Shown: one piece after another, positions 1 through 64,000 of the stretch
Position numbering within the stretch: the stretch's first letter is position 1
How the letters are laid out: each line of letters starts with the position of its first letter
Origin: a virus
Taxonomy: Duplodnaviria > Caudoviricetes
Length of the DNA: 64,000 bases
Reading direction: 5' to 3' (one strand)
Virus record (IMG/VR): IMGVR_UViG_3300033121_001287
Coordinates: 20,525 to 84,524 of that record
The notes under the pieces: model-generated
What the model saw: only the letters and a program-made list of their open reading frames with translations
Database searches by the model: none
Told to the model about the DNA's origin: nothing
Made by a program: the position numbers and the translations under genes

Positions 1-17
1 CCACGCTCGAAGACGCC

Positions 18-1106
18 GTGTGGGCTCGCGTCGAGTATCCCGATGGTGAGATTCTCACTCTGCGGTCCTTGGGCGGTCCCGGCAGCGGAAACTTCGGGCA
101 CAAGGGACGTCCCGGTGAGGTTGGTGGATCCGCATCGTCCGACGAGATCAACACAAAGCCCGCAAGCACGCCGGGAGATCTCACCAAGGGAAAGAACGAA
201 ACCCCTGAAATCGCGGCGATTCTCGCCAGACCGTCTTCGGCGTACCCCAAGGCTCGCAGCGGCCCGACGATGATGGCTGTGGATCACAGCAACGATCCTG
301 ATGCAGCGCATGATAGGCCGCGTGGGCTCGATACGCTGCAGGAACACACGCTGCCTGACGGATCAATCACTCCCGAACGCCGTGAACTGCACGAAGCCAT
401 CGTCGAGAAGATGCTCTACGGTCACAAACCCCCGTCGGATGCCCCGGTCGCGCATCTGATGGGCGGCGGCGGCGCGAGTGGTAAAAGCGTTATGCAGTCG
501 CAGTTGAGCTTGCCGGAAGATCAGGTTCACATCGACGTCGACATCATTCGTACTCATCTTCCGGAGTGGGACGAAGAACTCGCTCGCGCGAAGGCTGAAA
601 ATCGGAAGGCTGACAACTATCTCGGCAACTACACTCACGAAGAAGCGAGCGTGATTTCCAAGATGGTGATCGACCGGGCCTCGCGCGAGGGCATGAACCT
701 GATGGTGGATGGCGCGGGTGACACCAGCGTTGACAAGGTCGCGCAGAACGTTGCTCGTTACAAGGTGGGCGGCCAGAAGGTGATCGCCGACTACGTCACC
801 GTTGACTACGACCTCGCGTATCAGCGCATGCGTGACCGTGGTGACCGCACCGGACGTTACATTCCGGCTGCTCACCTACGCGCAGTGCATGCAGAGGTCG
901 CACGCGTCTTCCCGGCGGCCGTATCGCGCGGATTGTTCGACGAATTCACGCTGTGGGACACTTCCGCCTCGACGCCGGGCGTGAACGCGAAGCCCGCGAA
1001 GATTGCTTCTGGTCGTGGATCCGACATCACGATTCACGATCAGGAAGCATGGAAGAAGTTCCTCGAACGAGGCAAGGGCATCGCACCGCGTGCGGGCGAA
1101 ATCTAA
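18..1106 (+). CDS. Zeta-toxin-family P-loop kinase domain preceded by LRSL-GGPGSGNFGHKGRPGEVGGS motif; probably 5'-truncated
   Basis: Walker A GGGGASGKS, DVDIIRTHLP, THEEAS, LMVDG and RxRxxxTGRYIP are zeta-like motifs. The frame is open back to position 3, so the true start may lie outside the window. Confidence 0.8.
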   Translation: MWARVEYPDGEILTLRSLGGPGSGNFGHKGRPGEVGGSASSDEINTKPASTPGDLTKGKNETPEIAAILARPSSAYPKARSGPTMMAVDHSNDPDAAHDRPRGLDTLQEHTLPDGSITPERRELHEAIVEKMLYGHKPPSDAPVAHLMGGGGASGKSVMQSQLSLPEDQVHIDVDIIRTHLPEWDEELARAKAENRKADNYLGNYTHEEASVISKMVIDRASREGMNLMVDGAGDTSVDKVAQNVARYKVGGQKVIADYVTVDYDLAYQRMRDRGDRTGRYIPAAHLRAVHAEVARVFPAAVSRGLFDEFTLWDTSASTPGVNAKPAKIASGRGSDITIHDQEAWKKFLERGKGIAPRAGEI

Positions 1107-1117
1107 CCGAGAGGTGA

Positions 1118-1294
1118 ATGACAATGGTGAGTGGTGAAGCAGCATCGCGGATTCTCCTTGAGGTGATGTCCGGAGTTCTCGTGTCCACAAAGGACTCGCC
1201 GGAGGAAGCTGAGTACCGCAAGCAAGTCAAGGTCGAGGTTGATGAGATTCACGCCAAAGGCGGCACCGTGCAGTTGCCGAGGGAATGGCTGTGA
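1118..1294 (+). CDS. 58-aa small protein (not in ORF track), candidate antitoxin/immunity protein
   Basis: ATG at 1118 with GAGGTGA RBS; reads MTMVSGEAASRILLEVMSGVLVSTKDSPEEAEYRKQVKVEVDEIHAKGGTVQLPREWL*; overlaps the next gene start. Confidence 0.7.
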   Translation: MTMVSGEAASRILLEVMSGVLVSTKDSPEEAEYRKQVKVEVDEIHAKGGTVQLPREWL

Positions 1295-1875
1295 CACCGG
1301 AAGAACTTGTATCTGCTCCGGGTGATCCTATCGACGATGCTACCCGCGCGTTGATCGCGCAGATGCTCGACGAAGACGAGCAGCTACGAGCAGCCTACAG
1401 CCCTGATCAGGCTCGCGGAAGCGATGGTAAGTGGACGAAGGGCGGCGGCAGCGCCCCGTCGTCTGACTCCCACAAGTCGGCCCGCATCGCACGCGCGAAA
1501 TCCACGCATATTCCTTCGACGCGATCCTCGCAGAAGGCCGCTGCACGAAGTGAGAAGGTCGTCGCAAACGCTTTGCAAGGGAAGAGCACTGACGATCATG
1601 AGCCAATGGACGTCGTGGTTAACGAGAACGGTCGCGTTATCGGCGTGGAAGTGAAATCAATTCTCGCCGGGAAGAACGACAAGATTACCATGCACCCCGA
1701 TTCACTCGCGCGTAAGGTGGAGTGGGTTAAGGCGCACAAGGCTACCGGGCATACCATCGCGATTGATCTGCGCGGTGGGCAGCGCACGTTCTACTATCGA
1801 AAGGGCTTCGGCTCGTTTCGATTGTCATCCATGCAACGCGTCTCCGTCAAAGAGCTTCGCGAGTTGGTGCGATGA
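1285..1875 (+). CDS. PD-(D/E)xK restriction-endonuclease-fold protein with acidic leader and LRAA-YSPDQARGSDGKWT motif
   Basis: EPMDVVV...IGVEVKS fits the PD-(D/E)xK core; stop overlaps next start. Confidence 0.65.
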   Translation: MAVTPEELVSAPGDPIDDATRALIAQMLDEDEQLRAAYSPDQARGSDGKWTKGGGSAPSSDSHKSARIARAKSTHIPSTRSSQKAAARSEKVVANALQGKSTDDHEPMDVVVNENGRVIGVEVKSILAGKNDKITMHPDSLARKVEWVKAHKATGHTIAIDLRGGQRTFYYRKGFGSFRLSSMQRVSVKELRELVR

Positions 1876-3899
1876 GCTATTACCTGTTCGACTCACGGGG
1901 TTATGTCAGCGACGGCCCGTCGATTCAGGGATGGGAAGACTTCGTTGACTGGATCGCGTCCGAAACTGACATGGATGCGGTGGATCAGTTCATCAAAGAT
2001 GGCTCCGTTGAGGCGCTCGATGAGTTCATCGGTGAACTGGGCACCGTTAACGCACCGGGATCAGTTGAACGCACGCGCAGAATAGTGTTGGCCGCTGCGC
2101 GCAGGGCTCAGGACATCCTGATCCTGTCAAACGGTTTCGAGCACGGCGACCTGCGGGCGGCCGGAGGGGCTGGCAGCGGGAACTTCGGGCATGCGGGCAG
2201 GCCCGGTCAGGTGGGAGGATCGGCACCGGACGTCGCAGCTGAATCGTTCAACGCGGACTTGAGTCAGTTCGGCTTTGTCAATCCGATGAACGAGCGTGAG
2301 TTCGTGATCAACAACGAGGCCGCCGTCGAATTGAGCCGCACGTCGAACGGTATTCGTCTGCACGCGATTCGGTCATTTGCTCCGAAGAGTGGTGCCGGTA
2401 CTCGTGCGATGCAAGTGGTGATGAACGTCGCAGACAAGCACGGGTTTACCATTACTGGAACCGCGAAGCCTTTTGACACCGGTCAGAAGGGAACGCTCAA
2501 GTCTGCACCGCTCAAGCAGTGGTACAAGAAGCTCGGATTTGAAGTGGATAGCCGTGGTGACATGGTTCGGCGGCCACTTCGTACAGCCGGTGGTGCAGGG
2601 AGCGGGAACTTCGGGCATGCGGGAAGGCCGGGTCAGGTAGGTGGATCCTCGCCGGATGGCCGTGAAGCCATGACTCCGAAGGAATTACGACAGCAAGCTA
2701 TTGTGGCGCTCGTTTACAACGAGCTTGCTGCACCGGCGTACCATTCGAAGCAAGACTTCAGTAGAATGAGTCCGGAAGATCGCGTGAAGCTTCTGGATGT
2801 TTCTGGAAAGTTGATTGACAAAGAGCACATGCCTGTTCAGATCCGAACGGATCGGAACAACTACGATAAGAACGGCGTCGGCGCTTACGCTTATTCCGCG
2901 TTCAAGCGTGAATCTGAAGAGAAGAATTGGACTCCGCAGCAAGCCTTTGATGAGGGATTGAAGAGAGGATTGTTCGTCGTTGCGGAAGGTTCGATTAATG
3001 GATACGAACCGATGTCGTCTATCGGTGCTTCCGTATCCCGATTCAATATTCTCGAAGGCATGAACGCTGACGAACGGGACAGATTCGAAGAAGCTTACAT
3101 TCGCACGTTTGCCGATGGAAAGAACCGCAAGGAGCCTATCGACTCTCTTGAGTACCTTATCAAAGGCGGCTGGACTACAAATGAACTAGAGCGCTTTGCG
3201 GATCGCGTGCAGATGGCAGGTGGTAGTAGTTCAAAGCCATACGATGAACGCTCGAACATCGATTCCTTTGCTCGAACATTGGCGTTTTACTCAAAGGATT
3301 ACGATGAGTTTCGTGCGCAGATGTTCAGTGGTTGGGCCTCTGCGAGTAACACGGCCGTCGCGCTCACCACGCGTGGTGTTGCTGCAGAAGCATTTCCATT
3401 GAAGGCTGGTAAATTCTACGAGGCGCATCTTGAAGATTCGTCTTACGGATGGACCTTCAATGGTTACGATCCGCGTGTATCTTTTTCGCCGCGCGCCGTC
3501 GAGAACATGCGCCGTTTGAAGTCTGAAACGGAAGCCTTCTACAAAAAGCAATTGAAGACGGACGATCTGACTACGAAGCCCCTTGTAGCCATGAGGGCCA
3601 TTGGTGGTAAGATCGAAGCTTACACGCCCGCGTCTGTTGAATCGTGGACGACGGATGCTCGCACGGTGGATCGATTCGGGAAGATGATGGGAAAGAACAT
3701 TAAGCGTGATGGTTGGGGAAGCGATACGATTTACACCAGCCTTCAGACTGAAGTAACTTTTGACGATGTACTCTGGAGTTATAAGAGCGCCAAGGGTCAG
3801 CGCGGTTGGCCTGAGGAGAAGCAGCTCAAAGGGAAGAAGGAATTCGTATTGCTCGGTTCACGAGTGAAAAAGGTCGAGGCCAAGCATGTCTACCTTTGA
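1872..3899 (+). CDS. Polyvalent effector polyprotein: acidic leader / GNAT-like domain / large domain ending in ADP-ribosyltransferase-like fold
   Basis: Two copies of LR[AT]A-GGAGSGNFGHAGRPGQVGGS separate the domains. GNAT-like KSGAGTRAM...LKQWYKKLGF; ART-like VAMRAI / SVESWT / KKEFVL. Confidence 0.65.
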   Translation: MSYYLFDSRGYVSDGPSIQGWEDFVDWIASETDMDAVDQFIKDGSVEALDEFIGELGTVNAPGSVERTRRIVLAAARRAQDILILSNGFEHGDLRAAGGAGSGNFGHAGRPGQVGGSAPDVAAESFNADLSQFGFVNPMNEREFVINNEAAVELSRTSNGIRLHAIRSFAPKSGAGTRAMQVVMNVADKHGFTITGTAKPFDTGQKGTLKSAPLKQWYKKLGFEVDSRGDMVRRPLRTAGGAGSGNFGHAGRPGQVGGSSPDGREAMTPKELRQQAIVALVYNELAAPAYHSKQDFSRMSPEDRVKLLDVSGKLIDKEHMPVQIRTDRNNYDKNGVGAYAYSAFKRESEEKNWTPQQAFDEGLKRGLFVVAEGSINGYEPMSSIGASVSRFNILEGMNADERDRFEEAYIRTFADGKNRKEPIDSLEYLIKGGWTTNELERFADRVQMAGGSSSKPYDERSNIDSFARTLAFYSKDYDEFRAQMFSGWASASNTAVALTTRGVAAEAFPLKAGKFYEAHLEDSSYGWTFNGYDPRVSFSPRAVENMRRLKSETEAFYKKQLKTDDLTTKPLVAMRAIGGKIEAYTPASVESWTTDARTVDRFGKMMGKNIKRDGWGSDTIYTSLQTEVTFDDVLWSYKSAKGQRGWPEEKQLKGKKEFVLLGSRVKKVEAKHVYL

Positions 3900-4824
3900 G
3901 TTGCCCATCATCGTTGACGATCAGGAAGCACTTGACAAGCTACGCGCGGAAGGCAAGCTCGCGTGGGCTGGAGATGACGATGCGACCGTCATGCGCTCAC
4001 TCGGCCGCCGACTCCCTCCGAACGAAGTGCATGCTGCGGCCGACGCGCACGAGGCCAAGATGGTGGTGGCCCTGAACTACGCCTTCGCTGCTGCCCGCAA
4101 ATCGATTGACAAAGTTGCTCTCTTGAGCGCCTTGAAACTTGACTCTCGCCCGGCCAAGCGGCGGGCCTTGATCGCGGCCCTTCGGCCGGTCCCGGCCGCC
4201 TTAGAGGCGGCATTGGGCCGCACCGTGCCGCCCGTGTTGGAGCGTTGTTACGGGGCGGGCGGGGCGGCGGGGGTCACGAGGCTCGGGGCACAGGCGCGAA
4301 CGTTGGCGGCTATAGATGACGACGCGCTGCGTACCCTCCGTCGCGAATCGGCACCGGTGTTCGAGATGCAATTCGACGCCAAAAGCGCAGCAGCGATCAA
4401 GTGGGCGCGCAAGCATAGTGGCGAACTCGTACGGCAGATTACCAAGACGACTCGCAAGCGCATTGCGCAGGCCGTCGTACGCGCGTTGGATGGCGGAAGC
4501 CCGCGTGAACTCTACAAGGACATCTTGCAAGTGATCGGCGATAAGGAGCGAGCCGATCTCATTGCAAGGACCGAACTGATGGACGCAGCGAATTCCGGTC
4601 AGCGTGAGGCGTGGGCTCAGGCTGTCGAGGAAGGCTTGCTCACTGGATTGGAAATGCGAGAGTGGATCGCAACGGATGATCCTTCATTGTGCGATCACTG
4701 TGATCGTCTCGATGGGAAGCTCGCAGAGCTTGACGGTGATTACCCCGACGGCGGCGGCATCGGCCCACCACTGCATCCGCGTTGCCGATGCAGTGAAGGC
4801 ATCTCAGCGCGGAGGCGCTCATGA
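3886..4824 (+). CDS. MuF (Phage_Mu_F / SPP1 gp7-like) minor head protein
   Basis: RADLIARTE...REWIAT.D...CDHCDRLDG...PPLHPRCRC signature. Confidence 0.9.
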   Translation: MSTFELPIIVDDQEALDKLRAEGKLAWAGDDDATVMRSLGRRLPPNEVHAAADAHEAKMVVALNYAFAAARKSIDKVALLSALKLDSRPAKRRALIAALRPVPAALEAALGRTVPPVLERCYGAGGAAGVTRLGAQARTLAAIDDDALRTLRRESAPVFEMQFDAKSAAAIKWARKHSGELVRQITKTTRKRIAQAVVRALDGGSPRELYKDILQVIGDKERADLIARTELMDAANSGQREAWAQAVEEGLLTGLEMREWIATDDPSLCDHCDRLDGKLAELDGDYPDGGGIGPPLHPRCRCSEGISARRRS

Positions 4825-5006
4825 GTGAATCGACCCCCCGGAAGCCAGCAACGGCGGTAATCTCTGCCCGTATGCCTGCGGAGTTAGTGGATCGGGTCTA
4901 CCAGACCGCGCGAAGTAAGAAGCAGACCGCATCCGAGTTCGTGCATGAAGCAGTCATGCGGGCGATGTCTAGCAAAGATGTCAAGGACGGCGGAAACCGG
5001 GTGTAA
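4821..5006 (+). CDS. Ribbon-helix-helix (Arc/CopG-like) DNA-binding protein
   Basis: AVISARMPAELVDRVYQTARSKKQTASEFVHEAV has the beta-strand plus two helices pattern. Confidence 0.7.
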   Translation: MSESTPRKPATAVISARMPAELVDRVYQTARSKKQTASEFVHEAVMRAMSSKDVKDGGNRV

Positions 5007-5039
5007 ACAGCCCGGCCTGTTTACAGCCGAGATTTCCGC
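4990..5039. promoter_or_regulatory. Inverted repeat TGTAAACAG-N6-CTGTTTACA with outer arms GCGGAAA/TTTCCGC; possible operator or hairpin
   Basis: Perfect 9-bp arms at 5002-5010 and 5017-5025, read directly. Confidence 0.5.
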
Positions 5040-5115
5040 TTGATTCCGGTGCATGCTAAGAGCGTCGAGGAGGTCCGCCCGGCCAGACCGGGCGGCTTTC
5101 CGTTGCTCAAGGCAC

Positions 5116-6783
5116 ATGGCTGATCCCACTGCTCGCCTCCTGCATCTGTACGGTGCAACCGGACGTGCTCGAACAGAAATGTTCGAAGGACGCGAGCATC
5201 TTGTGGTCCCCGTTATCGCGCTCATGGAGGGTGTGATCCATGCGGTAAACGCAGAGAATCCAGAGTACGTGCCCGCACGCGCATTAGGGGTCGCCCCTCA
5301 ATCGTGGAACGGGCGACCCCTGATGCTTGGACACCCCTCGCGTAACGGGGTGCAGATCAGCGCCAACGACGCTCGCGTGCTTGAGTCGCAGTCATTCGGT
5401 CGCGTGTTCAATACTCGCTTTGACGGCCGCCGACTCCTCATGGACGCCTACATCGATCCTGCCAAGACTGAGCAGATCGGTGGTAGTGAGATGCTTCGCA
5501 GACTTCGTAACAATGAACTCTGCGAGGTGAGCGTCGGAGCCTTTGTCACGACCGACCCACAACCGGGTGAGTACAACGGCAAAAAGTATAAGGCCGTTTG
5601 GAACAGCATCTCGCCTGACCACTTGGCATTTCTTCCGCAGGGTCGCGGAGCATGCAGCGCCGAAATGGGCTGCGGTGCGAACCGCGCAGCGGCTGCGTTT
5701 ATCACTGCCGAAGGTTACCGAGAGGTGACTGAGGAAGAGTTGAAGACGATGGCTGAAGCTCGTGCCGAAGAAGATGCCGAACTCATCACATGGCAATCGA
5801 TGCGTGATCACTGCGACATCCTTGATCGGATTCGCGTTCGCATTCGACAGCTTGTGGACGAGTTGATCAGCGCCGAAGGCACCCACGTTGAAGGCCTCGA
5901 TGAATCGGACGAGACCGTCGTCGAGCGTGCAAGGCTTGAAGCCATCGGGCAACTGGCTTATTCGGCGCAGTCAGTGGTGTCTGGAATCAGCTCGCTGTGC
6001 ATCAAGTCCTTGAGTCCTCATGGTGAAAGCGTACCGTCTCCCGCGTACAACGCCATGCTGGCTGAGTTCGTGAAGGACGTGCCGATTGTCACTCTTGCCG
6101 AGAACGGGGTGAAGCTATGGGAAGCGGTTGCAAACGAAAGCGTTAAGGCGCTCAGCCTGAACAAGCCCGAACAGGAAGTCGAGAACAAGCAGGTGACTGC
6201 GGCAGGTGATGCACCGGCAGCAGCAGACAAGGTCGCGGGATCTGCCTGCGGCTGCAAAGGAGACAAGAACATGACGAAGGAACAGCGTGCGGAGATGATC
6301 GCAACGCTCATCGCCTGCAAGCACAGCGGGTTCACCGAAGGCGATCAGGCGATGCTCGACAACGCGACCGACGACCGTCTCGAAGCCTTCAAGGTGGCGA
6401 GCGAAGCGCGGATGCGGACGGAGACTGACCTCAAGGCAGCGGCGGCCAAGCCCCTGACCGAAGAGGAGTTCATGGCGAATGCGCCGGAGAGCCTGCGTTC
6501 GCTCATCGCGCGCCAGCAGCGGCAGGAGACGGCGTTCAAGGCCGAACTCGTCGCCGAGTTGAAGGCCGCGCAGGAAGAGTACTCGGAGACCGAACTCTCC
6601 GCGATGCCCATCGAGCAGCTGCAGCGCATGGCGCGCGTGGCCCGCATCGAGGTGCAGCCGGACTTCTCGGGTCGCGGACTGCCGCGCGTCCTCTCGTCGA
6701 AGAAGGAAGACGACGTCTACGCCAACCCGCCGGATCCGTACGCCGCCGACATCGAGCGCCGCCGGGCGGCTCAGGGCCGATAA
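5116..6783 (+). CDS. DUF2213-type prohead protease / scaffold fusion
   Basis: EGREHLVVPV..LMEGV, WNGRPLMLGHP, EVSVG, PDHLAFLPQGRGACS followed by a helical scaffold-like C-terminus. Start taken at ATG 5116 rather than 5053. Confidence 0.8.
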   Translation: MADPTARLLHLYGATGRARTEMFEGREHLVVPVIALMEGVIHAVNAENPEYVPARALGVAPQSWNGRPLMLGHPSRNGVQISANDARVLESQSFGRVFNTRFDGRRLLMDAYIDPAKTEQIGGSEMLRRLRNNELCEVSVGAFVTTDPQPGEYNGKKYKAVWNSISPDHLAFLPQGRGACSAEMGCGANRAAAAFITAEGYREVTEEELKTMAEARAEEDAELITWQSMRDHCDILDRIRVRIRQLVDELISAEGTHVEGLDESDETVVERARLEAIGQLAYSAQSVVSGISSLCIKSLSPHGESVPSPAYNAMLAEFVKDVPIVTLAENGVKLWEAVANESVKALSLNKPEQEVENKQVTAAGDAPAAADKVAGSACGCKGDKNMTKEQRAEMIATLIACKHSGFTEGDQAMLDNATDDRLEAFKVASEARMRTETDLKAAAAKPLTEEEFMANAPESLRSLIARQQRQETAFKAELVAELKAAQEEYSETELSAMPIEQLQRMARVARIEVQPDFSGRGLPRVLSSKKEDDVYANPPDPYAADIERRRAAQGR

Positions 6784-6828
6784 ACAGACGGCCCACATCG
6801 CCGTCCCGAAGGAGAGGAGTGAGAGGCA

Positions 6829-7269
6829 ATGGCAATCACACAGAAGGATCCGAACACGATCTGGCTCGGCGGCCCACGCACGGAGATCAACGATCTCGCA
6901 GCGTCGGAAGTCATCAAGCCGGGCCATCTGCTCGTGCGGTTCAATAACAACGGCGTCATCCGACTGAAGAAGCACGCCACGGCTGGCGGCGCTGCAGTCA
7001 AGATCGTCGCGACCGAACAGAGCATGCTCAACAAGGGCGTGGATGACACCTACGCCGCGAACGACCTCGTCGAGGCATCGGAGTTCGGTCCCGGCGCGTC
7101 GGCGTGGATGTTCATCAACTCGGGCCAGAACATCTCGGCCGGAGGTCTGCTCGAATCGGCCGGTGACGGCACGCTCCGCACGCTCGCCTCGGGTGTGGCG
7201 CTCTTCGCCGCGCTCGAAAACAAGAACGCCACCGTCTCGCCGACGCGCATCCGCGTCGAGGCCGTCTAA
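6829..7269 (+). CDS. Capsid decoration/cement protein
   Basis: Lies between scaffold and MCP; ASEVIKPGHL...GQNI..GGLLESAGDGTL pattern; strong RBS GGAGTGAGAGG. Confidence 0.65.
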   Translation: MAITQKDPNTIWLGGPRTEINDLAASEVIKPGHLLVRFNNNGVIRLKKHATAGGAAVKIVATEQSMLNKGVDDTYAANDLVEASEFGPGASAWMFINSGQNISAGGLLESAGDGTLRTLASGVALFAALENKNATVSPTRIRVEAV

Positions 7270-7305
7270 CCTAGACGCCTCGGCGTCATCAGGAGGATCC
7301 GCACC

Positions 7306-8352
7306 ATGTTCGACAACATGCGATTCACGGCAGCCGGTGGCAAGAGCCCCATCGCTGGCGCGTTGCTTCGTGCTCTCGCGGAAACAGGTGACCTGTCGGT
7401 CGCTTCGCTCCGCTCGCTGTCGCCACTCAGCGACAAGGCGCAGGTGATGGTTGACAAGGCCGTCGTCGAGGTGGGGCTGCAGCGCCTCTCCTTCGTCGCC
7501 GACCTGCTCGCCGAAGGCCTGACGTACCCCCTCACCGATCCGCTGTCGGTGACGCAGCTCGAATGGGAATCGGTCAATCAGGTCGGGCACGCGCAGCGCA
7601 CCATGAGCCCTTCGGCTCGCGGTGAGTTCCAGATGCCGAACCGGACGATCTACCGGCTTCCCATCTACCTCACGACTGACGACTTTTCGCTCGGCATCCG
7701 CACGCTCAAGATGTCGCAGCGCGTCGGTCAGCCCCTCGATACGTCGCTCATCAAGCAGGCCACTCGCCGGGTCAACGAGTCCATTGAGGACGCCGCGATC
7801 AACGGAGCCACCACGCTCGACGGTCAGCCGCTCTACGTCGGCGGCTACGCAGCGCCGGGCCTGCTCAACGCACCGAATGCCAACACCGTCTCGCTGACGG
7901 TTGATTGGACCGGCGCGAACACCATCGGCACGACCGGCCCCGGCATGGTCACCGACGTTCTCGCGATGATCGGCGCAGCGCAGGCCGACAAGAAGTACGG
8001 GCCGTACAACCTGTACGTCGGCACGAAGGCCGGGAACCTGATCGAAGGCGACTTCAAGGTCAACACCACCGACACGATCCGGCAGCGACTGGAGCGGATC
8101 GAGGTTGGCGGCCGTCGCCTGCAGATCAAGGTCACCGACATGTTCCCCGGTGCATCGACGGGCAATCAGTGCGCGCTCGTGCAGATGACGAACGACGTCG
8201 TCGAGATCGTCGATGGGCAGCGTCCGACGGTGATCCCGTGGACGAGCAACGACGGCTTCACGCTGTTCTGGCTCGTCATGGCCATCATGGTTCCGCGCTT
8301 CCGCTCGGACTACGACGGCAACAGCGGCGTGGTGCTCGGCGTCAAGTCGTAA
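7306..8352 (+). CDS. Major capsid protein, HK97 fold (encapsulin/Linocin-M18-like family)
   Basis: 348 aa; VDKAVVEVGLQRLSFVADLLAEGL, LPIYLTTDDFSLGIR, PLDTSLIKQATRRVNE, GLLNAP; highly biased codon usage; RBS AGGAGG. Confidence 0.85.
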   Translation: MFDNMRFTAAGGKSPIAGALLRALAETGDLSVASLRSLSPLSDKAQVMVDKAVVEVGLQRLSFVADLLAEGLTYPLTDPLSVTQLEWESVNQVGHAQRTMSPSARGEFQMPNRTIYRLPIYLTTDDFSLGIRTLKMSQRVGQPLDTSLIKQATRRVNESIEDAAINGATTLDGQPLYVGGYAAPGLLNAPNANTVSLTVDWTGANTIGTTGPGMVTDVLAMIGAAQADKKYGPYNLYVGTKAGNLIEGDFKVNTTDTIRQRLERIEVGGRRLQIKVTDMFPGASTGNQCALVQMTNDVVEIVDGQRPTVIPWTSNDGFTLFWLVMAIMVPRFRSDYDGNSGVVLGVKS

Positions 8353-8408
8353 GGATCCCCACACTACAAGAGATCGTGGGGGTCTCTACGGTAGGTGAAA
8401 TTGGATCG

Positions 8409-8440
8409 GGCGAGGGTGAGCCGACAGGCAAACCCTCGCC
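8409..8440 (+). promoter_or_regulatory. Stem-loop after MCP (GGCGAGGGT...ACCCTCGCC with inner GCC-GACA-GGC)
   Basis: Complementary arms read directly; a second hairpin lies at about 8356-8384. Confidence 0.45.
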
Positions 8441-8468
8441 TCTTACAACTTGAAAGCGAGTACAAGCA

Positions 8469-8762
8469 ATGGCTGAAGACAAGAAGTCCAAGGTCGAAGC
8501 GGAACCTCAGACCGAACCTTCCAAGGCTCCCGTCGAGCCGAAGCCCATCGCATCGATCATCGGTGCACCGGGATCGATCTTCAACATCAACGGTGACTTC
8601 GGCCGGGTTGGTGTGCTGACCATCGGCGGTCAAGCCATCGTTCCCACTCGTTGGGATGAGCGTGGACTGCGCGGTCTTCTCCCGACGGACGCAAGTGGCG
8701 AAGTGAAAATCGTCAACGGCGACGGTGAAGTCTGGACCGGTCACTATCCGGCGAAGGCGTAG
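8469..8762 (+). CDS. Small protein with IPT/TIG Ig-like domain
   Basis: GAPGSIFNINGDFGRVGVLTIGG...RWDERGLRGLLP...GEVKIVNGDG resembles IPT/TIG repeats. Confidence 0.55.
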   Translation: MAEDKKSKVEAEPQTEPSKAPVEPKPIASIIGAPGSIFNINGDFGRVGVLTIGGQAIVPTRWDERGLRGLLPTDASGEVKIVNGDGEVWTGHYPAKA

Positions 8763-8767
8763 ACGCC

Positions 8768-8950
8768 GTGGACACCACGAAGCAGGTGCCCGTCGAGGAA
8801 CTTCGGCATCGGGTTTTTGTCCCGATAGAGAAGCGTAATCTCGACGGCACCTACGTCTTCCGCACGTCAGATCGTGAGAAGTACTTCCGGCTTCCCAATG
8901 GCCAGATTCGACGGGCCGTACCGAAGGTCCGTCGCAAGCGGAAGGGGTGA
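8768..8950 (+). CDS. Small basic hypothetical protein
   Basis: Fills the gap in the operon; basic C-terminal tail. Confidence 0.55.
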   Translation: MDTTKQVPVEELRHRVFVPIEKRNLDGTYVFRTSDREKYFRLPNGQIRRAVPKVRRKRKG

Positions 8951-8953
8951 GTC

Positions 8954-9526
8954 ATGCCGACGATCATCGCTACCGTCGGCGCGGCAAATGCGAATAGCTT
9001 TGCCACTCACGCTGAAATCAACACCTACTTCGAAGAGCGTCTTCCACTCGCCACTCCGTGGGTCGCGAGCGGACAAGAGGCCGTGATTATCATGGCCGCG
9101 CGCACGCTCGAATCGATTATTCGCCCGGCGAAAACGCTCATGGTAGATAGTCGCGGTACGCGATACTATCGTGCGCGTCGTCAGTGGACCGGCTCCCCGG
9201 CTACCACCACTCAGCGTCTTTCGTGGCCGCGCATCGGCATGTTCGACCGCAATGGCAATGCAATTCCGTCGGATGTTATCCCGACTGAATTGAAGGAAGC
9301 GCAAGCCGAACTTGCAGGTCAGCTTCGCATGGGAGATCGCACTCTCGACAACGACGTCGTGGTGCAGGGCTTGTCCTCCCTCCGCGCCGGTAGCGTGTCA
9401 TTGTCATTCAAAGACGGCATTGTGCCGCAGGTACTGCCAGACGCAGTCCTCAATCTTCTCGTCGATTCGTGGTTGACGGAAGAGACGATCAGTTACCCCA
9501 CCACGGCACTCTTCGAGTCGATCTAA
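8954..9526 (+). CDS. Head-tail connector/adaptor (DnaT_2-like)
   Basis: ANSFATHAEINTYF, QRLSWPR, IP.ELKEAQAELA; position after MCP. Confidence 0.75.
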   Translation: MPTIIATVGAANANSFATHAEINTYFEERLPLATPWVASGQEAVIIMAARTLESIIRPAKTLMVDSRGTRYYRARRQWTGSPATTTQRLSWPRIGMFDRNGNAIPSDVIPTELKEAQAELAGQLRMGDRTLDNDVVVQGLSSLRAGSVSLSFKDGIVPQVLPDAVLNLLVDSWLTEETISYPTTALFESI

Positions 9527-9909
9527 TGGGTCTCCTCGACGTTGTGCGATCCGGGGTGAAGATTGCGGATGCCCTGACGAAGTCTCTGCAGGCTTCAGTC
9601 ACCTACCGTCGTTGTATTTCGACGAACCAGTACGGCGTCAAGCAGCTCGGTTCGCCTGTGACACTACTGGCACTCGTTGAGAACAAGCAGCGTAAGGTGA
9701 TGTCACCGACCGGCGTGATCGTAGACTCAAACATTACCATCACGCTGCTGAACGTAGCCGCCGTCGTAGCTGCTACCGGTGGTTTTGGGATTCGCGTCAA
9801 TGACGAGATCGTACTTGCCGACGGATCCACCAACCCGGTACTGAACGTCGGTGGCTTTGTAGACGCTGGAACGAATCAGCCGTTCGCGACGGAGGTGTAC
9901 CTTGGGTAA
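9526..9909 (+). CDS. Head-closure protein
   Basis: TAATG coupling to the adaptor; beta-rich, about 127 aa; synteny. Confidence 0.6.
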   Translation: MGLLDVVRSGVKIADALTKSLQASVTYRRCISTNQYGVKQLGSPVTLLALVENKQRKVMSPTGVIVDSNITITLLNVAAVVAATGGFGIRVNDEIVLADGSTNPVLNVGGFVDAGTNQPFATEVYLG

Positions 9910-10981
9910 CCTCCAGTATCCGGTTGGATGCCCCGATCTTGGGCCGTTTGAGGCAGCAGCCGTTGCTGCGGTCATGGCCACAGGGCATATCACGCACGGC
10001 CCGGCGGTACGTAGGTTTGAAGACCTGCTTGCGGTGCATCTCGGAGTCAAGCATGTGATCGCTTGCTCCAGTGGAACCACTGCATTGCATCTGGCTTGCG
10101 CTTCGATCTTCGGACCTGGAGATCAGGTGCTTGTACCAGACGTGACCTATGTAGCCACCGCGAACGCAGTGACCTACACTGGTGCTGAACCGGTGCTTGT
10201 AGATATTCATCCGGATACGTGGAACATCGATCTCGCACAAGCGGAGCGCAGACTGACTCCTCGCACACGCGCGATGATCGTTGTGCATTTGTACGGCGTG
10301 CCGTGCAACATGGATGAAGTACTTGAGTTCGCGAACAAGCACGACCTCATTGTCATTGAGGACGCGGCCGAAGCGCTTGGTGGTTCGTGGAACGGCAAAC
10401 CCTGCGGAACGATGGGCTTGTGCGGCACGTTTTCGTTCTACGGGAACAAGATCATGACCACTGGCGAGGGCGGGGCCGTCGTTACCGACGACGATTCGCT
10501 CGCGCACGACTTGAGGCTTCTGCGTGGTCAGGGTCAGTCGCCGAATCAGCGCTTCTGGCATGAGCTAGTTGGATACAACTATCGCATGACCGATCTACAA
10601 GCTGCGATTGGTATCACTCAGTTGCAGCGCTTGGCTGAAATGCTTCGATTCCGGCATGAAGTGGTACAAACCTATCGCGACATGCTTGCTGAAGTGCTTT
10701 CGTTTCCGGAGATTCCCGGCACTGCTCCTTGGCTGTTTACTGGCCTGCTTCCGGAAGGCAAGTCAGTTACTGAGATCGCGCAGCGCCTGCTTGATCGTGG
10801 TATTGAAACACGTCCGGTGTTCGTGCCGATGCATCGACTTCCCATGTATCAGGAGCAAGACGGTGAATTTCCCGTTTCCTGTTACATCGCCGATCACGGT
10901 ATCAGTTTCCCGACGTACTCAACGCTCGTCAAGCGTGATGTTCAGTTTATCGTTTCGAACCTACTCAGGGCGCTGCGATGA
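9902..10981 (+). CDS. DegT/DnrJ/EryC1/StrS PLP-dependent sugar aminotransferase (perosamine-synthase-like)
   Basis: SSGTTALHLA, IEDAAEALG, SFYGNKIMTTGEGG, GYNYRMTDLQAAIG; TTG start with GGAGGT RBS. Confidence 0.95.
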   Translation: MGNLQYPVGCPDLGPFEAAAVAAVMATGHITHGPAVRRFEDLLAVHLGVKHVIACSSGTTALHLACASIFGPGDQVLVPDVTYVATANAVTYTGAEPVLVDIHPDTWNIDLAQAERRLTPRTRAMIVVHLYGVPCNMDEVLEFANKHDLIVIEDAAEALGGSWNGKPCGTMGLCGTFSFYGNKIMTTGEGGAVVTDDDSLAHDLRLLRGQGQSPNQRFWHELVGYNYRMTDLQAAIGITQLQRLAEMLRFRHEVVQTYRDMLAEVLSFPEIPGTAPWLFTGLLPEGKSVTEIAQRLLDRGIETRPVFVPMHRLPMYQEQDGEFPVSCYIADHGISFPTYSTLVKRDVQFIVSNLLRALR

Positions 10982-11577
10982 CTCCTCAAGAACTTCAGTT
11001 TCTCGAAGACATCAACTTCGCGTCGGTTGGTGACCCTCGACTCCTCGCCGTGCGGGCCTCGGAATTGCTGCACTGGCTCGAAGAGCAGGAGCAGGCCGGT
11101 CTAATTCCGGAGGCGGTGATTTACGAGCCGGTGGTGCAAACGAAGGTCGACAAGATTGTCATTGGGCGTGGATCGCGCATCGACAGCTTCGTCAAGCTCG
11201 AAGGCGGCCTGCGACTGACCATCGGTCGTTACGTTCACATCGCAAGCTTTGCGCATCTCGGCATCGGTGGCGGCATGTTGAGTCTCGGTGACTTTTCCGC
11301 CGTCGCCAGTGGCGGAAAGATCATCTCGGGTTCAAATCAAGCCGACGCCATGACCATGTCGGCGTGCGCTCCGTCGCACACGCAGCGGATTCAGGCCTCG
11401 GTTACTCGCATCGGGAATTTCGCATGCGTACTCAGCGGTGCGACGGTGCTTCCCGGCGTCACACTCGGTGAGGGTGCGGTGTTGGCTGCGGGTGCGGTTG
11501 CGACGAAAGACATCCCTGACTGGGAGATTTGGGGCGGTGTTCCGGCGAAGTTCATGGCCAAGAGGATCGTGCGGTGA
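10978..11577 (+). CDS. Hexapeptide-repeat (left-handed beta-helix) acyltransferase
   Basis: TIGRYVHIASFAHL, VLPGVTLGEGAVLAAGAVATKDIP.WEIWGGVPAK. Confidence 0.9.
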   Translation: MTPQELQFLEDINFASVGDPRLLAVRASELLHWLEEQEQAGLIPEAVIYEPVVQTKVDKIVIGRGSRIDSFVKLEGGLRLTIGRYVHIASFAHLGIGGGMLSLGDFSAVASGGKIISGSNQADAMTMSACAPSHTQRIQASVTRIGNFACVLSGATVLPGVTLGEGAVLAAGAVATKDIPDWEIWGGVPAKFMAKRIVR

Positions 11578-12254
11578 ACATTGCCATCGGGTCGGCATTC
11601 CGAAACGCCAGTCACTTTGTGCATCGATACATTGCACAGGTGCGGCGGCTTCAGGAGCACGCCGGTCCCGATCATACCGTTCGAATCATTGCGGCCGAAG
11701 GCGACTCCGTCGATGACACGCGGTTGGCCTTGATGCGGGCCGCTACTGATGCGGGGCTTGGGATCGAATTCGTAGAGTGCTCACATGGGAAGCGATGGTT
11801 CGGCTCTACTGAGGAAGTCGAACGGTTAGAAACGCTCTCGAAAGTGGGCAACGCGATTTTCAACGGCGTACGAGAGACCGACGACGTACTGCTTTACGTG
11901 GAATGCGACCTGCTATGGGATCCGCACACGGTTGGATCCTTGATTGACATGGCCTTCAGGCGTGATGAAGGGTTTGACGTATTCGCGCCGATGGTGATGG
12001 CTGGCGAGCATTTCTACGATATCTGGGCGTTTCGCATGCGCGGTGAACGATTCGGCCCGTTCGCTCCGTTTGCTCGACTGAATGCCGGGTTGACCGAAGT
12101 GGATAGCGTAGGAAGCTGCTTGACCATGCGTGGTAGCGTAGCTCGTGAATGCCGAATTGAAAATGATTACTGCTTGGTGGGCTGGTGCGAAGGCGCTCGT
12201 CAACGTGGTTATCGCATAGCAGTTCATCCCGGCTTCAAGGTGCATCACCCATGA
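11574..12254 (+). CDS. GT-A fold glycosyltransferase-like protein
   Basis: IAIGSAFRN, AEGDSVDDT, LLYVECDL (DxD-like), DSVGSCL; GTGA overlap with upstream stop. Confidence 0.7.
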   Translation: MNIAIGSAFRNASHFVHRYIAQVRRLQEHAGPDHTVRIIAAEGDSVDDTRLALMRAATDAGLGIEFVECSHGKRWFGSTEEVERLETLSKVGNAIFNGVRETDDVLLYVECDLLWDPHTVGSLIDMAFRRDEGFDVFAPMVMAGEHFYDIWAFRMRGERFGPFAPFARLNAGLTEVDSVGSCLTMRGSVARECRIENDYCLVGWCEGARQRGYRIAVHPGFKVHHP

Positions 12255-13180
12255 GGGTCTACGTCAATTCGCCGTCGCACTTGTCTCGCGCAATGTTCCG
12301 CGTAGACAAGGCGCTCGTGAAGTATCTCCCACCGAATGCTGCGGTGGTTGAGAGACTTGCACTGGCGGATCTCGTGGTGATCCCGGTGATCGGGTACCCG
12401 GATGCCGTCGGGGCCGTGCAGGACTGCATTGATCGCGGACAAGATTTCGCGATGATTCAGTACTGCGTACGAACTACGCAGGAGCCGCACACTCGGAAGT
12501 GGCTTCCCTTGTGGAAGCAAGCCAAGTGCGTGTGGAGCTACTACAATCTGAATCAGATGATTCGGGATGATAATCCCGATATGACCGAAGAAGAGCGTCA
12601 CATCCCGTCGTTCTACGCGCCGCTCGGCGTCGATGAGGTCTTTGCCGGTCACCGTTCGGGCTACGCACCGCGCACCATTGGTGCTGTTACAACCGGATAC
12701 GTTTCGGGATCATCTGCGGAAGCCATTGAGGAAGTGGCTATCGCTGCTGGAAAGCTCGGCAAGCGAGTTTCGCATATCGGGCCGTTTCCGGTTGGTATGT
12801 CCACCGAGTCACCCGGTAGCCACTGGCAGTTTCACTTTGCCATTAGCGATGAGGAACTTCTGCACATCTACGAGCGCACCGAGTGGGTGTCTGGTCTTCG
12901 GCATGGCGAGGGGTTTGAACTGCCGGTCCTTGAAGGTCTTTGTTGCGGCGCACGTCCGATTCTGTTCGACCGTCCTGAAATGCACTACTGGTATGACGGA
13001 CACGCGGTGTTCGTACCGGAGTGCTCTGGAGAGGAGCTAGTCGCTCACCTTGTTCGAATCATGTCCACGCCGCCTGAGCCGGTATCATTCGACGAGCGCA
13101 GGCGGATCATTCGACGCTTTGACTGGGCGTCGATTGCTGCAGACTTCTGGTCATACACTTTTCAGAGCGTGGGGCAATGA
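12251..13180 (+). CDS. GT-B fold (GT4-like) glycosyltransferase
   Basis: PLGVDEVF and EGFELPVLEGLCCGARP (E-x7-E motif). Confidence 0.85.
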   Translation: MRVYVNSPSHLSRAMFRVDKALVKYLPPNAAVVERLALADLVVIPVIGYPDAVGAVQDCIDRGQDFAMIQYCVRTTQEPHTRKWLPLWKQAKCVWSYYNLNQMIRDDNPDMTEEERHIPSFYAPLGVDEVFAGHRSGYAPRTIGAVTTGYVSGSSAEAIEEVAIAAGKLGKRVSHIGPFPVGMSTESPGSHWQFHFAISDEELLHIYERTEWVSGLRHGEGFELPVLEGLCCGARPILFDRPEMHYWYDGHAVFVPECSGEELVAHLVRIMSTPPEPVSFDERRRIIRRFDWASIAADFWSYTFQSVGQ

Positions 13181-14328
13181 AAAAGCTGTTATGGATCGGT
13201 GATGCTGCGTGTCCAAGCGGGTTCGCACGTGCGACCCATGCGGTACTGGATGCGCTGAAAGAGTACTACGCAATTACGGTGCTTGGTATCAACTACCGTG
13301 GCGATCCTCATAGCTATCCGTATCCCATCTACACGGCCGCAGCCGGTGGTGATATGTTCGGGATCGGCCGGACAATCTGGATGTGCGATACCGTCAAGCC
13401 CGATGTGATTGTCATTCAGAATGATCCGTGGAACTTTCCCGGCTACCTCAAAAAGTTGCAGCAGTTCGAGGAGTACAAGGACGTTCCCGTGGTTGGCGTT
13501 GTAGCCGTTGACGGAAAGAACTGCGGCGGCAACTGGCTGAATGGACTGACGCACGCGATCTTCTGGACTGAGTTCGCGCGCCAAGAGGCCGTCGAAGGCG
13601 GATACACCGGAACGTCGAGCGTGATTCCACTCGGCGTCGATCTCGACATTTTCACCGTCGTAGATCAGAAGATGGCGCGCGAACGCATCGGGATTCCGGA
13701 AGTGCTGATGGACGCTTACTTTGTCGGTAACGTCAATCGCAATCAGCCGCGAAAAAGGTGGGATCTGTGCGTGCGTTACTTCGCGAAGTGGATTCAGCAG
13801 TTCGACATCAAGGATGCGTACCTCTACCTGCATACCGCCCCCACCGGCGATACTGGCGTAGACGTCGCCAAGTTGGCGAAGTACTACGGTGTAGCGGATC
13901 GACTCGCGTTGATGGAGCCTCCTACATGGTATGGCACCTCCGACGAGCACATGCGCGACACTTACAACTCGTTCGACGTTTGCGTTAGCACGACGCAGGG
14001 CGAGGGCATGGGATTGACAACGCTCGAAGCAATGGCTTGCGGCGTTCCATGCATTGTACCTCAGTGGTCGGCGCTTGGTGATTGGGCCTCGCAGGGAGCG
14101 TATCAAGTGAATTGCGATACAACCTGCATTGGGCCGCCTTACGTGAACGTGATCGGTGGCGTTCCCAACGAGGAGGACTTCATCGAGGCTCTTCAGACGA
14201 TGTACTCCAGTAAGCGGATGCGCCGTCATTGGGGTACGCGTGCTTTGGACTGCGCGCACGAGCAGCGTTTTTCATGGGCGTTCATCGGTGAGCAGTGGCG
14301 TGAAGTCATGAAGGGTATCACCGCATGA
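13177..14328 (+). CDS. GT-B fold (GT4) glycosyltransferase
   Basis: SGFARATH, VGNVNRNQPRKRWD, EGMGLTTLEAMACGVP. Confidence 0.9.
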   Translation: MKKLLWIGDAACPSGFARATHAVLDALKEYYAITVLGINYRGDPHSYPYPIYTAAAGGDMFGIGRTIWMCDTVKPDVIVIQNDPWNFPGYLKKLQQFEEYKDVPVVGVVAVDGKNCGGNWLNGLTHAIFWTEFARQEAVEGGYTGTSSVIPLGVDLDIFTVVDQKMARERIGIPEVLMDAYFVGNVNRNQPRKRWDLCVRYFAKWIQQFDIKDAYLYLHTAPTGDTGVDVAKLAKYYGVADRLALMEPPTWYGTSDEHMRDTYNSFDVCVSTTQGEGMGLTTLEAMACGVPCIVPQWSALGDWASQGAYQVNCDTTCIGPPYVNVIGGVPNEEDFIEALQTMYSSKRMRRHWGTRALDCAHEQRFSWAFIGEQWREVMKGITA

Positions 14329-14741
14329 AGCTGACCGGTCGACTTCGAGGTCGTGAAGCGATGGTGCGAACGCTCCAGCGCATTGCGACGAAGTTTCCTG
14401 ATCACGTCGCCGCTGCGATGTATCAGGAAGCTCAGATCGAAATGACCGAAAGCAAGCGTCGTTGCCCGGTGTCGCCGCTCCCGGCCCCAAAGGGCGTGGT
14501 ACCGGGAACGCTTCGCGACAGCGGGCAGGTGGCGCGGCCTGACCGGCGTGGAAAGCACATCTCGGTGACCATGAGTTACGGAGGGGCGGCCGAAGACTAC
14601 GCCGTCGTGCAGCACGAGAACTTGGATTTTCACCATACGACGGGGCAGGCGAAGTTCTTGGAGTCGGTGATCAACGAATCGAGGCCGTACATGGCCGGGC
14701 GCATTGCGGATCGCGTCCACCTGAATAAGGTGAGGTTCTAG
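14325..14741 (+). CDS. HK97 gp10-like tail completion protein
   Basis: CPV...GTLRDSG, YAVVQHE, GQAKFLES. Confidence 0.8.
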   Translation: MKLTGRLRGREAMVRTLQRIATKFPDHVAAAMYQEAQIEMTESKRRCPVSPLPAPKGVVPGTLRDSGQVARPDRRGKHISVTMSYGGAAEDYAVVQHENLDFHHTTGQAKFLESVINESRPYMAGRIADRVHLNKVRF

Positions 14742-15146
14742 ATGCCGTTTCTCGATGAGATTGCTGCGTGGTTGGCAACGGAGGGAGTGGGAATTCCGGG
14801 TCAATCGTTATTCCTATCTTCTGCGGCAATACCTCCGAACGGGGATGGGCCGTACCTATCCTTGAAGGAGACCGGCGGTACTGGATCGACGAGGATCCAA
14901 AACAAGGCTTCGGCGGCAACGCATAGACCTACAGCGCAGGTAAGCGTAAGGGCGAAGGACTACACCGAAGCACGTGCGATGGCAGCAGCCGCGCACGATG
15001 CACTCGATGGGATCTTCAATCAGAACCTTGCAGGCGTCTGGTATGTCAGCGTAACGGCGAGGCAACTCCCGACTGACGCGGGATCGGACGACGTAGGTCG
15101 CGCGATGGTGGTGTTCAACATCGACGCGGAAAAAGAACCCTCATAG
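14742..15146 (+). CDS. Tail terminator / minor capsid-3-like protein
   Basis: IAAWLATEG, ETGG, RPTAQVSVRAKDY, VFN; synteny. Confidence 0.75.
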   Translation: MPFLDEIAAWLATEGVGIPGQSLFLSSAAIPPNGDGPYLSLKETGGTGSTRIQNKASAATHRPTAQVSVRAKDYTEARAMAAAAHDALDGIFNQNLAGVWYVSVTARQLPTDAGSDDVGRAMVVFNIDAEKEPS

Positions 15147-15161
15147 GAGGAGTGAAAGACA

Positions 15162-15602
15162 ATGAGCATCGCCATCAGCGGTCACGGAACACTCGTCGCG
15201 CGTGCCCTTTCGGCCACGCCGACCGTGTTCACCAACATTGCCGAAATGCAGGACGTCACGCCCCCGCAGCTTTCGCGCAATGAGTTCGACGCCACCACTC
15301 AGGACCGGAACATCGACGCGTACGTGCTCGGCGTGTTGCGCCGCAGCGCGTTCACGATGTCGCTGAACTTCCTGAACACCGACGGTTCTCACGACCACCT
15401 CACCGGTCTGATGAAGGCGATGATCACGGAGCCGCCGCCCATCGACGGTTATCGCATCACCTTCCCCGACGGCGTCGTGTGGGTCATGAGCGGTCAGGTC
15501 CAGTCGATTTCCCCGAAGGCGCCGGTCGACGGCAAGCTGTCGGCCGATGTCACGATCCGCCCCTCGGGCAAGATGACCATCGGCGGGGTCGTCGTCGGGT
15601 AG
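15162..15602 (+). CDS. Major tail tube protein
   Basis: IAEMQDVTPP.LSRNEFDAT, YRITFPDG..W.MSGQV; RBS GGAGGAG. Confidence 0.85.
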   Translation: MSIAISGHGTLVARALSATPTVFTNIAEMQDVTPPQLSRNEFDATTQDRNIDAYVLGVLRRSAFTMSLNFLNTDGSHDHLTGLMKAMITEPPPIDGYRITFPDGVVWVMSGQVQSISPKAPVDGKLSADVTIRPSGKMTIGGVVVG

Positions 15603-15638
15603 CAAGCTGCCCCACGCAGCGCTTCGCGCTTCTCTCTG

Positions 15639-15682
15639 GCCCGGTCTCAAGGGGCGAGTAGCGTAGATCGGTGAGACCGGGC
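15639..15682 (+). promoter_or_regulatory. 11-bp stem-loop after the tail tube gene
   Basis: GCCCGGTCTCA (15639-15649) pairs with TGAGACCGGGC (15672-15682). Confidence 0.45.
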
Positions 15683-15715
15683 AAAACAAACAACCTGCGT
15701 GGGAGAGGTTCAGTC

Positions 15716-16066
15716 ATGAGTGAAAATCAGAAGGTTCTGTCGATGGACGACATCATGAAGGCCGATGATGTCGAGTACGCCACCATTCCGGGGTTCAAGG
15801 ACGGCGAGGTGTTCCGCATCCAGTCCCTGACCGCCGGAGACCTGATCGAGTGGAGCGAGGCCAACGAGGGCGAGGCCAAGCGCACAGCCGGTCTGCGCTT
15901 GATCACCAAGAGCCTCGTCGATGCCGATGGCAAGTCCATCGCCAACGACTCGCACATCGCGGTGCTCCGTCGGAAGAGCCACAAGGTGACGGAGAGGATT
16001 GTCAAACAGATCCTCGAACTTAACGGGATGAACGTCAAGCAGGAGGGCAAGGCAAAAAACGACTGA
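15716..16066 (+). CDS. Tail assembly chaperone (gpG-like)
   Basis: Follows the tail tube gene and ends in a slippery heptamer. Confidence 0.8.
   Translation: MSENQKVLSMDDIMKADDVEYATIPGFKDGEVFRIQSLTAGDLIEWSEANEGEAKRTAGLRLITKSLVDADGKSIANDSHIAVLRRKSHKVTERIVKQILELNGMNVKQEGKAKND
16054..16060 (+). other. Programmed -1 ribosomal frameshift site A AAA AAC
   Basis: X XXY YYZ heptamer; the -1 frame stays open to 16410 (KKRLKRSPHRRFAYQLALRLG...). Confidence 0.85.
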
Positions 16067-16410
16067 AGCGAAGCCCGCATCGACGCTTCGCGTACCAGTT
16101 AGCACTTCGACTGGGATACGCAAACGTAGATGCGATGCTTCGGTCAATCACCGCCAAGCAATTCGTTGAGTGGGAAGCTTACGCGCGGATGGATCCGTTT
16201 TCCGAAGCGCGAGCCGACTATCGGGCCGCATCGATTGCAATGACCGTGTATAACATGGCTGTTGAGTCGAAGCACCGAAAGAACCTCAGTGAATTCCTGC
16301 TGAAGTGGGACGAGGAAGAGCAGAAGCCGCAAAAACAGACTTGGCAGCAGCAAAAGGCTATCGCTTACATGATTGCCACTGCTTACTCGGTACCGGGACG
16401 GGACACCTAA
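16054..16410 (+). CDS. Tail assembly chaperone frameshift extension (gpT-like)
   Basis: MLRSITAKQFVEWEAY..MDPF motif; reached by -1 shift. Confidence 0.75.
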   Translation, partial: KKRLKRSPHRRFAYQLALRLGYANVDAMLRSITAKQFVEWEAYARMDPFSEARADYRAASIAMTVYNMAVESKHRKNLSEFLLKWDEEEQKPQKQTWQQQKAIAYMIATAYSVPGRDT

Positions 16411-19400
16411 ATGGACATCGGCTCACTGACAGGTCAGATCGCAATTGAAGATCAACTGACAGGAAAGCTGACGCAAATCACCTCCTCGGTGAAGCGCTTC
16501 GCAGAGAGCTTCGACGGTGCGCTTGGTGCAACTGCTATCGCGGCAGGTGCTATTGGCGCGGCCGTAACGGGGATTGCCATTAGCATCACATCGCTTGGTG
16601 AAAAGGGTTCTGTCATCCTCGGCGTCGAGGAGTCGTTTGATCGGCTGGCGCGCACTGCCGGTTCTACAGGCGAAGAGCTGATCAACGGACTCAGTCGTGG
16701 AGTCAAGGACACCGTCGATTCGATGGTGCTCATGGAATCCACGAACCGCCTCTTGTCTTCCGGAATGCAGTTGTCCGGTAAGGACATGGAACTCATGGGC
16801 GCCGTCGCTCGTGAGATGGGCAAGGCTACTGGTCAGGATGCAGCGGGCGGGCTGAATACCCTGAGTAGTGCCTTGCTCACCGGCAATACGCGCTCGTTGA
16901 AGCGCTTCGGCATTCAAGTCGATCTGGTGAAAGCCGAGAAAGAATTTGCGGCATCACTCGGCGCAACACGCAGTGAGTTGAGCTACGAAGGCAAGCTGCA
17001 GGCGGATCGTAACGCCATGTTGGCAGCTATGAAAACGAAGCTTGACACACTCGGCGTGTCCGAAGTCAGTTTCAAAGAGAAGATCATGCAAGGGAAGATT
17101 GCCATTGGCAATTGGACCGACTCCCTTGCAAAGGCCGTAGCCGCGTCTCCGCAAATCAACAAAGCACTGGACTCCATCAAGGCGGCGTTTGCTCGCGTCG
17201 TAGGCAGCGAGAGTCAGAAGGCTCTCGACTTCCTGATGACTTGGGCGAACCGCTTTGCTGATGGGGTATCGGAAGCAGCTCCAAAGATCGCGACGTTCAT
17301 CGAAGGAGTTAAGCAGAAGATCAGTGAAATCTGGAACTGGCTCGTCGACTTCAACGAGCGATGGCAGATCACTAACACGCTCGTTACGGTAGGAAAGAAG
17401 GCGTGGGATCTACTGCAGACGGCATTGCAGTTCGTTGGAACCGCTATCGAAGAAGTGAAGCGAGCGTGGGCTGAACTTCCGGAGTGGTTGCAGCGCTTGA
17501 CGCAGGGCGCTCTTGAATCGGCGATTGCCATTGGTACGTACACCATTGCGATCAACGCGGTAGCAACGCCGTTTGCGGCGCTGATGTCGAAGCTCGATCT
17601 TGGCATCAACGTTATCGGTAACTTGACCGGAGCCGTCTACAACCTCCAGAATCTCACTTGGCTGTGGCAAACGCCCATTGGGGCCGTCGCGAAGGCTTAC
17701 GGTACGCTTTCGACGGCGATTGCGACGAGCACTATCGCGCAGGTGGCAGCGACCACGGCTACGACGGCGATCACAAACGCCAAAGCGATCTGGTCGATTG
17801 TCACTATCGGCATTAGCGATGCTCTCGTCGCGCTCGGCACGCGTATTTGGGTTGTAACTGGCGCGCAAGCAGCGCAGGCGACGGCAACGAAGCTACTGGC
17901 TGGCGTGCAGGCTTTCATGCGCGGAGTGGTATTCGCGCTTTCACTGGATTACATGACGCTGACAACCGCTATCGGCGGCTCGACGTTCATGATGAACGCG
18001 CATCGGGTTGCGAGCATTGCTGCTGCAAGCGCTTCCGTCGCACTCGGCACCGCGTTGCTCGCGATCAAGTGGGTGTTGATTCCGTTGGCAGCGGCATGGG
18101 CCGCATGGGAATTTGGAAAGTGGCTCGGATCGTTTGCAAGCGTGCAGCGATCAGTCATCTGGTTGGCTGAAAAGCTGCACGTTATCTCGGCCGAAACCGC
18201 ACAGGCTCGTCGTGAGTTTCTCGGACTTGATCAAGCGGTGCAGGACTGGGGTGACAATACCGGTTACGTCAAGGTCACTCCGGAGATGCTCGACTTCCAA
18301 AACCGCATGACTCAGATCGGCAAAGAGGCCGGGAAAACCGGCGTCGATCTCGATAACTTCGTGACCGATGCTGTGCGGAAGGTGCATGAACTGAAGGACA
18401 ACGGCGCAACGGCCGTGTCCATCATGACCGAACAGTTGAAGCTGCTTTCGAAGGCTGGAGATAATGCGGGGTTGAAAAAGCTCGCAGAGGAAGCAGCCAA
18501 TTTGAAGGCACAAGGCGCGCAACTGACTCCGGAGCTTGACGCTCTCATCAAAAAGATGGGTGAAAAGCCTGGTGGTGGTGGTGGTGGCTGGCTGAAGACC
18601 GGTGCGGAGGATGCCGAGTCTTTCGCGCAGAAGGTTAAGGATCTTCGCAAGTCAATCGTCGATACAGTCGAACCGGTAAGAGTGTTCGCGGCGATGTTCG
18701 AAGGTCTTTCTGGATCGCAGCGTAGCAGTTGGGAGATTCAGCAGAAGATTGTCGGTGAGTTCGACAAGATGATCGCTGCTGGTCAGCTTCTAACTCCGCA
18801 GATGCAGGAGACCTACAACGCTTACACGGCCAACGTTCAAGCGATTCGTGCGGCTGCTGCAGCCTCGCTGACCGCTCAAAACGTTACGGCTGAAGAGGTT
18901 GCACTTCGTCAGAAGAACGGCGAATCACTCATTGCCATTGCTTACAGCTACGGTGTCACAACAGATAGCTTGAACGCTTACATCGAAACGGTGAAGCAGT
19001 CAGCCTCGGATGAAGAAACGGTGGCTGCTTCTCGCATGAGCGCATGGAAAGCATGGCACGATAAGCAGCAAGCGTTCTACGATCAAGGCGTCTCACTCGA
19101 AAACGAATACAAGCAGAAAATGGTGGCTTCGGCCGGTGAAACGGCCGCCACTCGCGTGGCCGCCATTCAGAAAACGCTGCAGGCCGAATTGGATCGGCTT
19201 GAGCAGTTCAAATTGATGGGCACGTACGAAGCGAGTGAGATCGACAAACAGATCAGTCTCCGTCGGAAGATGGCAAACGAAGAGATTGCCATTGCCAACG
19301 GCACCTCGCGCACCATCGAAACGCGCATGCGCGCTCAGGGCGTACTCACTCGCCGTGAGATGCAGCAGACGGCGCTCGACGCAATTCGTGATTACAGCCA

Positions 19401-21234
19401 AATGAAGGCAAGCGGGTTGTACTCCGCAGATCAAATCGAAGCTGCTTTCAAGCGGGCGCAAGAGGCGATGGATGCTGCGGCCCCGGCTGAGAAGTGGCGC
19501 AAGATCGCCGTCGAAGTCGCCGACGCCTTCGGCGATATGTTTGAGGGCATCAACAGCAACGTCGCGCAAGCTATTCACGTCTTTGCGCGAGGCTTGGAAG
19601 TCATGGTTGACAAATCCAAGTCTGGTGCTGCGCGCATTGCAGCCGCGTTCGGCACTGCGGCATCGGTGCTCAACTCACTGCTTGGTGATAATAAGGGTCG
19701 CAGAGGTAGCGCCGCAGTTAGCGGTCTGAGTGGCGCGGCTGCTGGCGTAGGTGCTGGCGCAGCCATTGGATCTATCGTACCCGGCATCGGCACGGTTACC
19801 GGCGCCGTCGTAGGTGGGATCGTTGGCGGCATCGGCGGTATGATTGGCGGTTGGAACTCCGGTGGGGCCGCGAAGGCCGCCGAGAACAACGACGCTACGA
19901 AGAAGATTCGTGAGTACCAAGCGGAGCTAGTCAAGACCTACGGATCGCTGCAGGCAATCGACCGATACGGTCAAATCCTCGGTGTGGATCTTGCAGCGGC
20001 TTGGGGCGATCAGTCGGTTGCCGGATTGGAACATTTCCAGCAGTTGATGGAGGAGTTCAAAGGTAGGATGGAAGGTTTGCAGTCAGCGCTGGAAACTTAC
20101 GGACTGACTTGGCGCGATCTCGGAAGTGAAATGCAGCAATTGTCATTTACCGAGACCGCACAGAACCTCATTCGCGATTTCAATCTCCTGACAAGAGCGG
20201 GTGCAGACTCGGATCTTGTGATTCGACGTATGGGTCCATCGCTGAGTCAGCTTGTGACTGATGCGGTGCAGACCGGCGTGAAGATTCCGCAGGCGTTGCA
20301 GCCGATTTTGGAAAAGCTGATCCGCATGGGCGGCCTGACAGACGAGGCTGCACGCGCGATGCTCGGGTTGACGCAGACGGCCGGGCCGTCGTTAGGTCAA
20401 GTTACAGAGGCTGCGGAGCGCTACGGACTGAAGCTGGATGATCTTGGTCCAAAAGTGCAGCAACTTCGTATCACTGAAACCGCGAACCAGATTGCAGCCG
20501 ACTTCAAAACGTTGACCGAAGCCGGGGTGCCCTTCGAAGCCCTGATGAAGGACACCACGAAGCGCGTCACTGATACCGGTGCGAGCTTCGACTCGATGTC
20601 AGCGCAGGCTCAGAAGTCTTATCTGGATGCTGGCGGCGTAATCACGACGGTGACTACCGGCATGCACCATGACATCCAAGACATGGTGACAAAGGCGCTC
20701 GCTTCTGGCGCTGAGTTGCCGCGCGCAATGCAACCGATCATTGAGCAACTGATTGCGGCCGGTGGGCCAAACGGGCTCGTCGATCAGTTTGGCAACGCAC
20801 TGACCGACGTTTCAAAGCTGAATTTTGCGGCTGACTTGTCGGGCATGTTCGAAGACCTGATTACGAAGCTCGACGAGTTGATCGACAAGATCGGTAACGG
20901 CATCGGCGGCGCAGCAGACCGAGCAAGCAATCACACCATCGTAATCCCTTGGAAATACGAGCAGCAAGGTGGCGACGGTGGTCCCGATGCTACCGGTCGC
21001 GCCGGTGGTGGTGTGATTTACGCATCCGGTGGATTCCGAGTGCGAGGAACCGATACGGTTCCGGCCATGCTGACGCCCGGCGAACGCGTGTTGACCGTCG
21101 CCGAGAATCGTGAGTACGAACGCGGAGGCGGTCAGGAGTTTGTGATGGCTCCGGTCATCATGGAAGGCATCAAGGTCGCAGAGGCGATGGTGATCACGAA
21201 GCGTAGGCACGGTCTCGGAAGGGGCCGCCGCTAA
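16411..21234 (+). CDS. Tape measure protein
   Basis: 1607 aa, Ala-rich helical, hydrophobic stretches, C-terminal GTDTVPAMLTPGERV motif. Confidence 0.9.
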   Translation: MDIGSLTGQIAIEDQLTGKLTQITSSVKRFAESFDGALGATAIAAGAIGAAVTGIAISITSLGEKGSVILGVEESFDRLARTAGSTGEELINGLSRGVKDTVDSMVLMESTNRLLSSGMQLSGKDMELMGAVAREMGKATGQDAAGGLNTLSSALLTGNTRSLKRFGIQVDLVKAEKEFAASLGATRSELSYEGKLQADRNAMLAAMKTKLDTLGVSEVSFKEKIMQGKIAIGNWTDSLAKAVAASPQINKALDSIKAAFARVVGSESQKALDFLMTWANRFADGVSEAAPKIATFIEGVKQKISEIWNWLVDFNERWQITNTLVTVGKKAWDLLQTALQFVGTAIEEVKRAWAELPEWLQRLTQGALESAIAIGTYTIAINAVATPFAALMSKLDLGINVIGNLTGAVYNLQNLTWLWQTPIGAVAKAYGTLSTAIATSTIAQVAATTATTAITNAKAIWSIVTIGISDALVALGTRIWVVTGAQAAQATATKLLAGVQAFMRGVVFALSLDYMTLTTAIGGSTFMMNAHRVASIAAASASVALGTALLAIKWVLIPLAAAWAAWEFGKWLGSFASVQRSVIWLAEKLHVISAETAQARREFLGLDQAVQDWGDNTGYVKVTPEMLDFQNRMTQIGKEAGKTGVDLDNFVTDAVRKVHELKDNGATAVSIMTEQLKLLSKAGDNAGLKKLAEEAANLKAQGAQLTPELDALIKKMGEKPGGGGGGWLKTGAEDAESFAQKVKDLRKSIVDTVEPVRVFAAMFEGLSGSQRSSWEIQQKIVGEFDKMIAAGQLLTPQMQETYNAYTANVQAIRAAAAASLTAQNVTAEEVALRQKNGESLIAIAYSYGVTTDSLNAYIETVKQSASDEETVAASRMSAWKAWHDKQQAFYDQGVSLENEYKQKMVASAGETAATRVAAIQKTLQAELDRLEQFKLMGTYEASEIDKQISLRRKMANEEIAIANGTSRTIETRMRAQGVLTRREMQQTALDAIRDYSQMKASGLYSADQIEAAFKRAQEAMDAAAPAEKWRKIAVEVADAFGDMFEGINSNVAQAIHVFARGLEVMVDKSKSGAARIAAAFGTAASVLNSLLGDNKGRRGSAAVSGLSGAAAGVGAGAAIGSIVPGIGTVTGAVVGGIVGGIGGMIGGWNSGGAAKAAENNDATKKIREYQAELVKTYGSLQAIDRYGQILGVDLAAAWGDQSVAGLEHFQQLMEEFKGRMEGLQSALETYGLTWRDLGSEMQQLSFTETAQNLIRDFNLLTRAGADSDLVIRRMGPSLSQLVTDAVQTGVKIPQALQPILEKLIRMGGLTDEAARAMLGLTQTAGPSLGQVTEAAERYGLKLDDLGPKVQQLRITETANQIAADFKTLTEAGVPFEALMKDTTKRVTDTGASFDSMSAQAQKSYLDAGGVITTVTTGMHHDIQDMVTKALASGAELPRAMQPIIEQLIAAGGPNGLVDQFGNALTDVSKLNFAADLSGMFEDLITKLDELIDKIGNGIGGAADRASNHTIVIPWKYEQQGGDGGPDATGRAGGGVIYASGGFRVRGTDTVPAMLTPGERVLTVAENREYERGGGQEFVMAPVIMEGIKVAEAMVITKRRHGLGRGRR

Positions 21235-23141
21235 TGCCGACGCGCACGCTGACCATCAATGGCGCGACAAAACAAATTCTGCCCGGTTGGACGATCAATG
21301 AATCGATCAACAACCGGTCAGTTTTTTCATTTCAGTTGGTCGCCGATACTATCGCGAGCATGCCCGCGCTCGGCGACGAGGTCGTCTTCATTGAAAGCCT
21401 CGAACGCATCTTCGGCGGGAACATCGACACGCCGGTAGCGACGGGCGTCAGTAGTGAGCCATCGACGAAGGTCATCGCGCAGATCTCCTGCACGGACTAC
21501 AACGCGCTCGCCGATACCCGATTCGTATTGCTCGACTTGGATTCGGCAACCCTCAAGAGCGTGCTGCAAAGCGCGGAGGCTGCCGGTTTCTTTCCGGCCG
21601 GTGTGACGCTCGATGCGGCGCAAGTCACCGGGCCGACGCTGCCGAATTTATCATTCAGAGACTACGAAGATCGATGCATGCTGTCGAACTTCCTGAATGA
21701 GATTTGCGCGCTCGATCCGACCTATAAGTACATCTGGAACATCGACTACAATAAGAAGCTGAAGGTCTTCCTTCCATCGACGAACCCTGCGCCATTCGAC
21801 ATGATCGACGGCGACCAGCGGATCATTGGCGACCTTCGCGTCGAGCCATCCAGCCTGAACTACGCGAACCGCATCATTCTGCTCTTCGACGCTATCGACG
21901 CCCCCGTCGCTGCTTGGGGCTTCCTGCAAGTCACCACGAACTTTGTGGACGGTGATAAAGTCAAGCTCGGATCGACGACTTACACCTTTAAGAACTCAGT
22001 CGGTACCACCGCAAACCAAGTCAAGGTTGGTGTCGACTCAGAAACTAGCCTGCAGAATCTCGTAGCCGCGATCAATCTCGGTGCTGGTAGTGGGACGCTT
22101 TACGGTTCAGACACCGAGTTGAACGATTCGGCTTACACCTACATGGGTGCTATCGGAGCTACGGACGCGAACATCGCGGCCAAGGCCCATGAGCCCGGTG
22201 CTGCCGGAAACTCCATCGCTGTTGAGTCGGTGCATTCGGATAACTCACCGAACACCGGTGCAAAGTGGTTGTGGGAAGGCGGCCTTGATCTTACGACGCT
22301 ACAAGGTGGCAATGATGAGCGCACGCTGATTCGGTACGTTGACTCGCGTCACTCCTCGTTTGCTACAAACCCCGTCGAACGCACGATCAAGATCCCCGGA
22401 TTGACCGACCCCGTAGTCGCACAGAAGTTGTGCGATAACGCCCTGACATTGGCGTTGAACGTCCCGAAGAAGGTCAATTACACCACGATCATGACCGGCT
22501 TGCATCCCGGTCAGGTGCAAACGATTCAGTACGCGAAGCGCGGTATCAACGGGCAGTACTTGATCACCGATGTTACCAAGCGCAGTCGTGACGCCGGTGA
22601 AAGCGCGAACGTTGTCATTCATGAAGTCACCGCCATCGAAGGTACGGTTTTCAGCGATGATTGGCGGCAGTCGTCGATGTTTGGCGGGGCAGGAGACGCC
22701 ACGGTAAGCGGCGCACTGACTATCGTCAATAACACATCGTCCGGCGGCGGCGGCACCGGAGGATCCGGGGTTGCCATTGTGGAACTTGGGGGTAGCCGTC
22801 TTTACGGGTACACCAGTAACGTCTGGCGTGACGCGCCTGAGTTCAACGACAAGATTCTCAATGTATCCGCCGTCGGACGATTTCGTTGTCATCAGAAGAC
22901 AAACGATGCGGGCACAAGCGTACAGACTCGCGTCGTAGCCGTCGATAGCGCTGGAGCGGTCATCGCGCAATGCGCGATCTCACCTGCTTCGACGAACACG
23001 GGATGGGGCTACGGCGAAGCGGGTCATTACGTGGACGTGGAATTCACTCCCATTGCAGGCGTGAACGCATATCGACTGCAAATCAAGGGTTCAAACGCAG
23101 CGGCAACAGTGTGGGTCGCAGGAGCCTACTTGTCATGGTAA
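21234..23141 (+). CDS. Tail tip / baseplate hub-like protein
   Basis: Follows the TMP; WTINESINNRS, YANRIIL, GLHPGQVQTI...GQYLITDV. Confidence 0.65.
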   Translation: MPTRTLTINGATKQILPGWTINESINNRSVFSFQLVADTIASMPALGDEVVFIESLERIFGGNIDTPVATGVSSEPSTKVIAQISCTDYNALADTRFVLLDLDSATLKSVLQSAEAAGFFPAGVTLDAAQVTGPTLPNLSFRDYEDRCMLSNFLNEICALDPTYKYIWNIDYNKKLKVFLPSTNPAPFDMIDGDQRIIGDLRVEPSSLNYANRIILLFDAIDAPVAAWGFLQVTTNFVDGDKVKLGSTTYTFKNSVGTTANQVKVGVDSETSLQNLVAAINLGAGSGTLYGSDTELNDSAYTYMGAIGATDANIAAKAHEPGAAGNSIAVESVHSDNSPNTGAKWLWEGGLDLTTLQGGNDERTLIRYVDSRHSSFATNPVERTIKIPGLTDPVVAQKLCDNALTLALNVPKKVNYTTIMTGLHPGQVQTIQYAKRGINGQYLITDVTKRSRDAGESANVVIHEVTAIEGTVFSDDWRQSSMFGGAGDATVSGALTIVNNTSSGGGGTGGSGVAIVELGGSRLYGYTSNVWRDAPEFNDKILNVSAVGRFRCHQKTNDAGTSVQTRVVAVDSAGAVIAQCAISPASTNTGWGYGEAGHYVDVEFTPIAGVNAYRLQIKGSNAAATVWVAGAYLSW

Positions 23142-26100
23142 AAAGAGCGCTGATCGCGTTGCTGATGCTGGTGTGCTTCTATTCATCGGCTGCTGCACAA
23201 GACATCGTTGGACAGAAGTTGACGCTATTGTCACTCGCATCTCGGGCTTCGGAAACCGAGTGCCTCTGGATCAACAGTAGCACCGGCGTCGTGGTCAAAG
23301 GCGCATGCCCGGCAGGCGATATCACCGGCGTATCCTTCACACTACCCTCGATTTTTGATGCGGTATCGGCTTGTACCACTGGTGATTGTGCCTTCACGTT
23401 TGTGCTCGCATCCCAGTCGGCCAACACGATTTTCGCGCGTTCAACCGGGGCAGGCCTGCCATCGTTTCAGTCAATGACAAAAGCGATGACACCGGCTACG
23501 ACGGTGCATACGGATCAAACAAATACGTATGGTGCATTCCTGCAAACCTTCGGTGGTGGGTTGACGGTAAGCAGCGGCACCACGACGACGCAGGCCCTGT
23601 CATCGACGACGGGTACGTTTAGTAGTACGCTTGCCGTGACAAGCACTGCGGATCTTAAGGGCAATATCAGTGATAGTACCGGCAATCTTACATTCAACGA
23701 CTCGGCTGATATCCTTGACAATCTCAATCTTGGATCGGCCGCCGGTGAGTACGTAAGAAGCGCAAACTACGTATCGCGCACAACTGGTTGGCAAGCCGAC
23801 TACGGAGGTAACGCGGATTTTCGCGATCTCTTTTCCGATCAGTTGAAGGTAAAGCTTTTCACCGTCGAACAGACGCAGGCGGTGAATGGGTCCATGCAGT
23901 GGACAAAATCGGTAACAGAACTTGCTGGCGAATCTACCGTAGCTGGCGCGGTAACCTGTCCGACGCTTGGTGCTGCTGAGACCTATTGGTTCCGTGACTT
24001 TCCAAACGCGGCTAATATTCGGGTGTTTCAGGCGAACGACTACGTTTCCATTCGTACCCTTTCATGGGCAGATAGTGGGACGGATGGCGCCGCCGAATTG
24101 AACGTGAGTGACTGCATCGGCGTCGTAACTGCCTACGCGGATGGTACGGCTGGCAACGACGGTTATCAGTCTTGGACTTTTACACGACCGGCCGGTGCGA
24201 ACGGTGGTTCAATGGCGGGAGGCACAAGCATCCCGTTGAAGGTGCAAGCGTTGAACTACGGTGTTACGGCCGATGGCGTGCTTGAAGCCACAGTGACGGA
24301 TGGGTCGAACAACGTCAACGCTCCGTACTTCGGAGTGAAAAAGTGGACGACCTCGCCTATTGCGGCAAACTTCACAGCTCTTGCTCGATTCGGTCAGCTT
24401 CGCGGTATCACAGGCACCGACGAGTACGGGATCTTTGCGGGTCCATCTTACAACGCAGTCAACGGGCAGTTTTTCCGTGCTTCTGATCAGAACTTTGATC
24501 TGCACGGCATTGACTTCAGTTTGTGGGATGCCGATAGCGCCAACATTATTATGCGCCGTAACAGCGGCAACCCGTACTTTGCCGTCGGCAACCCGGCCCC
24601 AACCACCTACGCTTCTGGTGAGGGCATCTGGCAAGGGAGCGATAGCGGTACCTACAAGTTCCGCATCGGAAACCCCGGTGGGAATCTGCTCGCTTACGAT
24701 AGCGGAACTGACATCTTGAGTGTGACTGGATCGATTACGGCTGGATCGGGCGCAATTGGTGGCTGGTCGATTGGAACGTCGGCACTCACTTCGGGCAGCG
24801 GGGCCACAACGGTGGGATTGGATTCAGGCGGAACGAATCCCGCTATCTACGCCGGTAGCGCAACGCCGGGAAGCGCACCGTTTAGAGTGACAAACGCTGG
24901 TGCAGTGACGGCAACGAACGCAACGGTCACCGGATCGATCCAGACGACGGCGAACTGCGGATCGGCTTCGACGTGGTGCGGCATCTTCGACTCGAACGGG
25001 CTGAAGTGGTACGACTCCAACAACGTGCTGCGCGTGCAGTTGTCGAGCACGTGGAAGGGAGTGGCCGTCCAGTCGAGCACGTTCAGTGACATCTACGATA
25101 AGGAAGGCAATTTCGAGTTCATGGGACCGTCGGGTTCCGTTGGAATCTTTGGCACGACGGCATTCGAAAACGCGGCACACACCGTCAAGCACGTGAAGTT
25201 GACAACGAGGAACGCCTACGCAACGGGCGCATCGACGAAGGCGGCGTACTTGCACATCACCGCAGAGGGCACGAACACCTCGAACGCGACCGACAGTGAA
25301 ACGGCAGGCGGCGCGCGGATCGAGCTGTACTCAGCAGGCCCAAGCGCCACGCAGACAATCACGGCAACGGCGGCGACGTCCATTGCAGCCGTGACTCCAA
25401 TCATGGAGGTCGTGCAGGATGCCGCGTCAGCGAACTTACAGGCGACAACCTACATCGGTGCCGGATCCGGACTCGTTGGCGTGTTGAAATCACGCACGGC
25501 TCATGGAACATCCGGATCACCAACACAGATGCTGTCCGGTGAGCGGTACGGCCTCGTCGCCTTCGAAGGCTACGCAACGACGACGGGTTTCGTCGCTAGC
25601 AGCGTAATTAACGCGTACGCGACGGAAAATCACACGAGCACGGCGCGAGGATCCTACATTTCCATTGGTACGACCCATGCAGGTACGACGACGCGTGCAG
25701 ACCGAGTGAAGATCAGTTCCACTGGTGGGGGCTCCCCAACGCTTGATACGCTCGCAGGCGCATGGGGCACGGGCGCATCAGCCTACGGATCCTTCATCGG
25801 ATCGGGGAATAATTCCTCAGGTAACGGCGCTGCCGGGAACCTTTCGATGTATCGCCGTAGCGGCACCATCGACTACGTGTGGTCAGACAACGCCGGGAAC
25901 CTGCGGATCAACTCCGCGCCGCCGTCCGAATCGCTCGGGTCGCCCAACTACGATACGACCACTGGTACGGTCGTCGGCACACAGACCTCGTCGCGTCGAT
26001 TTAAGAACGTGCTACATGAGCGTACTGACTACGAAGCCATGCGAAACGTTGTGTTGTTCGCACCGGTATGGGATTTCACTTACAAGTCCGGCGCGTTTGG

Positions 26101-26284
26101 TGGGGAAACATTCACCGGTATTACCTGCGAGGATACACCTGAATTCTGCATGGATGGTGGTAAAAGCCTCAACCCGGCAAACGCTATCGGGTACCTGATA
26201 GGTACGATTAAGGCGCAGCAAACTGAAATCGACGATCTAAAGACACGTCTCGCTCGTCTCGAAGCTCTTCTCGGCGGCCGGTAA
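23135..26284 (+). CDS. Tail fibre/spike with C-terminal peptidase S74 intramolecular chaperone and apparent N-terminal signal peptide
   Basis: TSSRRFKN...WDFTYK...IKAQQTEIDDLKTRLARLE. The ATG at 23135 overlaps the upstream stop and gives MVKRALIALLMLVCFYSSAAAQD. Confidence 0.8.
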   Translation: MVKRALIALLMLVCFYSSAAAQDIVGQKLTLLSLASRASETECLWINSSTGVVVKGACPAGDITGVSFTLPSIFDAVSACTTGDCAFTFVLASQSANTIFARSTGAGLPSFQSMTKAMTPATTVHTDQTNTYGAFLQTFGGGLTVSSGTTTTQALSSTTGTFSSTLAVTSTADLKGNISDSTGNLTFNDSADILDNLNLGSAAGEYVRSANYVSRTTGWQADYGGNADFRDLFSDQLKVKLFTVEQTQAVNGSMQWTKSVTELAGESTVAGAVTCPTLGAAETYWFRDFPNAANIRVFQANDYVSIRTLSWADSGTDGAAELNVSDCIGVVTAYADGTAGNDGYQSWTFTRPAGANGGSMAGGTSIPLKVQALNYGVTADGVLEATVTDGSNNVNAPYFGVKKWTTSPIAANFTALARFGQLRGITGTDEYGIFAGPSYNAVNGQFFRASDQNFDLHGIDFSLWDADSANIIMRRNSGNPYFAVGNPAPTTYASGEGIWQGSDSGTYKFRIGNPGGNLLAYDSGTDILSVTGSITAGSGAIGGWSIGTSALTSGSGATTVGLDSGGTNPAIYAGSATPGSAPFRVTNAGAVTATNATVTGSIQTTANCGSASTWCGIFDSNGLKWYDSNNVLRVQLSSTWKGVAVQSSTFSDIYDKEGNFEFMGPSGSVGIFGTTAFENAAHTVKHVKLTTRNAYATGASTKAAYLHITAEGTNTSNATDSETAGGARIELYSAGPSATQTITATAATSIAAVTPIMEVVQDAASANLQATTYIGAGSGLVGVLKSRTAHGTSGSPTQMLSGERYGLVAFEGYATTTGFVASSVINAYATENHTSTARGSYISIGTTHAGTTTRADRVKISSTGGGSPTLDTLAGAWGTGASAYGSFIGSGNNSSGNGAAGNLSMYRRSGTIDYVWSDNAGNLRINSAPPSESLGSPNYDTTTGTVVGTQTSSRRFKNVLHERTDYEAMRNVVLFAPVWDFTYKSGAFGGETFTGITCEDTPEFCMDGGKSLNPANAIGYLIGTIKAQQTEIDDLKTRLARLEALLGGR

Positions 26285-26314
26285 CTTGCGCGTCTTCGAA
26301 AGGAAGCGTGCGCC

Positions 26315-26666
26315 ATGACTCTCATTGATCGACGATCAGGCGCAGACCGTCGATCTACACCCCCCCGGAGCCGACGTGCCTGAAAACGAATCCCTCAAGG
26401 TTGCGATTGCCACTCTGGCGGCGCAACTGCCATTCATAAGCACAGAACTTTCGAACCTAAGATCCGATGTTCAGTCTGTAAGGGATGCGGTGAATGCCGT
26501 GCCTGACCTTATCGATGAACGACTCGAGAAAGCGCTGAAGAACCACGTCCGCGTCGAGGAGTTTGCTCCCATCCGCGACACTGTCAACAACGCGATCAAG
26601 CTCGTGCTGGCAGCGGTGCTAGCCTCAATCCTCGGCTTGGTCATTCTGAAAACAAGGACGCCATGA
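26315..26666 (+). CDS. Holin-like / coiled-coil membrane protein, frame-interrupted at a C7 run
   Basis: C-terminal TM segment IKLVLAAVLASILGLVIL. The RBS-led ATG at 26315 is out of frame with the body (26325-26666) across C7 at 26360-26366. Confidence 0.5.
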
Positions 26667-27139
26667 CTACCCCCGTCATTTGGCCGTACCGACTCGCGAT
26701 GGCAGTGATTTGGGTTGGGCTCGTGATCTTTCTCACGACGGTGGGCTACATCGTGTGGCCCTCTCGCCCAATCTACGTGAGTGAACCGATCCCTATCGAG
26801 AACAAGAACAAGCAGGTTGAAGCGGGAGATATTCTCTATCTTGTCATGGCTTACAATAAGCCATTCGACAACGAGACCTTTATCGGTGTCATGGTGGCCA
26901 GTCGCGGCACGATATGGCTTCTTCCGGTCACCCTTGCGGCGCTGCCTCCGAACTCCGAAGACGAGCGAGGGCATGTCATACGAATACCGGTTCCTATTCC
27001 GCACGAAGTAACTCCGGGGCAGTACGTTGCCGTGCTATCGATTGTGCATCCGGTACGGCTCCCACTTCCCACTCTTTTTCATAACGCGGTGCGAGCGCAT
27101 AGCGAGCCATTCACCGTCGTAGCGGCGAAAACACCATGA
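26663..27139 (+). CDS. Membrane-anchored protein with beta-rich exported domain
   Basis: N-terminal TM AVIWVGLVIFLTTVGYIVW. Confidence 0.6.
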   Translation: MTTPVIWPYRLAMAVIWVGLVIFLTTVGYIVWPSRPIYVSEPIPIENKNKQVEAGDILYLVMAYNKPFDNETFIGVMVASRGTIWLLPVTLAALPPNSEDERGHVIRIPVPIPHEVTPGQYVAVLSIVHPVRLPLPTLFHNAVRAHSEPFTVVAAKTP

Positions 27140-27606
27140 ACAGACCTAGCGAGCATCTCACGTGGGATGAACTGGCCTGCTGGAACCGATTTGTTCCAAG
27201 ACCGTTCATGATCGCGCCGTATCCGCTTGACTACCGCGAAACAAGGCTTCCGATCCTCGTGAAGGAGTTCGAAGCCGTGCGCGCGGAGTTGTGCCATCGC
27301 GCTGGACGCGACGTGCCGATTACCATTAACTCCGCGTACCGCACTGCGGGCTACAACGCCCGATTGGAGGGTGCTTCACCCGTCTCGCAGCACGTTGAAG
27401 GACGAGCGCTGGATCTTGCGCTCTCTAGCGAGAACCGCCATCTTCTGCCCGATCTTTACGACTCCGTAGTGTGGAGATCGAAGCAACCCGGCAGCGCTCT
27501 CAAAGGCATCGGCCGCTACAACACGTTTGTTCACATGGACGTTCGTCCCTCGACTCACGTCGCCACTTGGGATCTCAGATCCACGAAAGGAAATGACAAT
27601 GCGTAA
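27136..27606 (+). CDS. Peptidase M15 family endolysin
   Basis: INSAYRT..YN, SQHVEGRALD, GIGRY.TFVHMD (Zn ligands H, D, H). Confidence 0.9.
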   Translation: MNRPSEHLTWDELACWNRFVPRPFMIAPYPLDYRETRLPILVKEFEAVRAELCHRAGRDVPITINSAYRTAGYNARLEGASPVSQHVEGRALDLALSSENRHLLPDLYDSVVWRSKQPGSALKGIGRYNTFVHMDVRPSTHVATWDLRSTKGNDNA

Positions 27607-28012
27607 GCTCGCGCTACTGATCAGTCTTCTCCTCGCCTTGTTCGTCACCACGAACGCCTCGGCGCAGGTCATCAATCCGACGGCCGTCGAATTCGACGCT
27701 TCCGCCGATCACAACACCGTTGTCCTGACGACGCCGGTGCTTACCAGCTACGAGCTGCGCGTTTTCAAGGTCACCACGCCCACCGTCGTTGACAAACGGT
27801 TGAACCTCGCAAAGCCGTCGCCGGTGGCTGGCAAGATCATGGTCATCGACAAGGCGTTCTTCGATTCGCTCGCTCCGGGTGAATACGTTGCGCGTGTTGC
27901 GGCCATCGGACCAAGTGGGGAGGGAGAGAGTACGGTCACCGCCCCTTTCGGCAGAATGTCGGCTCCGGCGGCACCGGGGACGACTCCTGTGCTTCGGGTT
28001 ACCGTCCCATGA
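27599..28012 (+). CDS. Secreted fibronectin-III-like protein
   Basis: Signal peptide MRKLALLISLLLALFVTTNASA-Q; SYELRVF...LAPGEYVARVAAIGPSGEG. Confidence 0.65.
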   Translation: MRKLALLISLLLALFVTTNASAQVINPTAVEFDASADHNTVVLTTPVLTSYELRVFKVTTPTVVDKRLNLAKPSPVAGKIMVIDKAFFDSLAPGEYVARVAAIGPSGEGESTVTAPFGRMSAPAAPGTTPVLRVTVP

Positions 28013-28314
28013 TCGAGGTGACGGACTGGTCGCGAGAGGTGGCGCAGGGAGCGAGGGCTTGGATCCAATTCCGCCTCACCCGAGGCGATGGAACCGACCG
28101 ACCGCCTCTCCGACCAGTCCGCATGCTTACTCTTGACGCGCGAATCGATGGTCGACCCGGCATTACCATTGTTGGGGACGACCTTCGGTTCGTAACTGGC
28201 CTCTCGATGATGATGGAGACGGAAGGCGTGTTCGGGCTGTACGTTTCTGCCGTCGATGACGCCGGTTGCACCGATGCGACTGCTTCGTTCAGACCTATCG
28301 TGGTGACTCGATGA
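28009..28314 (+). CDS. Hypothetical protein
   Basis: ATGA overlaps on both sides. Confidence 0.55.
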   Translation: MIEVTDWSREVAQGARAWIQFRLTRGDGTDRPPLRPVRMLTLDARIDGRPGITIVGDDLRFVTGLSMMMETEGVFGLYVSAVDDAGCTDATASFRPIVVTR

Positions 28315-28685
28315 ATGACAAGCCGGTTGCGGAACTCACGCAACCAGACGTGAACGGCGACGTGCTGTTGCTGTTTCACTGTCCTGGTTGCGGCATGGGG
28401 CATGGTCCTCGTGTGATCGGTACGCGCGTCGCAGCATTGTGGGAGTGGAACGGTGACCTCGTGCGCCCGACGTTGTCGCCGTCGATTCGAGTGCAGTGGT
28501 ACCAAATGAGCGGGGAGGGTAAAGCGATGATATCGCGCGGAGAGTCACCCGCCGATGGAGAGTGCTACCCAGGCCGTGACATGCTTTGTCATTCGTTCGT
28601 GCGCAACGGTCGTATCGAGTTTCTCGGTGATTGCACCCATCACCTCGCCGGTCAATCAGTACCACTGGAGCCCATCGATGATTAG
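28311..28685 (+). CDS. DUF6527-like Cys/His metal-binding protein
   Basis: FHCPGCG..H, WEWNGD..RPTLSPSI, CHSFVRNGRIEFLGDCTH. Confidence 0.65.
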   Translation: MNDKPVAELTQPDVNGDVLLLFHCPGCGMGHGPRVIGTRVAALWEWNGDLVRPTLSPSIRVQWYQMSGEGKAMISRGESPADGECYPGRDMLCHSFVRNGRIEFLGDCTHHLAGQSVPLEPIDD

Positions 28686-31600
28686 CGATGGTCGTTTCTC
28701 TCGACTCTCACCGCCCGCTGGCGAACATCTCGCAGCGGGCGCTCTTCGTATTACCATTGATGGATTCTTCGTCGGCTACGGCACCTTTCCGGTGTGGCTG
28801 AACGACTACGTACTGCTCTACACCCGTCAACCGGATCCAGCCAATCCGGGGCAGTACCCGGATAACGGCATGCTGATGGCGTACAACCGCATCAGCCGTG
28901 AAACGGTCGAAGTAAAGATGACCGACTTCACGCCAGATTCGCTCTGCGCGAATCTCCTCGGTCAATGGGCCGTCTGCCGGGGCCGCACGATTATCACTTC
29001 CGACGGGCGTCAAGTGCAGAACGTGTTCCGCTCAACCTACGCTGGCGCTGATCTCTGCTGGTGCGTCGATACTGGAACGACGGCGGATCTGTATCGAGAA
29101 GGGAAGTTGATTGAGCGCACGGTACATGACGTGCGCGGCGAACCGGACGGTCGCCTCTGTTACGTGAAGGTGCGCGGCGCAGAGCAGTGGGCTTGCGTGC
29201 ATTACCCTGATGGCCACATCGCCGAATGGAGGTTGAAGGGTGCAGAAGAGTACCATCCGCACATCATCAACTGGCTCGGCGAAGAGTGGATGCTCTCGCA
29301 CACCCGTGACGATAGACTGCTGCTTCGCACCGGCAACAACGGGATTGTCATTGCGCGCGGTGACACCTACGAACCAGACGCCGTTGTGATGGCGAACGGA
29401 TTTCTCCGCGTTGTATGGGCCGACACCTTTGGCCGCCTCGTGGATCGCGAAATCGTGCCCCTCACGCGCACAACGTTTGGGGTTCGGGGCGAAGGGCTCT
29501 CCGGCTCCGACACTCTCACCGTGGGCGACCTGCGCCCGGTTGTTGAGCCGATTTCGGCCCCGTGGCCGCCCGGCGTCGGCTGGAAGGCCCGGCCGGATAT
29601 CACCGAGATTGACATCGTTGAGTACCTGCTCGGAGATCGAAGCTGGTCGCGTAATGGAATGCACGTTCCGGCTGATGCGGTGACTTATACGCATCCGTTT
29701 CAATCACGTGTGGTTGGCAGCGCGGTGCAGCATTCGAAGTTCGGGCCACCAAGGACTCGGGCAGCTACATGGCCGTTTACCGATAAGTGGGTCGGCTTGG
29801 GCTACGACGGTACGAATGCTCTTGGTGAAAGCGGAGGGCATACCGGTTATCGGTTTGTGAATCCCGGTACGTCGCAGACCGCTGCGCTGTATCCGCGCAT
29901 CATGAAGGTAGGCAAGCAGCATGCTCATATTGTCACTCTCGACATCCTCGACCTCAATACGGGCAAGCCTCGCACGGTGAAGTGGAAGGGATGGGTTGCG
30001 AGCGTTTACGAGAACCTCGTACCCATCGGTGACATTCCAGCGGGCACCACTCACGCCGTTGTGATGTTCGAACCGCAACCTGATGATCCGGCGACGTGGC
30101 GCGAAACGAACATCGGGGCTCGTCATCTCGGGTGCTGGTACTGGGATGCCGAGAAAGTCGGTACCGGCAAGATCGATCAACGTTGGGTCGGAACGAAAAA
30201 CGCACCGCGATTCGAAGACATCGAAGCGTTGTTCGCGGATGCGCCTCCTGTAGAAATCATCGAAGTACCGAAACCTCCCACTCCACCAGAGGAGCCAGAA
30301 GTGCCTTCACCAACATTACCATCCGTCGTCGCTCTCCAATACGGACCTTCGGGTCTCTTTGCAGCCGTCGAACCGGATGGTTCGATCATCGTCAATCGCG
30401 GCGAAGCAGGCGGGTATGAAACACTGCAGGTGAAGCCAGGTGCCGATGTGTTTCCCGGATCCATCTCGCTGCTCGCGCACACCGGCAAGTATCTGCGAGC
30501 CACTGACGCGGGTGAAAATCTCGGTTTGAAGATCGCAGCCACGGCAGAAGGTGTTGCAACCTACGAGTCGTTCCTACCGGTCAAGTACGGCGACGGATAC
30601 GCCTTGATGACATTCCACGGTGGGGTGCTGCAACCGAACGCGCAGGGAGCACTCGTCGGTGTGCTCAGCCCGCTCGATCAGCATCTCTGGACTCTCAAAC
30701 CGATGACCGGTGGGGGCTCTGGCGGAAGCGGAGGCGGCGGCGGATCAACGAGTGAACGGCTGCTGTCCGGTTCGCTTCGCATCGCGGATGACGGCAAGTG
30801 CTTCGTTGACAATAACGGCCCGTACAACCCGGTCATCAAGCACGCAGGAGATCTACTCTCACGCGTGATTCGCGGCCTGCGAGGCGATCCATCGCATCTT
30901 GCGTTCGTCGAAGAGTCACTGCGAATCGTTCGGGCCAACTTGTACGACGGCATCCGCACGTGGATTGCCACTTACGGGCCGCGCGAAGGCACCTTCTGGT
31001 GGCTGCGCGATACGAACCCGAACGATCCGTTGTTTGATCAGGCGGTCCTCTGGCTTTGCGATGCGCTGAAACGTCACGGCCTCGGATGGCTCGTATCGGC
31101 CGGTGACATCTCGATGCTCTACTCGTCGATGGCAGAACGCACGGCAATCATGCGCCGCGTGGCGCTGTTGATCGCGAGCAAAGACCCATCGCTCGTTCTC
31201 GGCGTCGATGGCGGCAACGAGGCATGGCAGACCGGCGAGCCCGATCCGGCCCGCTTGCGTCAGATCGCGCAGGCCTTCCGCGACGTGATTCCGTGCGCGG
31301 TCTGGTCTTGCACTTCCGGCGCGTCGGAGTCGACCGAAGACGTCAACAAGTACGTCGGCTCCGTCGCCGATAAGCACGGGTTCCGCGATAACGATACATG
31401 GGATCGTTTGCGGCACATCTTCTCTCCGACCGTCGAAGGCGGGTACGCGCGTTGGCTCATCATTGACTCCGAGATGTTCGGGTACGGTCGTAACGTATCA
31501 GCAACGAACCGAATGGAAACCGTGACGGCCGACAACGTTCGCATGGCCTGCGTGCAGGCGTGGTTGTCACGCACCCTGCCGGTGATCATGTCAAGCGTCG

Positions 31601-31965
31601 GCGTGATCAGCGACGGTAAGGTGGAACGTCTCGACAAGAACGTATTCCGCCCCATCTTCGATGCAGGTGAGAGCTTCGCGGATGCGCGCGGGATCGACGC
31701 TCCTATCGTGGCGCGGAAGATCGTTCCAAGCAACATCATGGCGTGGCCCGAACGCGTACACGGTGGCGCTCGCATGGCAGGCCGTCGCGTGCGCGCGGTG
31801 CCGTCGGACGATCCGACGCGATCCGATCAGGCGTTGTCAGGCACCGGGCAGGTGTTCGCGTTGGAGTACGGACCTCGGTGGTCTGAATGCTACTCAGAGA
31901 AGTCGTTGACCATCGAGGTTGAGCACCACTGGAGTGAGGGCCGCGCCATCTACGGTCGCCGCTGA
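28678..31965 (+). CDS. Large modular protein: beta-rich N-terminus, Pro linker, fascin-like beta-trefoil, Gly linker, GH-A clan TIM-barrel glycoside hydrolase
   Basis: PKPPTPPEEP and GGGSGGSGGGGGS linkers; ISLLAHTGKYL...ATYESF trefoil repeats; DGGNEAW and IIDSEMF catalytic-like glutamates. Confidence 0.6.
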   Translation: MISDGRFSRLSPPAGEHLAAGALRITIDGFFVGYGTFPVWLNDYVLLYTRQPDPANPGQYPDNGMLMAYNRISRETVEVKMTDFTPDSLCANLLGQWAVCRGRTIITSDGRQVQNVFRSTYAGADLCWCVDTGTTADLYREGKLIERTVHDVRGEPDGRLCYVKVRGAEQWACVHYPDGHIAEWRLKGAEEYHPHIINWLGEEWMLSHTRDDRLLLRTGNNGIVIARGDTYEPDAVVMANGFLRVVWADTFGRLVDREIVPLTRTTFGVRGEGLSGSDTLTVGDLRPVVEPISAPWPPGVGWKARPDITEIDIVEYLLGDRSWSRNGMHVPADAVTYTHPFQSRVVGSAVQHSKFGPPRTRAATWPFTDKWVGLGYDGTNALGESGGHTGYRFVNPGTSQTAALYPRIMKVGKQHAHIVTLDILDLNTGKPRTVKWKGWVASVYENLVPIGDIPAGTTHAVVMFEPQPDDPATWRETNIGARHLGCWYWDAEKVGTGKIDQRWVGTKNAPRFEDIEALFADAPPVEIIEVPKPPTPPEEPEVPSPTLPSVVALQYGPSGLFAAVEPDGSIIVNRGEAGGYETLQVKPGADVFPGSISLLAHTGKYLRATDAGENLGLKIAATAEGVATYESFLPVKYGDGYALMTFHGGVLQPNAQGALVGVLSPLDQHLWTLKPMTGGGSGGSGGGGGSTSERLLSGSLRIADDGKCFVDNNGPYNPVIKHAGDLLSRVIRGLRGDPSHLAFVEESLRIVRANLYDGIRTWIATYGPREGTFWWLRDTNPNDPLFDQAVLWLCDALKRHGLGWLVSAGDISMLYSSMAERTAIMRRVALLIASKDPSLVLGVDGGNEAWQTGEPDPARLRQIAQAFRDVIPCAVWSCTSGASESTEDVNKYVGSVADKHGFRDNDTWDRLRHIFSPTVEGGYARWLIIDSEMFGYGRNVSATNRMETVTADNVRMACVQAWLSRTLPVIMSSVGVISDGKVERLDKNVFRPIFDAGESFADARGIDAPIVARKIVPSNIMAWPERVHGGARMAGRRVRAVPSDDPTRSDQALSGTGQVFALEYGPRWSECYSEKSLTIEVEHHWSEGRAIYGRR

Positions 31966-31966
31966 T

Positions 31967-32170
31967 ATGGAACTTGAAGATCGGTGTATCGAGTCCTCTC
32001 GCCGCGTAAGCGAATGGCTAGACCATGCCGCAAAGTTGTGGAAAAAGGGGCTCGAAGAGGACTCCATCATTGCAGTGATGGAGGCGAAAAGCACACTGAT
32101 TCATCTTGAAGGCACAATGCGCTCGCGCATCTGGCGCGCGGCCAAAAAGGAGGAAAAGTCAGATGAGTGA
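31967..32170 (+). CDS. Hypothetical protein
   Basis: Short helical ORF coupled to neighbours. Confidence 0.5.
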   Translation: MELEDRCIESSRRVSEWLDHAAKLWKKGLEEDSIIAVMEAKSTLIHLEGTMRSRIWRAAKKEEKSDE

Positions 32171-32459
32171 AAAAACAAAGTTGTTCCTAACCATCCTGTT
32201 CCGATACGTCGTCGTCGCGTTGCTTGGTCGACTCGTTGACATCGGCGTGTTCACCAAGTCGGAAGCGGAATCCTTCACACCGTGGCTCGTCGAAGTCGCG
32301 GTCACACTCGGCGTGCCGACGTTCATCGCGTTCTTGGCGCACTACGCGTCAAAGAGCAGACTGCGGCAGGTCGAAGCAGCTGCATCACTTCAACCCGAAG
32401 ACGCCTCAATGAAAAACATCAACGAGGTGGCCAACCAGATGAAGAAGGAAGGACTATGA
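32163..32459 (+). CDS. Holin-like two-TM protein
   Basis: Two hydrophobic segments and a charged C-terminus; RBS AGGAGG. Confidence 0.55.
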   Translation: MSEKTKLFLTILFRYVVVALLGRLVDIGVFTKSEAESFTPWLVEVAVTLGVPTFIAFLAHYASKSRLRQVEAAASLQPEDASMKNINEVANQMKKEGL

Positions 32460-32929
32460 GCACACGACGCACCGCGTGCCTTCTGTTCCTCGCCGCAGCG
32501 CTGAACATCGGCTGCGCGGGGAACAGAGCGCCTGTCATTGTGGCCCAAGCCACACTCGGTCTCGCCGAGACGGTTGGGCAACTGCAAGAGTCGATGGTCA
32601 AGCTGCACCAGACCGGCGTCGTAGACGCGCAGAAGGCCTTGAAGGTGCAGCAGAAGCTGTTGGCCGTCAACAAGCAGATCGAACGGATCGTTCCATACCT
32701 CGAAGCCATCGACCGGGTGCAGAAGAGCGGAGTGAAGCCCACGGCTGCTGAGATTGACAAGCTGATCTCAGAGGTCTTTGCCATTCTGCAAGACCTGAAC
32801 GTTGTTAATGGGGAGGTGCCGGTGGTGGATGCCACCAAGCCCTTTCTCGATCTGTACCGCGCGCTGCATACCGCCTTGACCACGACGATGATCGAACTCG
32901 GTCGAGTGCGCGTTGCGCTGGAGGGCTGA
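32456..32929 (+). CDS. Predicted lipoprotein (spanin-like position)
   Basis: MSTRRTACLLFLAAALNIG-C lipobox-like; helical mature part. Confidence 0.65.
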   Translation: MSTRRTACLLFLAAALNIGCAGNRAPVIVAQATLGLAETVGQLQESMVKLHQTGVVDAQKALKVQQKLLAVNKQIERIVPYLEAIDRVQKSGVKPTAAEIDKLISEVFAILQDLNVVNGEVPVVDATKPFLDLYRALHTALTTTMIELGRVRVALEG

Positions 32930-32930
32930 G

Positions 32931-33191
32931 ATGCCGAACGAAAAAATCATGGAGATCGCCGGGCACATCGACGACGTCGTCATGCTCTTGACGAAGGCAA
33001 GCGTCGGGGTGCCCGTGATCACAGAGGCGGTGATCAGCGTGATCAAGATAGTGCAAGCACTCAAGGGCACCGCGCCGCCTCTGGACAGCATCATCGCGAA
33101 GATCAAGGCGCAGGCCGAACTGAACAACGTGCGTGGTCAAGCGATCATTGCGCAGCTCGAAGCCGAGATCGCGGCCTCGAAGCAGTCGTAG
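32931..33191 (+). CDS. Small helical protein
   Basis: RBS GGAGG; last gene of the + strand block. Confidence 0.6.
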   Translation: MPNEKIMEIAGHIDDVVMLLTKASVGVPVITEAVISVIKIVQALKGTAPPLDSIIAKIKAQAELNNVRGQAIIAQLEAEIAASKQS

Positions 33192-33228
33192 AAAGCTTCA
33201 AACTCGGGTCTAAAAGCGTACATCCCAA

Positions 33229-33254
33229 GGCTCCAAGGGGTAACCCTTGGGGCC
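33229..33254. terminator. Hairpin between convergent gene blocks
   Basis: GGCTCCAAGGG-GTAA-CCCTTGGGGCC; U tracts are weak. Confidence 0.45.
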
Positions 33255-33268
33255 GGGATTTCCAAACA

Positions 33269-33379
33269 CTATCGTTTGGCTCGGCGTGTGTGTTCCACCG
33301 CGCCCACAACCCCCAAGACCAGCAGGCCAAGTACGACGGCCGTCATGAGCATCGCGAAACTCACTTGATCGGGGTTCAT
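33269..33379 (-). CDS. 36-aa single-TM microprotein (not in ORF track)
   Basis: MNPDQVSFAMLMTAVVLGLLVLGVVGAVEHTRRAKR*; ATGA overlap with upstream ORF. Confidence 0.55.
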   Translation of the reverse strand: MNPDQVSFAMLMTAVVLGLLVLGVVGAVEHTRRAKR

Positions 33380-33552
33380 TTTAGACTCATCAGGAAGTTG
33401 AAAAACGCTGCCACGAACGCTGCGAAGATCGCGAGCCTGAAGTTCATCGTCGCCTCTTTGTAACGCTCTTCAAGCACGCAGAAGCCCGCAGCGACTCCAG
33501 CAAGCAGCGAAACAACGACGAGCATCATGAAGCAGATCCTGAGAACGATCAC
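33376..33552 (-). CDS. 58-aa two-TM microprotein (not in ORF track)
   Basis: GTG start with GGAG RBS; MIVLRICFMMLVVVSLLAGVAAGFCVLEERYKEATMNFRLAIFAAFVAAFFNFLMSLK*. Confidence 0.5.
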   Translation of the reverse strand: MIVLRICFMMLVVVSLLAGVAAGFCVLEERYKEATMNFRLAIFAAFVAAFFNFLMSLK

Positions 33553-33676
33553 CTGCGCGCTCCATTTCCAAAAGAAGAGTTAGAAGCCCCCGATTCGTTC
33601 TTCCCACCGCTCGGGAGCCACACGGCTGCGTCCGGAGTCCGAGGCGGCTCGGATCCCTCTCGCTCCGATGGGACTT

Positions 33677-33931
33677 CTAGACCGACGTACGCTGCCGCAG
33701 TCCAACCACGAAGGCCAGACCGCTCAGCATGGCTTCGTTCTGCGAGAGCTTCAACTTCGCGTCGGCGAGACGACCGCTCAACTCCGCGATCTCGCGTTCG
33801 AGAAACGAATTCTCGGTGGTGAGCATTGTGCGCTTGCGCGTGATGTTCGGCGTCGATTCGTGCATGTAATCCTGCACCGCAGCTTCGTGCGATGCGCTGG
33901 CCTTCGTCGGACGGCGACGGCTCTTTGCCAT
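33677..33931 (-). CDS. Coiled-coil hypothetical protein
   Basis: MAKSRRR start with GAGGA RBS. Confidence 0.55.
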   Translation of the reverse strand: MAKSRRRPTKASASHEAAVQDYMHESTPNITRKRTMLTTENSFLEREIAELSGRLADAKLKLSQNEAMLSGLAFVVGLRQRTSV

Positions 33932-34004
33932 TCCTCGGCTCCTATCGATCCCGGTCAACGACGGGGTTACCGCCCCACGCAGCGCCCCCGTCGTCGAAGT
34001 GTTA

Positions 34005-34835
34005 TTACATCTCGGTGGCTTCACCCTGCCCGTCGAACTTGCCCGTGTCGAAGCTCGTGTCGCCTTCGTCGTCGGCCACGCCATCACGGTTCGTCTCGAT
34101 GACCTGATCCTTCAGCGACTCGTGGAACTGCTTCGCGAAGGCGAAGAGCGCCGCGCCAGCGGGCTTGTCCGTCGGAATGAACCCGGCGTTTTTCACCGAG
34201 AAGACTCCGTAGGTGGTGTCCTCGCCCTTCTTGTTCTTCCCGCGCACGATCTTCGAGGAGATGTTGTACATGCGCGCGTAGATCGGCCCGGTGGTCTGCG
34301 CGATGAACGTCGTCCAGAGCCCGGCGGCCTTGCGCTGCTCCTTGTTCGTGGTCTTGATCGAAACGACCACACCTTCGGGAGCCTTGCCGGGCCGCAGCAG
34401 CAAGCTGATGAACTCGACGAACTCCGTGGCGCGCGGCGGATTGTCACCCTCCCACTGGAGGCGGGGATCACCGGCCGGGACGTTGCGGTCGAGTGGACGC
34501 TTCTTGTCCTGCGGATCGAACTCGATGCGCGTCACGTGACGCTTGACGGGTACGAGACGCAGCGGGCCTTCGCCGTAGATCTCCTCGCTGACGTCGTTGA
34601 ACATCTGACCGATGGCCAGCCCCTTGATGTACTCGGCCGTGCCGGGCAGCAGCTGCGGGCTGAGACCCTGTGCGATGGCGAGTCGGGGCAGGCGGATCTC
34701 GTCGGGCCGGATGTCTTCGGTGCCTGAGCGGTCGTTCGCGTTGATGCCTTCGGGACGCGCGACGGAACCTTCAAGCTCGCCCCAGTTCTGCTCTGCCAGT
34801 TCGAGTGCTTCGTTCTTCTGCGTTGTGTCAGCCAT
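34005..34835 (-). CDS. Putative phage ssDNA-binding protein
   Basis: EIRLPRLAIAQGLSPQ, GQMFNDVS; acidic C-terminal tail; strong codon bias; replication context. Confidence 0.65.
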   Translation of the reverse strand: MADTTQKNEALELAEQNWGELEGSVARPEGINANDRSGTEDIRPDEIRLPRLAIAQGLSPQLLPGTAEYIKGLAIGQMFNDVSEEIYGEGPLRLVPVKRHVTRIEFDPQDKKRPLDRNVPAGDPRLQWEGDNPPRATEFVEFISLLLRPGKAPEGVVVSIKTTNKEQRKAAGLWTTFIAQTTGPIYARMYNISSKIVRGKNKKGEDTTYGVFSVKNAGFIPTDKPAGAALFAFAKQFHESLKDQVIETNRDGVADDEGDTSFDTGKFDGQGEATEM

Positions 34836-35073
34836 GTTGCGATCCTCGTGTGCTTTGTGCGTGATGTTGATGACACCTTGCGCTCATGGGCAAGGCGCAT
34901 TTCTTCCGGTTACAGCCCCACCAACCGCCTCCGTTCTTGTGGCCGTAGCACTCGGAGCAGAAGTGCTCGTGCGTAGGAACCCGATGTTCGCGGCAGTACT
35001 TCGTATAGCCGCGCCCGTCACTCTCGTACACCTTGCATCCGCATGCAAGGAGAATCTTCGGAGCACCACCCAC
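34828..35073 (-). CDS. Cys/His-rich small protein
   Basis: CGC, CREH, CSEC, C..KKC; fills the gap between ATPase and SSB. Confidence 0.45.
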   Translation of the reverse strand: MGGAPKILLACGCKVYESDGRGYTKYCREHRVPTHEHFCSECYGHKNGGGWWGCNRKKCALPMSARCHQHHAQSTRGSQHG

Positions 35074-35075
35074 GG

Positions 35076-36455
35076 CTACGATCCGGCGACGGATCCGTCT
35101 TCGATCATAACGTTGACGGCCCCGGCGTCCTTCGTGACGTACTCCATCCAGATCTGCGCGTCGGCGGCCTCGGCCTGCTCCGCGACGGTCTTGATGCTGT
35201 CCTCGTCGAGAAGATTGCCATTCCGAATCAAGAGCACCTTCAACGTCGGGTTCAACGCGAGCCCAATGGCCACGCTGACCTTGAGTTGATCGGAAGATGA
35301 AGCCTGCTTGAACGGGATCCCGTTCAGCATCACTCCATCGTCACCAAGGCTGAGGCCAGGCACCGGGAACTGAGCGGATTCGATCATCACCCGTTTGGCC
35401 TCATCGGCGGCTGCGATATCGCCGTCGTACCCGGCGATGACGTTCTCAAGGTTTCGCAGGTCTTGAACCGCCTTCTCTTTTTCAAGGTTTGCTCGCACGT
35501 TGGCGTTCAAATCGCTGATCCGACGCCACTCGGCTCTCAACGTCTCGAAGCTCGTGGAGGCTTCCACGGCGGCTTCCTCCTTCTTGGTAACGTCAGCGAG
35601 CTTTGACCTGAGATCAATGATCCCATCGGTGAGATCAGAAACGTTCTTATCAAGTGCGTTGTACTTGTTCTGAAGCACAGTGATCTGCTGAACGATCAGT
35701 GCCATCTCGGCGCGGTGATCTCCACGCTTGATGTCCGCGCTTCGGATGAGAAACTCCAGTTGCGTTTTCTCATCACGAATGCGTGCGGCCTCTTCGGCGA
35801 CGGCCATCGTCTCCTTGATCTGACGCTCGATCTCTTCGAGTGGGATCTCCTTCTCAGGAGCATTCTCGTAGAAGGGCATCTTTGCGACGATGTGGTATCG
35901 GCCCTCATAGACCTTCTTCGTGACAAGTCGAAGATCAGAGGCTTGTTTCCGCATGTCCTCGATGCCGCGCGTGTCGATGCCAGCAAGGCTTCGCAACGTC
36001 TCGAGTTGTCGTTTGGGATCGTCCTGCGCGAAGGCCAGCGGATCGAAGGTGAGGCGTCCGAGAATCTTGTCGAGCATCGCTTGCGGTGAAGCGTACTTCG
36101 CACCGTCTTTGCTCGACACGGTCAGCGTGCTGCGCGTATCCGAGTACACCGGGTTGCAGGTGCAGTCACCGCCCGCCAAGCCCAAGCATCCATCGGCGTG
36201 CAGGCGATCCCGGCTGAAGCGACGGGTGACAATCCAGTCGCCGAGATCCGCGACGATCTTGGCTTCGGTTTCCCCGATGCGAATCGGTTCGGCCGGAACC
36301 ATCGACGCCCCACCAAGCACCATCGCGATGGAGTTCAGTACGCTGCTCTTCCCGGCCCCGTTCTTCCCGCCGATGGTGATGAGATTACCATCCGGCGAGA
36401 TATCGACGGCCGTCAGCCGAAGGATGTTGTTCGATTGCAGTCGGACGATCTTCAT
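35076..36455 (-). CDS. SMC/Rad50/RecF-like coiled-coil ATPase
   Basis: GGKNGAGKSS Walker A, central coiled coil, QASSSDQ signature-like, LLIRNG degenerate Walker B. Confidence 0.85.
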   Translation of the reverse strand: MKIVRLQSNNILRLTAVDISPDGNLITIGGKNGAGKSSVLNSIAMVLGGASMVPAEPIRIGETEAKIVADLGDWIVTRRFSRDRLHADGCLGLAGGDCTCNPVYSDTRSTLTVSSKDGAKYASPQAMLDKILGRLTFDPLAFAQDDPKRQLETLRSLAGIDTRGIEDMRKQASDLRLVTKKVYEGRYHIVAKMPFYENAPEKEIPLEEIERQIKETMAVAEEAARIRDEKTQLEFLIRSADIKRGDHRAEMALIVQQITVLQNKYNALDKNVSDLTDGIIDLRSKLADVTKKEEAAVEASTSFETLRAEWRRISDLNANVRANLEKEKAVQDLRNLENVIAGYDGDIAAADEAKRVMIESAQFPVPGLSLGDDGVMLNGIPFKQASSSDQLKVSVAIGLALNPTLKVLLIRNGNLLDEDSIKTVAEQAEAADAQIWMEYVTKDAGAVNVMIEDGSVAGS

Positions 36456-36968
36456 CTACTCCTCCTTCCCGCCAGCGTACCGGATCTTGACCTTGCTGAA
36501 GCAAGTGACGCCATCCGGCTCCGGTTCGCCATGCAGCAGACGTTCCTTCGTCAGGCTGTTCGTCGTCTGCCAAGGGAGCGCGAGGGACTTTTCCAACCCG
36601 TTGTTGATGCACCAGAGTCGGAACGTTTCGCGGTCTTCGACCTGCGCGTATGGCTCGTGCCAGATCGAGATGTTGGTGCCGTTCTCCAGCTTGATGCTGC
36701 CGAGACCCTCGTTGTCGAACCGGTCTGCGAGCAGCTGCGTCAGCGCTTCGATCTCGTCCTCGATGGACTTCAGCAGCGCTTCCGCAGCGGCCTTGCGCTG
36801 GCGAGCGTCTTCGTAGAGTCGAGCGTAGGAACCCGTATCGGTCAGTTCAGGATCGGCCAGCAGCACCTTTTTCAAGGCTTCGACGCGTTCCTGCTGGTTG
36901 CCGTCGGTGTTGAGGAGCGTCGGAAGCGATCCGACGAGGTGTGCATACTTGCCGCGTGGCTTAGCCAT
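36456..36968 (-). CDS. Conserved phage replication/recombination-region protein
   Basis: Coiled coil then GSIKLENG...YAQVEDRETF..W; TAATG coupling. Confidence 0.6.
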   Translation of the reverse strand: MAKPRGKYAHLVGSLPTLLNTDGNQQERVEALKKVLLADPELTDTGSYARLYEDARQRKAAAEALLKSIEDEIEALTQLLADRFDNEGLGSIKLENGTNISIWHEPYAQVEDRETFRLWCINNGLEKSLALPWQTTNSLTKERLLHGEPEPDGVTCFSKVKIRYAGGKEE

Positions 36969-37384
36969 TACAGCCCCTCGACTCCGGTTATCGCTTTGCC
37001 ACGAATGATCACGAGGTCGGGCGCGTATCCGCCCTTCGCCACGCGAAGCCATGCTTCGTAGCTTGCTGTTATGCTGGCGAACGCACCAACGTTGTTTGCA
37101 ACAAGCCACTCGGCGAGTGCTTCGGGTGTCGGCATCACCGGCGAGATGGGAGTGCCCTCTGTCGTTGATTCGTACATCTGGTAGTGCGTGCGTTCGGCTT
37201 CGGGCCAGTTCGGCATGCAAGAGATGCCGTAGTGCGGCGGATCCCCTCGCAACCACTCCTCACGCAAGCCTTCTGCGATCTCCGCTTCGTTGTACGGGAA
37301 TCGCTCGAACATCGGAATGTAATATCCGTGCTCGTTCTTCGGGTGTTCCCAGTCCGGCGGTACCCGCCGTACTTCACGCCCCAT
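36968..37384 (-). CDS. Conserved phage hypothetical protein
   Basis: MGREVRRVPPDWEHP, YQMYESTTEGTPISPV. Confidence 0.65.
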   Translation of the reverse strand: MGREVRRVPPDWEHPKNEHGYYIPMFERFPYNEAEIAEGLREEWLRGDPPHYGISCMPNWPEAERTHYQMYESTTEGTPISPVMPTPEALAEWLVANNVGAFASITASYEAWLRVAKGGYAPDLVIIRGKAITGVEGL

Positions 37385-37574
37385 GTTGAGCCTCCAGCGA
37401 GGCACGCAGTGCCTCATCAAATGACGGTCGCTTGCTGCCCGCTCGCGCGTGACGTTGACGCGCCTCCTCGCAGCTGATCGTACGGTTCGAGTGGTCTCGA
37501 TGCAGAAGGACGCGCAACCCGCAAAGGCATCGGGCCTCGTAGGTGCTGCGTGGGCGGGGCTTGGTGGCGTTCAT
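37374..37574 (-). CDS. Small hypothetical protein
   Basis: First gene after the promoter at 37583-37611. Confidence 0.5.
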   Translation of the reverse strand: MNATKPRPRSTYEARCLCGLRVLLHRDHSNRTISCEEARQRHARAGSKRPSFDEALRASLEAQHGA

Positions 37575-37582
37575 TAGGAGCC

Positions 37583-37611
37583 ACTCTAATGCCCTTTTTA
37601 GAACGGGTCAA
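37583..37611 (-). promoter_or_regulatory. sigma70-type promoter TTGACC-17-TAGAGT with upstream A-tract
   Basis: Read directly on the - strand. Confidence 0.75.
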
Positions 37612-37620
37612 GCCCCTTTT

Positions 37621-38001
37621 TCAAGCCTCCGAAGGATCCGGCAGGGACCGGGAAGGGCTCTGTTTCTGGCCGGTTCGTGCGGTCCACGCGGCCCGTAGCC
37701 GAATGTGTTCAGCCTCGGCGTAGAGGAAGGCCTGCGGGAAGTTCGGGGCCAAACCCTGTCCACCGTAGACGAACACACCGAGAGGCGTGATGGTAATCGA
37801 TGGCTGATAGCAGGAAGCTTCGAGCCGGGTACACATGTCATCGACCCTGCGGTGCTCCCAGTTCTCAGGAAGCTTCTGCACCGCGTCGATCCCTGCGAGC
37901 AGTCGCGTCCGTTCTTCCGCCGTTGCATCGTAGTTGTCGAAGCCTCCCATGTCGTTTTCGAGAAACGGGATGCACTTTACGAGCAGCTCGGTGATTGTCA
38001 T
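37621..38001 (-). CDS. Hypothetical protein
   Basis: ATG with GGAGG RBS. Confidence 0.5.
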   Translation of the reverse strand: MTITELLVKCIPFLENDMGGFDNYDATAEERTRLLAGIDAVQKLPENWEHRRVDDMCTRLEASCYQPSITITPLGVFVYGGQGLAPNFPQAFLYAEAEHIRLRAAWTARTGQKQSPSRSLPDPSEA

Positions 38002-38234
38002 TGATGTCCCTCCTCCACAAGACGTTGCTTCAAATACACCGCGAGATCAAGCACTTCTTCGTACGCATCCAGCAGCGGGTTTCTTCCATTGAAAGCCTGC
38101 AGCGGCGTGCCGTACTTACGCGTGCCGTACTCCTTTCGGCGACGGAGGTCTTCTCGCACAAGATCGTGAATATGCTCACCGTCGTTTGGAATCGAGAGCG
38201 GTTGATCGGTGTCTGGATCGCGAACCTCGCTCAT
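37998..38234 (-). CDS. Small helical protein, possibly MazG-like nucleotide pyrophosphohydrolase fold
   Basis: RKYGTPLQAFNGRNPLLDAYEEVLDLAVYL (EExxD). Confidence 0.5.
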   Translation of the reverse strand: MSEVRDPDTDQPLSIPNDGEHIHDLVREDLRRRKEYGTRKYGTPLQAFNGRNPLLDAYEEVLDLAVYLKQRLVEEGHQ

Positions 38235-38506
38235 GGTCGGACCTTTCTTGTGAGATACTTGATCGTATCGATTTTATCTTGAGTCAATTCGGATCCAACA
38301 GTTCCGCGCTCGATGATCTCGATTAGTCGAAGTATCATTTCAAACAGGTTTACAATGTCATCCTGCGGGTTGCGACCTAGCGTCTTGATTAACCGTTTCC
38401 AGAGAAGGTTATCCATGACCGGATTCGGCTGAGAGTGCCGTTCCTTTTCGGCTTTCGCGTACTCCTTCATGGCAAGTACCCACTGAAGCTCTTCGATAGA
38501 GATCAT
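38231..38506 (-). CDS. Hypothetical protein
   Basis: RBS AAAGGA; ATGA overlap. Confidence 0.55.
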   Translation of the reverse strand: MISIEELQWVLAMKEYAKAEKERHSQPNPVMDNLLWKRLIKTLGRNPQDDIVNLFEMILRLIEIIERGTVGSELTQDKIDTIKYLTRKVRP

Positions 38507-38508
38507 TG

Positions 38509-40134
38509 TTATTCCTTTCGCAACGCTTTGACCCAAGCCGATGCCGTCCACGTCGCGATGTTCTCGCCTGCACGTCGAGCGGCTACGATAGCATGATCGA
38601 TGGTCTTCTGACCCTTCGGCCCGGTAGCCACCATGTCGAAGTACGCAATCGGTTCCTTCTGCCCCGGTCCGTACACCCGATCAGCGCTCTGCGCGAACTT
38701 GCCCGGCGAGTAATCGGTCGAGATTGTCACGCTCGTATGCGCGGCCGTCATGTTCAAACCGAAGCTTCCGGTGCCGAACGTACCACCGACGAACACCGGC
38801 TGGTTCGGCGACGTGTTCGGATGCAGCAGCTTGAGCGCTTCCATGCGTTCGGCCTTCTTCTGACCGCCATGCACCTGCCCCATAACGAACTGCGGAAACG
38901 CCTGCGAGACCTCCTCGATCATCCGTGCAAGTTCGGCCTTGAACCGGCACCAGACGACGACCTTGAAGAGTTCGTCGGCTTCCAAGCGTTCGCCTAAGAA
39001 CCAGAGCAACAGATCGAGCTTCTCGCGTCCGAAGAACTGAATCTCGTCAGGCGGCGGTTCGGGCTTCGGAGGCTCCGTTTCGAAGCCCGAAGTTCCGATC
39101 ACGATCTGATCGAACAGGTCGTCATCCTGCTCGTCTTTTTCAAGGGTCTGCACGCCGGATAGGAAGCCACTGGTGATCTGCGAGAGCCTCAACACCTTGA
39201 TCGCGGCCGTCGCGCTCATGGACGCACCACCGGATAGCCAGACGATCATCTCGTCTCGCATCGCGACGTATCGTTTCCAATTCTCCGTCGTCAACGGCAC
39301 CGTCAGCGCGACGGGATCAAGCTTCGGTGGAAGGTCAAGGCAGTCCTTCTGCAGCCGTCGAATCGTATAGGGAGCAAACCGGCGCTGCAAATCATCGAGG
39401 TTGACCCACTTGTTGATCTTCTCAACGACGTAGCCCTCGTCGTTTTTGAGCGCTTTACCATCCCTGCCCTTCACAGGTTCCATGACTGCGTAGCGCGAAC
39501 GGAAGTGCGTGACGTACTTGCACTCCAAGATCGACGGGTGCAGCATGTTGCCCTGTGCGAACAGGTCCATTGGCGAATGGAAGATCGGTGTACCATTCAG
39601 CAGTACGACGCGTCCGCACATGCGACGGAGGGTCTTGCAGGCCTCGGTGCGGCCGGATTTCCAATTCTTAATGTAGCTCGACTCGTCCATGACGAGGAGC
39701 GTCCGCTCGTCGCAGAGTTTGACAAGTTCTTTCAGCCGGTGCGAGTTGATGAGGTACTCGTAGTTCGTAACGATAAACTGAAGCGCGCGATCCTTGGCGT
39801 GCTCAAGACCCCATACCCATTCGCGACCATAGCTATGAAATTCCACAACTACGGCTGGCGTCTTCAACCAGAGATGCTTGGCCAGTTCGCCGAGTTCGTC
39901 ATCGGCCCACACGTCGCGCACCGGGGCCGGAGCAATCACGACGACGCGGTCGATGACGTTCTGCTCAAACAGGAATTGCGCGCCATCAATGACAATCTTG
40001 CTCTTCCCCGTCCGCATCTCGGAAGCGATGAAGAGGTAAGGACGTTGCAGCAGCACTGCAACGTCCTCTCTCTGGTGCTGGAACGGGGTGAGCCTTGCCG
40101 CTCCGAAGTCGAGGGTTACTGCAGGCGTACCCAT
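38509..40134 (-). CDS. SNF2-like superfamily 2 helicase
   Basis: EMRTGKS, MDESS, LNGTP, GSFGLNM, QSADRVY. Confidence 0.9.
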   Translation of the reverse strand: MGTPAVTLDFGAARLTPFQHQREDVAVLLQRPYLFIASEMRTGKSKIVIDGAQFLFEQNVIDRVVVIAPAPVRDVWADDELGELAKHLWLKTPAVVVEFHSYGREWVWGLEHAKDRALQFIVTNYEYLINSHRLKELVKLCDERTLLVMDESSYIKNWKSGRTEACKTLRRMCGRVVLLNGTPIFHSPMDLFAQGNMLHPSILECKYVTHFRSRYAVMEPVKGRDGKALKNDEGYVVEKINKWVNLDDLQRRFAPYTIRRLQKDCLDLPPKLDPVALTVPLTTENWKRYVAMRDEMIVWLSGGASMSATAAIKVLRLSQITSGFLSGVQTLEKDEQDDDLFDQIVIGTSGFETEPPKPEPPPDEIQFFGREKLDLLLWFLGERLEADELFKVVVWCRFKAELARMIEEVSQAFPQFVMGQVHGGQKKAERMEALKLLHPNTSPNQPVFVGGTFGTGSFGLNMTAAHTSVTISTDYSPGKFAQSADRVYGPGQKEPIAYFDMVATGPKGQKTIDHAIVAARRAGENIATWTASAWVKALRKE

Positions 40135-40565
40135 CGATCACCGTCGCTCCCATCGTTGCGGAAGGCCAGCGGGTTGCCGCGCTGACTTTCGGGGAGCACG
40201 ATCTGCGCGGTGATGATCTCGACGCCGTCCATTCCGAGACTCTTGCCGATGATAATCACGGTGCGCGTGCTCATGTAAGGCGCGTAACCGTATGTGCCTC
40301 CCAGTACGAACGTCGGGATCGTCTTCGGCGTCGGCGGGAGGGCCGCCAAGCAGACCTTCAGTTCATCGGGCTGCGTGTACGGATTCAACGCGCGGCACTG
40401 CTCGACCGTCGTCGCACGAATGGCCGGATGGCCGGGCGGAAGCCAACCGCAGTCCTGCATGACCCAACCGGGACCGGGACTCGGTGGTACGACGCAGGTC
40501 TGTGCCGAAGATGGAACAGACGAGAGCGCGATGAGGAGCGCGAAGCAGAATACGATTCGACGCAT
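40116..40565 (-). CDS. Secreted Pro/Cys-rich protein
   Basis: Signal peptide MRRIVFCFALLIALSSVPSSA-Q. Confidence 0.6.
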   Translation of the reverse strand: MRRIVFCFALLIALSSVPSSAQTCVVPPSPGPGWVMQDCGWLPPGHPAIRATTVEQCRALNPYTQPDELKVCLAALPPTPKTIPTFVLGGTYGYAPYMSTRTVIIIGKSLGMDGVEIITAQIVLPESQRGNPLAFRNDGSDGDRWVRLQ

Positions 40566-40634
40566 GGTGGTCTCCTTTTTCAACCGTGCAGCGCTCCGAG
40601 ATTGAAGCGCTGCAGGTTGGACCGGAGTATAGCA

Positions 40635-40832
40635 TTACTCCGGGTAGACGTCTTCGGCGCGCAGTCCCTTCTCGCCTTCGGACTCCTCGAACTCGACGGC
40701 CATCCCGACTTCAACTTCCTCGTACTTGACGGTCTTCAGAGCCGACGCGTGGAAGAAATAGTCCTTCCGATCCGCTCCATTGATGAACCCGCATCGCTTG
40801 TCAACCAGCAACTTCTTGATCTTGCCCTTCAT
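40635..40832 (-). CDS. Cold-shock domain protein
   Basis: MKGKIK...KRCGFI...DYFFHAS (RNP1/RNP2), VEFE...KGLRA. Confidence 0.9.
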   Translation of the reverse strand: MKGKIKKLLVDKRCGFINGADRKDYFFHASALKTVKYEEVEVGMAVEFEESEGEKGLRAEDVYPE

Positions 40833-41667
40833 GGACCCTCGCCTTCGGTGTGGGATACTGACCGAGCTTTGCCGCCGCAGCCAGACGTTTCGTATCGGCA
40901 GAGAAGTCAGACCTGAGAATGAAATCCCAGTACCCACGATCTGCCGTTCTCATGGGCTTGCCCGCGAATTTGCCCCACTGTGCGAAGCACGGTTCACCGT
41001 TGACGAACTTGAACTTCCCGTCCGGATCGATCCATCCCGGCCACTGAAGTTCGTGAAGCTCCGCGACGGTGCGCGGCAACTGCTCGTACTTTGTCACCTG
41101 CGCGACGATCACTTCCGTCGAAGCCTCCACGTCCGCGAGCGCTCCGTGCGCTCCTTCAAGCACCTTCCCGGTGTGTTCGAGATAGAGATGGCTCAGCGTG
41201 CGCGGTTTTCCAAGTTGCTCAAGCCGGTCGATATCGATGATGCAGGCTTCGCCGTATGCCCATTCGACGCCCGCACGCTCCATTTCGGCCGCCATGATTC
41301 GCAGATCGAAGCGCACGTTCTTTCCTGCGAAATCACAGTTTGAAAATCCCGTCGCTAGATTCGTCGCAAGATGCTTGAAGGCTGGCCAACCGGCGAACTC
41401 ATGATCGTCCGGGTGCCCCTCAATCGGCATCTTGCAATGACGGCACTGCAGGAAGATGCCGTTGTCGATCCCGTGCACGGCCGTCGCCGATTCAGGGATC
41501 TTGATCAACGGATTGATGAGTGATCGCCACGACTTTACCAATCCGACGACCGGTTCCCACACCTGAAAACCGATCTCAACGATGCGGTCTTCACGCGTGT
41601 TGGTACCCGTCGTTTCCGTATCGAACACGATCAGGCGACGGGTGATGTTCAGGGTTTCGTGAATCAT
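40801..41667 (-). CDS. DnaQ-like DEDDh 3'-5' exonuclease
   Basis: VFDTETTG, GKNVRFD, HGALADV. Confidence 0.9.
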   Translation of the reverse strand: MIHETLNITRRLIVFDTETTGTNTREDRIVEIGFQVWEPVVGLVKSWRSLINPLIKIPESATAVHGIDNGIFLQCRHCKMPIEGHPDDHEFAGWPAFKHLATNLATGFSNCDFAGKNVRFDLRIMAAEMERAGVEWAYGEACIIDIDRLEQLGKPRTLSHLYLEHTGKVLEGAHGALADVEASTEVIVAQVTKYEQLPRTVAELHELQWPGWIDPDGKFKFVNGEPCFAQWGKFAGKPMRTADRGYWDFILRSDFSADTKRLAAAAKLGQYPTPKARVHEGQDQEVAG

Positions 41668-41840
41668 GAGGTCGCAGCGCCGCTCTTCGCGCCTCGATGC
41701 AAACGTTGCAGCACTCCGAGAAGAAGCGCTTGGTTATCGATGACGACTTCGACGCTATACGCTAGCGACAGTTGTTCCGCCATCGTTCTCTTCGGCACGA
41801 GGTTCAGCGGTGGATCGAATGGCAATAGCAGCTGCTCCAT
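41664..41840 (-). CDS. 58-aa protein with clamp-binding-like motifs (not in ORF track)
   Basis: MEQLLLPFDPPLNLVPKRTMAEQLSLAY...; GGAG RBS; ATGA overlap. Confidence 0.55.
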   Translation of the reverse strand: MEQLLLPFDPPLNLVPKRTMAEQLSLAYSVEVVIDNQALLLGVLQRLHRGAKSGAATS

Positions 41841-41843
41841 CAG

Positions 41844-42176
41844 TCACTCCTTGAGCTTCCATGCGGGACCAAGGCTGCGGTACTCGACACGACGGCCGCA
41901 GGCTTCGTGATGCTGGATGCCGAGACGCATGCCAGCGCTGATGCCGAGATCTTCGTAGACCGCAATCAGATGCGCGTTCTCGGCCCACGCGAATCCGGCG
42001 ATGATCCCAAGGTCACGGTCTCGTTCGACGCGGTCGTCGAGCACCTCGGTGTAGAACAGATGCGAAGCGAACGGTGCCTCGCCGCGATTGAGGCAGTCGC
42101 GCAGGCACATCAAGAGGTACGCGCGGTTCAACGCGTAGTCGCCTCGGAAGGGGCTCTCAACAATGACTCTGTTCAC
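41844..42176 (-). CDS. Nucleoside 2-deoxyribosyltransferase-like / DUF4406-like protein
   Basis: VIVESPFRGD, GEAPFASH, GIS.GM..GI. Confidence 0.55.
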   Translation of the reverse strand: MNRVIVESPFRGDYALNRAYLLMCLRDCLNRGEAPFASHLFYTEVLDDRVERDRDLGIIAGFAWAENAHLIAVYEDLGISAGMRLGIQHHEACGRRVEYRSLGPAWKLKE

Positions 42177-42493
42177 AGGGACTCCGCTTCGAGGGTGTAA
42201 CCACATTCGACGAGCATCTGCTTCAGCGCATCGGACGACAGCGATGACATGGAAATGCCCCGCTTGTTCGCTTCGAGCAGCAGAGCGTCCTTGACCGACT
42301 CGGACACGTTGATGCCGAGAAACACGTCGCGGGGAACCTCCTGCTTCTTGTGCTTGCGCTTCTTCTCGACGGAGTCGAGAATCTGATAGATCCTGCCAGC
42401 CGAGAGATTGAAGGCGGCTCGCAACTTCAGGATCGGTTCACCCGCCTGATAGCGAGCGATGATCTCCGCGTTGCGTTCATCGTGCTTGCTCAT
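42173..42493 (-). CDS. HTH plus ribbon-helix-helix DNA-binding protein
   Basis: RNAEIIARY..G...LRAAFNLSAGRIYQIL, then LGINVSESVKDAL..EA..RGISMSSL. Confidence 0.65.
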   Translation of the reverse strand: MSKHDERNAEIIARYQAGEPILKLRAAFNLSAGRIYQILDSVEKKRKHKKQEVPRDVFLGINVSESVKDALLLEANKRGISMSSLSSDALKQMLVECGYTLEAESL

Positions 42494-43551
42494 TGGCCGT
42501 CTCGTATGGTCATCACTACGTTAATGAAATCCGAACCATCGGTCAGAAGCAGAGGGGTTTTGAGATCCTTCAGGTTGACCGTCGCCGTGTTTTCCGCTCC
42601 GTGCTCCAAGAAGTCCATCAGGTACTTCCAGCACACCGTGATCCGCAGATCGGGGCCGCCGTAGGTGGCTTCAACGACCTCGTTTGCATCTCCGAACTCC
42701 GTGCTACGAGCCGAGAGAGTCACGCGTCCGGTCGAGAAGCTCAACGAGATCACGTCGGACACCAGTCCGACGCGGTTGATAGCCGCCGCAAACAGACCCT
42801 TTGGCATCACCGCTCGATGGTTGTTTTCCGTCGGAATGATGCGCTGGTAGCGCGGGAACTCCCCGTCCAGCATGCGCGAGATCAGCAGACGTCGTTCGTA
42901 TTGAAAAAAGAGATGCCGATCCCCACGCGAGAAGTAGACATCACCAAGAGGCGGCTGTGCCAAAAGCGCATCGAGCGTCTTCGTCGGGATGATCACTTGG
43001 TACTCAGGCCCGTCCTCGCGCGTGGCCGTCGCGATGGAGAGCCGCTTGCCGTCCGTCGATACCATTGCCATGACGTTCTTCGTGAGCGTGAGCAACGCCC
43101 CCATCATGGCGTGCTGCTGCGCCTTCTCACTGATCGAGTAGCGCGTGCGCTCGATCAGCAACCGCAGCGCACGGGCCGAGAGCTTCGCGGGTTCACCTAC
43201 GACGTCGGGCATGGGCGGGAAGTCATCCGGGTGCATGGATGATAATCGTGACTTGTAGTTCCCGGCCGTCAAGCGTCCGTTGTTGATGTTGATATCGCCG
43301 TTCGGCATGCGCTCTAGCACGTCGAGCAGCATCTTGGCCGGAAGCGTAATCGATCCCGTTTCATGCACCTCGGCTACGCAGTCGGTGCTGAGTGCGATTT
43401 CCAGGTCGGTCGCAGCGATGTAGAGGTTCTGCGCGCCTTCGGCTCGAAGAAGCACATGACCGGTAATCGGAATCGTCGGCTTCGAAGCAGCGATCTTGCT
43501 GAGCACCTTCATGTCCGCAGCCAATGACTGCGCGTTCACCGTGACGTTCAT
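42490..43551 (-). CDS. dnaN: DNA polymerase III beta sliding clamp
   Basis: IAATDLE, MVSTDGKRL, SRMLDGEFPRYQRIIP; 353 aa. Confidence 0.9.
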   Translation of the reverse strand: MNVTVNAQSLAADMKVLSKIAASKPTIPITGHVLLRAEGAQNLYIAATDLEIALSTDCVAEVHETGSITLPAKMLLDVLERMPNGDININNGRLTAGNYKSRLSSMHPDDFPPMPDVVGEPAKLSARALRLLIERTRYSISEKAQQHAMMGALLTLTKNVMAMVSTDGKRLSIATATREDGPEYQVIIPTKTLDALLAQPPLGDVYFSRGDRHLFFQYERRLLISRMLDGEFPRYQRIIPTENNHRAVMPKGLFAAAINRVGLVSDVISLSFSTGRVTLSARSTEFGDANEVVEATYGGPDLRITVCWKYLMDFLEHGAENTATVNLKDLKTPLLLTDGSDFINVVMTIRDGQ

Positions 43552-44543
43552 GCGAGATCTCCGCCGACGGAGGACGGCACGTAATCCCCGTCGTCCTCAT
43601 CCGCTTCATCGTCCTCGAAGCCGCCGAAAAGTGAATCGCTCACCTTCAGGCAATGCGGCGAGAACCAGATACGTTCGCGCTCCTCGTTGTTATTCGTACC
43701 ATCCTTGCGCTGCTTCCCGTAGCCACCGGTGGCTTTCCACGCTACCTTCTCCCAATCGGGCGGAAGCTCGTGCTCACCTTCGTAGCCGCACAACGCGATC
43801 CGCAGCTGCGGGTTATTACCATTCTCGATAGCCCATCGTCGTACATTTGCAGAGACGTTCGCATCGCTATGCGCGTACAACCCGTCGGAGAGGCCAGCGA
43901 AGTAAGGAGGGTCCAGCACCATGCCAGTCAAACCGGTGCAGACGGCAGGAGTAACCACGCGCGCCCAATCGCCACACACGACGCGCGTACGACGGAGTCG
44001 GCTGGCTAGCTGCATCATGTGCTGCTGGATGCCTTCGCGTTGGATGCGATCCGAGTGGACGCCTTGGAAATTCATGTTCGGGATCGAACGACCCATGCGG
44101 CCCGTCTTTGCAGAGAGCGCATTGAAGTCGCACCATCCGCCAGCGATCCATGCGCATCGGCCCCACAACCACCAGCCAGCGATCTTCGGATCGTAGTAGT
44201 CCGGATCGACCTTCATCCGTTCACGAAAGTCTTCTTGGCTCACTAGCCAGAGATGCCGTGCGTGCAGGTCGGCTTCGTTCACCGGCCAGTCGGCATAGTC
44301 GGCGACGGCCTCGGCGTCGAAAACCATCGAGCGCCAGAAGTTGCTAATCATACAGTCCATGTCGTTGATCGTTTCGACTAACGGCATGTGCGGCCTTGCG
44401 AGTAACACGGCTAGCGAGCCCGCGAACGCTTCGACGTAGTTCGGCACATTACCAAGCCGTGGCCAGATCAGATGGGCGGCTCGGCTCTTCCCGCCGAAGT
44501 ACGGGAACGGCGCACGCAACGGGGTGAGCAGTTCCTCAGTCAC
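43548..44543 (-). CDS. N6-adenine DNA methyltransferase (Dam/D12 class)
   Basis: FPYFGGKS, VEAFAGS, ETIND, LDPPY. Confidence 0.9.
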   Translation of the reverse strand: MTEELLTPLRAPFPYFGGKSRAAHLIWPRLGNVPNYVEAFAGSLAVLLARPHMPLVETINDMDCMISNFWRSMVFDAEAVADYADWPVNEADLHARHLWLVSQEDFRERMKVDPDYYDPKIAGWWLWGRCAWIAGGWCDFNALSAKTGRMGRSIPNMNFQGVHSDRIQREGIQQHMMQLASRLRRTRVVCGDWARVVTPAVCTGLTGMVLDPPYFAGLSDGLYAHSDANVSANVRRWAIENGNNPQLRIALCGYEGEHELPPDWEKVAWKATGGYGKQRKDGTNNNEERERIWFSPHCLKVSDSLFGGFEDDEADEDDGDYVPSSVGGDLA

Positions 44544-44703
44544 GTCGTTGCGGCCTCGTCATGAAAAAGATGATGAACATGAACACAAAGCTGATCGCCA
44601 TCATCGCGCCTCCGCGCTTCGCTTCGATCAGCAGAAGCACGGACGCGAGCCCGGCGAGCAGGTGTGTGACGTAAGCTCGGTACGAATGGAAGACCAGCAT
44701 CAT
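44536..44703 (-). CDS. Small two-TM protein
   Basis: Hydrophobic 55-aa ORF with overlaps at both ends. Confidence 0.5.
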   Translation of the reverse strand: MMLVFHSYRAYVTHLLAGLASVLLLIEAKRGGAMMAISFVFMFIIFFMTRPQRRD

Positions 44704-45110
44704 TTCAGTCCGTGAATCAGCTTGATGTACTGCACAAGCCAAAGGTAATCGAAGCGTGAAATCATCGCTTCGTAGAGTCCCGTGCCTCCGTCCTTCCACG
44801 CGTCGATGTCGCGCGGATGGACGATAAAGATTGCCGGTTCAAGTTCGTCGTCTTCGCGGAAGATGATGTAGCGGCAGAACCCATTCGCGGCAAGGCGTCG
44901 GCAGGTATGCGCCTGTAGTTCCATCGATTGGAAATCGGGCGTGCCGTGTTTGAACTCCCACCACGAGGTGCTACCGCCGTAGGTGACGCTAAGATCCGGA
45001 ATGCCAACCGTGCGAACGTCTTCGTGACGCAGCGCAATCGCACCGGGCCAGTCACTACGCATGGTCTTCATGAATCGGGACCGTAACTCGGCTTCGCGCT
45101 TCTTCGCCAT
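44700..45110 (-). CDS. VRR-NUC-like PD-(D/E)xK nuclease
   Basis: GIPDL...WWEFK...Q motif. Confidence 0.8.
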   Translation of the reverse strand: MAKKREAELRSRFMKTMRSDWPGAIALRHEDVRTVGIPDLSVTYGGSTSWWEFKHGTPDFQSMELQAHTCRRLAANGFCRYIIFREDDELEPAIFIVHPRDIDAWKDGGTGLYEAMISRFDYLWLVQYIKLIHGLK

Positions 45111-45118
45111 TACAGGCA

Positions 45119-45147
45119 AGGGTAACGGGCCTTAAAGGCCGAGTCAA
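45119..45147 (-). promoter_or_regulatory. sigma70-type promoter TTGACT-17-TACCCT
   Basis: Read directly; the spacer holds the palindrome GGCCTT-N-AAGGCC; A-tract upstream. Confidence 0.7.
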
Positions 45148-45164
45148 GCCCTTTTTCGGCCTGT

Positions 45165-47669
45165 TTACTTGCACTCAGCCCAGTTGGCTCCCTCTTTACA
45201 CTCCCAGAGGATCGGCACGCGCAGTTCGGGAAACGACTGGTGATTGAGAATCTCATGTACCCGCTGCAACGTTTCAGGTTGCTGTGCGTCACCAGTGATT
45301 TCGTCATGCACCGTCATCCGCATCAGCAGCCCGGTGTGCTTGCGAGCTTTGTGCAGTTCAACGATCTTCGTTTTGACAATGTCACCCTCGGTGCCCTGAT
45401 CGATCATGCAAAACGCTTTGTGCAGCCGGTAATTATCGGGGAACCGGCTCCGACGCTTTTTGATCGTCCGCACGAAGCCGCGATGCGGGAACTTCCGATG
45501 CAGGGCCACGCTCTCCGGCGTCGAATTGCACCACTCGTCGCAGTGGCTCATCGCCAGATGCGATGCTTGCTTGAGCATCGGTTCGATCTCTGGAACTTCG
45601 CGAGCGTAAATAGCTTCAATCTCTCGCGCGTGCTCCAATCGAGGATCGGTGCGCTGCGCCTTGGCTGCACGAATCTGCTTAACCTCGATGGCGTTGATGA
45701 ACTCCATCATCTCGGCGACCTTGAGCAGCCCGCCACCGAAGATTTTCATGAAGTTCATGGCCTTCAGCTTCTCGTAGATCAGATCGGGCTTGTGCGGCGC
45801 AATCATCCCCATAATCATCTTGTGGAAGCTCGCCGTCGGATCTGCCGCGTACATCGCAAGGATGCGCGGGTTGTTCGCGTGGTGCGCGAAGATGCGGTAT
45901 TGGATCTGCGCCGCATCCGCTGCGAAGTACCGATGACCCTTGGCCGGGATGTACAACCGGCGCGGGAACAGATCCTCGCCGAAGACCGCAGCGTGATTAC
46001 CATGATTCGGCACCTGCTGAATGTAGCCAGCGCTGAATCGACCGGTAACCGTGCCGCCGTCTTCGCCGCGCAACTGATGCAGATCGAAGCGCAGGATCCC
46101 ATCGGGGCCAAGCATCTCATTGTACGGCTTGAAGATCTTCGAGTAGAGACTCGCAAGCTGACTGGCGAGATGCGCCTTCCGCACAATCGGATGATCGATC
46201 TTCGAAACGATCCCATCCGCGAACGTGTCCTTGCCGTTTTCAGTCACGGTAATGGGAATCTTCAACGCCTCGAAGAGACGCTTCCACGTTTTACCCGTAT
46301 GGTCGAACGCGAAGCCCACTTCGGTCGAGATCTCCATCAGCAAGCGCTGGTGCCGTCGCTGACATTCTTGCGTGAACTCAGCTAGCAACTCCAGGTCGAT
46401 GGGCGCACCGTTCTTTTCCATTTCAACGACGGCAAAGATTACGTCGTCCTCAAGGCGCTGCACGTCCATCAGGTCTTGCTCGATCAACTGCGGGTACATC
46501 ACGGCGTGAAGATCGGCGATCAGCTTGGCCTGATACTCTGCGCGTCGGGCGACGTAAGAGGCGTGGTACTCCTCCATGCGTGATTCATCGACGCGTGGTA
46601 CCTGCGGCCCACCGGGAAGCAAATCGGCTGCGAGGATATCGAGTGAGAAACGCTTCCGATGATCATCAAGCAACGCAGCCGTGTGCATGATGTCACTGAC
46701 CGTGCAACCCTGCTCTTCGAAGTCGATGCCGATGTTATGGCCCATGTGCAGATCGAATCGCGTGTTGGCGTTGATGATATGCCGCCCGCGAAACGACTTC
46801 AGGTATCGTACGACGGCGGTCTCGTCAAGATTGCCACCACCGTGATGCGCAAAGGGAAGATACCGCTGCAGTCGCCCGTCGATGGTGCCGACCGTCACGC
46901 CGATGGGTCGATGTTTGCCATTGACCCAGTTGAGCCCGTTCGTCTCGAAGTTCACGACGAGGGTTGGATCATCAATGCGAGGCGGCTCTTGCGCGACCCA
47001 CGATGTGGTCTGCTGCGTCGGCCCGGCCTGACTGAGAAAGGTGCTCAACGACGGAGGCTTGGTGCTCGCTGCGTCTTCGTAGTAAGGCAGATCGAGCTTG
47101 AGGATCTCGGGCTTCAGCGCTTTGATGCGCTCGACCATCTCCGGAGTCAGTTGCGATGCGTTCGAGACGAACAGCTTCCCGTCCCGCACCATGCACTTGA
47201 AGCCGCGCACCGCAAGTTCCGCCACCAGATCTCTTGCCGGGTTCGCCTCGATCTGCGTGTTGAGAAACGCCGACATCGATGGGATCACTTCCGCCTTAAC
47301 CACCGGATCCGCAAGATCCACAGCTCTCTTCGTCGGCACCGGAGGCTCGAACGGTAGCTCAACCGTAGGGGCGGCCGGGACCGGCACGGGCCGGGGTGAA
47401 ATCCGCGTTGCTGGCGGCGTTTCGGCCCCGTCCAAGGCAAAGGCCAAGGCACTGGGACCGGCGGGCCTCTCAGGGTCGGCGGGCCGTACGGGCAAACGTG
47501 GGGCTTGCAGACGTGGCGCGGCGACCGGCGCAACGTTCACCGCTGGCAGCGGAGGAATGTCCTGATAGGGATGGACGGGATCCTCCAATAACGCTGCGCG
47601 ATACGCGAACGTGGAGCCCTGCGCGCGTAGAAATTGCCTTATGAGCCGGTGCTCTTCGTGGCGGTTCAA
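45165..47669 (-). CDS. polA: Family A DNA polymerase (no 5'-3' exonuclease; degenerate 3'-5' exonuclease; Pro-rich N-terminal extension)
   Basis: TVTGRFS, DAAQIQYR, KAMNF..IFG, QGTEGDIVK, TVHDE. Confidence 0.9.
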   Translation of the reverse strand: MNRHEEHRLIRQFLRAQGSTFAYRAALLEDPVHPYQDIPPLPAVNVAPVAAPRLQAPRLPVRPADPERPAGPSALAFALDGAETPPATRISPRPVPVPAAPTVELPFEPPVPTKRAVDLADPVVKAEVIPSMSAFLNTQIEANPARDLVAELAVRGFKCMVRDGKLFVSNASQLTPEMVERIKALKPEILKLDLPYYEDAASTKPPSLSTFLSQAGPTQQTTSWVAQEPPRIDDPTLVVNFETNGLNWVNGKHRPIGVTVGTIDGRLQRYLPFAHHGGGNLDETAVVRYLKSFRGRHIINANTRFDLHMGHNIGIDFEEQGCTVSDIMHTAALLDDHRKRFSLDILAADLLPGGPQVPRVDESRMEEYHASYVARRAEYQAKLIADLHAVMYPQLIEQDLMDVQRLEDDVIFAVVEMEKNGAPIDLELLAEFTQECQRRHQRLLMEISTEVGFAFDHTGKTWKRLFEALKIPITVTENGKDTFADGIVSKIDHPIVRKAHLASQLASLYSKIFKPYNEMLGPDGILRFDLHQLRGEDGGTVTGRFSAGYIQQVPNHGNHAAVFGEDLFPRRLYIPAKGHRYFAADAAQIQYRIFAHHANNPRILAMYAADPTASFHKMIMGMIAPHKPDLIYEKLKAMNFMKIFGGGLLKVAEMMEFINAIEVKQIRAAKAQRTDPRLEHAREIEAIYAREVPEIEPMLKQASHLAMSHCDEWCNSTPESVALHRKFPHRGFVRTIKKRRSRFPDNYRLHKAFCMIDQGTEGDIVKTKIVELHKARKHTGLLMRMTVHDEITGDAQQPETLQRVHEILNHQSFPELRVPILWECKEGANWAECK

Positions 47670-47947
47670 GGTGCCTCATCCTCGATGATCACTTCAGCGG
47701 TATGCACATAAGGGTGAAAATACAAGCCGATATGCTTGGCCTTCGCGATGCGGTGCGCCGGGTAGCACGATCCGCACCAGAGATACGGAAACAGGTACCA
47801 CGACCACGCTCCCGCTGCGCGCTGCCAATGCCCGGCTCGCACTCGTCGTAGCTCGGGGCGTGGATGATCAAGGATCTCGGTGTACCCATGCCGGTAGAGC
47901 AGTTCGAGCGTTCGATCAATCGCGCGTTCGGTTAGTGATGCCGCCAT
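47666..47947 (-). CDS. Hypothetical protein
   Basis: Overlap-coupled ORF; RVRAGHWQRAAGAWSW. Confidence 0.55.
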   Translation of the reverse strand: MAASLTERAIDRTLELLYRHGYTEILDHPRPELRRVRAGHWQRAAGAWSWYLFPYLWCGSCYPAHRIAKAKHIGLYFHPYVHTAEVIIEDEAP

Positions 47948-48245
47948 ACTTGACCGCCTGATCGGTTGAGCGACGGCGCTCGTACTCTTCCGGCGTAGGA
48001 GTCTGACTCGTTATGAAATTCTCATTGATCTCTTCGATCTCGACGTGCAGGCGTCCCTTCGTCAGTTCGTTGAAGGCGCGCTCCATCTCCCAAAACCGCT
48101 TCACGTCGTCGAGCGTCGGATGCTCGTTCTCGGCAAGCAGCAACTCCGTCGAGAACGAAATGGCATGACCGATCTTCATGAACTCGGACTTCGTTGTACT
48201 CGCAACAACGTTCGGCCCGTGAAACTTGAGCTTCAATCTGAACAT
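47916..48245 (-). CDS. Hypothetical protein
   Basis: GGAGGT RBS. Confidence 0.55.
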   Translation of the reverse strand: MFRLKLKFHGPNVVASTTKSEFMKIGHAISFSTELLLAENEHPTLDDVKRFWEMERAFNELTKGRLHVEIEEINENFITSQTPTPEEYERRRSTDQAVKYGGITNRTRD

Positions 48246-48493
48246 GGTAACCTCCGATACTCTTGCTTGTAGCTCTCAGCCCGCTCGCGGTACCACGCCA
48301 TGTCTTCGGGCGTGTCGGCATGGGCTGCGGAATCGTCATCTCGCGCGGCGCAGTAAAGCAGTTGATCGGCGTCAGACCAGAGTCGGAATACTCGCGGCGG
48401 TACCTCTTGCCACAAGTCTTCGACGGGAGCCTCTTCAGGCTCCGCGTCGAAGTTGAACATCTGCTGACCGCGAATGGCTTTAGCCTTCGCCAT
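48233..48493 (-). CDS. Acidic hypothetical protein
   Basis: ORF track; coupled to neighbours. Confidence 0.55.
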   Translation of the reverse strand: MAKAKAIRGQQMFNFDAEPEEAPVEDLWQEVPPRVFRLWSDADQLLYCAARDDDSAAHADTPEDMAWYRERAESYKQEYRRLPCSD

Positions 48494-48496
48494 CGA

Positions 48497-48757
48497 TCAA
48501 GCCTGCGCGCGTGACTGCTTCTTGGCGGGCTTCTTCGCGACCGGTGCTGGTGTCGGTGCCGACGTGCGCTTGGTCTGCGTCGGCTTCGGGATCATGCTGC
48601 GCCGGTCGTTCGTCTGGCGACGAGAGAGCGAGGAGGAATGGTAAACGCAGCGGCCGACGCGATCTGCGGGGCGCTCGTTGCTGACACCTACGACGTTGTC
48701 TGGAAGGGTGTGGACTCGCTTGATCTTGCGGCAGGTGGTGCAGAAGAAACGCTTCAT
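48497..48757 (-). CDS. Zn-finger-like basic protein
   Basis: CTTC...CVYH and a Lys/Pro-rich tail. Confidence 0.55.
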   Translation of the reverse strand: MKRFFCTTCRKIKRVHTLPDNVVGVSNERPADRVGRCVYHSSSLSRRQTNDRRSMIPKPTQTKRTSAPTPAPVAKKPAKKQSRAQA

Positions 48758-49003
48758 CTCGGACCCGACCTTTCGGTGCAAGGGGTGAACGGCGAAGGGC
48801 ATCGGGCGGCAGATGGTAATGGAGGTTACGCTCTGCCCTACCCGATGCCCGTTCGTCCTCTCCGGTTACGCTGTCTCTCCATCGCGCGGCAAGCTTTCAG
48901 TTCGCCGTGGCCGTGTGACGCTGTCCGTCCTACCGCGCGTTGTTTTCAGTCGTGCCGGAGAGGTTGGCGAGAAGGCGTCTCCCTTCTCGCCGACCTTGAT
49001 GTG

Positions 49004-49597
49004 TTACTCGGCGACCGGTGCGGCCTCGGCGGCCAGCTTCGCCTTCAGCGCTTCCATGCGGGCCTGCGCCTTCGCGAGCTTCTCGGCGAGCGTCGGCTTC
49101 GGCGCGTTCTTCCGCGCGGCCTTGCGCTCTTCGGCCGTCATCTTCGCCTTCGGTGCCTTCGGCTCCGCGAACTCGCCGACCAGCGTCAGCGTCTCGGGCG
49201 GGTTGCCGCGATCCTTCTGGCTTCCGCCGAAGAGGGTCGAGAGGAACTGCACGCTGCCGTTGCGTCCGACGAGGTTGTAGATGACGAGGCGGTTCGTCTT
49301 GCGGGGTGCATCGCTGCGCTTGAGGGTGATCTCGCTCATGGCCTTCTTCTCCTGTGCCGGGGCTTCCGGCTGGTTGACCGGCGAGGTCGTCGCGACCGCC
49401 GGGTTCAAGTTCGACGGGGATGATGCGGTCTCCGCTTCCTCGTTGCAAGCGAAATCTTCGACCGGCGAGTCGGCTTCCGTCGTGACCGTCTCGGCGTGGT
49501 TCGGGGCGAAGGGCGAACGCTGACCCTTCATGCGGTTGTTCTTCGGCTTCGGGCTGTTGGCGGGCTTCGTGATCGTGGCCTTCGGCTGCTTGCTCAT
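49004..49597 (-). CDS. Lys/Ala-rich histone-like/nucleoid-binding protein; possible internal start at 49339
   Basis: KAPKAKMTAEERKAARKNAPKPTLAEKLAKA; RBS before both ATGs; strongly biased codons. Confidence 0.6.
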   Translation of the reverse strand: MSKQPKATITKPANSPKPKNNRMKGQRSPFAPNHAETVTTEADSPVEDFACNEEAETASSPSNLNPAVATTSPVNQPEAPAQEKKAMSEITLKRSDAPRKTNRLVIYNLVGRNGSVQFLSTLFGGSQKDRGNPPETLTLVGEFAEPKAPKAKMTAEERKAARKNAPKPTLAEKLAKAQARMEALKAKLAAEAAPVAE

Positions 49598-49648
49598 CGC
49601 GGCTCCTTGGTGGGCGGGCTCTGCGGCCCGCCCCGGAAAAGTTGACTG

Positions 49649-49677
49649 AGTATCCGATCCGTTGATGCGGATTGCAA
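49649..49677 (-). promoter_or_regulatory. sigma70-type promoter TTGCAA-17-GATACT
   Basis: A-tract upstream; followed by hairpin GGGCGGG-N8-CCCGCCC. Confidence 0.55.
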
Positions 49678-49685
49678 GAGCCTTT

Positions 49686-51236
49686 TTAGGAGGCTCCAAC
49701 CCACACCAGTTCCTGCTTCGCGCGGGTGATCGCGACGTAGCTGATGTTCTGTTCTTCTTCCGAGTCCTGCCGCAGCGTGCTGCGGAGGATGAACACTCGG
49801 TTGGCTTCGAGCCCCTTGGCCTTGTGGACCGAAGAGCAGGTGATCATCCCGGCCGCACCGAGTCCGTCGTCCGAGAAAAGGTGGTCGATGCGCGATTCGA
49901 TCTCGCTGACCGACTTCGCGCCTTCCGCGAGCGCTACCAGCATCGCGGCCTGATCGAGGATCGCGTCGATCTTCGCATCGATGGATGCGTGCCGCGCCTT
50001 CGGTGCCTGTGCGCGTTGCGCCTTCAGTCGAGCCTCTTCGCGCGAAGCCCATGCTTCGACCTTCGCGTGGTAGACCGGGACGCTGGTGGCCTTGAGCTTT
50101 TTCACCAAGGCCCGCAGCCCGGCACCGATGTCGCGTCCGGCGATCCGGGTGCGCTTGCCGTTGCGAAGGAGCTTCATCGCGATGCTGACCAGCGGAGCGT
50201 TGACGCGGCTGATGATGAAGTCGCCGGGTCCGGCAGCGTTGAAGAGGTTCTCGATGGCCAGCTCACTGATCTGCCCTTCGGGGTTGTTCGGCCCCGCTTC
50301 GAAGTCAGGTACGAAGCTCTGCGCGAGCCCGACGATGCTCCGGCCGCAGCGGTAGGTGACCGTCAGGCCCATTTCCACCGCGTTGAGTTCGCGCTTCAGG
50401 CGGTCGAGGCTCTGGCAGTCGGCTCCGATGAACCCGAAGATGGCCTGCCGGTTGTCGCCAACGATGGCGATCCGGCCGCCGGGCTTCAGGACACCCTGCG
50501 CGATTTCGAGTTGCGCCGTGGTCATGTCCTGCGCCTCGTCTACGACGACCAAGTTGAACTGCTTGGTGAGCCACCGGTTCCGCACCGGCAGGAAGATCAT
50601 GTCGCTGCCGTCGATGGTGTCGCCCGCAACCACCTGCGAGGCGAGTTCCATCGCGGCGAGCGCCTTGCGTTCGACGTAGCGGGCGTCGAACCCGATGTCG
50701 GCCCATGTCTCGTCCGGTTCGCACTCGAAGGCGATGGCGATGTCGGTCAGCTCGCCGATCTCCCGCGCGTGCGGTGCCATCAGGCGACCCTTCGTGTGCA
50801 GCTTCGAGACCAACCGGGTGATCGCGTCGGGCGCGGCGGTGACGTCCATCTGCTCGTCGTGCGTCAGCGAGTTGTAGGTCTTGCCATGCGGGATCGGCTG
50901 CGGGCGGCAGACGCGCTCGGCGATGGCGTCAGCGCGGGCGTTGCTATAGTCCACCTTGATCCGTTCCCGGAACCGGCCGATGCAGGCGAGGCCCACCGAG
51001 TGCAGCGTGCGCGCGGTGATGTTGGCGGCCGGGCCGATGCGGGCCTGAAGCTCGGTCTGGATGGTCTTGCTGAAGGCGCAGATCAGGATCTTCGGTTCGG
51101 GTGCTTTTTTCACCGCTTCGAGGATCGTCGTCGTCTTGCCGGTGCCTGCGCGGGCGCGCACCACCAAGTTCGGGCGCGCGGGATCGGGGTGCTCGAACCA
51201 GTCGAAAATCGCGGTCTGTTGTGGGCTCCAGTTCAT
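49686..51236 (-). CDS. UvrD/Rep-like superfamily 1 helicase
   Basis: RARAGTGKTT, VVVDEAQD, VGDNRQAIFGF, TYRC, SVHKAKGLE, YVAITRA. Confidence 0.92.
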   Translation of the reverse strand: MNWSPQQTAIFDWFEHPDPARPNLVVRARAGTGKTTTILEAVKKAPEPKILICAFSKTIQTELQARIGPAANITARTLHSVGLACIGRFRERIKVDYSNARADAIAERVCRPQPIPHGKTYNSLTHDEQMDVTAAPDAITRLVSKLHTKGRLMAPHAREIGELTDIAIAFECEPDETWADIGFDARYVERKALAAMELASQVVAGDTIDGSDMIFLPVRNRWLTKQFNLVVVDEAQDMTTAQLEIAQGVLKPGGRIAIVGDNRQAIFGFIGADCQSLDRLKRELNAVEMGLTVTYRCGRSIVGLAQSFVPDFEAGPNNPEGQISELAIENLFNAAGPGDFIISRVNAPLVSIAMKLLRNGKRTRIAGRDIGAGLRALVKKLKATSVPVYHAKVEAWASREEARLKAQRAQAPKARHASIDAKIDAILDQAAMLVALAEGAKSVSEIESRIDHLFSDDGLGAAGMITCSSVHKAKGLEANRVFILRSTLRQDSEEEQNISYVAITRAKQELVWVGAS

Positions 51237-51257
51237 CGACGCGTAACCTCCGAAGAC

Positions 51258-51286
51258 ATGATGCCGGAAAGCAGGATGGGAGTCGA
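51258..51286 (-). promoter_or_regulatory. Weaker sigma70-type promoter TCGACT-17-CATCAT
   Basis: Same A-tract context as the others; upstream of the UvrD-like gene. Confidence 0.45.
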
Positions 51287-51294
51287 GCTTTTTG

Positions 51295-51489
51295 TCAGTC
51301 GGCCCATCCCCGGCTACGCTCGCGCTCGTACTCCTCGTCGAACGCGGTGCGCTTCGCGTCCGCGTAGGTCTCGTCCTCGCAGGCCCGGCAGATGACGACG
51401 TCCTCGTACTCCCGGCCGTGCCACTTCCGCGTTTGGACTTCATCTTCCTGGTTCGGGATCGGCTTGCCGCAGCGCTCGCACGTGGTCAT
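51295..51489 (-). CDS. Small Zn-ribbon protein
   Basis: CERC...CRAC. Confidence 0.6.
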   Translation of the reverse strand: MTTCERCGKPIPNQEDEVQTRKWHGREYEDVVICRACEDETYADAKRTAFDEEYERERSRGWAD

Positions 51490-51671
51490 TTGGACTCCTT
51501 GGCGGCGTGCGCCGCCAGATGCTTGTCGAAGTTGCTCGACCGGCCGCCCCACGCGCCTTCGCGGATGGTACGTCCGCAGAAGGGGCAGACGTGGCTCGCG
51601 TAGGTCTTCTTGGCCTTGGCCGTACCCTCGGCCGCAGCCCACTCGTCGGCGCTCGGCGTGCGTTCGTTCAC
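51486..51671 (-). CDS. Small C2H2-like Zn-finger protein
   Basis: CPFC...HLAAH; GTG start with GGAGG RBS. Confidence 0.55.
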   Translation of the reverse strand: MNERTPSADEWAAAEGTAKAKKTYASHVCPFCGRTIREGAWGGRSSNFDKHLAAHAAKESK

Positions 51672-51931
51672 TTCCGCCTCCGTGGCGAAGCCGCGCCCTG
51701 CCGGTAGGCGTGGATGTCGCCGTCCACCGCGCGCCAGATCCCTTCGGCGTCCGCGTAGCCCCGGCTCGCGAAGGGCAGCATCGCGGCCTTCGCGCGGTGC
51801 GCCCGCGCCGTGATCAGGTTCCATTCCGTGGCGTCGGTGTTCCGCGCCTTGCAGAGCGCGAGCGCGTCTGCGAGCACCGCAGTGACGTCGGCCTTGGCTG
51901 CTTCGTAGTCCGCGTGGGTCAGGGTCGCCAT
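51668..51931 (-). CDS. Hypothetical protein
   Basis: GGAGG RBS; overlap-coupled. Confidence 0.55.
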   Translation of the reverse strand: MATLTHADYEAAKADVTAVLADALALCKARNTDATEWNLITARAHRAKAAMLPFASRGYADAEGIWRAVDGDIHAYRQGAASPRRRK

Positions 51932-51985
51932 TCGTTGCCTCCGCGACCATCATCGCTCTTCCTGCGCCATCGGGCAAGAGATCTT

Positions 51986-52282
51986 TTACTTGACGTCGGG
52001 CGGCAAGACATGCTCGGAAATCGGCCAGTGATCGGCCCAATCCTCCCATTCCAGCGGATGGCAATTGCATCCGTACACCCGGCCGCAGCTCGGGCAGGCA
52101 TCCTTCGCCGCGAGATCCTTCCGGCGCTGCTCCCGCTGCGCCCACAGACTGAACCGTCGTTCAAGCTGGATGGATGTCGTCTCGCTGTTGCCGATGGCGA
52201 CCTTCTCCCGGCAAGCCTTGCAGCGGTAGTTTCCCCGGCCGTACGTTTTCGCCAACTCGCCCCCACACCCTGCGTGCTTCAT
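51986..52282 (-). CDS. Zn-ribbon protein
   Basis: HAGC...CKAC...CPSC...CNCH. Confidence 0.55.
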   Translation of the reverse strand: MKHAGCGGELAKTYGRGNYRCKACREKVAIGNSETTSIQLERRFSLWAQREQRRKDLAAKDACPSCGRVYGCNCHPLEWEDWADHWPISEHVLPPDVK

Positions 52283-52329
52283 CTCGTCCCTCCTACCAGA
52301 AGGACGCTCGTCGCGTCAGGACATGACAC

Positions 52330-52830
52330 TTAGAGGCGGAAGCCCCTCCGGAACGCTTCGTCGAGGGGCAGCGGTGCGTAGCCGGTCTTCTCGACGGAAA
52401 CGTTGACGTAGCGCGGATCATGAATGATCTGATCGTGCAGATGCCCATGCACGTTGATACCGAACCGCCGAAGCGAATCGGGATGGATCGGCACGTGCGT
52501 CAAGATCCCCTCGGGGAAGCGACGGCAGGATGAGACGTTGTAGAAGTACTTCAGGTACTCCTTGAGCGGATAGATATCGTGGTTGCCCTTGATCAGATGC
52601 TTTCGGCCGTTGCAGCGATCCAGCAGCAGCAAGGCCTTCTTGTTGATCGCCACGTCGCCGAGATGATAGACCTTGTCGCCGGGTCTCACGACGGCGTTCC
52701 AGCGCTCGATCAGCGCTTCGTGCATCTGCTCAAGGCTAAAGAACGGACGGATGATTTGTCCGTCACCGTTCCGGAACTCGAGAATCTTCTTGTGTCCAAA
52801 GTGCGTATCGCTAATGACAAAGCGCTCCAC
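52330..52830 (-). CDS. Calcineurin-like metallophosphoesterase
   Basis: SDTHFGH, LGDV, GNHD, THVP, HGHLH. Confidence 0.92.
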   Translation of the reverse strand: MERFVISDTHFGHKKILEFRNGDGQIIRPFFSLEQMHEALIERWNAVVRPGDKVYHLGDVAINKKALLLLDRCNGRKHLIKGNHDIYPLKEYLKYFYNVSSCRRFPEGILTHVPIHPDSLRRFGINVHGHLHDQIIHDPRYVNVSVEKTGYAPLPLDEAFRRGFRL

Positions 52831-52839
52831 CGATCCTCC

Positions 52840-53172
52840 TCAATGGCCTCGTCGGGCCTTGATGCGAACGTGCGTGGTCGTCTCGTTGATCGAGAGGGCG
52901 CACGCGTTATTAAACGACTGCATGACCGCCTTTGACACATCGAGCATACCGTTCGGTTGATCGACGGCCGCCGACCAGAGCAGCAGATGCGAGATCGAAG
53001 AAGTACTTTCCAAGGATGCAATGCGCGCAGCTGCCTGCTCCTTCCACGCGCGCTCCTCCTGCACCATTTGAGTGGCGGCTTCTTCGAGCACCAACATCAC
53101 GTGCTCCTCACGACGGAGCCGAACGCCGATCACGGCCCACCAGATGGTCTTGAGGTAGCGACGGATCCTCAT
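52840..53172 (-). CDS. Hypothetical protein
   Basis: ORF with RBS; coupled to neighbours. Confidence 0.5.
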   Translation of the reverse strand: MRIRRYLKTIWWAVIGVRLRREEHVMLVLEEAATQMVQEERAWKEQAAARIASLESTSSISHLLLWSAAVDQPNGMLDVSKAVMQSFNNACALSINETTTHVRIKARRGH

Positions 53173-53471
53173 TTCTTCTCCTTGGCCTTCCAATAGGCAG
53201 CACGCGCAGCTGTCTCCGTCGGGTAGAAGTCCGTCTTCTCGACGTCCACCTCGTAGATCAGCGCGCCGATCAACACGACCGGGCCGTACTCCGGATCGCC
53301 CAAGACGCGATGCACCGGCGTGAAGGTATCTTCGCTCTCGTAAACGATCCAGCCGAGATTCTCGTTCGTCAGCGTGGTCTTCCACTTGAAGAGCATCGAA
53401 GCGCGGCGCACGCCATCGGCGGCTCGTAGCTTCGGGATGTCACGCAGGAAATTCAAGGTGGCGGCGGGCAT
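53169..53471 (-). CDS. Hypothetical protein
   Basis: TAATG coupling to the upstream gene. Confidence 0.55.
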   Translation of the reverse strand: MPAATLNFLRDIPKLRAADGVRRASMLFKWKTTLTNENLGWIVYESEDTFTPVHRVLGDPEYGPVVLIGALIYEVDVEKTDFYPTETAARAAYWKAKEKK

Positions 53472-53938
53472 TAGAACGCCGCCTTCGATGGGATCATCTC
53501 GATGTGCGTGGGCTCCCACACCCGCTGCGTGATCAGCACCAACTGCCGCAGGCTCGCGGCCATGTCTTCGAGAGCCCGCAGCACGCGCTCCTCGGTGTTC
53601 GACGTCGAATCGATCAACCCGCCAACCTGCGTCGGCAACTGACCGGCCCCGGTCGTAGCCGGTGCCGTTTCGGGATGCAGCATGCGCTCGCGTTCCATCT
53701 TGCGCTGCTTCATCACCAGTTCGATCTGGTGACGTTCGGTTCGCGCACCGGTGGCTTGCATGTCGACTTTCAACTTCTGCACGTCGGCGACGGCGATCTG
53801 ATGATAGCGACGGCCGTTCTCGCGGTGCGTGGGGATCAGCTGATCGTTGCACATCCGGTTCACGCTGCTGTTGGACACGCCGATCAGATTGGCCGCCTCG
53901 GTGGCGGTCATGAACGCTTTCGGTGCGGTCTTTTTCAT
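53471..53938 (-). CDS. Excisionase/MerR-like HTH DNA-binding protein
   Basis: MTATEAANLIGVSNSSVNRMCNDQLIP...GRRY. Confidence 0.75.
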   Translation of the reverse strand: MKKTAPKAFMTATEAANLIGVSNSSVNRMCNDQLIPTHRENGRRYHQIAVADVQKLKVDMQATGARTERHQIELVMKQRKMERERMLHPETAPATTGAGQLPTQVGGLIDSTSNTEERVLRALEDMAASLRQLVLITQRVWEPTHIEMIPSKAAF

Positions 53939-54411
53939 TGTCCTTCACTCCATTGAATGGAACGTTGCTTGGTGGTGCGGTGCAGCGGAGTCGGGTTGCA
54001 CGCGATGCAGAAATGGAAACGGCGCTGCGGCCGTCGATGGCGAGTCCAGGTACGGTAGCAGGTAGGGCACCGACCGATCCACCGACGCGGCGGCGTTGTC
54101 ACGCTCTGGCTGTCGTAGCAGCGCTTACCGTCGCCACCAATCCGGATGCAGATTTCCTTCCAGACGTGGTCATGGTGGTGCATGCGTCCGGCAAGGGCAT
54201 GCGCGATTTCGTGCAGGGTCGTTCGCATCACCGCTTCGTCCGAATTGACGGACGCGATGGGCTTGCTGATGGTAATGCGTTGCGAACCATAGAAGCAGCA
54301 GCCGAAACGGACGTGCGCGTTGTCCCACTCGAAGGTCCAGTCGTGCAGCCCGTGCCGCACCATCAAGTTCATGATGGCAATCTCGAGTGCGAGTTCCCGC
54401 GCTTCGGTCAC
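53935..54411 (-). CDS. SprT-like zinc metalloprotease
   Basis: RFGCC, TTLHEIAHAL, HDHVWK, CPTC...CIAC. Confidence 0.88.
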   Translation of the reverse strand: MTEARELALEIAIMNLMVRHGLHDWTFEWDNAHVRFGCCFYGSQRITISKPIASVNSDEAVMRTTLHEIAHALAGRMHHHDHVWKEICIRIGGDGKRCYDSQSVTTPPRRWIGRCPTCYRTWTRHRRPQRRFHFCIACNPTPLHRTTKQRSIQWSEGQ

Positions 54412-54704
54412 TGTTCCTCCGCAAGCATCATGTCAGCGGCCTTCCATGCCGTGCGCGCCAAGACTTCGTTGATCGCGCAGCCGTGGTTTAGCAGGCCTGT
54501 TAGCGCCGCCGCAGCGAAGCGCTCGCGCGCATCGGTGATCCGACGATCCGGGATGTAACGACGGGGCTCGTCGGGGCGCACCATTGGCTCGTCGGGAACG
54601 ATCTGGACGGTGACGTAGCAGTTCGGGCACCTTATCTGCAGGTGATCGTCGGGAAGAGGGGCCATGACCGCTCCACACTGGCAGACAAGCTTGAAGCTAG
54701 GCAT
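54408..54704 (-). CDS. Zn-ribbon protein
   Basis: CQCG...CPNC; RERFAAAALTGLL. Confidence 0.55.
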   Translation of the reverse strand: MPSFKLVCQCGAVMAPLPDDHLQIRCPNCYVTVQIVPDEPMVRPDEPRRYIPDRRITDARERFAAAALTGLLNHGCAINEVLARTAWKAADMMLAEEQ

Positions 54705-54975
54705 TCCGGGTCTCCATGTAGGCTGCTGTGGCAGCGTCGTCCGTATCGAAGACCTGCTCGATGCCGCCGTAGATGTCGTAGCGGCGGTGAGCGGTTTCGA
54801 CGATGATGACCCGGCCGCGCTTCGGGTCGAGGAATACGCAGTGCGACGGCCCGCTGCTATACGGCGAGCCGACCATGCGCGGGATGAACCCGATGGGATT
54901 ACCATCGCGCAGGAGCGTGGCGCGGTAGCGTGCGAGTGCGGAGTACCCGGTGACGCGGAGGAGTCGGTTGAGCAT
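54697..54975 (-). CDS. Hypothetical protein
   Basis: ORF with RBS AAAGGA. Confidence 0.5.
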   Translation of the reverse strand: MLNRLLRVTGYSALARYRATLLRDGNPIGFIPRMVGSPYSSGPSHCVFLDPKRGRVIIVETAHRRYDIYGGIEQVFDTDDAATAAYMETRNA

Positions 54976-54978
54976 CGG

Positions 54979-55617
54979 TCAGATCCTTTCGATGTACCCG
55001 GCTTGGAAGAACCGGCTGACGCAGGCCGCGACCGCGCCTTCCGCCTTCACCTCGGCGACGATCTCCTTGGTGGTCCGACCGGGGTTCGCCGTGATGAACC
55101 CCATCACGATGTCGGCGAGGCTCCCCTGCCGGAAGGTGATCTTCGGTCCCGGCACCAGCTTCCAGCCGCCCCCGCGCACCTTCGGCAGGCAGTGCTTGAC
55201 CGGCTTCGCGTTCGGCTTCGGGATCTCGACCACCACGTTCAGGCTCTTGGCCATCGCGTCCCGTTCGCGCGGCGTCATCGTGTTCAACTCCTTGATCTGG
55301 CTTTCGAGGAGCGCCGCCTCGCGTCGTGCCTGCTCCAGCTCCAGCTCGGTGCGCGCCTGCTCGACGTTCGTGATGATCGGGACGATGGCGTTGGGCGCGA
55401 TGCTGACTCCCCGACCGGTGCCTTCGAACTCGCGGTCTTCGATGACCACCTTGCGCTTCTTTAGCGGGACGATGAAGGCGCGGCAGGCATTCACGTAGTC
55501 TACCGTCCAGAGTTCCTGCGCGTAGCGCACCGTCTGCCCGGCCTTCAGCATCCCGTCGGCGTGTCTCATGTCGTAACCTCCAAGCGCATCGTACCATCGC
55601 TGGCGTTTGGAAGCCAC
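54979..55617 (-). CDS. Hypothetical protein with possible C-terminal winged helix
   Basis: TTKEIVAEV...ACVSRFFQAGYIE; strongly biased codons. Confidence 0.55.
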   Translation of the reverse strand: MASKRQRWYDALGGYDMRHADGMLKAGQTVRYAQELWTVDYVNACRAFIVPLKKRKVVIEDREFEGTGRGVSIAPNAIVPIITNVEQARTELELEQARREAALLESQIKELNTMTPRERDAMAKSLNVVVEIPKPNAKPVKHCLPKVRGGGWKLVPGPKITFRQGSLADIVMGFITANPGRTTKEIVAEVKAEGAVAACVSRFFQAGYIERI

Positions 55618-55644
55618 AGCTGTTTTTCGCGTTTTCTGGCCACA

Positions 55645-56067
55645 TTAGCCCCGAAGAACGACCTGTGACCGATGCAGCTTGCGCTGATGGTCTCTTTCCC
55701 GCAAAAACCGCTCGACCAGATCGCGCTCGGCGTCGATCCCTGCAGAGCGCTGCTCTTGCAACTTGTAAAACTGCTTGTTTTGAGCTACGGCCAGACCACG
55801 GTGTTTGGAGCAGAACCCGGTCATCTTGACTCGGTAGACGGCCCGTGCTCCGCAATGACAGCGCAAGGGCAGCGAGCGCAGCATCTTCTGGATGACGACG
55901 GGCGTGGCTTTGCTGTTGCCGCGTTTGATCGACGCCAGCAGCCTCGCGCAACGGCCTGCGTGATCCGGATGGAGGTTGCCCTCGATGATCGCGTTCGCAA
56001 GCAGGTTGCAGAACTCGTGCTGCTGTTGAGCGAACTCCAGATCACGCCGTCGCTCATGGAAGTTCAT
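55645..56067 (-). CDS. Hypothetical protein with Zn-finger
   Basis: CHCG...CSKH. Confidence 0.55.
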   Translation of the reverse strand: MNFHERRRDLEFAQQQHEFCNLLANAIIEGNLHPDHAGRCARLLASIKRGNSKATPVVIQKMLRSLPLRCHCGARAVYRVKMTGFCSKHRGLAVAQNKQFYKLQEQRSAGIDAERDLVERFLRERDHQRKLHRSQVVLRG

Positions 56068-56471
56068 CGGATCAAGCCTCCCTTCGCGATGCCCCACACC
56101 TTGGCTTTCTCCAGATGCGCGCGGTGCTCATCGACGGTGACGCAATCGCAGGTGCCTTCGACGCAGTCCTGCAGCACGGCGAGTTCGACGGCCACGCGCA
56201 GTTCGCTATCGGGCAGATCGGGAACGTCGAAGTACCGGGGCGAGAAGTAGAAGAGCGGATCTCGCTGAATCATCATCGAGCAGAATCGCCCGTCGCTTCG
56301 ACGACGGGGGACGATCAGGGGATCGTTGGAAAGGATCGTACGGAACTGATCCCGCATTTCGGCATCGGTCCAAACCTTGCCGTATAGCTCTTCAAGTTGC
56401 TCACGCGTGGAAGGTCGCCGATTGATCATGTCGGACAACAGGCTACGCACGCGACCAGACGTCATGGACAT
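56064..56471 (-). CDS. Hypothetical protein
   Basis: ORF track; overlap with the next gene. Confidence 0.5.
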   Translation of the reverse strand: MSMTSGRVRSLLSDMINRRPSTREQLEELYGKVWTDAEMRDQFRTILSNDPLIVPRRRSDGRFCSMMIQRDPLFYFSPRYFDVPDLPDSELRVAVELAVLQDCVEGTCDCVTVDEHRAHLEKAKVWGIAKGGLIR

Positions 56472-56534
56472 ACGGTTCCTTTTGCGGATCCCTGCACGGG
56501 AAGATCAGCTTCGGTAACGAGAGCTAGCAGCATC

Positions 56535-56999
56535 TCACACCTCCGGTTTGCTCGAAAGAATTCGATCAACCATCGTACGCTGGTCGGGAAACAGATCGAG
56601 CGTACCGAGTAGCTGACGAAGCGATGTGATTTGCTGCTCTAGCTGATCTCGATGCTTCTGGACCGCCTGCACCTGAATCTGCCGCAGTCCATGATCTTGC
56701 TGTAGCTGACGAATCTTTTCATCGAGAAACTGCACAGCCGTCTGCTTGCCGCGATCCCAACCATGCCGAGTGGCCACCTGCTCCAAGTCCCACGGTTCGA
56801 CGACGGTGATCGTATCGTTGGTGTGGATTATCGGGCCGCCGTTTGCGTGCTTAACGGATCGGCAAAGCGCGGCGATGCTACGAAGACGTTGAGCGTCTTC
56901 CTCGTTAACTTTTCCAAAGACGGCAAGGGTAGCAAGTCGCGCAAGAATGTCGTTGACCCACTTCTCAATGGCATCGATATCGAGGTCTAAACGGCTCAT
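56535..56999 (-). CDS. Coiled-coil hypothetical protein
   Basis: ATG with GGAG RBS. Confidence 0.55.
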   Translation of the reverse strand: MSRLDLDIDAIEKWVNDILARLATLAVFGKVNEEDAQRLRSIAALCRSVKHANGGPIIHTNDTITVVEPWDLEQVATRHGWDRGKQTAVQFLDEKIRQLQQDHGLRQIQVQAVQKHRDQLEQQITSLRQLLGTLDLFPDQRTMVDRILSSKPEV

Positions 57000-57012
57000 G
57001 ATACGGACTCCC

Positions 57013-57279
57013 TTACCTGAAGATCGCGAGAGCGATGACGAGCCCGATGGTGAGGCTGAGAAGGACGAGAATGAGAATCGTCAGCGTCTTGTTCGATTCC
57101 CTCAGCCTCTTGATCTGCGTATCTCGGATCTCGACTTGATACTTCAGATCGTACAACTTGGTGATGGCGAGGCGCTCGCGCTCCGAAGCGGCATCACCCT
57201 GCACGGCGGCCGTCGAAGTGACCCATTCGAACCCGTTTGAGAACTCACGAAGTTCAAGAGGCGGCTGGCTCATTGTCAT
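57013..57279 (-). CDS. Coiled-coil protein with C-terminal TM
   Basis: LTILILVLLSLTIGLVIALAIFR. Confidence 0.55.
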   Translation of the reverse strand: MTMSQPPLELREFSNGFEWVTSTAAVQGDAASERERLAITKLYDLKYQVEIRDTQIKRLRESNKTLTILILVLLSLTIGLVIALAIFR

Positions 57280-57539
57280 TCTCCACGCAGTGCGGCCATG
57301 ATCTCAGCGACGGTGAGGACGACGCTGGTGCCGGTGTCCGGATCTTCGATGGTGAGCTTCTTCGGGCAGACGATGATCCAGTTGCGGTACGCTTCCTGCA
57401 TCTCCGCCACCGTAACAGTCTCGTCGGACGAGGAAAACCACTGGAGTTGCTGCACTCGTTCCTGCTGCGCCTTGACGATGGTACCAACGCCGCCGACGAG
57501 CACGGCGAGCAACGCGGTTCTACGCTTGATGACTTTCAT
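57276..57539 (-). CDS. Small protein with N-terminal signal/TM segment
   Basis: MKVIKRRTALLAVLVGGVGTIVKA-Q. Confidence 0.55.
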   Translation of the reverse strand: MKVIKRRTALLAVLVGGVGTIVKAQQERVQQLQWFSSSDETVTVAEMQEAYRNWIIVCPKKLTIEDPDTGTSVVLTVAEIMAALRGE

Positions 57540-57871
57540 AGCAGATTGCCCTTCTTCAGTAGCATCATGGCCATCCCCAAGGCCAAGGCCAGTCCGACGA
57601 GTGCGCAGGTTAGGTAGAAACCCAAGTTGCGCTGATAGGCGAGCTGATCATGGAGACGACTGATGTCTGCATTGCGGTCCTTCATGAACTCACGCAGATA
57701 GAGGAGTTCATCCTTCGCCGCTCGCAGATCCCGCACGGTAGGATCCTGACTTCGGGCAATCCAGTCCATGCACAGTTCTCGCACGGTATCAAACAACTCC
57801 GAAGCCGGACACGCATCGAGCCACCGAAGCACAGCTCGAACGCTGGCTTCATTGATTGCCGGTATCAGCAT
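57536..57871 (-). CDS. Coiled-coil protein with C-terminal TM
   Basis: FYLTCALVGLALALGMAMMLL. Confidence 0.55.
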   Translation of the reverse strand: MLIPAINEASVRAVLRWLDACPASELFDTVRELCMDWIARSQDPTVRDLRAAKDELLYLREFMKDRNADISRLHDQLAYQRNLGFYLTCALVGLALALGMAMMLLKKGNLL

Positions 57872-58037
57872 GGTTCTCCTTCATAGGTTTGATTGACCAG
57901 ACCTTCACGTTGGCAACGCGCTTCGCCACGTGCGCCACGCCATCAAGAAAGGCCTGATGCAACGTGGTCGATGATTGATCGCACGGAATCTCTTCGATCC
58001 AGCCGTCGTGGTAATGAACGATGATCTTGTAGCGCAT
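57849..58037 (-). CDS. Small hypothetical protein
   Basis: ORF track. Confidence 0.45.
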   Translation of the reverse strand: MRYKIIVHYHDGWIEEIPCDQSSTTLHQAFLDGVAHVAKRVANVKVWSIKPMKENHADTGNQ

Positions 58038-58042
58038 AGTCG

Positions 58043-58426
58043 CTAGTCCAGGCGCGAGTCGATGTGCGCGTCGAAGCCAGCAGCTCGCAGCACTTTGACG
58101 TACGCGTGCGCGAAGGCTTCCTTCCGCGTCAGGCTCTGGTTGAACTCATGCACGTATCGCGTGAGTCCCTTGCGATAACCCTTCGTCCACTGCCCCGTGC
58201 GCTTCGCGTAGTTGGCCAGCGGGCCGACGCCGCGAATGATGATCGACGCGAACCCGCACACACCATCCGTGACCGGCTCGTAGGCGTGACCGGTGCGGGG
58301 ATCGAAGATCTGCATCGGGATCGGCTGCGCGGCCTGCCCGGCCGCCCATCCGGCCTGATCGGCTTCGGCGAGAAGCGCACGGCATTCGGTGTCGGTCCAG
58401 CGCTTCGTGTCGGTAGCTGCGTTCAC
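58043..58426 (-). CDS. Conserved phage hypothetical protein
   Basis: GVCGFASIII, QSLTRKEAFAHAY..VL, RLD terminus. Confidence 0.6.
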   Translation of the reverse strand: MNAATDTKRWTDTECRALLAEADQAGWAAGQAAQPIPMQIFDPRTGHAYEPVTDGVCGFASIIIRGVGPLANYAKRTGQWTKGYRKGLTRYVHEFNQSLTRKEAFAHAYVKVLRAAGFDAHIDSRLD

Positions 58427-58662
58427 ATAGCCTCCTTGGGTGAGACGATGGCGACGAGTGCCCAGTCGTCGGGAAGGTCTGAGGTGGTAGCGGAGGATGG
58501 GAGCACTCGAAACTCGTGACGCGCCTGAATGTCGTGACGGCCGCGATGTCCGTAGAGCCCGACGTGCTCCCACACCTCGTACGGGGTGTTGGTAGCGTTT
58601 GCTTGCCGAATCGCGACCTCGATGTGTTCGTCGAGGCCCGCCTTCGAGGAGATGATGGTCAT
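58423..58662 (-). CDS. Hypothetical protein
   Basis: Overlap-coupled ORF. Confidence 0.5.
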   Translation of the reverse strand: MTIISSKAGLDEHIEVAIRQANATNTPYEVWEHVGLYGHRGRHDIQARHEFRVLPSSATTSDLPDDWALVAIVSPKEAM

Positions 58663-58937
58663 ACGCCGAACCCCTCGATGGTCTCGTTCGGCATCGCGTG
58701 GATCGAGACGCTGTCCTCGGCGACGATCAGGTCCGAGATCTGGTGAACCTTCCAGCGACGGACGCGCACGCTGCCGCTGCCCGAAGGCCGCCCGACGATC
58801 TGGATCTGACGCTCGTTGACCGTCATCTCGACGGAGCCGATCAGTTGGCTGACCATGACCTCGTCGCCCTTCCCGTCGAACACCGCCACGTTGACCGGTG
58901 CGTTTGCGTCCGCGTAGAACCTGATGGTCTGCTGCAT
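58659..58937 (-). CDS. Hypothetical protein
   Basis: GAGGAGG RBS. Confidence 0.55.
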   Translation of the reverse strand: MQQTIRFYADANAPVNVAVFDGKGDEVMVSQLIGSVEMTVNERQIQIVGRPSGSGSVRVRRWKVHQISDLIVAEDSVSIHAMPNETIEGFGV

Positions 58938-58947
58938 GCGCTCCTCC

Positions 58948-59277
58948 TCAGAAGCTGAAGTCGATGTACTCGGCCCGCCGTCCGATGGCGAGGCTCGTGC
59001 CGTTGCTGCGCCAGCCCTTCTTGGTAAGCCGGAAGGTGATCTCGGGCTGCAGCGGGTTCGGCGAGTACTCGTAGGTCTGCATCTCGCTCATGCCGTTCTT
59101 ATCGATCCGCTTGGCCAGATCCTGCCGGACCTTGATGGTCTTGCCAGACTTGCTGACGGCCGTGATCGTGGCCGCATGCCGGTCTGTCCACATCAGGATC
59201 GTTGCGCCCATGCCGACCTCGGGCTTGATGGTGGTCGGGCCTCCGAGAAGGTTGTTGATCAGGCTACCGGTTGACAT
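58948..59277 (-). CDS. Conserved phage hypothetical protein
   Basis: VGMGAT...TDRHAATI, GRRAEYIDFSF. Confidence 0.6.
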   Translation of the reverse strand: MSTGSLINNLLGGPTTIKPEVGMGATILMWTDRHAATITAVSKSGKTIKVRQDLAKRIDKNGMSEMQTYEYSPNPLQPEITFRLTKKGWRSNGTSLAIGRRAEYIDFSF

Positions 59278-59322
59278 CGATGGGCCGCCTCCAACGGCCA
59301 AGAGCAGATTAGCATGATTCCT

Positions 59323-59673
59323 TCAGGCCTGTTTGAGATTGTTGCCGCGCAGCGTGCGGAACCCGTAGACCAGCGGTCGCTTGATCGCGTCAGTCTTCCG
59401 CCCCGTGTCGCCCGGCAGGCAGGCCTTGATGCTGCCCCGCGCGCCGACGAGGAAGGCTCCATAGATCCGCTGATCCATCAGGTGCCCGTCGCCAGCAACG
59501 TCACCGACGAAGCCAGCCGACACCGAGAACCAGATGCGTCCGTTGCAGCCGACGACGTCCTCGCGCTTGATCTCGATCTTGCGCCCGACGATGGTCGCCG
59601 GGAAGTTATAGTTGACGCGCGCTATCGCAGCCTTCCGGATCCGTTCGAGCGCTTGGTGCTGGTTCAGGGTCAT
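59323..59673 (-). CDS. Hypothetical early protein
   Basis: First gene after the leftward promoter at 59706-59734. Confidence 0.55.
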   Translation of the reverse strand: MTLNQHQALERIRKAAIARVNYNFPATIVGRKIEIKREDVVGCNGRIWFSVSAGFVGDVAGDGHLMDQRIYGAFLVGARGSIKACLPGDTGRKTDAIKRPLVYGFRTLRGNNLKQA

Positions 59674-59705
59674 CAGGGGCCGCCCCTCCCGGCGGGTCGA
59701 GGGTC

Positions 59706-59734
59706 ATCCTGCGCCCTCCCTAAAAAGATGTCAA
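59706..59734 (-). promoter_or_regulatory. Leftward sigma70-type promoter TTGACA-17-CAGGAT
   Basis: Read directly in the divergent intergenic region. Confidence 0.6.
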
Positions 59735-59774
59735 GCGGAAAGAAATAGGGCATTTTCCGGCCATTATTTGCTTG

Positions 59775-59804
59775 TTGACGGCCAAGCCCGGCCCGTGCTA
59801 GCGT
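59775..59804 (+). promoter_or_regulatory. Rightward sigma70-type promoter TTGACG-18-TAGCGT (TGn extended -10)
   Basis: Read directly; AT-rich sequence between the two divergent promoters. Confidence 0.6.
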
Positions 59805-59899
59805 CCCGCTCGCCCTAGCCTCCGGCTGGACGCAAGGTACGGATTATTCCGTTGCAATTCCGACTTAACGGAGCCTTGAGCACGAAAGGTACAAGCCCG

Positions 59900-60388
59900 G
59901 TGTGGCATACGTACTTCATCACAAGGGAAAGCGTTCATCATAAGCCGGTCTACGTCAAGATCGGAAAAAGTCGCGATCCCGTCAGCCGCATCAACAACCT
60001 CCAAACAAGCTCACCCACAGAGCTTCGCACGCTCTTCATCCTTGAAGGTGATCGCGAACGCGAAATGCATACGCTCTTCGCCGAGTATCGGATACGCGGA
60101 GAGTGGTTTCGCGTTGAGGGAAGGCTCAAGCAATTTATCATCGAGCACCTCGGCACACCTCAAGACGGTCCTCCGTTTTACGATTGGCTTATCAGCCAAA
60201 GCCATCGACGAGACGACGTAGGGCGTCTCGCGCTAATCGCGAGATCCGACTCGTTCTTCCCTCGCAAGCAACGAAAACTCAGTCTTTTCATTAAGCACGC
60301 CACCGAACACTACCGGCATCTCGTTCCGCTTATCAAAAACGCGCATCGAGAATACCGTCATGAGGCACGAGTTGATGATGGCTACTAG
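59900..60388 (+). CDS. T5orf172/GIY-YIG-like nuclease fused to a YozE-like SAM domain
   Basis: YFI...YVKIGKS.DP..R...LQT...E..MH..F...RIRGEWF; FYDWL...RRDDVGRLA...DS.FP. Confidence 0.7.
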   Translation: MWHTYFITRESVHHKPVYVKIGKSRDPVSRINNLQTSSPTELRTLFILEGDREREMHTLFAEYRIRGEWFRVEGRLKQFIIEHLGTPQDGPPFYDWLISQSHRRDDVGRLALIARSDSFFPRKQRKLSLFIKHATEHYRHLVPLIKNAHREYRHEARVDDGY

Positions 60389-60391
60389 CGC

Positions 60392-62560
60392 ATGGCGGTC
60401 CTAATGAACGAACTGCATCGTTTTCTTTCTGAACTCTACGCCGGGCAGCAAGGCGTACTCGAACTTCGGACGTTTGATCATCCGCAGGCCAATAAGCTCA
60501 GAGCGTTCATCGCGGTCATCGAAGGGCAATACGAACAGGCGCGCGTCGAGCAGTTCATCAAGGACACGATCAAGATCAAGATCGGTGCGTTCTACGGGGT
60601 CGCTCTTCGATCCGAAGCCTCGCTCAAGGACGGCAAGGGTGACGCAGCCCATTGCCATCTGCTGACGGCGCTCTTCGTAGACGTCGATGACAAGCATCTC
60701 GGCCGCGAAGAGTCCCTTCGGCGGCTCGCGTCCTTCCCGTTGAAGCCATCCATGATGGTCGATAGCGGAGGGGGCTTTCACCCGTACTGGCTCCTCAAGC
60801 ATCCGATCCGTTTGACAGGCGACGGCATGTCGCAGGCCAAGAGCCTGCTTCGACGGTTGGCTTCCGCCGTCGCCGACGTGGTCGATGAATCGGTCTCAGA
60901 GCCAGCGCGCGTGTTGCGATTGCCATCCGGGATCAACTTCAAAAAGCAATACCCGGAGCCCAGGCCTGTCCGTTTGATGATCGACGACGTAGCGCCCCGA
61001 TACGAGATCGCGGAGTTCGAGGCCATCCTTCCAGCCGAACGCACGAGCGGATCAGCGACGGAGGGCTTCCAAGTTCCACCTACGATCAAGTCCGGTGACC
61101 GGCACGAGATCATCTACAAGTTCCTCCGCTCCCAAAAGGCGCGCGGCGTCTCGAAGGAAGTCGCGCTCGTCGGATGCCACAAGCTCAACGAGGACCAGTG
61201 CAAGCCGCCGATACCCAAAGACGAACTCGACGCGTACCTTCGTCGGGTGTGGGATCAAGGCGACTCCCCGACGTTCAAGCAGAACGCGGAGCACCACGAC
61301 TTCGTGCGCGACCGGCAAGGCGTGATTATCAAGGACTCCCAAGAGAACATCGCGCGAGCCTGCGCGCGGATGGCTTACAAGTTCAGCTTCGATCAGTTCG
61401 CCGAGCGCATGCTGGTCAACCATGAGAACAAACCGCCGGTGCTCTTAGGCGACCAGTTGATCACGTCGCTCTGGCTGAAGATCGACCGCGAGTTCCGCTT
61501 CCGACCTACCTACCAGTTCTTCGAACGCGTCATCTACGATATCACCTACACGAACGCGTTCCATCCCTTGCGGATCTATTTCGATTCCCTCAAGTGGGAT
61601 GGTGTCGTGCGCTTACCCTACTGGCTGCGGAATTACGGTGGCGCCATCGACGAGGGTAGTGATAGTCGTGATGGCCCGACGTATCTGGAACGTATCTCGA
61701 AGATCATGTTCACCGCAATGGTCCGACGCGTGCGGGTGCCGGGATCTAAGTACGACGAGATGATTATCCTTGAGTCTGAGCAGGGCTTTAGTAAGTCGTC
61801 AGCGCTCAGGGCCATTTGCCCAAGCGAGGAGTACTTCTCGGACGATCTGCCGTTGAACGTCGATGCCAAGCAAATCATCGAACGCACGCTTGGCAAGATG
61901 CTCATCGAAGCATCTGATATGTCCGGAAGCCGCAAAGCAGACCGCGACCACCTCAAAGCGATGCTCTCGCGCCAAAAGGATGGCCCGGCCCGTTTGGCTT
62001 ACGCACGCACGCCGGTGGAGCGCTGGCGGCAGTTCATCGTTGTAGGTACGACGAACTCAGGCGAGTATCTCGCCGATAGCACCGGCAACCGGCGGTTCTG
62101 GCCCGTGAGGGTCGGACGGTTCGATGTGGAAGGGATCATCCGGGATCGCGATCAACTGTGGGCCGAAGCCTGCTTCTACGAATCACGCGGCGACTCGATT
62201 CGGCTGGAAGAAGAATTGTGGGCTGAGGCGGGTGAGATTCAGGAACGACGGCGTGAAGTGGACGCGTGGGAAGATGACATCCGTCGTTACATCGAAGACC
62301 TCCAGCCCGCTTCGACGGGGCGCAAGCAGGTGACCGCGCAAGCGTTGTGGGAGGCTCTTGGAATTGCCATTGACCGACGCGACCTGATGGGAGCCCGGCG
62401 CATTGGCGCGATCATGCAGCGGCTCCGGTTCCGACGGACGAACATCCGTGGCACGGATAACAAGGTGCAGACGGGTTACGTGAGCCTTGGCGACGAGATC
62501 AACTACGAGAAGGAAGTGGCCGCGCAGCCTGGGCCGCCGCTTGAGGATGCACCGTTTTAG
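60392..62560 (+). CDS. Primase-polymerase (RepB/AEP-like) - PriCT - VirE/SF3-like helicase
   Basis: LFVDVD, DSGGGFHPYW, ARVLRLP, GDRH, ESEQGFSKSS, TGNRRFWPV. Confidence 0.85.
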   Translation: MAVLMNELHRFLSELYAGQQGVLELRTFDHPQANKLRAFIAVIEGQYEQARVEQFIKDTIKIKIGAFYGVALRSEASLKDGKGDAAHCHLLTALFVDVDDKHLGREESLRRLASFPLKPSMMVDSGGGFHPYWLLKHPIRLTGDGMSQAKSLLRRLASAVADVVDESVSEPARVLRLPSGINFKKQYPEPRPVRLMIDDVAPRYEIAEFEAILPAERTSGSATEGFQVPPTIKSGDRHEIIYKFLRSQKARGVSKEVALVGCHKLNEDQCKPPIPKDELDAYLRRVWDQGDSPTFKQNAEHHDFVRDRQGVIIKDSQENIARACARMAYKFSFDQFAERMLVNHENKPPVLLGDQLITSLWLKIDREFRFRPTYQFFERVIYDITYTNAFHPLRIYFDSLKWDGVVRLPYWLRNYGGAIDEGSDSRDGPTYLERISKIMFTAMVRRVRVPGSKYDEMIILESEQGFSKSSALRAICPSEEYFSDDLPLNVDAKQIIERTLGKMLIEASDMSGSRKADRDHLKAMLSRQKDGPARLAYARTPVERWRQFIVVGTTNSGEYLADSTGNRRFWPVRVGRFDVEGIIRDRDQLWAEACFYESRGDSIRLEEELWAEAGEIQERRREVDAWEDDIRRYIEDLQPASTGRKQVTAQALWEALGIAIDRRDLMGARRIGAIMQRLRFRRTNIRGTDNKVQTGYVSLGDEINYEKEVAAQPGPPLEDAPF

Positions 62561-62569
62561 GAGACCACA

Positions 62570-63091
62570 ATGATTCCAAAAGGCAGCAACGACTCGGTTC
62601 GGAGCCTCAAGTCACTCACGCGCAGCGAGTATTTGCGCTGGCGATGGGTTGAATGCACTGAGTTTCATCACAGCGAAACAATGCTGGTGCGCCTGCTTGA
62701 ACGCACGCCGGACGAAGTGCTGCGGGCCGAAGCCGAGTGGGAAGCGTTCTCGAAGGCGTGGTTGACGAGTGATCCGCCGACGTACGATCTCGTCGCACAC
62801 CTGAAACGGCAGCGAGAGTTTTCGATCAAGACGTTTGGCCCGTCGGATCGCAACAACGGCATCATCGATCACATCCGCAAGGAGCTGTTGGAAATCGAGC
62901 AAGAGCCCACGGATCTGCAAGAATGGATCGACGTGGCGCTGCTCGCGTTCGACGGGGCTTGGCGCGCGGGGTTTCCTCCGTGGATGGTGGCAGAGGCATT
63001 CCGCTTGAAGCTGGAGAAGAACGAACAACGGAAGTGGCCGGACTGGCGCACGGTTCCGGAGGGGCAAGCTATTGAGCACTTGGAGGAGTGA
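62570..63091 (+). CDS. DUF550 dATP/dGTP pyrophosphohydrolase-domain protein
   Basis: FS.KTFGP...GIIDHIRKEL.EI...P.DL.EWIDV.LLAFDGAWRAG...KLEKN..RKWPDW. Confidence 0.85.
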   Translation: MIPKGSNDSVRSLKSLTRSEYLRWRWVECTEFHHSETMLVRLLERTPDEVLRAEAEWEAFSKAWLTSDPPTYDLVAHLKRQREFSIKTFGPSDRNNGIIDHIRKELLEIEQEPTDLQEWIDVALLAFDGAWRAGFPPWMVAEAFRLKLEKNEQRKWPDWRTVPEGQAIEHLEE

Positions 63092-63093
63092 CC

Positions 63094-63483
63094 ATGAGCT
63101 ACGAAAACGAACGGAAGTGGAAAGAGTTCAAAGCAGAATTAACACAGGCCCGTGAGGAGATCGAAGAGCGAGAGATGGCCCGGCAAACGTTGCTTCGCCG
63201 CGTTGGAAGTATCACGCATACGAAGCCACTAACCCTCGACGATGTGTGCGCCACTGTTGAACATCTTCAGCACCAGTTTGATGCGCTCACCGCTGCTCTT
63301 ACCAAGGCCCGTGCGGAGCTACAGGCGTGCGATGCCAAGTGGAAAGCACGGCTCACGCTTGATCAGCGCATCGTGGGAGAAGGGGGCTACCTCGATGTCA
63401 TCGCCGCTAGAGAGGTCACCATCACCACCCTCCGTGCGGAGCTACAGGCCGCGTTGGGCGTGGGCAGGGGGGAGGGGGAGTAG
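63094..63483 (+). CDS. Coiled-coil hypothetical protein
   Basis: GGAGGAG RBS. Confidence 0.55.
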   Translation: MSYENERKWKEFKAELTQAREEIEEREMARQTLLRRVGSITHTKPLTLDDVCATVEHLQHQFDALTAALTKARAELQACDAKWKARLTLDQRIVGEGGYLDVIAAREVTITTLRAELQAALGVGRGEGE

Positions 63484-63690
63484 ATGGGCGACACATACGG
63501 CGATGTGGTCTATGAGGTGTGGCGTAGTGGTGGCAATCCTGACTACGTTGAACGCGACGACGTGCGCGACTATGAGCGTGAGGGCTACTACGCCGAGGAA
63601 ATTGCGGACATGTTCCTGCGGCGGCAGGAGCGGGCGCACGACCGCATGGTGCAGGGCATCCTGCCAGACGATGACGAGGTGCAGTCATGA
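63484..63690 (+). CDS. Small acidic hypothetical protein
   Basis: VWRSGGNPDYV; G-rich RBS. Confidence 0.6.
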   Translation: MGDTYGDVVYEVWRSGGNPDYVERDDVRDYEREGYYAEEIADMFLRRQERAHDRMVQGILPDDDEVQS

Positions 63691-64000
63691 CCCCGCCCAC
63701 TCCTGACCTCACCGCGCTGGAGAAGTGGGCGCGTGGGATTCTAGCTACCCACGCTCCGGGCGACGTCGACGAGGAGCAATTGGAGTCGGTCCTCGCCCTG
63801 TGCGAGACGGTGCGGGCGCAGCAGCAGGCGCATGACGCAGACCTAACACGTGACCATGCCGCCATCCTGCATTGGCAGGCCCGTGCAGAGCAGGCCGAGC
63901 AGGAGCGGGATGCGCTGATGGTGCAAGTGGACCAGTGGCGACGGATGGCGGATCGGGAGGTCACGGCCTGTGTGGAGATGCGAGCCGAGCGCGATGCCGC
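63687..64000 (+). CDS. Coiled-coil hypothetical protein, 3'-truncated by the window end
   Basis: ATGA overlap; open to the end (MTPPTPDLTALEKWARG...). Confidence 0.5.
   Translation, partial: MTPPTPDLTALEKWARGILATHAPGDVDEEQLESVLALCETVRAQQQAHDADLTRDHAAILHWQARAEQAEQERDALMVQVDQWRRMADREVTACVEMRAERDA

Follow-up and report, generated by a model that had tools for sequence, protein, structure and literature searches.

Tagged enzyme polyproteins beside the head genes of an uncultured phage: a candidate cargo system, probably processed by the prohead protease

Upstream of its head genes, an uncultured phage with an 84.5-kb genome carries a gene array that probably encodes a head-cargo polyprotein system, in which the prohead protease would free tagged enzymes in the procapsid for ejection. 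The probability of this reading, which was drawn from sequence, was put at roughly 0.6. The DNA analysed was a stretch of 64 000 nucleotides (G000:C1:20525-84524, hereafter the window), and the whole genome was consulted where indicated. Five late genes, coupled in translation, encode some twelve enzyme modules unrelated to one another, each headed by [RK]-x-[LA] and, directly behind it, a 20-residue tag that hardly varies; in gene D a second header type takes the place of the tag. In the proposed scheme, the divergent DUF2213 prohead serine protease would most likely act inside the procapsid and cleave the bond that joins L/A to the tag's first Gly. Cleavage would yield separate enzymes with the tag kept at each new N-terminus, and the freed enzymes would enter the host together with the DNA. 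The residue before the tag matches the candidate cut of the phage's own capsid protease, and we infer from this that the enzymes are probably packaged in the head, separated by cleavage and delivered into the host.

The 5' end of the window falls within the ORF of polyprotein C, and the cassette continues about 6.5 kb farther upstream (Table 1). Over the whole genome, 13 copies of GGxGSGNFGHxGRPGxxGGS were found in four coupled genes, all on the + strand and in ORFs whose stops and starts overlap or abut. They head about 12 modules, including zeta kinase, Fic, Tpt1-like, GNAT-like and ART-fold modules. Gene D, the fifth cargo gene, bears a second header type (YSPDQARGSDGKW). A leader of 24-31 aa followed by the tag opens each of three ORFs; the leaders of the cargo ORFs are not conserved in sequence. 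The array is placed between the portal/terminase genes and the MuF/protease/capsid genes. The four sites with their headers described in a first-pass annotation (60-131, 1384 onward, 2151-2222 and 2577-2648) were all recovered, and profile matches identified MuF and the DUF2213 head protease directly downstream of the cassette, as it had stated. Its cassette of four effectors exists but was undercounted, with about 12 modules and 13 tags instead of three. The effectors are not free-standing, as had been supposed, but are strung in polyproteins of up to 1210 aa. At least two unrelated enzyme domains were found in each of two polypeptides (Tpt1-like, Fic and Zeta in ORF C; GNAT-like and ART-fold in ORF E).

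Table 1. Features of the cargo cassette and adjoining head genes (positions in the window)
Feature	Position	Strand	Remarks
Polyprotein C, C-terminal 367 aa	3..1106	+	Whole ORF at genome 17998-21630, 1210 aa, 5 tags; cut by the window
LRSL, candidate prohead-protease site (P4-P1)	60..71	+	P1 rule
Header tag GGPGSGNFGHKGRPGEVGGS	72..131	+	
Zeta-toxin-like P-loop kinase domain	429..917	+	Pfam PF06414 E 2e-19; Walker A at 465
58-aa ORF between zeta module and gene D	1118..1294	+	No family match
Gene D	1285..1875	+	33-aa leader, LRAA site, second header, weakly PD-(D/E)xK-like domain (~1582-1692)
LRAA, candidate protease site in gene D	1384..1395	+	
Second header type YSPDQARGSDGKWTKGGGS in gene D	1396..1452	+	Variant of the FNPDQxRDxxGRW header of other phages
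Polyprotein E, 675 aa	1872..3899	+	93-aa N-terminal part and two tagged modules
LRAA, candidate protease site in polyprotein E	2151..2162	+	
Header tag GGAGSGNFGHAGRPGQVGGS	2163..2222	+	
GNAT-like module, 118 aa	2223..2576	+	ESM Atlas neighbours
LRTA, candidate protease site in polyprotein E	2577..2588	+	
Header tag, peptide identical to 2163-2222	2589..2648	+	9 synonymous differences
416-aa module of polyprotein E	2649..3899	+	Helical N-terminal part and C-terminal ART-fold core (~3561-3896)
MuF / SPP1 gp7-type minor head protein	3886..4824	+	Pfam PF04233 E 4e-12, TIGR01641; separate gene, untagged
61-aa ribbon-helix-helix-like ORF	4821..5006	+	Weak Pfam and PHROG matches
Prohead protease-scaffold protein	5053..6783	+	Divergent DUF2213 domain 5179-5802
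Head decoration protein	6829..7269	+	phrog_766
Major capsid protein	7306..8352	+	DUF6260, phrog_771/264, phage relatives
LRSL in capsid protein, candidate propeptide cleavage site	7408..7419	+	Just before conserved core

Evidence on the cleavage step came from the residue directly before the tag. Its identity was 0.82 within contigs versus 0.22 between contigs. The gap between the two was largest at this residue, and positions -2 to -8 were nearly random. In proteins with at least three tags, the pre-tag residue was uniform in 106 of 111. Its association with the head protease family was assessed in 50 viral records by Fisher tests, uncorrected for relatedness. Peptidase_S78/S78_2 (HK97-type) was detected in 7 of 13 records with K before the tag and in none of 37 others (p 2e-5); canonical DUF2213 in 11 of 12 D records versus 0 of 38 (p 3e-10); and divergent DUF2213, the type of this phage, in 8 of 13 L/A records versus 1 of 37. 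The sole Peptidase_S77 (T4 gp21-type) record has E. Tagged proteins fused to S78_2 (n = 3) have K at 14 of 14 tags, and among tag-bearing homologues of this phage's protease (n = 11), 11 of 11 show L or A there. This association could partly reflect the shared ancestry of head modules, the records within a class being relatives. In the S77 record, AILE, SLFE, SLFE and LFFE precede GG, and ALSE/T is found before the capsid core. T4 gp21 cleaves after L/I-x-E (PMC9026906). In HK97, 103 residues are removed from the capsid protein (PMC10275583), and residue 103 is K, in TFNK/S. At the level of sequence, the K and E classes agree with the published HK97 and T4 cleavage sites. The data support the view that the cleavage-like site postulated earlier before the tag behaves as a candidate prohead-protease site, its last residue following the protease family of the same phage.

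None of six protease families was detected in the Asn-class records (n = 7, four about complete), and a protease was likewise not detected in several L/A and K records, which were mostly fragments. In this phage, 2 of the 13 sites (EVL/GG and VTL/GG) are without R/K at P3. L-R-x-[LA] alone is not specific, because it occurs 26 times across the phage proteome. Asn-Gly and Asp-Gly bonds are chemically labile, and such bonds are given by the Asn and Asp classes, the former being the one with no detected protease. It was nevertheless considered very improbable that the modules are released without the prohead protease, through a tag that cleaves itself or through a zincin-type peptidase. Self-cleavage would account neither for the dependence of P1 (K, E or L/A) on the protease family nor for the agreement with the T4 and HK97 sites. 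As to peptidases, processing was credited to MPTase domains by Iyer et al. 2017 (PMC5512222), and SprT, M48, MPTase-PolyVal or ART-PolyVal domains are borne by some tagged proteins elsewhere, the first three of them peptidase candidates for such release; profile searches of the five cargo genes of this phage, however, found no metallopeptidase or other peptidase domain.

Processing by the prohead protease is also consistent with the head genes of this phage. The DUF2213 domain was modelled with AF2 (pLDDT 88) and compared using Foldseek. The best match was 5jbl (T4 gp21; probability 1.0, E 2e-4), followed by herpesvirus proteases, and H52, S118 and H148 were invariant in 55 homologues. The domain models as a T4 gp21/herpesvirus (assemblin-type) protease fold. 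Just before the conserved capsid core, [LF]-R-x-[LA] is kept in this phage and five relatives. The tag would be unnecessary for cleavage as such, because natural substrates, for example the capsid protein, lack it. The MuF protein (312 aa) has its MuF domain ending at residue 303 and carries neither a C-terminal toxin domain nor cargo.

Conservation of the tag was examined at the DNA and peptide levels. A degenerate DNA pattern for the tag gave three sites in the window versus none in 100 shuffles. The two tags of identical peptide differ at nine synonymous codons, as the first-pass annotation had noted, and the 12 full tags of the genome agree with this, pairs differing on average at 14.7 of 60 bases and at only 2 of 20 residues. 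Selection acts on the tag peptide, not on its DNA. The tag was found in about 6300 protein clusters, almost all viral, and 13 of its positions, N, H and R among them, are invariant across these clusters. Such invariance is needless for a mere flexible glycine-rich linker that would also serve as a recombination joint for module swapping, in polyproteins acting uncut. Moreover, single-domain tagged proteins bear the tag after a leader of 13-60 aa, with nothing to link; the pre-tag residue tracks the protease family; and tags are a poor recombination substrate because their DNA is not conserved. ORF B has one truncated tag, then a duplicated PDEYDD spacer, then a full tag, which resembles the scar of a recombination between tag cassettes, and the same module families are found behind different tags in different phages. 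On balance, the linker explanation was judged improbable. That modules are swappable, as proposed earlier, is upheld: across phages, zeta modules follow tags from four site classes, and in other phages the ART-fold module carries the other header type.

The synteny of the tag with head modules, also expected earlier, was observed. MuF was found in 37 of the 50 viral records, at a median of 2.4 kb from the tag, and within 10 kb of it in 34 of these 37. Fusions made up 21 of 120 tagged proteins (portal 9, MuF 9, protease 3). Searches found no isolate phage with the tag, and no paper on the tag or its protease-matched site was found in the literature. The fusion of tags to the head-internal portal, MuF and prohead protease in other phages speaks against the proteins being late cytoplasmic or lysis-released toxins for inter-bacterial competition instead of virion cargo, as does the match of the sites to the capsid protease; the proteins showed no secretion signal. 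Zeta, ART and Fic are classic toxin domains, a small ORF follows the zeta module, and MuF toxins have been proposed to hit competitors (Jamet et al. 2017, PMC5576092). Only a slight chance was given to this explanation.

The least certain part of the model is what the tag itself does. Tentatively, and at less than even odds, it may serve, on the S' side of proteases with the gp21/herpesvirus fold, as a common docking handle that would recruit (load) the cargo and present the bond to be cut. Another possibility, considered unlikely, is that the prohead protease cuts but the tag's job lies elsewhere, as a tether to the packaged DNA or portal channel, or as an encapsulin-like loading peptide for the capsid interior. 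The tag hardly varies among phages that differ greatly in the sequences of portal, capsid and protease, and this points to a partner that is itself invariant. Each module keeps its own tag, though one per polyprotein would suffice for loading, and the GRPG of the tag resembles the GRP core of AT-hook DNA-binding motifs. Against this, the tag always abuts the cut site without a spacer, which fits substrate presentation. The protease itself could also be the conserved partner if S78 and S78_2 share, as their Pfam grouping suggests, the S77-type (T4 gp21) fold of the DUF2213 model. A broader proposal, somewhat doubtful, is that the tag is a universal portable handle for cargo loading and processing in thousands of tailed phages. 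It would dock on gp21/herpesvirus-fold proteases or on another invariant partner such as DNA, and lead to entry into the procapsid, a cut at the phage-specific P1 and ejection. If true, this would provide a general rule to predict injected phage proteins and a means to load chosen proteins into heads.

The general class, phage polyvalent proteins, is already known, and the idea of virion-delivered multi-enzyme proteins was put forward by Iyer, Burroughs, Anand, de Souza and Aravind in 2017 (PMC5512222). As in that class, one polypeptide combines many conflict enzymes that are unrelated to each other (ART, zeta-like kinase, GNAT, 2H, nucleases), the genes adjoin or are fused with portal and MuF, and packaging and injection are predicted; tag-bearing relatives have ART-PolyVal and MPTase-PolyVal domains. 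This phage differs in lacking the built-in zincin peptidases credited in that paper as well as ART-PolyVal (PF18760; none in the whole genome), and in having on each module a conserved tag with a protease-matched preceding residue. The words linker and glycine are not used in that paper. The T4 capsid-targeting sequence (IPI-III, Alt; PMC9026906) is a short N-terminal leader ending in a prohead-protease site, as the leaders here end in a candidate one. In T4, gp21 removes it in the head, the cargo is injected and unrelated cargo can be attached (PMC9026906). There, however, the targeting signal is the 10-residue leader upstream of the cut and is discarded, whereas here the leaders are unconserved and conservation is found on the other side of the predicted cut, in a downstream element that would stay on the cargo. 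In addition, the tag is repeated within polyproteins and is common to phages whose proteases belong to four families. MuF polymorphic toxins (Jamet et al. 2017, PMC5576092) also associate variable toxin domains with the MuF head protein, but here MuF is separate and the cargo is in upstream genes, and PMC5576092 describes no tag or motif. In phiKZ and SPN3US, the ejection and inner-body proteins resemble the proposed system in being many, head-internal, processed at a short protease motif and ejected; they are separate proteins cut after S/A/G-x-E by a gp21-like protease, and neither a common header tag nor an array of enzyme polyproteins is described for them (PMC10052503, PMC7411985).

If the rule linking tag, preceding residue and protease holds, a simple sequence search for the tag and the preceding residue would reveal which proteins thousands of uncultured phages inject. 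The cleavage specificity of capsid proteases would become predictable, including that of DUF2213, which is barely characterised in the literature found. The published view of polyvalent proteins as freeing their domains by built-in zinc peptidases would change, and the loading of arbitrary enzymes into phage heads would be directly testable with one peptide.

The domain calls of the first-pass annotation held to different degrees. Its PD-(D/E)xK nuclease in gene D had weak matches only (NOV_C E 0.019, SfsA E 0.11, both below cut-offs), and a D...EVK motif is visible (PMD...VEVK). The GNAT-like module gave no match in a Pfam search up to E 5; its ESM Atlas neighbours are GNAT clusters (0.94, 179-195 shared features). 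The ART-like module is also without a Pfam match. In its AF2 model (pLDDT 89), residues 305-416 match almost exclusively ADP-ribosyltransferases, which account for almost every one of the 50 best structural matches, with Z of only 4-7.3 (best 7.3, TreX). R316, S332-W-T334 (S-x-T) and E398 are conserved among 21 homologues. The zeta call was firm (70 bits versus a curated Pfam cut-off of 22.3; Walker A GGGGASGKS). A homologous zeta-like domain (34% identity, E 4e-31) occurs in cyanophage PSS2 gp030, a 1500-aa 'head morphogenesis' protein which, unlike the proteins described here, is one MuF fusion and is devoid of the tag. Its PHROG match, phrog_16619, extends over MuF and ART regions as well.

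The tag-bearing proteins of this phage are best interpreted, on comparative grounds, as putative head-cargo polyproteins in which the prohead protease would cleave the bond preceding each header. The source record (84,524 bases, IMG/VR, rated complete) was scanned in six frames for the 20-residue tag GGxGSGNFGHxGRPGxxGGS. Twelve full copies and one truncated copy were found, all on the + strand and distributed over four ORFs (A, B, C and E). The start of the window falls within an open reading frame. The coordinates given in the first-pass annotation were all correct and its sites are real, but they cover just the final third of the cassette. Stop and start codons of the cassette ORFs overlap or abut. 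ORFs A, B and C each start with a leader of 24–31 residues and then have a tag; these leaders are mutually dissimilar. When the tag was written as a degenerate DNA pattern, 3 sites matched in the window versus 0 in 100 shuffles. The nine synonymous codon differences reported between the two ORF E tags, which share one peptide sequence, were confirmed. The conservation of the peptide rather than of the DNA, proposed from these two copies, holds genome-wide when every full tag is compared with every other (mean difference of 14.7 of 60 bases and of only 2 of 20 residues); since bases differ far more than residues between copies, selection acts on the tag peptide and not on the DNA. The PDEYDD spacer that separates the truncated and full tags of ORF B recurs in that ORF's leader, and the arrangement resembles a scar left by recombination between tag cassettes.

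Coordinates of the cargo genes and of other features (L009 and L010, upstream parts of this phage's genome; L034, L062 and L125, loci of other viruses)
Feature	Location	Strand	Content
ORF A	genome 13950-15953	+	tag-bearing
ORF B	genome 15950-17998	+	tag-bearing
Tag pair in ORF B	L010:7841-7934 (genome 16841-16934)		truncated tag GGPGSGNFGHAGRPG, SPDEYDDLEVL, full tag
ORF C	genome 17998-21630 (end at window 1106)	+	tag-bearing
Gene D	window 1285-1875		33-residue leader, LRAA, different header YSPDQARGSDGKWTKGGGS
ORF E	window 1872-3899	+	tag-bearing
Portal	L009:4752-7346 (genome coordinates, upstream of window)		864 aa, Phage_portal_3 at residues 57-415
Laminin_G_3 proteins	L010:299-2488 and L010:2489-4606		between portal and cargo array
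Small ORF	window 1118-1294		58 aa, after zeta module
Small ORF	window 4821-5006		61 aa, CopG/HicB-like ribbon-helix-helix, between MuF and protease
Antisense ORF	window 6115-8364	-	749 aa, over protease/decoration/capsid genes
Provirus in isolate genome	L034:432-2456		Clostridia-type; portal, tag, 140-aa module
Tag-flanked protease	L062:5979-8897		973-aa ORF, DUF2213 domain between two tags
Cyanophage PSS2 gp030	L125:4813-9312		MuF and zeta-like domain

A zeta-like kinase, a GNAT-like domain, an ART-like domain and a PD-(D/E)xK nuclease had been proposed behind the headers. The kinase was recovered at the end of ORF C as a Pfam-level match to Zeta toxin (E = 2e-19) with a Walker A motif. ORF C also contains a Fic match (26 bits, barely over the cut-off) and weak RNA 2'-phosphotransferase-like matches, and the last module of ORF B matches ADPrib_exo_Tox weakly. 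The Atlas neighbours of the 118-residue module of ORF E were GNAT clusters at 0.94, without a Pfam match. For the nuclease proposed in gene D, matches to two PD-(D/E)xK families were obtained, all sub-threshold, and nothing stronger. The 416-residue module of ORF E (20 homologues; AF2 model with pLDDT 89) probably has an ART-fold C-terminal part. In structural comparison of this model, the last 110 residues matched almost only ADP-ribosyltransferases (best match TreX, Z 7.3, rmsd 2.6 over 89 residues), and R316, S332-x-T334 and E398 are conserved among homologues.

The candidate cut site was analysed through P1, the residue that immediately precedes the tag's first Gly. In a set of 133 contigs, the tag hardly varies and the seven positions farther upstream are close to random; P1 identity is 0.82 within a contig versus 0.22 between contigs. 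Contigs fall into P1 classes K, D, N, L/A and E, plus a few H/Q, and P1 is uniform in 106 of the 111 proteins having three or more tags. The head protease family was sought in 50 viral records. Canonical DUF2213 (108-182 bits) was found in 11 of 12 class D records and nowhere else, divergent DUF2213 (20-38 bits, like that of this phage) in 8 of 13 class L/A records and in one other, and Peptidase_S78 or S78_2 in 7 of 13 class K records and nowhere else. Fisher tests of P1 against protease family, which ignore the relatedness of records, gave 3e-10 for D, 2e-5 for L/A and 2e-5 for K. Peptidase_S77 (T4 gp21 family) was present in one of the three class E records, the sole S77 record of the 50. 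Three proteins combining S78_2 and tags in one chain have K at 14/14 tags, and P1 is L or A (11/11) in the eleven homologues of this phage's protease that carry tags. The main exception to the rule is the Asn class, without a recognisable protease: none of DUF2213, S78, S78_2, S77, ClpP and S49 was found in its seven records (with genomes G039, G040, G043 and G044 and loci L021, L115, L037, L098 and L110), four about complete genomes included. A PHROG scan of the head region of one of these genomes identified no protease. ClpP was considered as an alternative protease and rejected, being present in only 1 record. Zeta modules follow tags of four classes (K, L/A, D and N), and homologues of the ART-fold module in other phages carry the header FNPDQxRDxxGRW, of the family including that of gene D. 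Modules thus appear to shift between site classes and between header types.

T4 gp21 cleaves after Glu in L/I-x-E (PMC9026906). The tags of the S77 record are preceded by AILE, SLFE, SLFE and LFFE, and in the T4-like capsid protein of this record, ALSE↓T (arrow, known or candidate cut) lies immediately ahead of the conserved core. In HK97, the scaffolding domain of the capsid protein is removed by the phage protease. Residue 103 of this capsid protein is Lys (TFNK↓SLGS), and the scaffolding domain has 103 residues (PMC10275583). Sites of the K class include LFQK, QLFK, VWSK and LYEK. The capsid protein of this phage contains LRSL↓SP at residues 35-39, and [LF]-R-x-[LA] is retained at this position in five relatives (36-81% identity), including where an insertion precedes it. 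Support for the proposed cut is comparative and comes from several independent lines. As a stand-alone proteome-wide marker, L-R-x-[LA] was rejected as too common, because it occurs 26 times across this genome.

In the DUF2213 region of this phage's protease, aligned with 54 homologues, H52, S118 and H148 were invariant. The best Foldseek match of its AF2 model (pLDDT 88) was T4 gp21 (5jbl, probability 1.0), with herpesvirus proteases ranking next; the domain therefore models with the gp21/herpesvirus protease fold. The tag may tether its module to DNA or to the inside of the capsid. A protease-docking role is favoured by two points: the tag always abuts the proposed cut, and the DUF2213 model has as its best Foldseek match T4 gp21, whose fold is presumably shared by the HK97-type S78 and S78_2 families (Pfam grouping). 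The header is not limited to effectors, because the DUF2213 protease domain of relatives (L062 and likewise L121) is itself bracketed by a tag at residue 70 and another at residue 450.

No model in Pfam, PHROGs or NCBIfam covers the tag. Its exact DNA pattern was found in at least 114 stretches of the viral collection and in only 29 in 185,579 prokaryote genomes, chiefly metagenome-assembled Clostridia genomes. A blastn search with tag DNA found no tag-bearing isolate phage, and neither did tblastn with the peptide, for which low-complexity filtering is the probable cause; Cyanophage PSS2, Brevundimonas phage MaInes and Agathobaculum phage AB434P2 have related genes and no tag. In PSS2 gp030, unlike in this phage, MuF and the homologous zeta-like domain are joined in one tag-free chain of 1500 aa. 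The profile search and the tabulation of domains and MuF suggested in the first-pass annotation were run. A profile from 143 tag instances retrieved 6,299 cluster representatives (50% identity; E up to 0.001), and single proteins contain as many as ten tags. Precomputed Pfam domains of the best 120 of these 6,299 proteins comprised ART-PolyVal (18), ADPrib_exo_Tox (12), MuF (9), portal (9), Zeta (8), 2H phosphoesterase (6), PI3/PI4-kinase (4) and Peptidase_S78_2 (3), and also GNAT, NUDIX, DraT and others, with fusions to portal and MuF among them. MuF was present in 37 of the 50 viral records, with the nearest tag at a median of 2.4 kb, and within 10 kb in 34 of these 37.

The tag-bearing proteins are phage-type polyvalent proteins (Iyer et al., 2017; PMC5512222). 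Packaging of the cargo is suggested by the fusions to portal, MuF and protease and by gene context: the cargo array is preceded by terminase and portal and followed, in this order, by MuF, a small ribbon-helix-helix ORF, the DUF2213 protein (576 residues), a decoration protein and the major capsid protein. Injection would be expected by analogy with T4 Alt and internal proteins, and from the 2017 polyvalent-protein proposal. This class of proteins was already published (Iyer et al., 2017), as was the principle (T4 capsid-targeting sequence, phiKZ ejection proteins). A literature search including motif strings returned no description of the tag or of a protease-matched site, and the polyvalent-protein and MuF-toxin papers (Iyer et al., 2017; Jamet et al., 2017, PMC5576092) mention no linker or motif. 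P1 was compared with protease family in the present analysis.

Past Phage_portal_3, the portal continues with an acidic linker, a degenerate tag (DGRW-L-GGPGSGVVGH), a basic stretch and a 2H phosphoesterase/Acb1-like domain (E = 4e-12 and 6e-6), and ends in LRAA↓M. This extension looks like a portal-borne anti-CBASS-type cargo. The two large Laminin_G_3 (concanavalin-like lectin) proteins directly upstream of the array occupy the place expected for head genes. The antisense ORF, which a simple longest-ORF gene caller prefers to the genes beneath it, was discarded, being without support and of a kind common in GC-rich DNA. The 58-aa ORF has no family match; this ORF or the 61-aa one could be an antidote or a regulator.

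What the first reader, a model, noticed from the sequence alone, without database searches (positions are those of the whole stretch)
60..7419. One tetrapeptide, [LM]-R-[SAT]-[LA], recurs at domain boundaries across the whole head module
Seen: it immediately precedes all four tags (4 of 4). It also occurs in MuF (MRSL 3991, LRTL 4327), the scaffold (LRSL 6493, plus related LKAA and VTAA), the decoration protein (LRTL 7174) and the MCP leader (LRAL, and LRSL 7408 just before the conserved capsid core). Inference: this is the recognition site of the DUF2213 maturation protease, linking effector activation to capsid maturation. Caveat: such tetrapeptides are common in high-GC proteomes, so the case rests on position.
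Basis: partly seen in the sequence, partly recalled or inferred. Interest (0 to 1): 0.72.

Follow-up and report, generated by a model that had tools for sequence, protein, structure and literature searches.

The report
Head-protease cut motif shared by capsid and cargo
A short motif (hydrophobic, Arg/Lys, small residue, Leu/Ala) marks the probable cutting sites of this phage's head-maturation protease in the capsid protein, the scaffold and the packaged enzyme cargo, so the cargo is probably released as the capsid matures.

Summary
Genome-wide only 3 of 13 canonical tags carry the strict tetrapeptide, while 11 of 13 carry [RK]-x-[LA].

Comparative evidence is strong:
- In 117 related DUF2213 proteins the scaffold part holds the consensus 849 times. 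Shuffles give about 100 and the reversed motif 141.
- x-R-A-A ends the protease domain in about 95% of them.
- The Arg at the leader/core junction is at least 90% conserved in 111 aligned diverse capsid proteins.
- The residue just before the tag tracks the protease class in the same locus: L/A with this DUF2213 type, D with the phage-TLS type (10/10), K with the HK97 type (19/19). The last two match published cut sites.

The DUF2213 domain models as a T4 gp21/assemblin-fold protease. The decoration-protein site and MuF MRSL are not supported. No cleavage has been measured. Another first-stage note on this same genome (e1-5852167) proposed the broader [RK]-x-[LA] site; nothing was found on other DNA.

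The parts
60..71 (+). LRSL directly before tag GGPGSGNFGHKGRPGEVGGS (72-131). It lies in the last part of a 1210-aa cargo polyprotein that starts upstream of the window; a Zeta-toxin domain follows.
1384..1395 (+). LRAA directly before the second tag type, YSPDQARGSDGKW, in the 196-aa protein.
   Evidence: The same prefix precedes YNPDQPRD-type tags in relatives, for example FRAL in P0018.
2151..2162 (+). LRAA before the first tag (2163-2222) of the 675-aa cargo polyprotein.
2577..2588 (+). LRTA before the second tag (2589-2648) of the 675-aa cargo polyprotein.
3991..4002 (+). MRSL in the MuF N-terminal region. Not alignable in relatives, so its status as a site is open.
4327..4338 (+). LRTL about 45 aa before the Phage_Mu_F domain. 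Related x-R-x-[LA] appears in only some relatives, so this is a weak candidate.
5116..5679 (+). DUF2213 protease domain, starting from M22 of the 5053 ORF. His73, Ser139 and His169 are invariant. The model has the T4 gp21/assemblin fold.
5680..5691 (+). NRAA straight after GACSAEMGCGA. It is the family-wide x-R-A-A at the end of the protease domain and a probable self-release site.
5740..6570 (+). Scaffold part of the protease protein, with seven consensus sites: LKTM 5740, IKSL 6001, VKAL 6142, FKVA 6388, LKAA 6430, LRSL 6493, LKAA 6559.
7174..7185 (+). LRTL in the decoration protein. It lies inside a conserved fold block, positions 3-4 are not kept in relatives, and it is probably not a site.
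7366..7377 (+). LRAL in the MCP leader, conserved only among close relatives. A possible second cut within the leader.
7408..7419 (+). LRSL at the junction between the MCP leader and the core. The predicted cut is after Leu38, giving a mature protein that starts at SPLSDKAQ.

Best explanation
The tetrapeptide is the local form of the cleavage motif of this phage's DUF2213 prohead protease, a Ser-His-His enzyme with the T4 gp21/herpesvirus-assemblin fold. The family consensus is hydrophobic-[RK]-[ATS]-[LA], read as P4 to P1, with the cut most likely just after the fourth residue.

Proposed action inside the procapsid (all steps inferred):
1. The protease frees itself from its scaffold tail at N-R-A-A (5680).
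2. It chops the scaffold at about seven sites.
3. It removes the 38-residue MCP leader at L-R-S-L (7408).
4. It cuts the cargo polyproteins immediately before each Gly-rich tag. This releases separate Zeta-toxin, Fic, nuclease-like and other domains, each still carrying a tag at its new N-terminus.

Shown here: the motif's positions, its enrichment, its conservation, the protease fold, and the covariation with protease class. Inferred: that cutting occurs, which bond is cut, and in what order.
For: 1. Protease identity.
- Pfam DUF2213 and PHROG head maturation protease.
- AF2 model with pLDDT 88. The best PDB fold matches are T4 gp21 (E 5e-4, probability 1.00), then the herpesvirus proteases.
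- His73, Ser139 and His169 are invariant in 85 homologues.

2. Scaffold.
- In 117 database DUF2213 proteins, the part after the protease domain holds the consensus 849 times. Shuffles give 100 +/- 9 and the reversed motif occurs 141 times.
- The commonest exact 4-mer is LKAA, 135 times against 7 for AAKL.
- The variable middle alone gives 350 against 52, in 341 distinct contexts.
- Scaffolds of TLS-type DUF2213 proteins, with similar composition, show no enrichment (7 against 4).

3. End of the protease domain: R in 114, A in 94 and A in 111 of 117 proteins, straight after GACSxxMGCG-x-x.

4. MCP.
- A hydrophobic-[RK] pair (Arg in 106, Lys in 2) sits at the leader/core junction in 108 of 143 representatives at 29-64% identity. 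Leader length varies from 23 to 150 aa.
- R36 is one of only 14 columns that are at least 90% conserved.
- Encapsulins align from model residue 29-37 onwards (Z 20-25).

5. Tags.
- [RK]-x-[LA] precedes 11 of 13 canonical tags in this genome.
- The same prefix precedes at least three other tag types in related proteins. It is therefore a separate element and not part of one tag.

6. Covariation of the residue before the tag's GG with the protease class found in the same locus.
- L or A in 31 of 38 tags with window-type DUF2213.
- D in 10 of 10 with TLS-type DUF2213.
- K in 19 of 19 with Peptidase_S78 plus an HK97-type MCP.
- Counting each locus once: 10/15, 9/9 and 9/9.

7. Experimental anchors in the other two classes.
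- The TLS MCP starts at ASDMGIW by Edman sequencing (PMC11447400), so it is cut after A-K-N-D.
- TLS gp33 is DUF2213 (E 4e-23).
- K[AN]D[AS] occurs 5 times in gp33, once in the MCP exactly at that site, and 0 times in 6198 aa of 22 other TLS proteins.
- MCPs in the D-type loci keep [RNH]-x-D at the aligned position.
- HK97 is cut at K103/S104 (PMC10275583).
Against: - No cleavage product of this phage or any close relative has been observed.
- The scissile bond is inferred by analogy. A cut after the Arg/Lys is not excluded.
- The covariation classes are also clades, so shared descent contributes to the association.
- In the window-type class, 7 of 38 tags have H, N, Q or M before GG, and 2 of 13 tags in this genome lack the basic residue (PVTL, LEVL).
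- Many related proteins have Glu instead of Arg/Lys at the first site after the protease domain (FEAL, LETL).
- TLS-type scaffolds in the metagenomic loci show no overall [KR]-x-D excess (59 against 55). The rule that scaffolds are rich in the motif is therefore not universal.
- AF2 models MCP residues 15-37 as helices with fair confidence, so the leader is not obviously disordered.
- Within this one genome, the enrichment is no stronger than the best of 400 similar control patterns.
Confidence: 0.68

Rival explanations
1. The motif is structural and not a cut site. It would be a conserved feature of the MCP N-arm, of helical scaffold repeats and of the tag's own N-terminal flank, kept for folding or for scaffold-coat binding, and nothing is cleaved there.
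For: AF2 places the two MCP motifs in helices 15-27 and 32-37. The scaffold blocks around LRSL 6493 are conserved as a whole and not only at the motif. The decoration protein keeps LR in a fold block with no sign of processing.
Against: - The motif runs 6- to 20-fold in one direction in scaffolds, in 341 unrelated contexts.
- The same motif appears in four unrelated protein types.
- It precedes four different tag types.
- The residue before the tag switches to D or K exactly where the protease class has a published D or K cut site.
Confidence: 0.14
2. Cuts happen at these places but another activity makes them: a host protease, a peptidase within the cargo, or self-cleavage by the tag itself (for example at its Asn-Phe bond).
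For: The tag core GN[FWY]GHxGRPG is almost invariant across phages with three different protease classes, which would suit an intrinsic chemistry. Published work on polyvalent proteins proposes self-processing by embedded metallopeptidases (PMC5512222).
Against: - No peptidase family was found in the five cargo proteins scanned.
- A protease-independent cut would not make the flanking residue follow the resident prohead protease class.
- The same motif fills the protease's own scaffold tail and ends its catalytic domain.
Confidence: 0.1
3. Chance: such tetrapeptides are common in Leu/Arg/Ala-rich proteomes of high-GC genomes, and the reader picked the pattern after seeing it.
For: - The background proteome already holds the motif at twice the composition expectation (14 against 6.8).
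- LR[SAT][LA] is only second among 400 same-shape patterns for head enrichment.
- Three of the four tag-linked copies are paralogous repeats.
Against: - The head genes hold it at 7.6 times their own composition expectation, with no reversed copies.
- The signal replicates in 117 related proteins and 143 MCP representatives that were not used to define the motif.
Confidence: 0.03

Closest known systems
T4 gp21 prohead protease with its (L/I)-x-E sites in gp23, the scaffold core and the internal proteins that carry a capsid-targeting sequence
   Same: A protease of the same fold. One short motif would serve the major capsid protein, the scaffold and the packaged, later ejected proteins, so cargo maturation is tied to head maturation. 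The T4 details rest on established knowledge and on the reviews listed.
   Different: The family is different (DUF2213, about 13% identity in the fold match). The motif has a basic P3 and Leu/Ala at P1 where T4 has Glu. The conserved peptide lies after the cut and would stay on the product, whereas the T4 targeting sequence lies before the cut and is removed. The cargo consists of multi-domain polyproteins.
Herpesvirus assemblin (peptidase S21), with (V/L/I)-x-A|S release and maturation sites
   Same: Fold matches at ranks 4-50. A Ser-His-His set is invariant. The protease is fused to its scaffold and would release itself at a site ending in Ala just after the catalytic domain. The herpesvirus details rest on established knowledge.
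   Different: There is no detectable sequence similarity, Arg/Lys sits at P3, and this is a phage system with added cargo.
Phage TLS/T1 head maturation protease gp33 (DUF2213) and its processed major head protein
   Same: Same Pfam family and the same gene order of MuF, protease-scaffold, decoration protein and MCP. A basic residue lies two places before the cut (A-K-N-D|A), and the motif is repeated in the scaffold tail. The mature N-terminus is known by Edman sequencing (PMC11447400).
   Different: P1 is Asp, not Leu/Ala. The MCP belongs to another Pfam family (PF09950, against DUF6260 here). TLS itself carries no tagged cargo polyproteins in the regions read.
HK97 gp4 (Peptidase_S78) cutting gp5 at K103/S104
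   Same: A prohead protease removes an N-terminal assembly segment of an HK97-fold MCP. Tag-bearing phages of this class have Lys before every tag (19/19), in line with K103|S104 (PMC10275583).
   Different: The protease family is different, and the scaffold is the MCP delta domain and not a tail on the protease.
Polyvalent proteins of phages (Iyer, Burroughs, Aravind 2017, PMC5512222)
   Same: Multi-domain arrays of Zeta-toxin, Fic, ART-like, MuF and similar domains, encoded beside head genes and thought to be packaged and delivered.
   Different: That work proposes release by embedded Zn-metallopeptidase domains. A text search of the paper found no mention of glycine or of a linker. Here, release by the head protease at sites in front of a conserved tag is indicated.

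Membership tests
Pfam PF09979 DUF2213 (phage head maturation protease) | Match to the family profile above the curated cut-off | tested here: met
   37.3 bits against a cut-off of 22, E 3.6e-9. 600 database homologues at E<=1e-5, many carrying PF09979.
Assemblin/T4 gp21-fold prohead serine proteases | Shared fold of the catalytic domain | tested here: met
   Model pLDDT 88. Foldseek top hit 5jbl (T4 gp21): E 5e-4, probability 1.00, TM 0.45-0.55. Herpesvirus proteases follow.
Assemblin/T4 gp21-fold prohead serine proteases | Conserved catalytic Ser and His residues | tested here: inconclusive
   His73, Ser139 and His169 are invariant in 85 sequences, and TLS gp33 has matching motifs. Their arrangement in space and their superposition on the gp21 catalytic residues could not be read from the tool output.
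Assemblin/T4 gp21-fold prohead serine proteases | Proteolytic activity on capsid and scaffold substrates | not testable with these tools
   Needs protein chemistry. The only experimental anchor is the processed TLS MCP in a DUF2213 phage (PMC11447400).
Prohead-protease cleavage motif (as defined for T4, phiKZ-like phages, HK97) | Motif present at the leader/core junction of the MCP and conserved there | tested here: met
Prohead-protease cleavage motif (as defined for T4, phiKZ-like phages, HK97) | Motif over-represented in scaffold or core proteins that must be degraded | tested here: met
   849 forward, about 100 in shuffles, 141 reversed.
Prohead-protease cleavage motif (as defined for T4, phiKZ-like phages, HK97) | Mature N-termini of virion proteins begin right after the motif | not testable with these tools
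   No virion proteomics exists for this uncultured phage.
HK97-fold major capsid protein (Pfam DUF6260; encapsulin-like) | Profile match and fold | tested here: met
   DUF6260 at 51 bits. Model pLDDT 92. Encapsulins Z 20-25 and phage capsids Z 16-22.

The most novel reading that the evidence does not exclude
A modular loading-and-release system common to many tailed phages. Polyvalent cargo domains are strung together by a unit made of a protease site and a nearly universal Gly-rich tag (GGxGSGN[FWY]GHxGRPGxxGGS, or one of its alternative types). The site's P1 residue co-evolves with whichever prohead protease the phage carries: L/A for this DUF2213 type, D for the T1/TLS type, K for the HK97 type. 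Capsid maturation then dices the array into tagged effectors ready for ejection. The tag may itself be the handle that holds cargo inside the shell, much as targeting peptides do in encapsulins, which are the closest structural relatives of this MCP.
Probability: 0.45. Interest if true: 0.85.

Novelty: new variant of a known kind. Interest (0 to 1): 0.66.

Why it matters
Prohead proteases with one short motif for capsid, scaffold and internal proteins are known for T4 and for phiKZ-like giant phages.

For the large DUF2213 family, the library searches here turned up no described cleavage motif. The family matched 319 isolate records and 600 database proteins at E<=1e-5.

A defined consensus lets anyone predict three things from sequence alone in uncultured phages:
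- the mature capsid protein;
- the scaffold fragments;
- the boundaries of individual packaged effectors, such as toxin-like kinases, Fic and nucleases.

The covariation of the pre-tag residue with protease class gives a directly testable rule for how polyvalent cargo is released. It also offers a way to design cargo that a given phage head will load and cut.

Tried and rejected
- Complex prediction (protease domain with MCP residues 1-60) was requested five times and never answered. No result exists.
- Sequence search of PDB with the protease protein and the MCP found nothing useful.
- tblastn of a tag-bearing segment against isolated phages found no match, possibly because of low-complexity masking.
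- A literature search for the tag strings gave 0 papers. The 7 papers that mention DUF2213 looked irrelevant from their titles and abstracts; they were not opened.
- The polyvalent-protein paper does not mention glycine or a linker.
- A test for [KR]-x-D excess in the scaffold tails of metagenomic TLS-type proteins gave 59 forward against 55 reversed. The scaffold-enrichment rule therefore did not generalise to that class, apart from TLS itself and two loci.
- A regular expression meant to pull MCP junctions out of each related locus, to look for covariation within the family, was too loose and was dropped.
- The protease class of loci whose tags follow Asn could not be identified from the fragments held.
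- My first greedy ORF caller picked antisense ORFs over the head genes. It was replaced by a codon-usage-scored set.
- Motifs in the MCP leaders upstream of the junction show only a 2-fold directional excess, so the first MCP site (LRAL) stays a weak candidate.
Full report
**Setting.** The window is bases 20525-84524 of an 84,524-bp virus record. Upstream of the window lie the terminase, a portal fused to a 2H/Acb1-like domain, and three cargo polyproteins. The window starts inside the third polyprotein: 1210 aa, with Fic and Zeta-toxin domains. The genes that follow are listed below.

| Window position | Product |
|---|---|
| 1285-1875 | 196-aa protein |
| 1872-3899 | 675-aa polyprotein |
| 3886-4824 | MuF |
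| 4821-5006 | 61-aa CopG/HicB-like ORF |
| 5053-6783 | DUF2213 protease-scaffold protein; the real start is probably M22 at 5116, from where homologues align |
| 6829-7269 | Decoration protein |
| 7306-8352 | HK97-fold MCP, Pfam DUF6260 |

**The observation.**
- Inside the window, three canonical tags (GG[PKA]GSGNFGH[AK]GRPG[EQ][VI]GGS) and one second-type tag (YSPDQARGSDGKW) all follow the tetrapeptide.
- The whole genome has 13 canonical tags. The four residues before their GG are ERAL, FKAL, PKSL, MRVA, LEVL, ARDL, LRLA, PVTL, FKAL, ARDL, LRSL, LRAA and LRTA.
- Only the three tags in the window fit [LM]R[SAT][LA]. Eleven fit [RK]-x-[LA].
- The portal's C-terminal domain is joined through GRWL followed by a degenerate tag.

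**Is it more than chance in this genome?** I used my own codon-usage-scored gene set of 101 ORFs.
- MuF..MCP holds the motif 6 times in 1443 aa. Genes outside the head and cargo block hold it 14 times in 21190 aa (Poisson p 5e-4).
- Defining the motif from the tags alone (LR[SAT][LA]) and testing it on MuF..MCP gives 5 against 13 (p 0.002).
- Within-protein shuffles expect 0.8, and none of 400 reached 6. The background runs at twice its own expectation.
- The reversed motif, which has identical composition, occurs 0 times in the head genes and 10 times in the background.
- Against this, LR[SAT][LA] is only second among 400 patterns of the same shape. The single genome is suggestive and no more.

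**Relatives settle it.**

*Scaffold.* A database search with the protease domain returned 600 homologues, of which 120 were listed.
- In 117 of them, the region after the protease domain holds [LIVMF][RK][SATV][LAM] 849 times in 49,411 aa. The reversed motif occurs 141 times and shuffles give 100 +/- 9.
- With no prior pattern, the commonest 4-mer is LKAA (135 against 7 for AAKL). Then come LKTA (67/4), IKAL (50/2), LRAA (47/5) and LKAL (43/4).
- The poorly conserved middle alone gives 350 against 52, in 341 distinct contexts. The signal is therefore not a few inherited columns.
- TLS-type DUF2213 scaffold tails of similar composition (7 against 4) and this phage's tape measure protein (4 against 5) show nothing.

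*End of the protease domain.* Straight after GACSxxMGCG the family has x-x-R-A-A: R in 114, A in 94 and A in 111 of 117 proteins. The window has NRAA at 5680. In one relative this reads ALRAA and is followed directly by a tag (L043).

*MCP.*
- In 18 related loci the junction reads LR[SA][LA]-[SA]PL.
- In 143 representatives clustered at 50% identity (29-64% identical to the query), a hydrophobic-[RK] pair (Arg in 106, Lys in 2) sits at the same place in 108. The third residue is A/T/S and the fourth N/L/A/M.
- That site follows a leader of 23-150 aa that is otherwise unconserved, and it comes just before the conserved core.
- R36 is one of only 14 columns that are at least 90% conserved in 111 sequences, and the only one in the first 49 residues.
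- The AF2 model has pLDDT 92. It aligns with complete encapsulin shell proteins from model residue 29-37 onwards (Z 20-25) and with phage capsids from about residue 55. The first 30-40 residues are therefore an add-on to the common fold.

**The protease.** The DUF2213 domain model has pLDDT 88. Its best solved-structure matches are T4 gp21 (E 5e-4) and then a run of herpesvirus assemblins. His73, Ser139 and His169 are invariant. This is a head maturation protease of the assemblin fold, as the PHROG labels say.

**The prefix is a separate element from the tag.** The tag core GN[FWY]GHxGRPG is widespread. The residue before the invariant GG differs between phages: K 63, L 38, D 35, N 27, A 13. 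In window-type DUF2213 proteins the same hydrophobic-[RK]-x-L prefix also precedes other tag types:
- GGPGSG[WPR];
- (S/D)NPEGINQY;
- GDxPGHxFHGNQY;
- YNPDQPRD.

**Covariation with protease class.** Each tag-bearing locus was classed by the protease or MCP found in the same fragment.

| Protease class in the locus | Loci | Tags | Residue before GG |
|---|---|---|---|
| Window-type DUF2213 | 15 | 38 | L 22, A 9, H 3, N 2, Q 1, M 1 |
| TLS-type DUF2213 | 9 | 10 | D 10 |
| Peptidase_S78 with PF05065 MCP | 9 | 19 | K 19 |

Counting each locus once gives 10/15, 9/9 and 9/9 (chi-square p 3e-12). The classes are also clades.

Two of the classes have published cut sites.
- The HK97 MCP is cut at K103/S104 (PMC10275583).
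- The TLS MCP begins at ASDMGIW by Edman sequencing (PMC11447400). In the TLS sequence that N-terminus follows QLRGAKND.
- TLS gp33 is a clear DUF2213 protein (E 4e-23).
- In TLS, K[AN]D[AS] occurs five times in gp33, once in the MCP exactly at the Edman site, and not at all in 6198 aa of 22 other TLS proteins.
- MCPs in the D-type loci keep [RNH]-x-D at the aligned position, which matches their tag prefixes ([RN]-x-D).

Two conclusions follow. The residue before the tag behaves as P1 of the resident prohead protease. In DUF2213 enzymes a basic residue two places upstream (P3) is part of the site. By the same register, the window's phage would cut after the fourth residue: LRSL|GG, LRAA|GG, NRAA|AA, LKAA|, and LRSL|SPLS in the MCP.

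**What is not supported.**
- Decoration LRTL (7174) lies in a conserved block, ESAGDGTLRxx. Its third and fourth residues vary freely (KVFN, RAYT, RKGN), and a cut there would remove a conserved C-terminus.
- MuF MRSL (3991) cannot be aligned to relatives. MuF LRTL (4327) has counterparts in only some of them.
- MCP LRAL (7366) is conserved only among close relatives. Leaders in general show just a 2-fold directional excess of extra sites.

**Limits.**
- Nothing here shows a cut. The scissile bond and the order of events are inferred.
- Some tags lack the basic residue, and many relatives have Glu at that place in the first site after the protease.
- TLS-type scaffolds from metagenomes do not repeat the TLS pattern.
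- The complex prediction could not be run.

**Comparison and novelty.** The logic is that of T4 gp21 with its LxE sites in gp23, the core proteins and the targeted internal proteins, and of assemblin's self-release. What appears new is:
- a consensus for the DUF2213 family;
- release of polyvalent cargo by the head protease, where published work proposes embedded metallopeptidases (PMC5512222);
- a site-plus-tag unit whose P1 residue follows the protease class.

Another first-stage note on this same genome (e1-5852167) had already proposed the broader [RK]-x-[LA] reading. I tested it here. No note on other DNA was found.

Noticed in passing
genome 4752-7343 (upstream of the window; L146:4752-7343): The portal protein (Phage_portal_3) carries a C-terminal 2H phosphoesterase / Acb1-like (anti-CBASS) domain. 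A Pro/Asp-rich linker joins the two, followed by GRWL and a degenerate tag, GGPGSGVVGHMTPG. The portal itself may therefore deliver a cleavable counter-defence enzyme.
   Followed up: partly
viral contigs L028-L141: The tag core GN[FWY]GHxGRPG is nearly invariant across phages with at least three different head-protease classes and different MCP families. The tag's own function (capsid targeting, a handle, or something else) is unexplained.
   Followed up: partly
database proteins P0001-P0120: Many DUF2213 protease proteins carry a semi-conserved LVTAEG[FY]E[AV]L segment after x-R-A-A. One of several tag types follows it directly: GGPGSGW, NPEGINQY, GHxFHGNQY or YNPDQPRD. The protease-scaffold protein is therefore tagged like the cargo.
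   Followed up: no
window 7306-8352: The MCP model is closer to encapsulin shell proteins (Z 20-25, full-length alignment) than to any solved phage capsid protein (Z up to 22 for Sf11). Encapsulins load cargo through short Gly-rich peptides, which may bear on what the tags do.
   Followed up: no
window 5053-5115: The long ORF of the protease gene starts at 5053, and the database gene call starts at Met43 (P0002, 534 aa). Homologues align from about residue 22-27, so M22 at 5116 is the likely true start.
   Followed up: partly
loci L029, L044, L104: In a divergent DUF2213 subgroup the tags follow T-H, T-Q or E-N (PATH, PLTH, LTTH, ILTQ, FVEN), and the end of the protease domain lacks R-A-A. This may be a fourth specificity class.
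   Followed up: no
window 4821-5006 and 1118-1291: Two small ORFs sit among the head and cargo genes: a 61-aa CopG/HicB-antitoxin-like ORF between MuF and the protease, and a 58-aa ORF just after the Zeta-toxin domain. They could be neutralisers for the toxin-like cargo during assembly.
   Followed up: no

Follow-up and report, generated by a model that had tools for sequence, protein, structure and literature searches.

Why does a tailed phage carry genes for sugar-modifying enzymes among the genes for its neck, and where would the resulting sugar go? The question is raised by an uncultured tailed phage with an 84.5-kb genome, in which a five-gene enzyme cassette is set between neck genes at 9902-14328 of the window (the whole stretch of 64,000 nucleotides that was analysed). 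The cassette and the neck and tail genes around it all lie on the plus strand. It comprises a DegT aminotransferase, a hexapeptide acyltransferase, one GT-A and two GT-B/GT4 glycosyltransferases. All five enzymes named in the initial annotation were found there by Pfam and PHROG profiles, supplemented by AlphaFold2 models for two weak scorers, and the catalytic motifs are intact in every one of them.

The upstream neck flank begins with a head-tail adaptor of the Ad1 type (8954..9526; phrog_477, E 6.4e-26; PF20557, E 1.2e-23). The neck gene directly 5' of the cassette (9526..9909) had been described as a head-closure gene; its overlap with the cassette at 9902 was confirmed, whereas the name is owed to position only, with 0 family matches in profile searches. 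Its true start is ATG 9526, giving 127 aa, since homologues are also 127 aa long and their alignments begin at residue 20 of the longer frame. The downstream flank (14325..14741) had no match in Pfam or PHROG. An ESM Atlas feature search placed HK97 gp10 family clusters in 24 of its 30 matches (score 0.96), a lead rather than proof that this is an HK97 gp10-like neck gene; its start at ATG 14325 is backed by homologues aligning from residue 5. A tail terminator follows (14742..15146; PF12691, E 2.9e-9; phrog_2595 and phrog_123).

Between the start of the head-tail adaptor (8954) and the end of the tail terminator (15146), all eight gene junctions are gap-free and seven overlap by 1-8 nt: TAATG at 9526, an 8-nt overlap at 9902 preceded by GGAGG, ATGA at 10978, GTGA at 11574, and ATGA at each of 12251, 13177 and 14325. 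Only at 14742 does an ATG follow the stop immediately, without overlap. Homologue lengths and alignment starts placed the GT-A gene start at GTG 11574 rather than 11529 and that of the first GT-B gene at ATG 12251 rather than 12185. No promoter-like or terminator-like site was predicted on the plus strand between 9000 and 15100. Both the proposed joining of the cassette to the neck genes through overlapping start and stop codons and its place on a shared late structural transcript thus agree with the gene layout. We conclude that the five genes are best explained as a co-translated, late-expressed glycan-building cassette.

Predicted sugar and glycosyltransferases

The first cassette gene (9902..10981) encodes a DegT-family PLP aminotransferase (PF01041, E 5.9e-112; 374.9 bits against a cut-off of 19.8). 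Its closest solved relative is the Caulobacter perosamine synthetase Per (3bn1/3dr4; E 1.3e-98, 333 bits over 345 residues), with the runner-up in the PDB at 255 bits, 78 bits lower. The PLP lysine, K183, lies in an SF-x-GNK-x3-GEGG motif aligned to 3bn1. It passed no NCBIfam equivalog cut-off, with LegC at 295 of 420 and PseC at 265 of 423. Judging by these similarities, the gene product is probably a GDP-perosamine synthase.

The second gene (10978..11577) encodes a left-handed beta-helix (hexapeptide) acyltransferase (PF00132, 43.6 bits against a cut-off of 27) that probably N-acylates the 4-amino sugar. Its closest solved relatives are the 3vbi-3vbp series (E 1.4e-11), followed by PerB (4eab; E 8e-6), and its top NCBIfam matches are O-acetyltransferase families, all far under their cut-offs. 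The 3vbi-3vbp series represents the Bacillus cereus sugar N-acyltransferase AntD (PMC6031040). Because the phage enzyme is closer to AntD than to PerB, it may use an acyl donor other than acetyl-CoA. The enzymology first suggested for the pair, that of N-acylated amino sugars, accords with these nearest relatives.

No dehydratase or nucleotidyltransferase family (PF16363, PF01370, PF00483) was found across the whole 84.5-kb genome. The absence of a visible dehydratase noted earlier therefore extends beyond the cassette, and the supposition that the keto-sugar precursor comes from the host is upheld. To call the synthesis complete was an overstatement, as the phage encodes only its last two steps, transamination and acylation.

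The GT-A fold glycosyltransferase (11574..12254; 226 aa, GTG start) was modelled with a pLDDT of 94.5. The best Foldseek matches were to human COLGALT1 (GT25; E 3e-12, TMq 0.68-0.73), then GlfT2 and LH3; at least 500 matches reached E <= 0.001, the listed ones being glycosyltransferases, mostly of GT-A type. In a 37-sequence alignment, E110-x-D112 is invariant at the DxD position, and a G43-D44-S45-x-D47 motif is invariant at G43 and S45 only. Most of the 239 family members are named hypothetical. Membership in Pfam CAP59_mtransfer (PF11735, GT69) was rejected at 22.7 bits against a cut-off of 28.8.

The first GT-B/GT4-like enzyme (12251..13180; 309 aa, ATG start; model pLDDT 93.9) stayed under all Pfam cut-offs. 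Its best Foldseek matches were the M. hassiacum methylmannose-polysaccharide mannosyltransferase 7qsg, GlgM, MshA, BshA, SenB and PimA, and both glutamates of its E220-x7-E228 motif are invariant. In three relatives it is fused in frame with the last enzyme of the cassette, the anchor GT4 (13177..14328; 383 aa), which is the conserved cassette member. The anchor GT4 matches Glyco_trans_1_4 (PF13692, 46 bits; cut-off 27), PF20706 (38 bits) and phrog_2170 (E 3.7e-32), and carries an invariant E276-x7-E284 and an N-R-N-Q-P-R-K-R motif at residue 187. Its closest solved structure, aligned over the full length, is B736L of chlorovirus NY-2A (3oy2/3oy7; profile E 1.4e-23; next match 3e-7). Folds, motifs and profiles thus bear out one GT-A and two GT-B enzymes, and the nearest solved relatives of both GT4-type enzymes are GDP-mannose binders or mannosyltransferases.

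Taken together, these assignments suggest the following route. The host would make GDP-mannose and convert it to GDP-4-keto-6-deoxymannose with its own 4,6-dehydratase; the phage DegT enzyme, of perosamine-synthase type, would aminate this to GDP-perosamine, and the hexapeptide transferase would N-acylate the product. The GT-A and the two GT4-type enzymes could then build a short glycan from the acylated sugar and probably mannose, the whole process taking place in the cytoplasm during head, neck and tail assembly.

A hot spot before the anchor GT4

The anchor GT4 has at least 1443 relatives, and at least 598 IMG/VR loci carry it. In a synteny survey of 100 related loci, representing 74 distinct GT4 variants (lineages), it lies directly 5' of the gp10-like gene in 71 lineages. 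In one cluster it is found between the tail terminator and tail tube genes, and the cultured phage S-CBS4 carries a 30%-identical GT4 between its portal and head protease genes, accompanied by a GT2 and a methyltransferase. The 0-6.3 kb preceding the anchor GT4 vary in enzyme set among relatives, so that a fixed site holds hypervariable content: methyltransferases, GT2s, a B12-radical-SAM enzyme, an FdtA-like cupin with another DegT, or the same five-gene set, which recurs in phages whose capsid protein is just 30-36% identical. In two relatives without a cassette, the upstream neck gene abuts the gp10-like gene. One relative has an anchor GT4 58% identical to that of the present phage, compared with 47-57% for its neck proteins, which makes the GT4 roughly as well conserved as they are. 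The GT4 anchors a hot spot: throughout a large phage family it keeps its place, and the genes preceding it are exchanged. Different lineages would bear different glycans, as with O-antigen serotypes. In about 74 lineages the GT4 has a fixed place by neck or tail genes, which favours a virion-linked role, in line with the initial annotation.

Homologues about 40% identical to the anchor GT4 also occur at many chromosomal loci of Verrucomicrobiaceae and Planctomycetes that gave no phage structural-gene profile matches. At the one cellular locus examined, a polysaccharide-type locus from a Verrucomicrobiota genome, the neighbours of the homologue are a Ser/Thr kinase, another GT4 and a polysaccharide pyruvyl transferase. 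Family members can therefore serve non-virion glycans, and the enzyme family by itself gives no pointer to a protein acceptor.

Target of the glycan

Gene position and context lead us to favour, with modest confidence, the view that the cassette most likely makes a glycan for the proteins of the phage's own particle. Capsid, decoration, tube, neck and fibre proteins would be candidate acceptors. They include the head decoration protein (6829-7269; phrog_766, E 2.9e-10) and the major capsid protein (7306-8352; tblastn against annotated Brevundimonas phage capsid proteins, 32% identity, E 2e-37), both on the plus strand, and the tail tube protein (15162..15602; PF16461, E 1.1e-10; phrog_158). 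A search for an acceptor motif for glycosylation found none, and the capsid and tube C-termini are alike in relatives with and without the cassette, with no distinguishing feature. The sole Ser/Thr-rich tract in a real gene belongs to a tail protein (22970-26284); such tracts are frequent in fibres. GT4, GT-A and perosamine enzymes are standard components of O-antigen clusters, which counts against attachment to the virion.

The cassette could instead remodel a host envelope glycan (LPS O-antigen, capsule or S-layer anchor) during infection, a reading we consider rather unlikely. Perosamine and mannose would be joined, on the cytoplasmic face, to lipid-linked intermediates of the host, whose machinery would export the product; this might block superinfection or keep progeny from sticking to debris. 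The match of enzyme kinds to O-antigen clusters, the Caulobacter perosamine synthase as nearest DegT relative and the pyruvyl transferase neighbourhood of the cellular GT4 homologue all fit this proposal, as do family members that are prophages in Acidobacteriota chromosomes (two loci). However, the cassette overlaps late neck genes rather than lying in a lysogeny or early module, and a surface change expressed late has little time before lysis. The GT4 also stays beside neck or tail genes even after moving. No integrase or serine recombinase (PF00589, PF00239) was found in the genome, and none of its ORFs, cassette proteins included, has three or more hydrophobic membrane spans. Assembly would thus be cytoplasmic, and the phage supplies no flippase (Wzx), polymerase (Wzy), GtrA/B or priming transferase. 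A Gtr-type prophage module for O-antigen seroconversion was ruled against on these grounds.

Glycosylation of phage DNA, for restriction evasion as in T4-like and hypermodifying phages, appears highly improbable. DNA modification is the classic role of phage glycosyltransferases, and work cited in PMC12619734 has revealed a variety of DNA glycans. Nevertheless, the 84.5-kb genome has no thymidylate-synthase-type hydroxymethylase (PF00303, to which control genomes responded), the cassette belongs to the late structural operon and not to a replication module, and PDB searches with its glycosyltransferases gave no similarity to known DNA glycosyltransferases. The genome-wide absence of a ThyA-type hydroxymethylase, an integrase and multi-pass membrane proteins counts against DNA glycosylation and classic seroconversion alike. 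Less doubtful, though still improbable, is a non-structural target in the cytoplasm (packaged enzyme cargo, a host protein or a small molecule) or a free oligosaccharide. The cassette enzymes are soluble, the search for an acceptor motif found none, and the acceptor of B736L itself is not known (PMC9614988). Against this, nothing links the cassette to the putative cargo genes 6-10 kb upstream, and the GT4 keeps its place by the gp10-like or tube gene in lineages that otherwise differ.

Comparison with known glycosylation systems

For sugar synthesis, the closest parallel is the Caulobacter GDP-perosamine pathway. DegT aligns with Per and keeps its PLP lysine motif, and the acyltransferase comes after DegT as PerB comes after Per in function; unlike in Caulobacter, the acyltransferase is nearer AntD than PerB and the phage has no Gmd dehydratase.

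For virion glycosylation, the accounts in PMC12363180 and PMC12619734 of Freeman et al. 2023 describe glycosylated capsid and tail tube subunits in mycobacteriophages Corndog (gp35-38) and Che8 (gp108-110), and PMC12363180 names Corndog gp38 as essential for capsid glycosylation. These phages likewise encode several glycosyltransferases co-oriented with structural genes. The Corndog cassette similarly sits within the head operon, between portal and protease, in the order portal, TylF/Methyltransf_24 methyltransferase, gp36, GT2-like enzyme, GT25 gp38, protease. Relatives of the present phage have the same Methyltransf_24/TylF-type methyltransferase, which the phage itself does not carry. No homology to these proven enzymes was detected: BLASTP against Che8 gp108-110 and Corndog gp35-38 gave no match under E 0.01, and the hhalign probability was about 1%. 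Their key enzymes are GT25 (Che8 gp110, Corndog gp38) and GT2, both of GT-A fold, whereas the conserved enzyme here is a GT4 (GT-B); their genes lie in the head module or at the genome end, not at the neck junction between the head-closure and gp10-like genes. Neither mycobacteriophage block has a nucleotide-sugar aminotransferase or acyltransferase gene, both of which the present phage has, and their hosts are Actinobacteria, whereas the hosts here are probably Gram-negative or Acidobacteriota.

Chlorovirus NY-2A B736L and PBCV-1 A546L are, like the anchor GT4, virus-encoded retaining GT-B/GT4 enzymes. Chloroviruses glycosylate their own capsids, and B736L binds GDP-mannose best, which fits a GDP-sugar-based cassette, while the NY-2A capsid glycan contains no mannose (PMC9614988). 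B736L comes from a eukaryotic giant virus, and its similarity to the anchor GT4 is low (61 bits, single-sequence).

In giant viruses such pathways contain a dehydratase as well, and the sugars they process are UDP-linked (viosamine, bacillosamine). Unlike the whole pathways of the Megavirinae, the present phage has the aminotransferase and acyltransferase only, with substrates that are probably GDP-linked, in a siphovirus neck operon. The likeness lies in a virus that encodes glycosyltransferases as well as the late steps towards rare amino sugars of bacterial type, as PMC10117803 and PMC8456856 describe for the fibril glycosylation clusters of the Megavirinae (Mimivirus), where the rare amino sugars are made by the virus. 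There, too, each clade has its own gene set, and it is the virion surface that is modified, as we propose for the present phage.

Enzymes of the cassette and the genes around it

The cassette belongs to an uncultured siphovirus, represented by an 84.5-kb IMG/VR record that CheckV rates as complete and of which the window covers bases 20525 to 84524. No deposited phage has a capsid protein more than 32% identical to its own, Brevundimonas phages being nearest, and a nucleotide search with the cassette DNA returned no match among deposited phages.

The five enzymes that the initial annotation had placed at 9902-14328 were confirmed by family matches and two predicted folds. The DegT aminotransferase (9902-10981, E 5.9e-112), the hexapeptide acyltransferase (10978-11577) and the last gene, a GT4 glycosyltransferase (13177-14328, referred to as the anchor GT4), were matched by Pfam, PHROG and NCBIfam. 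Since the two middle genes scored below family cut-offs, 239 and 275 homologous proteins, respectively, were gathered and aligned, and structures were predicted. The product of 11574-12254 was modeled with a confident GT-A fold (pLDDT 94.5), for which human collagen galactosyltransferase COLGALT1 (GT25), GlfT2 and LH3 were the best solved matches; a fold search of this model against viral structures gave generic GT-A matches only. The product of 12251-13180 was predicted to adopt a GT-B fold (pLDDT 93.9), and its best matches were GT4 enzymes, namely a mycobacterial methylmannose-polysaccharide mannosyltransferase, MshA, BshA, SenB and PimA. Catalytic motifs were intact and invariant across the families (PLP lysine K183, E-x7-E in both GT-B enzymes and E-x-D in the GT-A enzyme), and a convincing membrane segment was found in none of the five proteins. 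A Pfam 'GT4-conflict' match (38 bits) was set aside, as it overlaps generic GT4 families and adds nothing specific.

Based on homologue lengths and alignment starts, the start codons of the two middle genes were shifted to GTG at 11574 and ATG at 12251. With these corrected starts, all junctions from the head-tail adaptor gene (8954-9526) to the tail terminator gene (14742-15146) are overlaps of 1-8 nt or direct abutments, and the proposed linkage of the cassette to the neck genes on both sides thus holds throughout. No internal terminator-like or promoter-like site was predicted on the coding strand within the cassette region. Adaptor and terminator were both matched by Pfam and PHROG. The names of the immediate flanks fared unevenly: the gp10-like gene (14325-14741), which has no Pfam or PHROG match, was linked to HK97 gp10-family clusters by a language-model look-alike search and is backed as a lead only, while 'head closure' for 9526-9909, for which no family match was found, is a purely positional name.

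Elsewhere in the window, a gene of the head-decoration family (6829-7269, phrog_766) is located 5' of the capsid gene and not 3', a Peptidase_M15 (endolysin-type) gene lies between large tail genes (27136-27606), and a small protein with two membrane spans (32106-32459) may be a holin.

The enzymology that had been proposed is supported, with a perosamine-synthase-like DegT, an AntD-like acyltransferase, one GT-A and two GT-B enzymes. The DegT protein aligned with Caulobacter GDP-perosamine synthase over 345 residues (333 bits), and the next structure scored 78 bits lower. Among solved structures, the acyltransferase is closest to the 3vbi-3vbp series, which represents AntD of B. cereus, an N-acyltransferase of a 4-amino-4,6-dideoxy sugar (PMC6031040), and PerB matched weakly as well. 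The other family-level matches are O-acetyltransferase-like and all far below cut-offs; judged by these relatives, N-acylation is therefore probable though not established. The description of the amino-sugar synthesis as complete was an overstatement. A dehydratase had not been seen, and this extends to the whole genome, in which we found no SDR dehydratases or epimerases and no nucleotidyltransferases. Only the last two steps are phage-encoded, and GDP-4-keto-6-deoxymannose must come from the host. DegT homologues in cellular genomes were uninformative about the host or donor (at most 46% identical and scattered across many phyla).

The anchor GT4 and the variable space before it

Relatives of the anchor GT4 comprise at least 1443 protein clusters at E <= 1e-10 and at least 598 IMG/VR loci, and the 120 relatives listed for the former all sit on phage-sized contigs. 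For a synteny survey, as proposed in the initial annotation, 100 loci were scanned with profile HMMs built from the anchor GT4 phage family. Clustering at a 95% threshold resolved their GT4s into 74 distinct variants, and the gp10-like gene directly follows GT4 on the 3' side in 71 of these. In loci that show the upstream neck gene, its distance from GT4 is 0-6344 nt, and the enzymes encoded in this space differ by lineage. The space is empty in some lineages; in others it holds a Methyltransf_24 methyltransferase, a GT15-like enzyme with GT2s, only the first GT-B gene, four GT2s together with a B12-binding radical-SAM enzyme and a methyltransferase, or a methyltransferase together with an FdtA-like cupin and a different DegT. 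Exactly the same five genes as in this phage were found in at least seven lineages, some with capsid proteins just 30-36% identical to that of this phage. In two cassette-less relatives (capsids 67-68% identical), the two neck genes abut. In one cluster, GT4 is located between the terminator and tube genes, and in the cultured Synechococcus phage S-CBS4, a 30%-identical GT4 is encoded along with a methyltransferase and a GT2 in the interval from portal to protease.

In three related loci, the first GT-B and the anchor GT4 are fused into one open frame of 694 residues (L030:5724-7805, L031:8472-10553 and L112:5724-7805), which suggests that the two enzymes work together.

Several loci showed further peculiarities. 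The radical-SAM enzyme (534 aa; L019:13905-15509 and L021:4443-6047), whose neighbors inside the cassette are a methyltransferase gene and four GT2-like genes, is possibly a C-methylase or an epimerase acting on sugars. At L022:5789-7278, and also in L047 and L085, an FdtA/WxcM-like cupin of the ketoisomerase type precedes a different DegT (37% identical), suggesting that a 3-amino sugar branch replaces the perosamine branch. Locus L098 has two GT4 copies, downstream of the capsid gene (7001-8185) and between terminator and tube gene (13630-14835), and its neck gene order is rearranged. Two tandem tube-protein-like genes were found between adaptor and upstream neck gene in four loci (L090:3334-4233, L092:3460-4359, L085:2104-3071 and L017:15973-16892), which is atypical for the tail module of a siphovirus; L085, L090 and L092 have no tube gene after the terminator, and the L017 locus stops before that point. 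An insertion of about 4.6 kb separates the gp10-like gene from the terminator at L052:8628-13209, and a terminator-matching frame spans about 2.5 kb at L062:2697-5204. Plasticity therefore extends to the junction at the far end of the gp10-like gene.

Cellular homologues and probable hosts

Cellular genomes were scanned with the guidance of profiles for the anchor GT4 and phage structural genes. Two Acidobacteriota MAG contigs of 5.76 and 4.36 Mb (L141 and L142) carry portal, capsid, neck, GT4, gp10-like and tube genes in complete order and look like prophages. Given this portal-to-tube order within megabase-sized chromosomal contigs, some family members appear to be prophages, and Acidobacteriota are a likely host phylum.

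About 40 chromosomal homologues of the anchor GT4 (~40% identical) were found in Verrucomicrobiaceae and Planctomycetes at loci without any match to the phage structural-gene profiles, which rules out a virus-only clade. Homologues with an N-terminal extension of about 90 residues (L143-L188) occur in many Verrucomicrobiaceae genomes. In Prosthecobacter fluviatilis (L162:2367-9196), the genes flanking the homologue encode a protease of the RseP type, a Ser/Thr kinase, a polysaccharide pyruvyl transferase and a further GT4. Modification of proteins is therefore not an intrinsic trait of the GT4 family.

Probable target of the cassette and likeness to known systems

Glycosylation of the phage's own particle proteins is the best-supported reading, and on the genomic context we consider it somewhat probable. 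It is tempered by the chromosomal homologues, which indicate that members of the GT4 family can also serve non-virion glycans, and by the negative search for an acceptor motif described below. Remodeling of a host glycan, as in seroconversion, appears unlikely: the genome encodes neither a tyrosine integrase nor a serine recombinase, and none of its ORFs has three or more membrane spans, so that the phage is without a flippase, polymerase, Gtr-type enzyme or priming transferase. We regard modification of another cytoplasmic target as improbable, and glycosylation of the phage DNA as very improbable, since the genome is without a thymidylate-synthase-type hydroxymethylase.

Within the reading as virion glycosylation, the acceptor was sought in the particle proteins. 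No difference was seen between the C-termini of capsid and tube proteins from cassette-bearing and cassette-less relatives, and neither this comparison nor a genome-wide scan for Ser/Thr-rich tracts yielded an acceptor motif. The only such tract in a real gene lies in the large tail protein 22970-26284 (residues ~195-235); it is too weak to serve as an acceptor signature. This tail protein is a possible glycan acceptor, but Ser/Thr-rich tracts occur commonly in fibres.

More tentatively, we propose that in this large, uncultured siphovirus family the junction between the head-closure and gp10-like genes could be a virion serotype locus. An invariant, B736L-related GT4 would prime a particle protein, and freely exchanged tailoring genes (methyltransferases, GT2s, B12-radical-SAM enzymes, a ketoisomerase with an aminotransferase, or the perosamine branch) would set a lineage-specific glycan, which in this phage would include N-acyl-perosamine tapped from the host GDP-mannose pathway. 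If so, particle glycans would be as diverse and fast-evolving as bacterial O-antigens, in phages of Gram-negative and Acidobacteriota hosts, and the pairing of a conserved anchor with exchangeable tailoring genes would indicate strong diversifying selection on the particle surface. Such diversification matters for how phages adsorb, for how stable they are in soil and water, for their recognition by lectins of hosts or predators and for how immunogenic therapeutic phages are. Concrete, expressible enzymes for testing are available from the cassette.

To our knowledge, sugar-coated phage particles have been proven experimentally only in a few mycobacteriophages; if our reading is correct, virion glycosylation would reach a very large environmental siphovirus family that includes Acidobacteriota prophages. 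In the mycobacteriophages, capsid and tube subunits are reported to carry the glycans on their C-termini, and Che8 gp110 and Corndog gp38 are required (PMC12619734, PMC12363180). The Corndog cassette (portal, TylF/Methyltransf_24 methyltransferase, gp36, GT2-like, GT25, protease) lies inside the head operon, an embedding of the same kind as in this phage. Neither BLASTP nor hhalign detected a sequence relationship between the cassette enzymes and those of Che8 or Corndog, and the likeness is one of architecture, not of family membership. The nearest solved structure of the anchor GT4 is B736L of chlorovirus NY-2A, matched over its full length (profile E 1.4e-23 vs 3e-7 for the next), a virus-encoded GT4 with GDP-mannose as the best-bound ligand and an unknown acceptor (PMC9614988). 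Giant viruses also produce rare amino sugars for their fibrils, with differences between clades (PMC10117803), and the phage would likewise finish rare amino sugars from host precursors.
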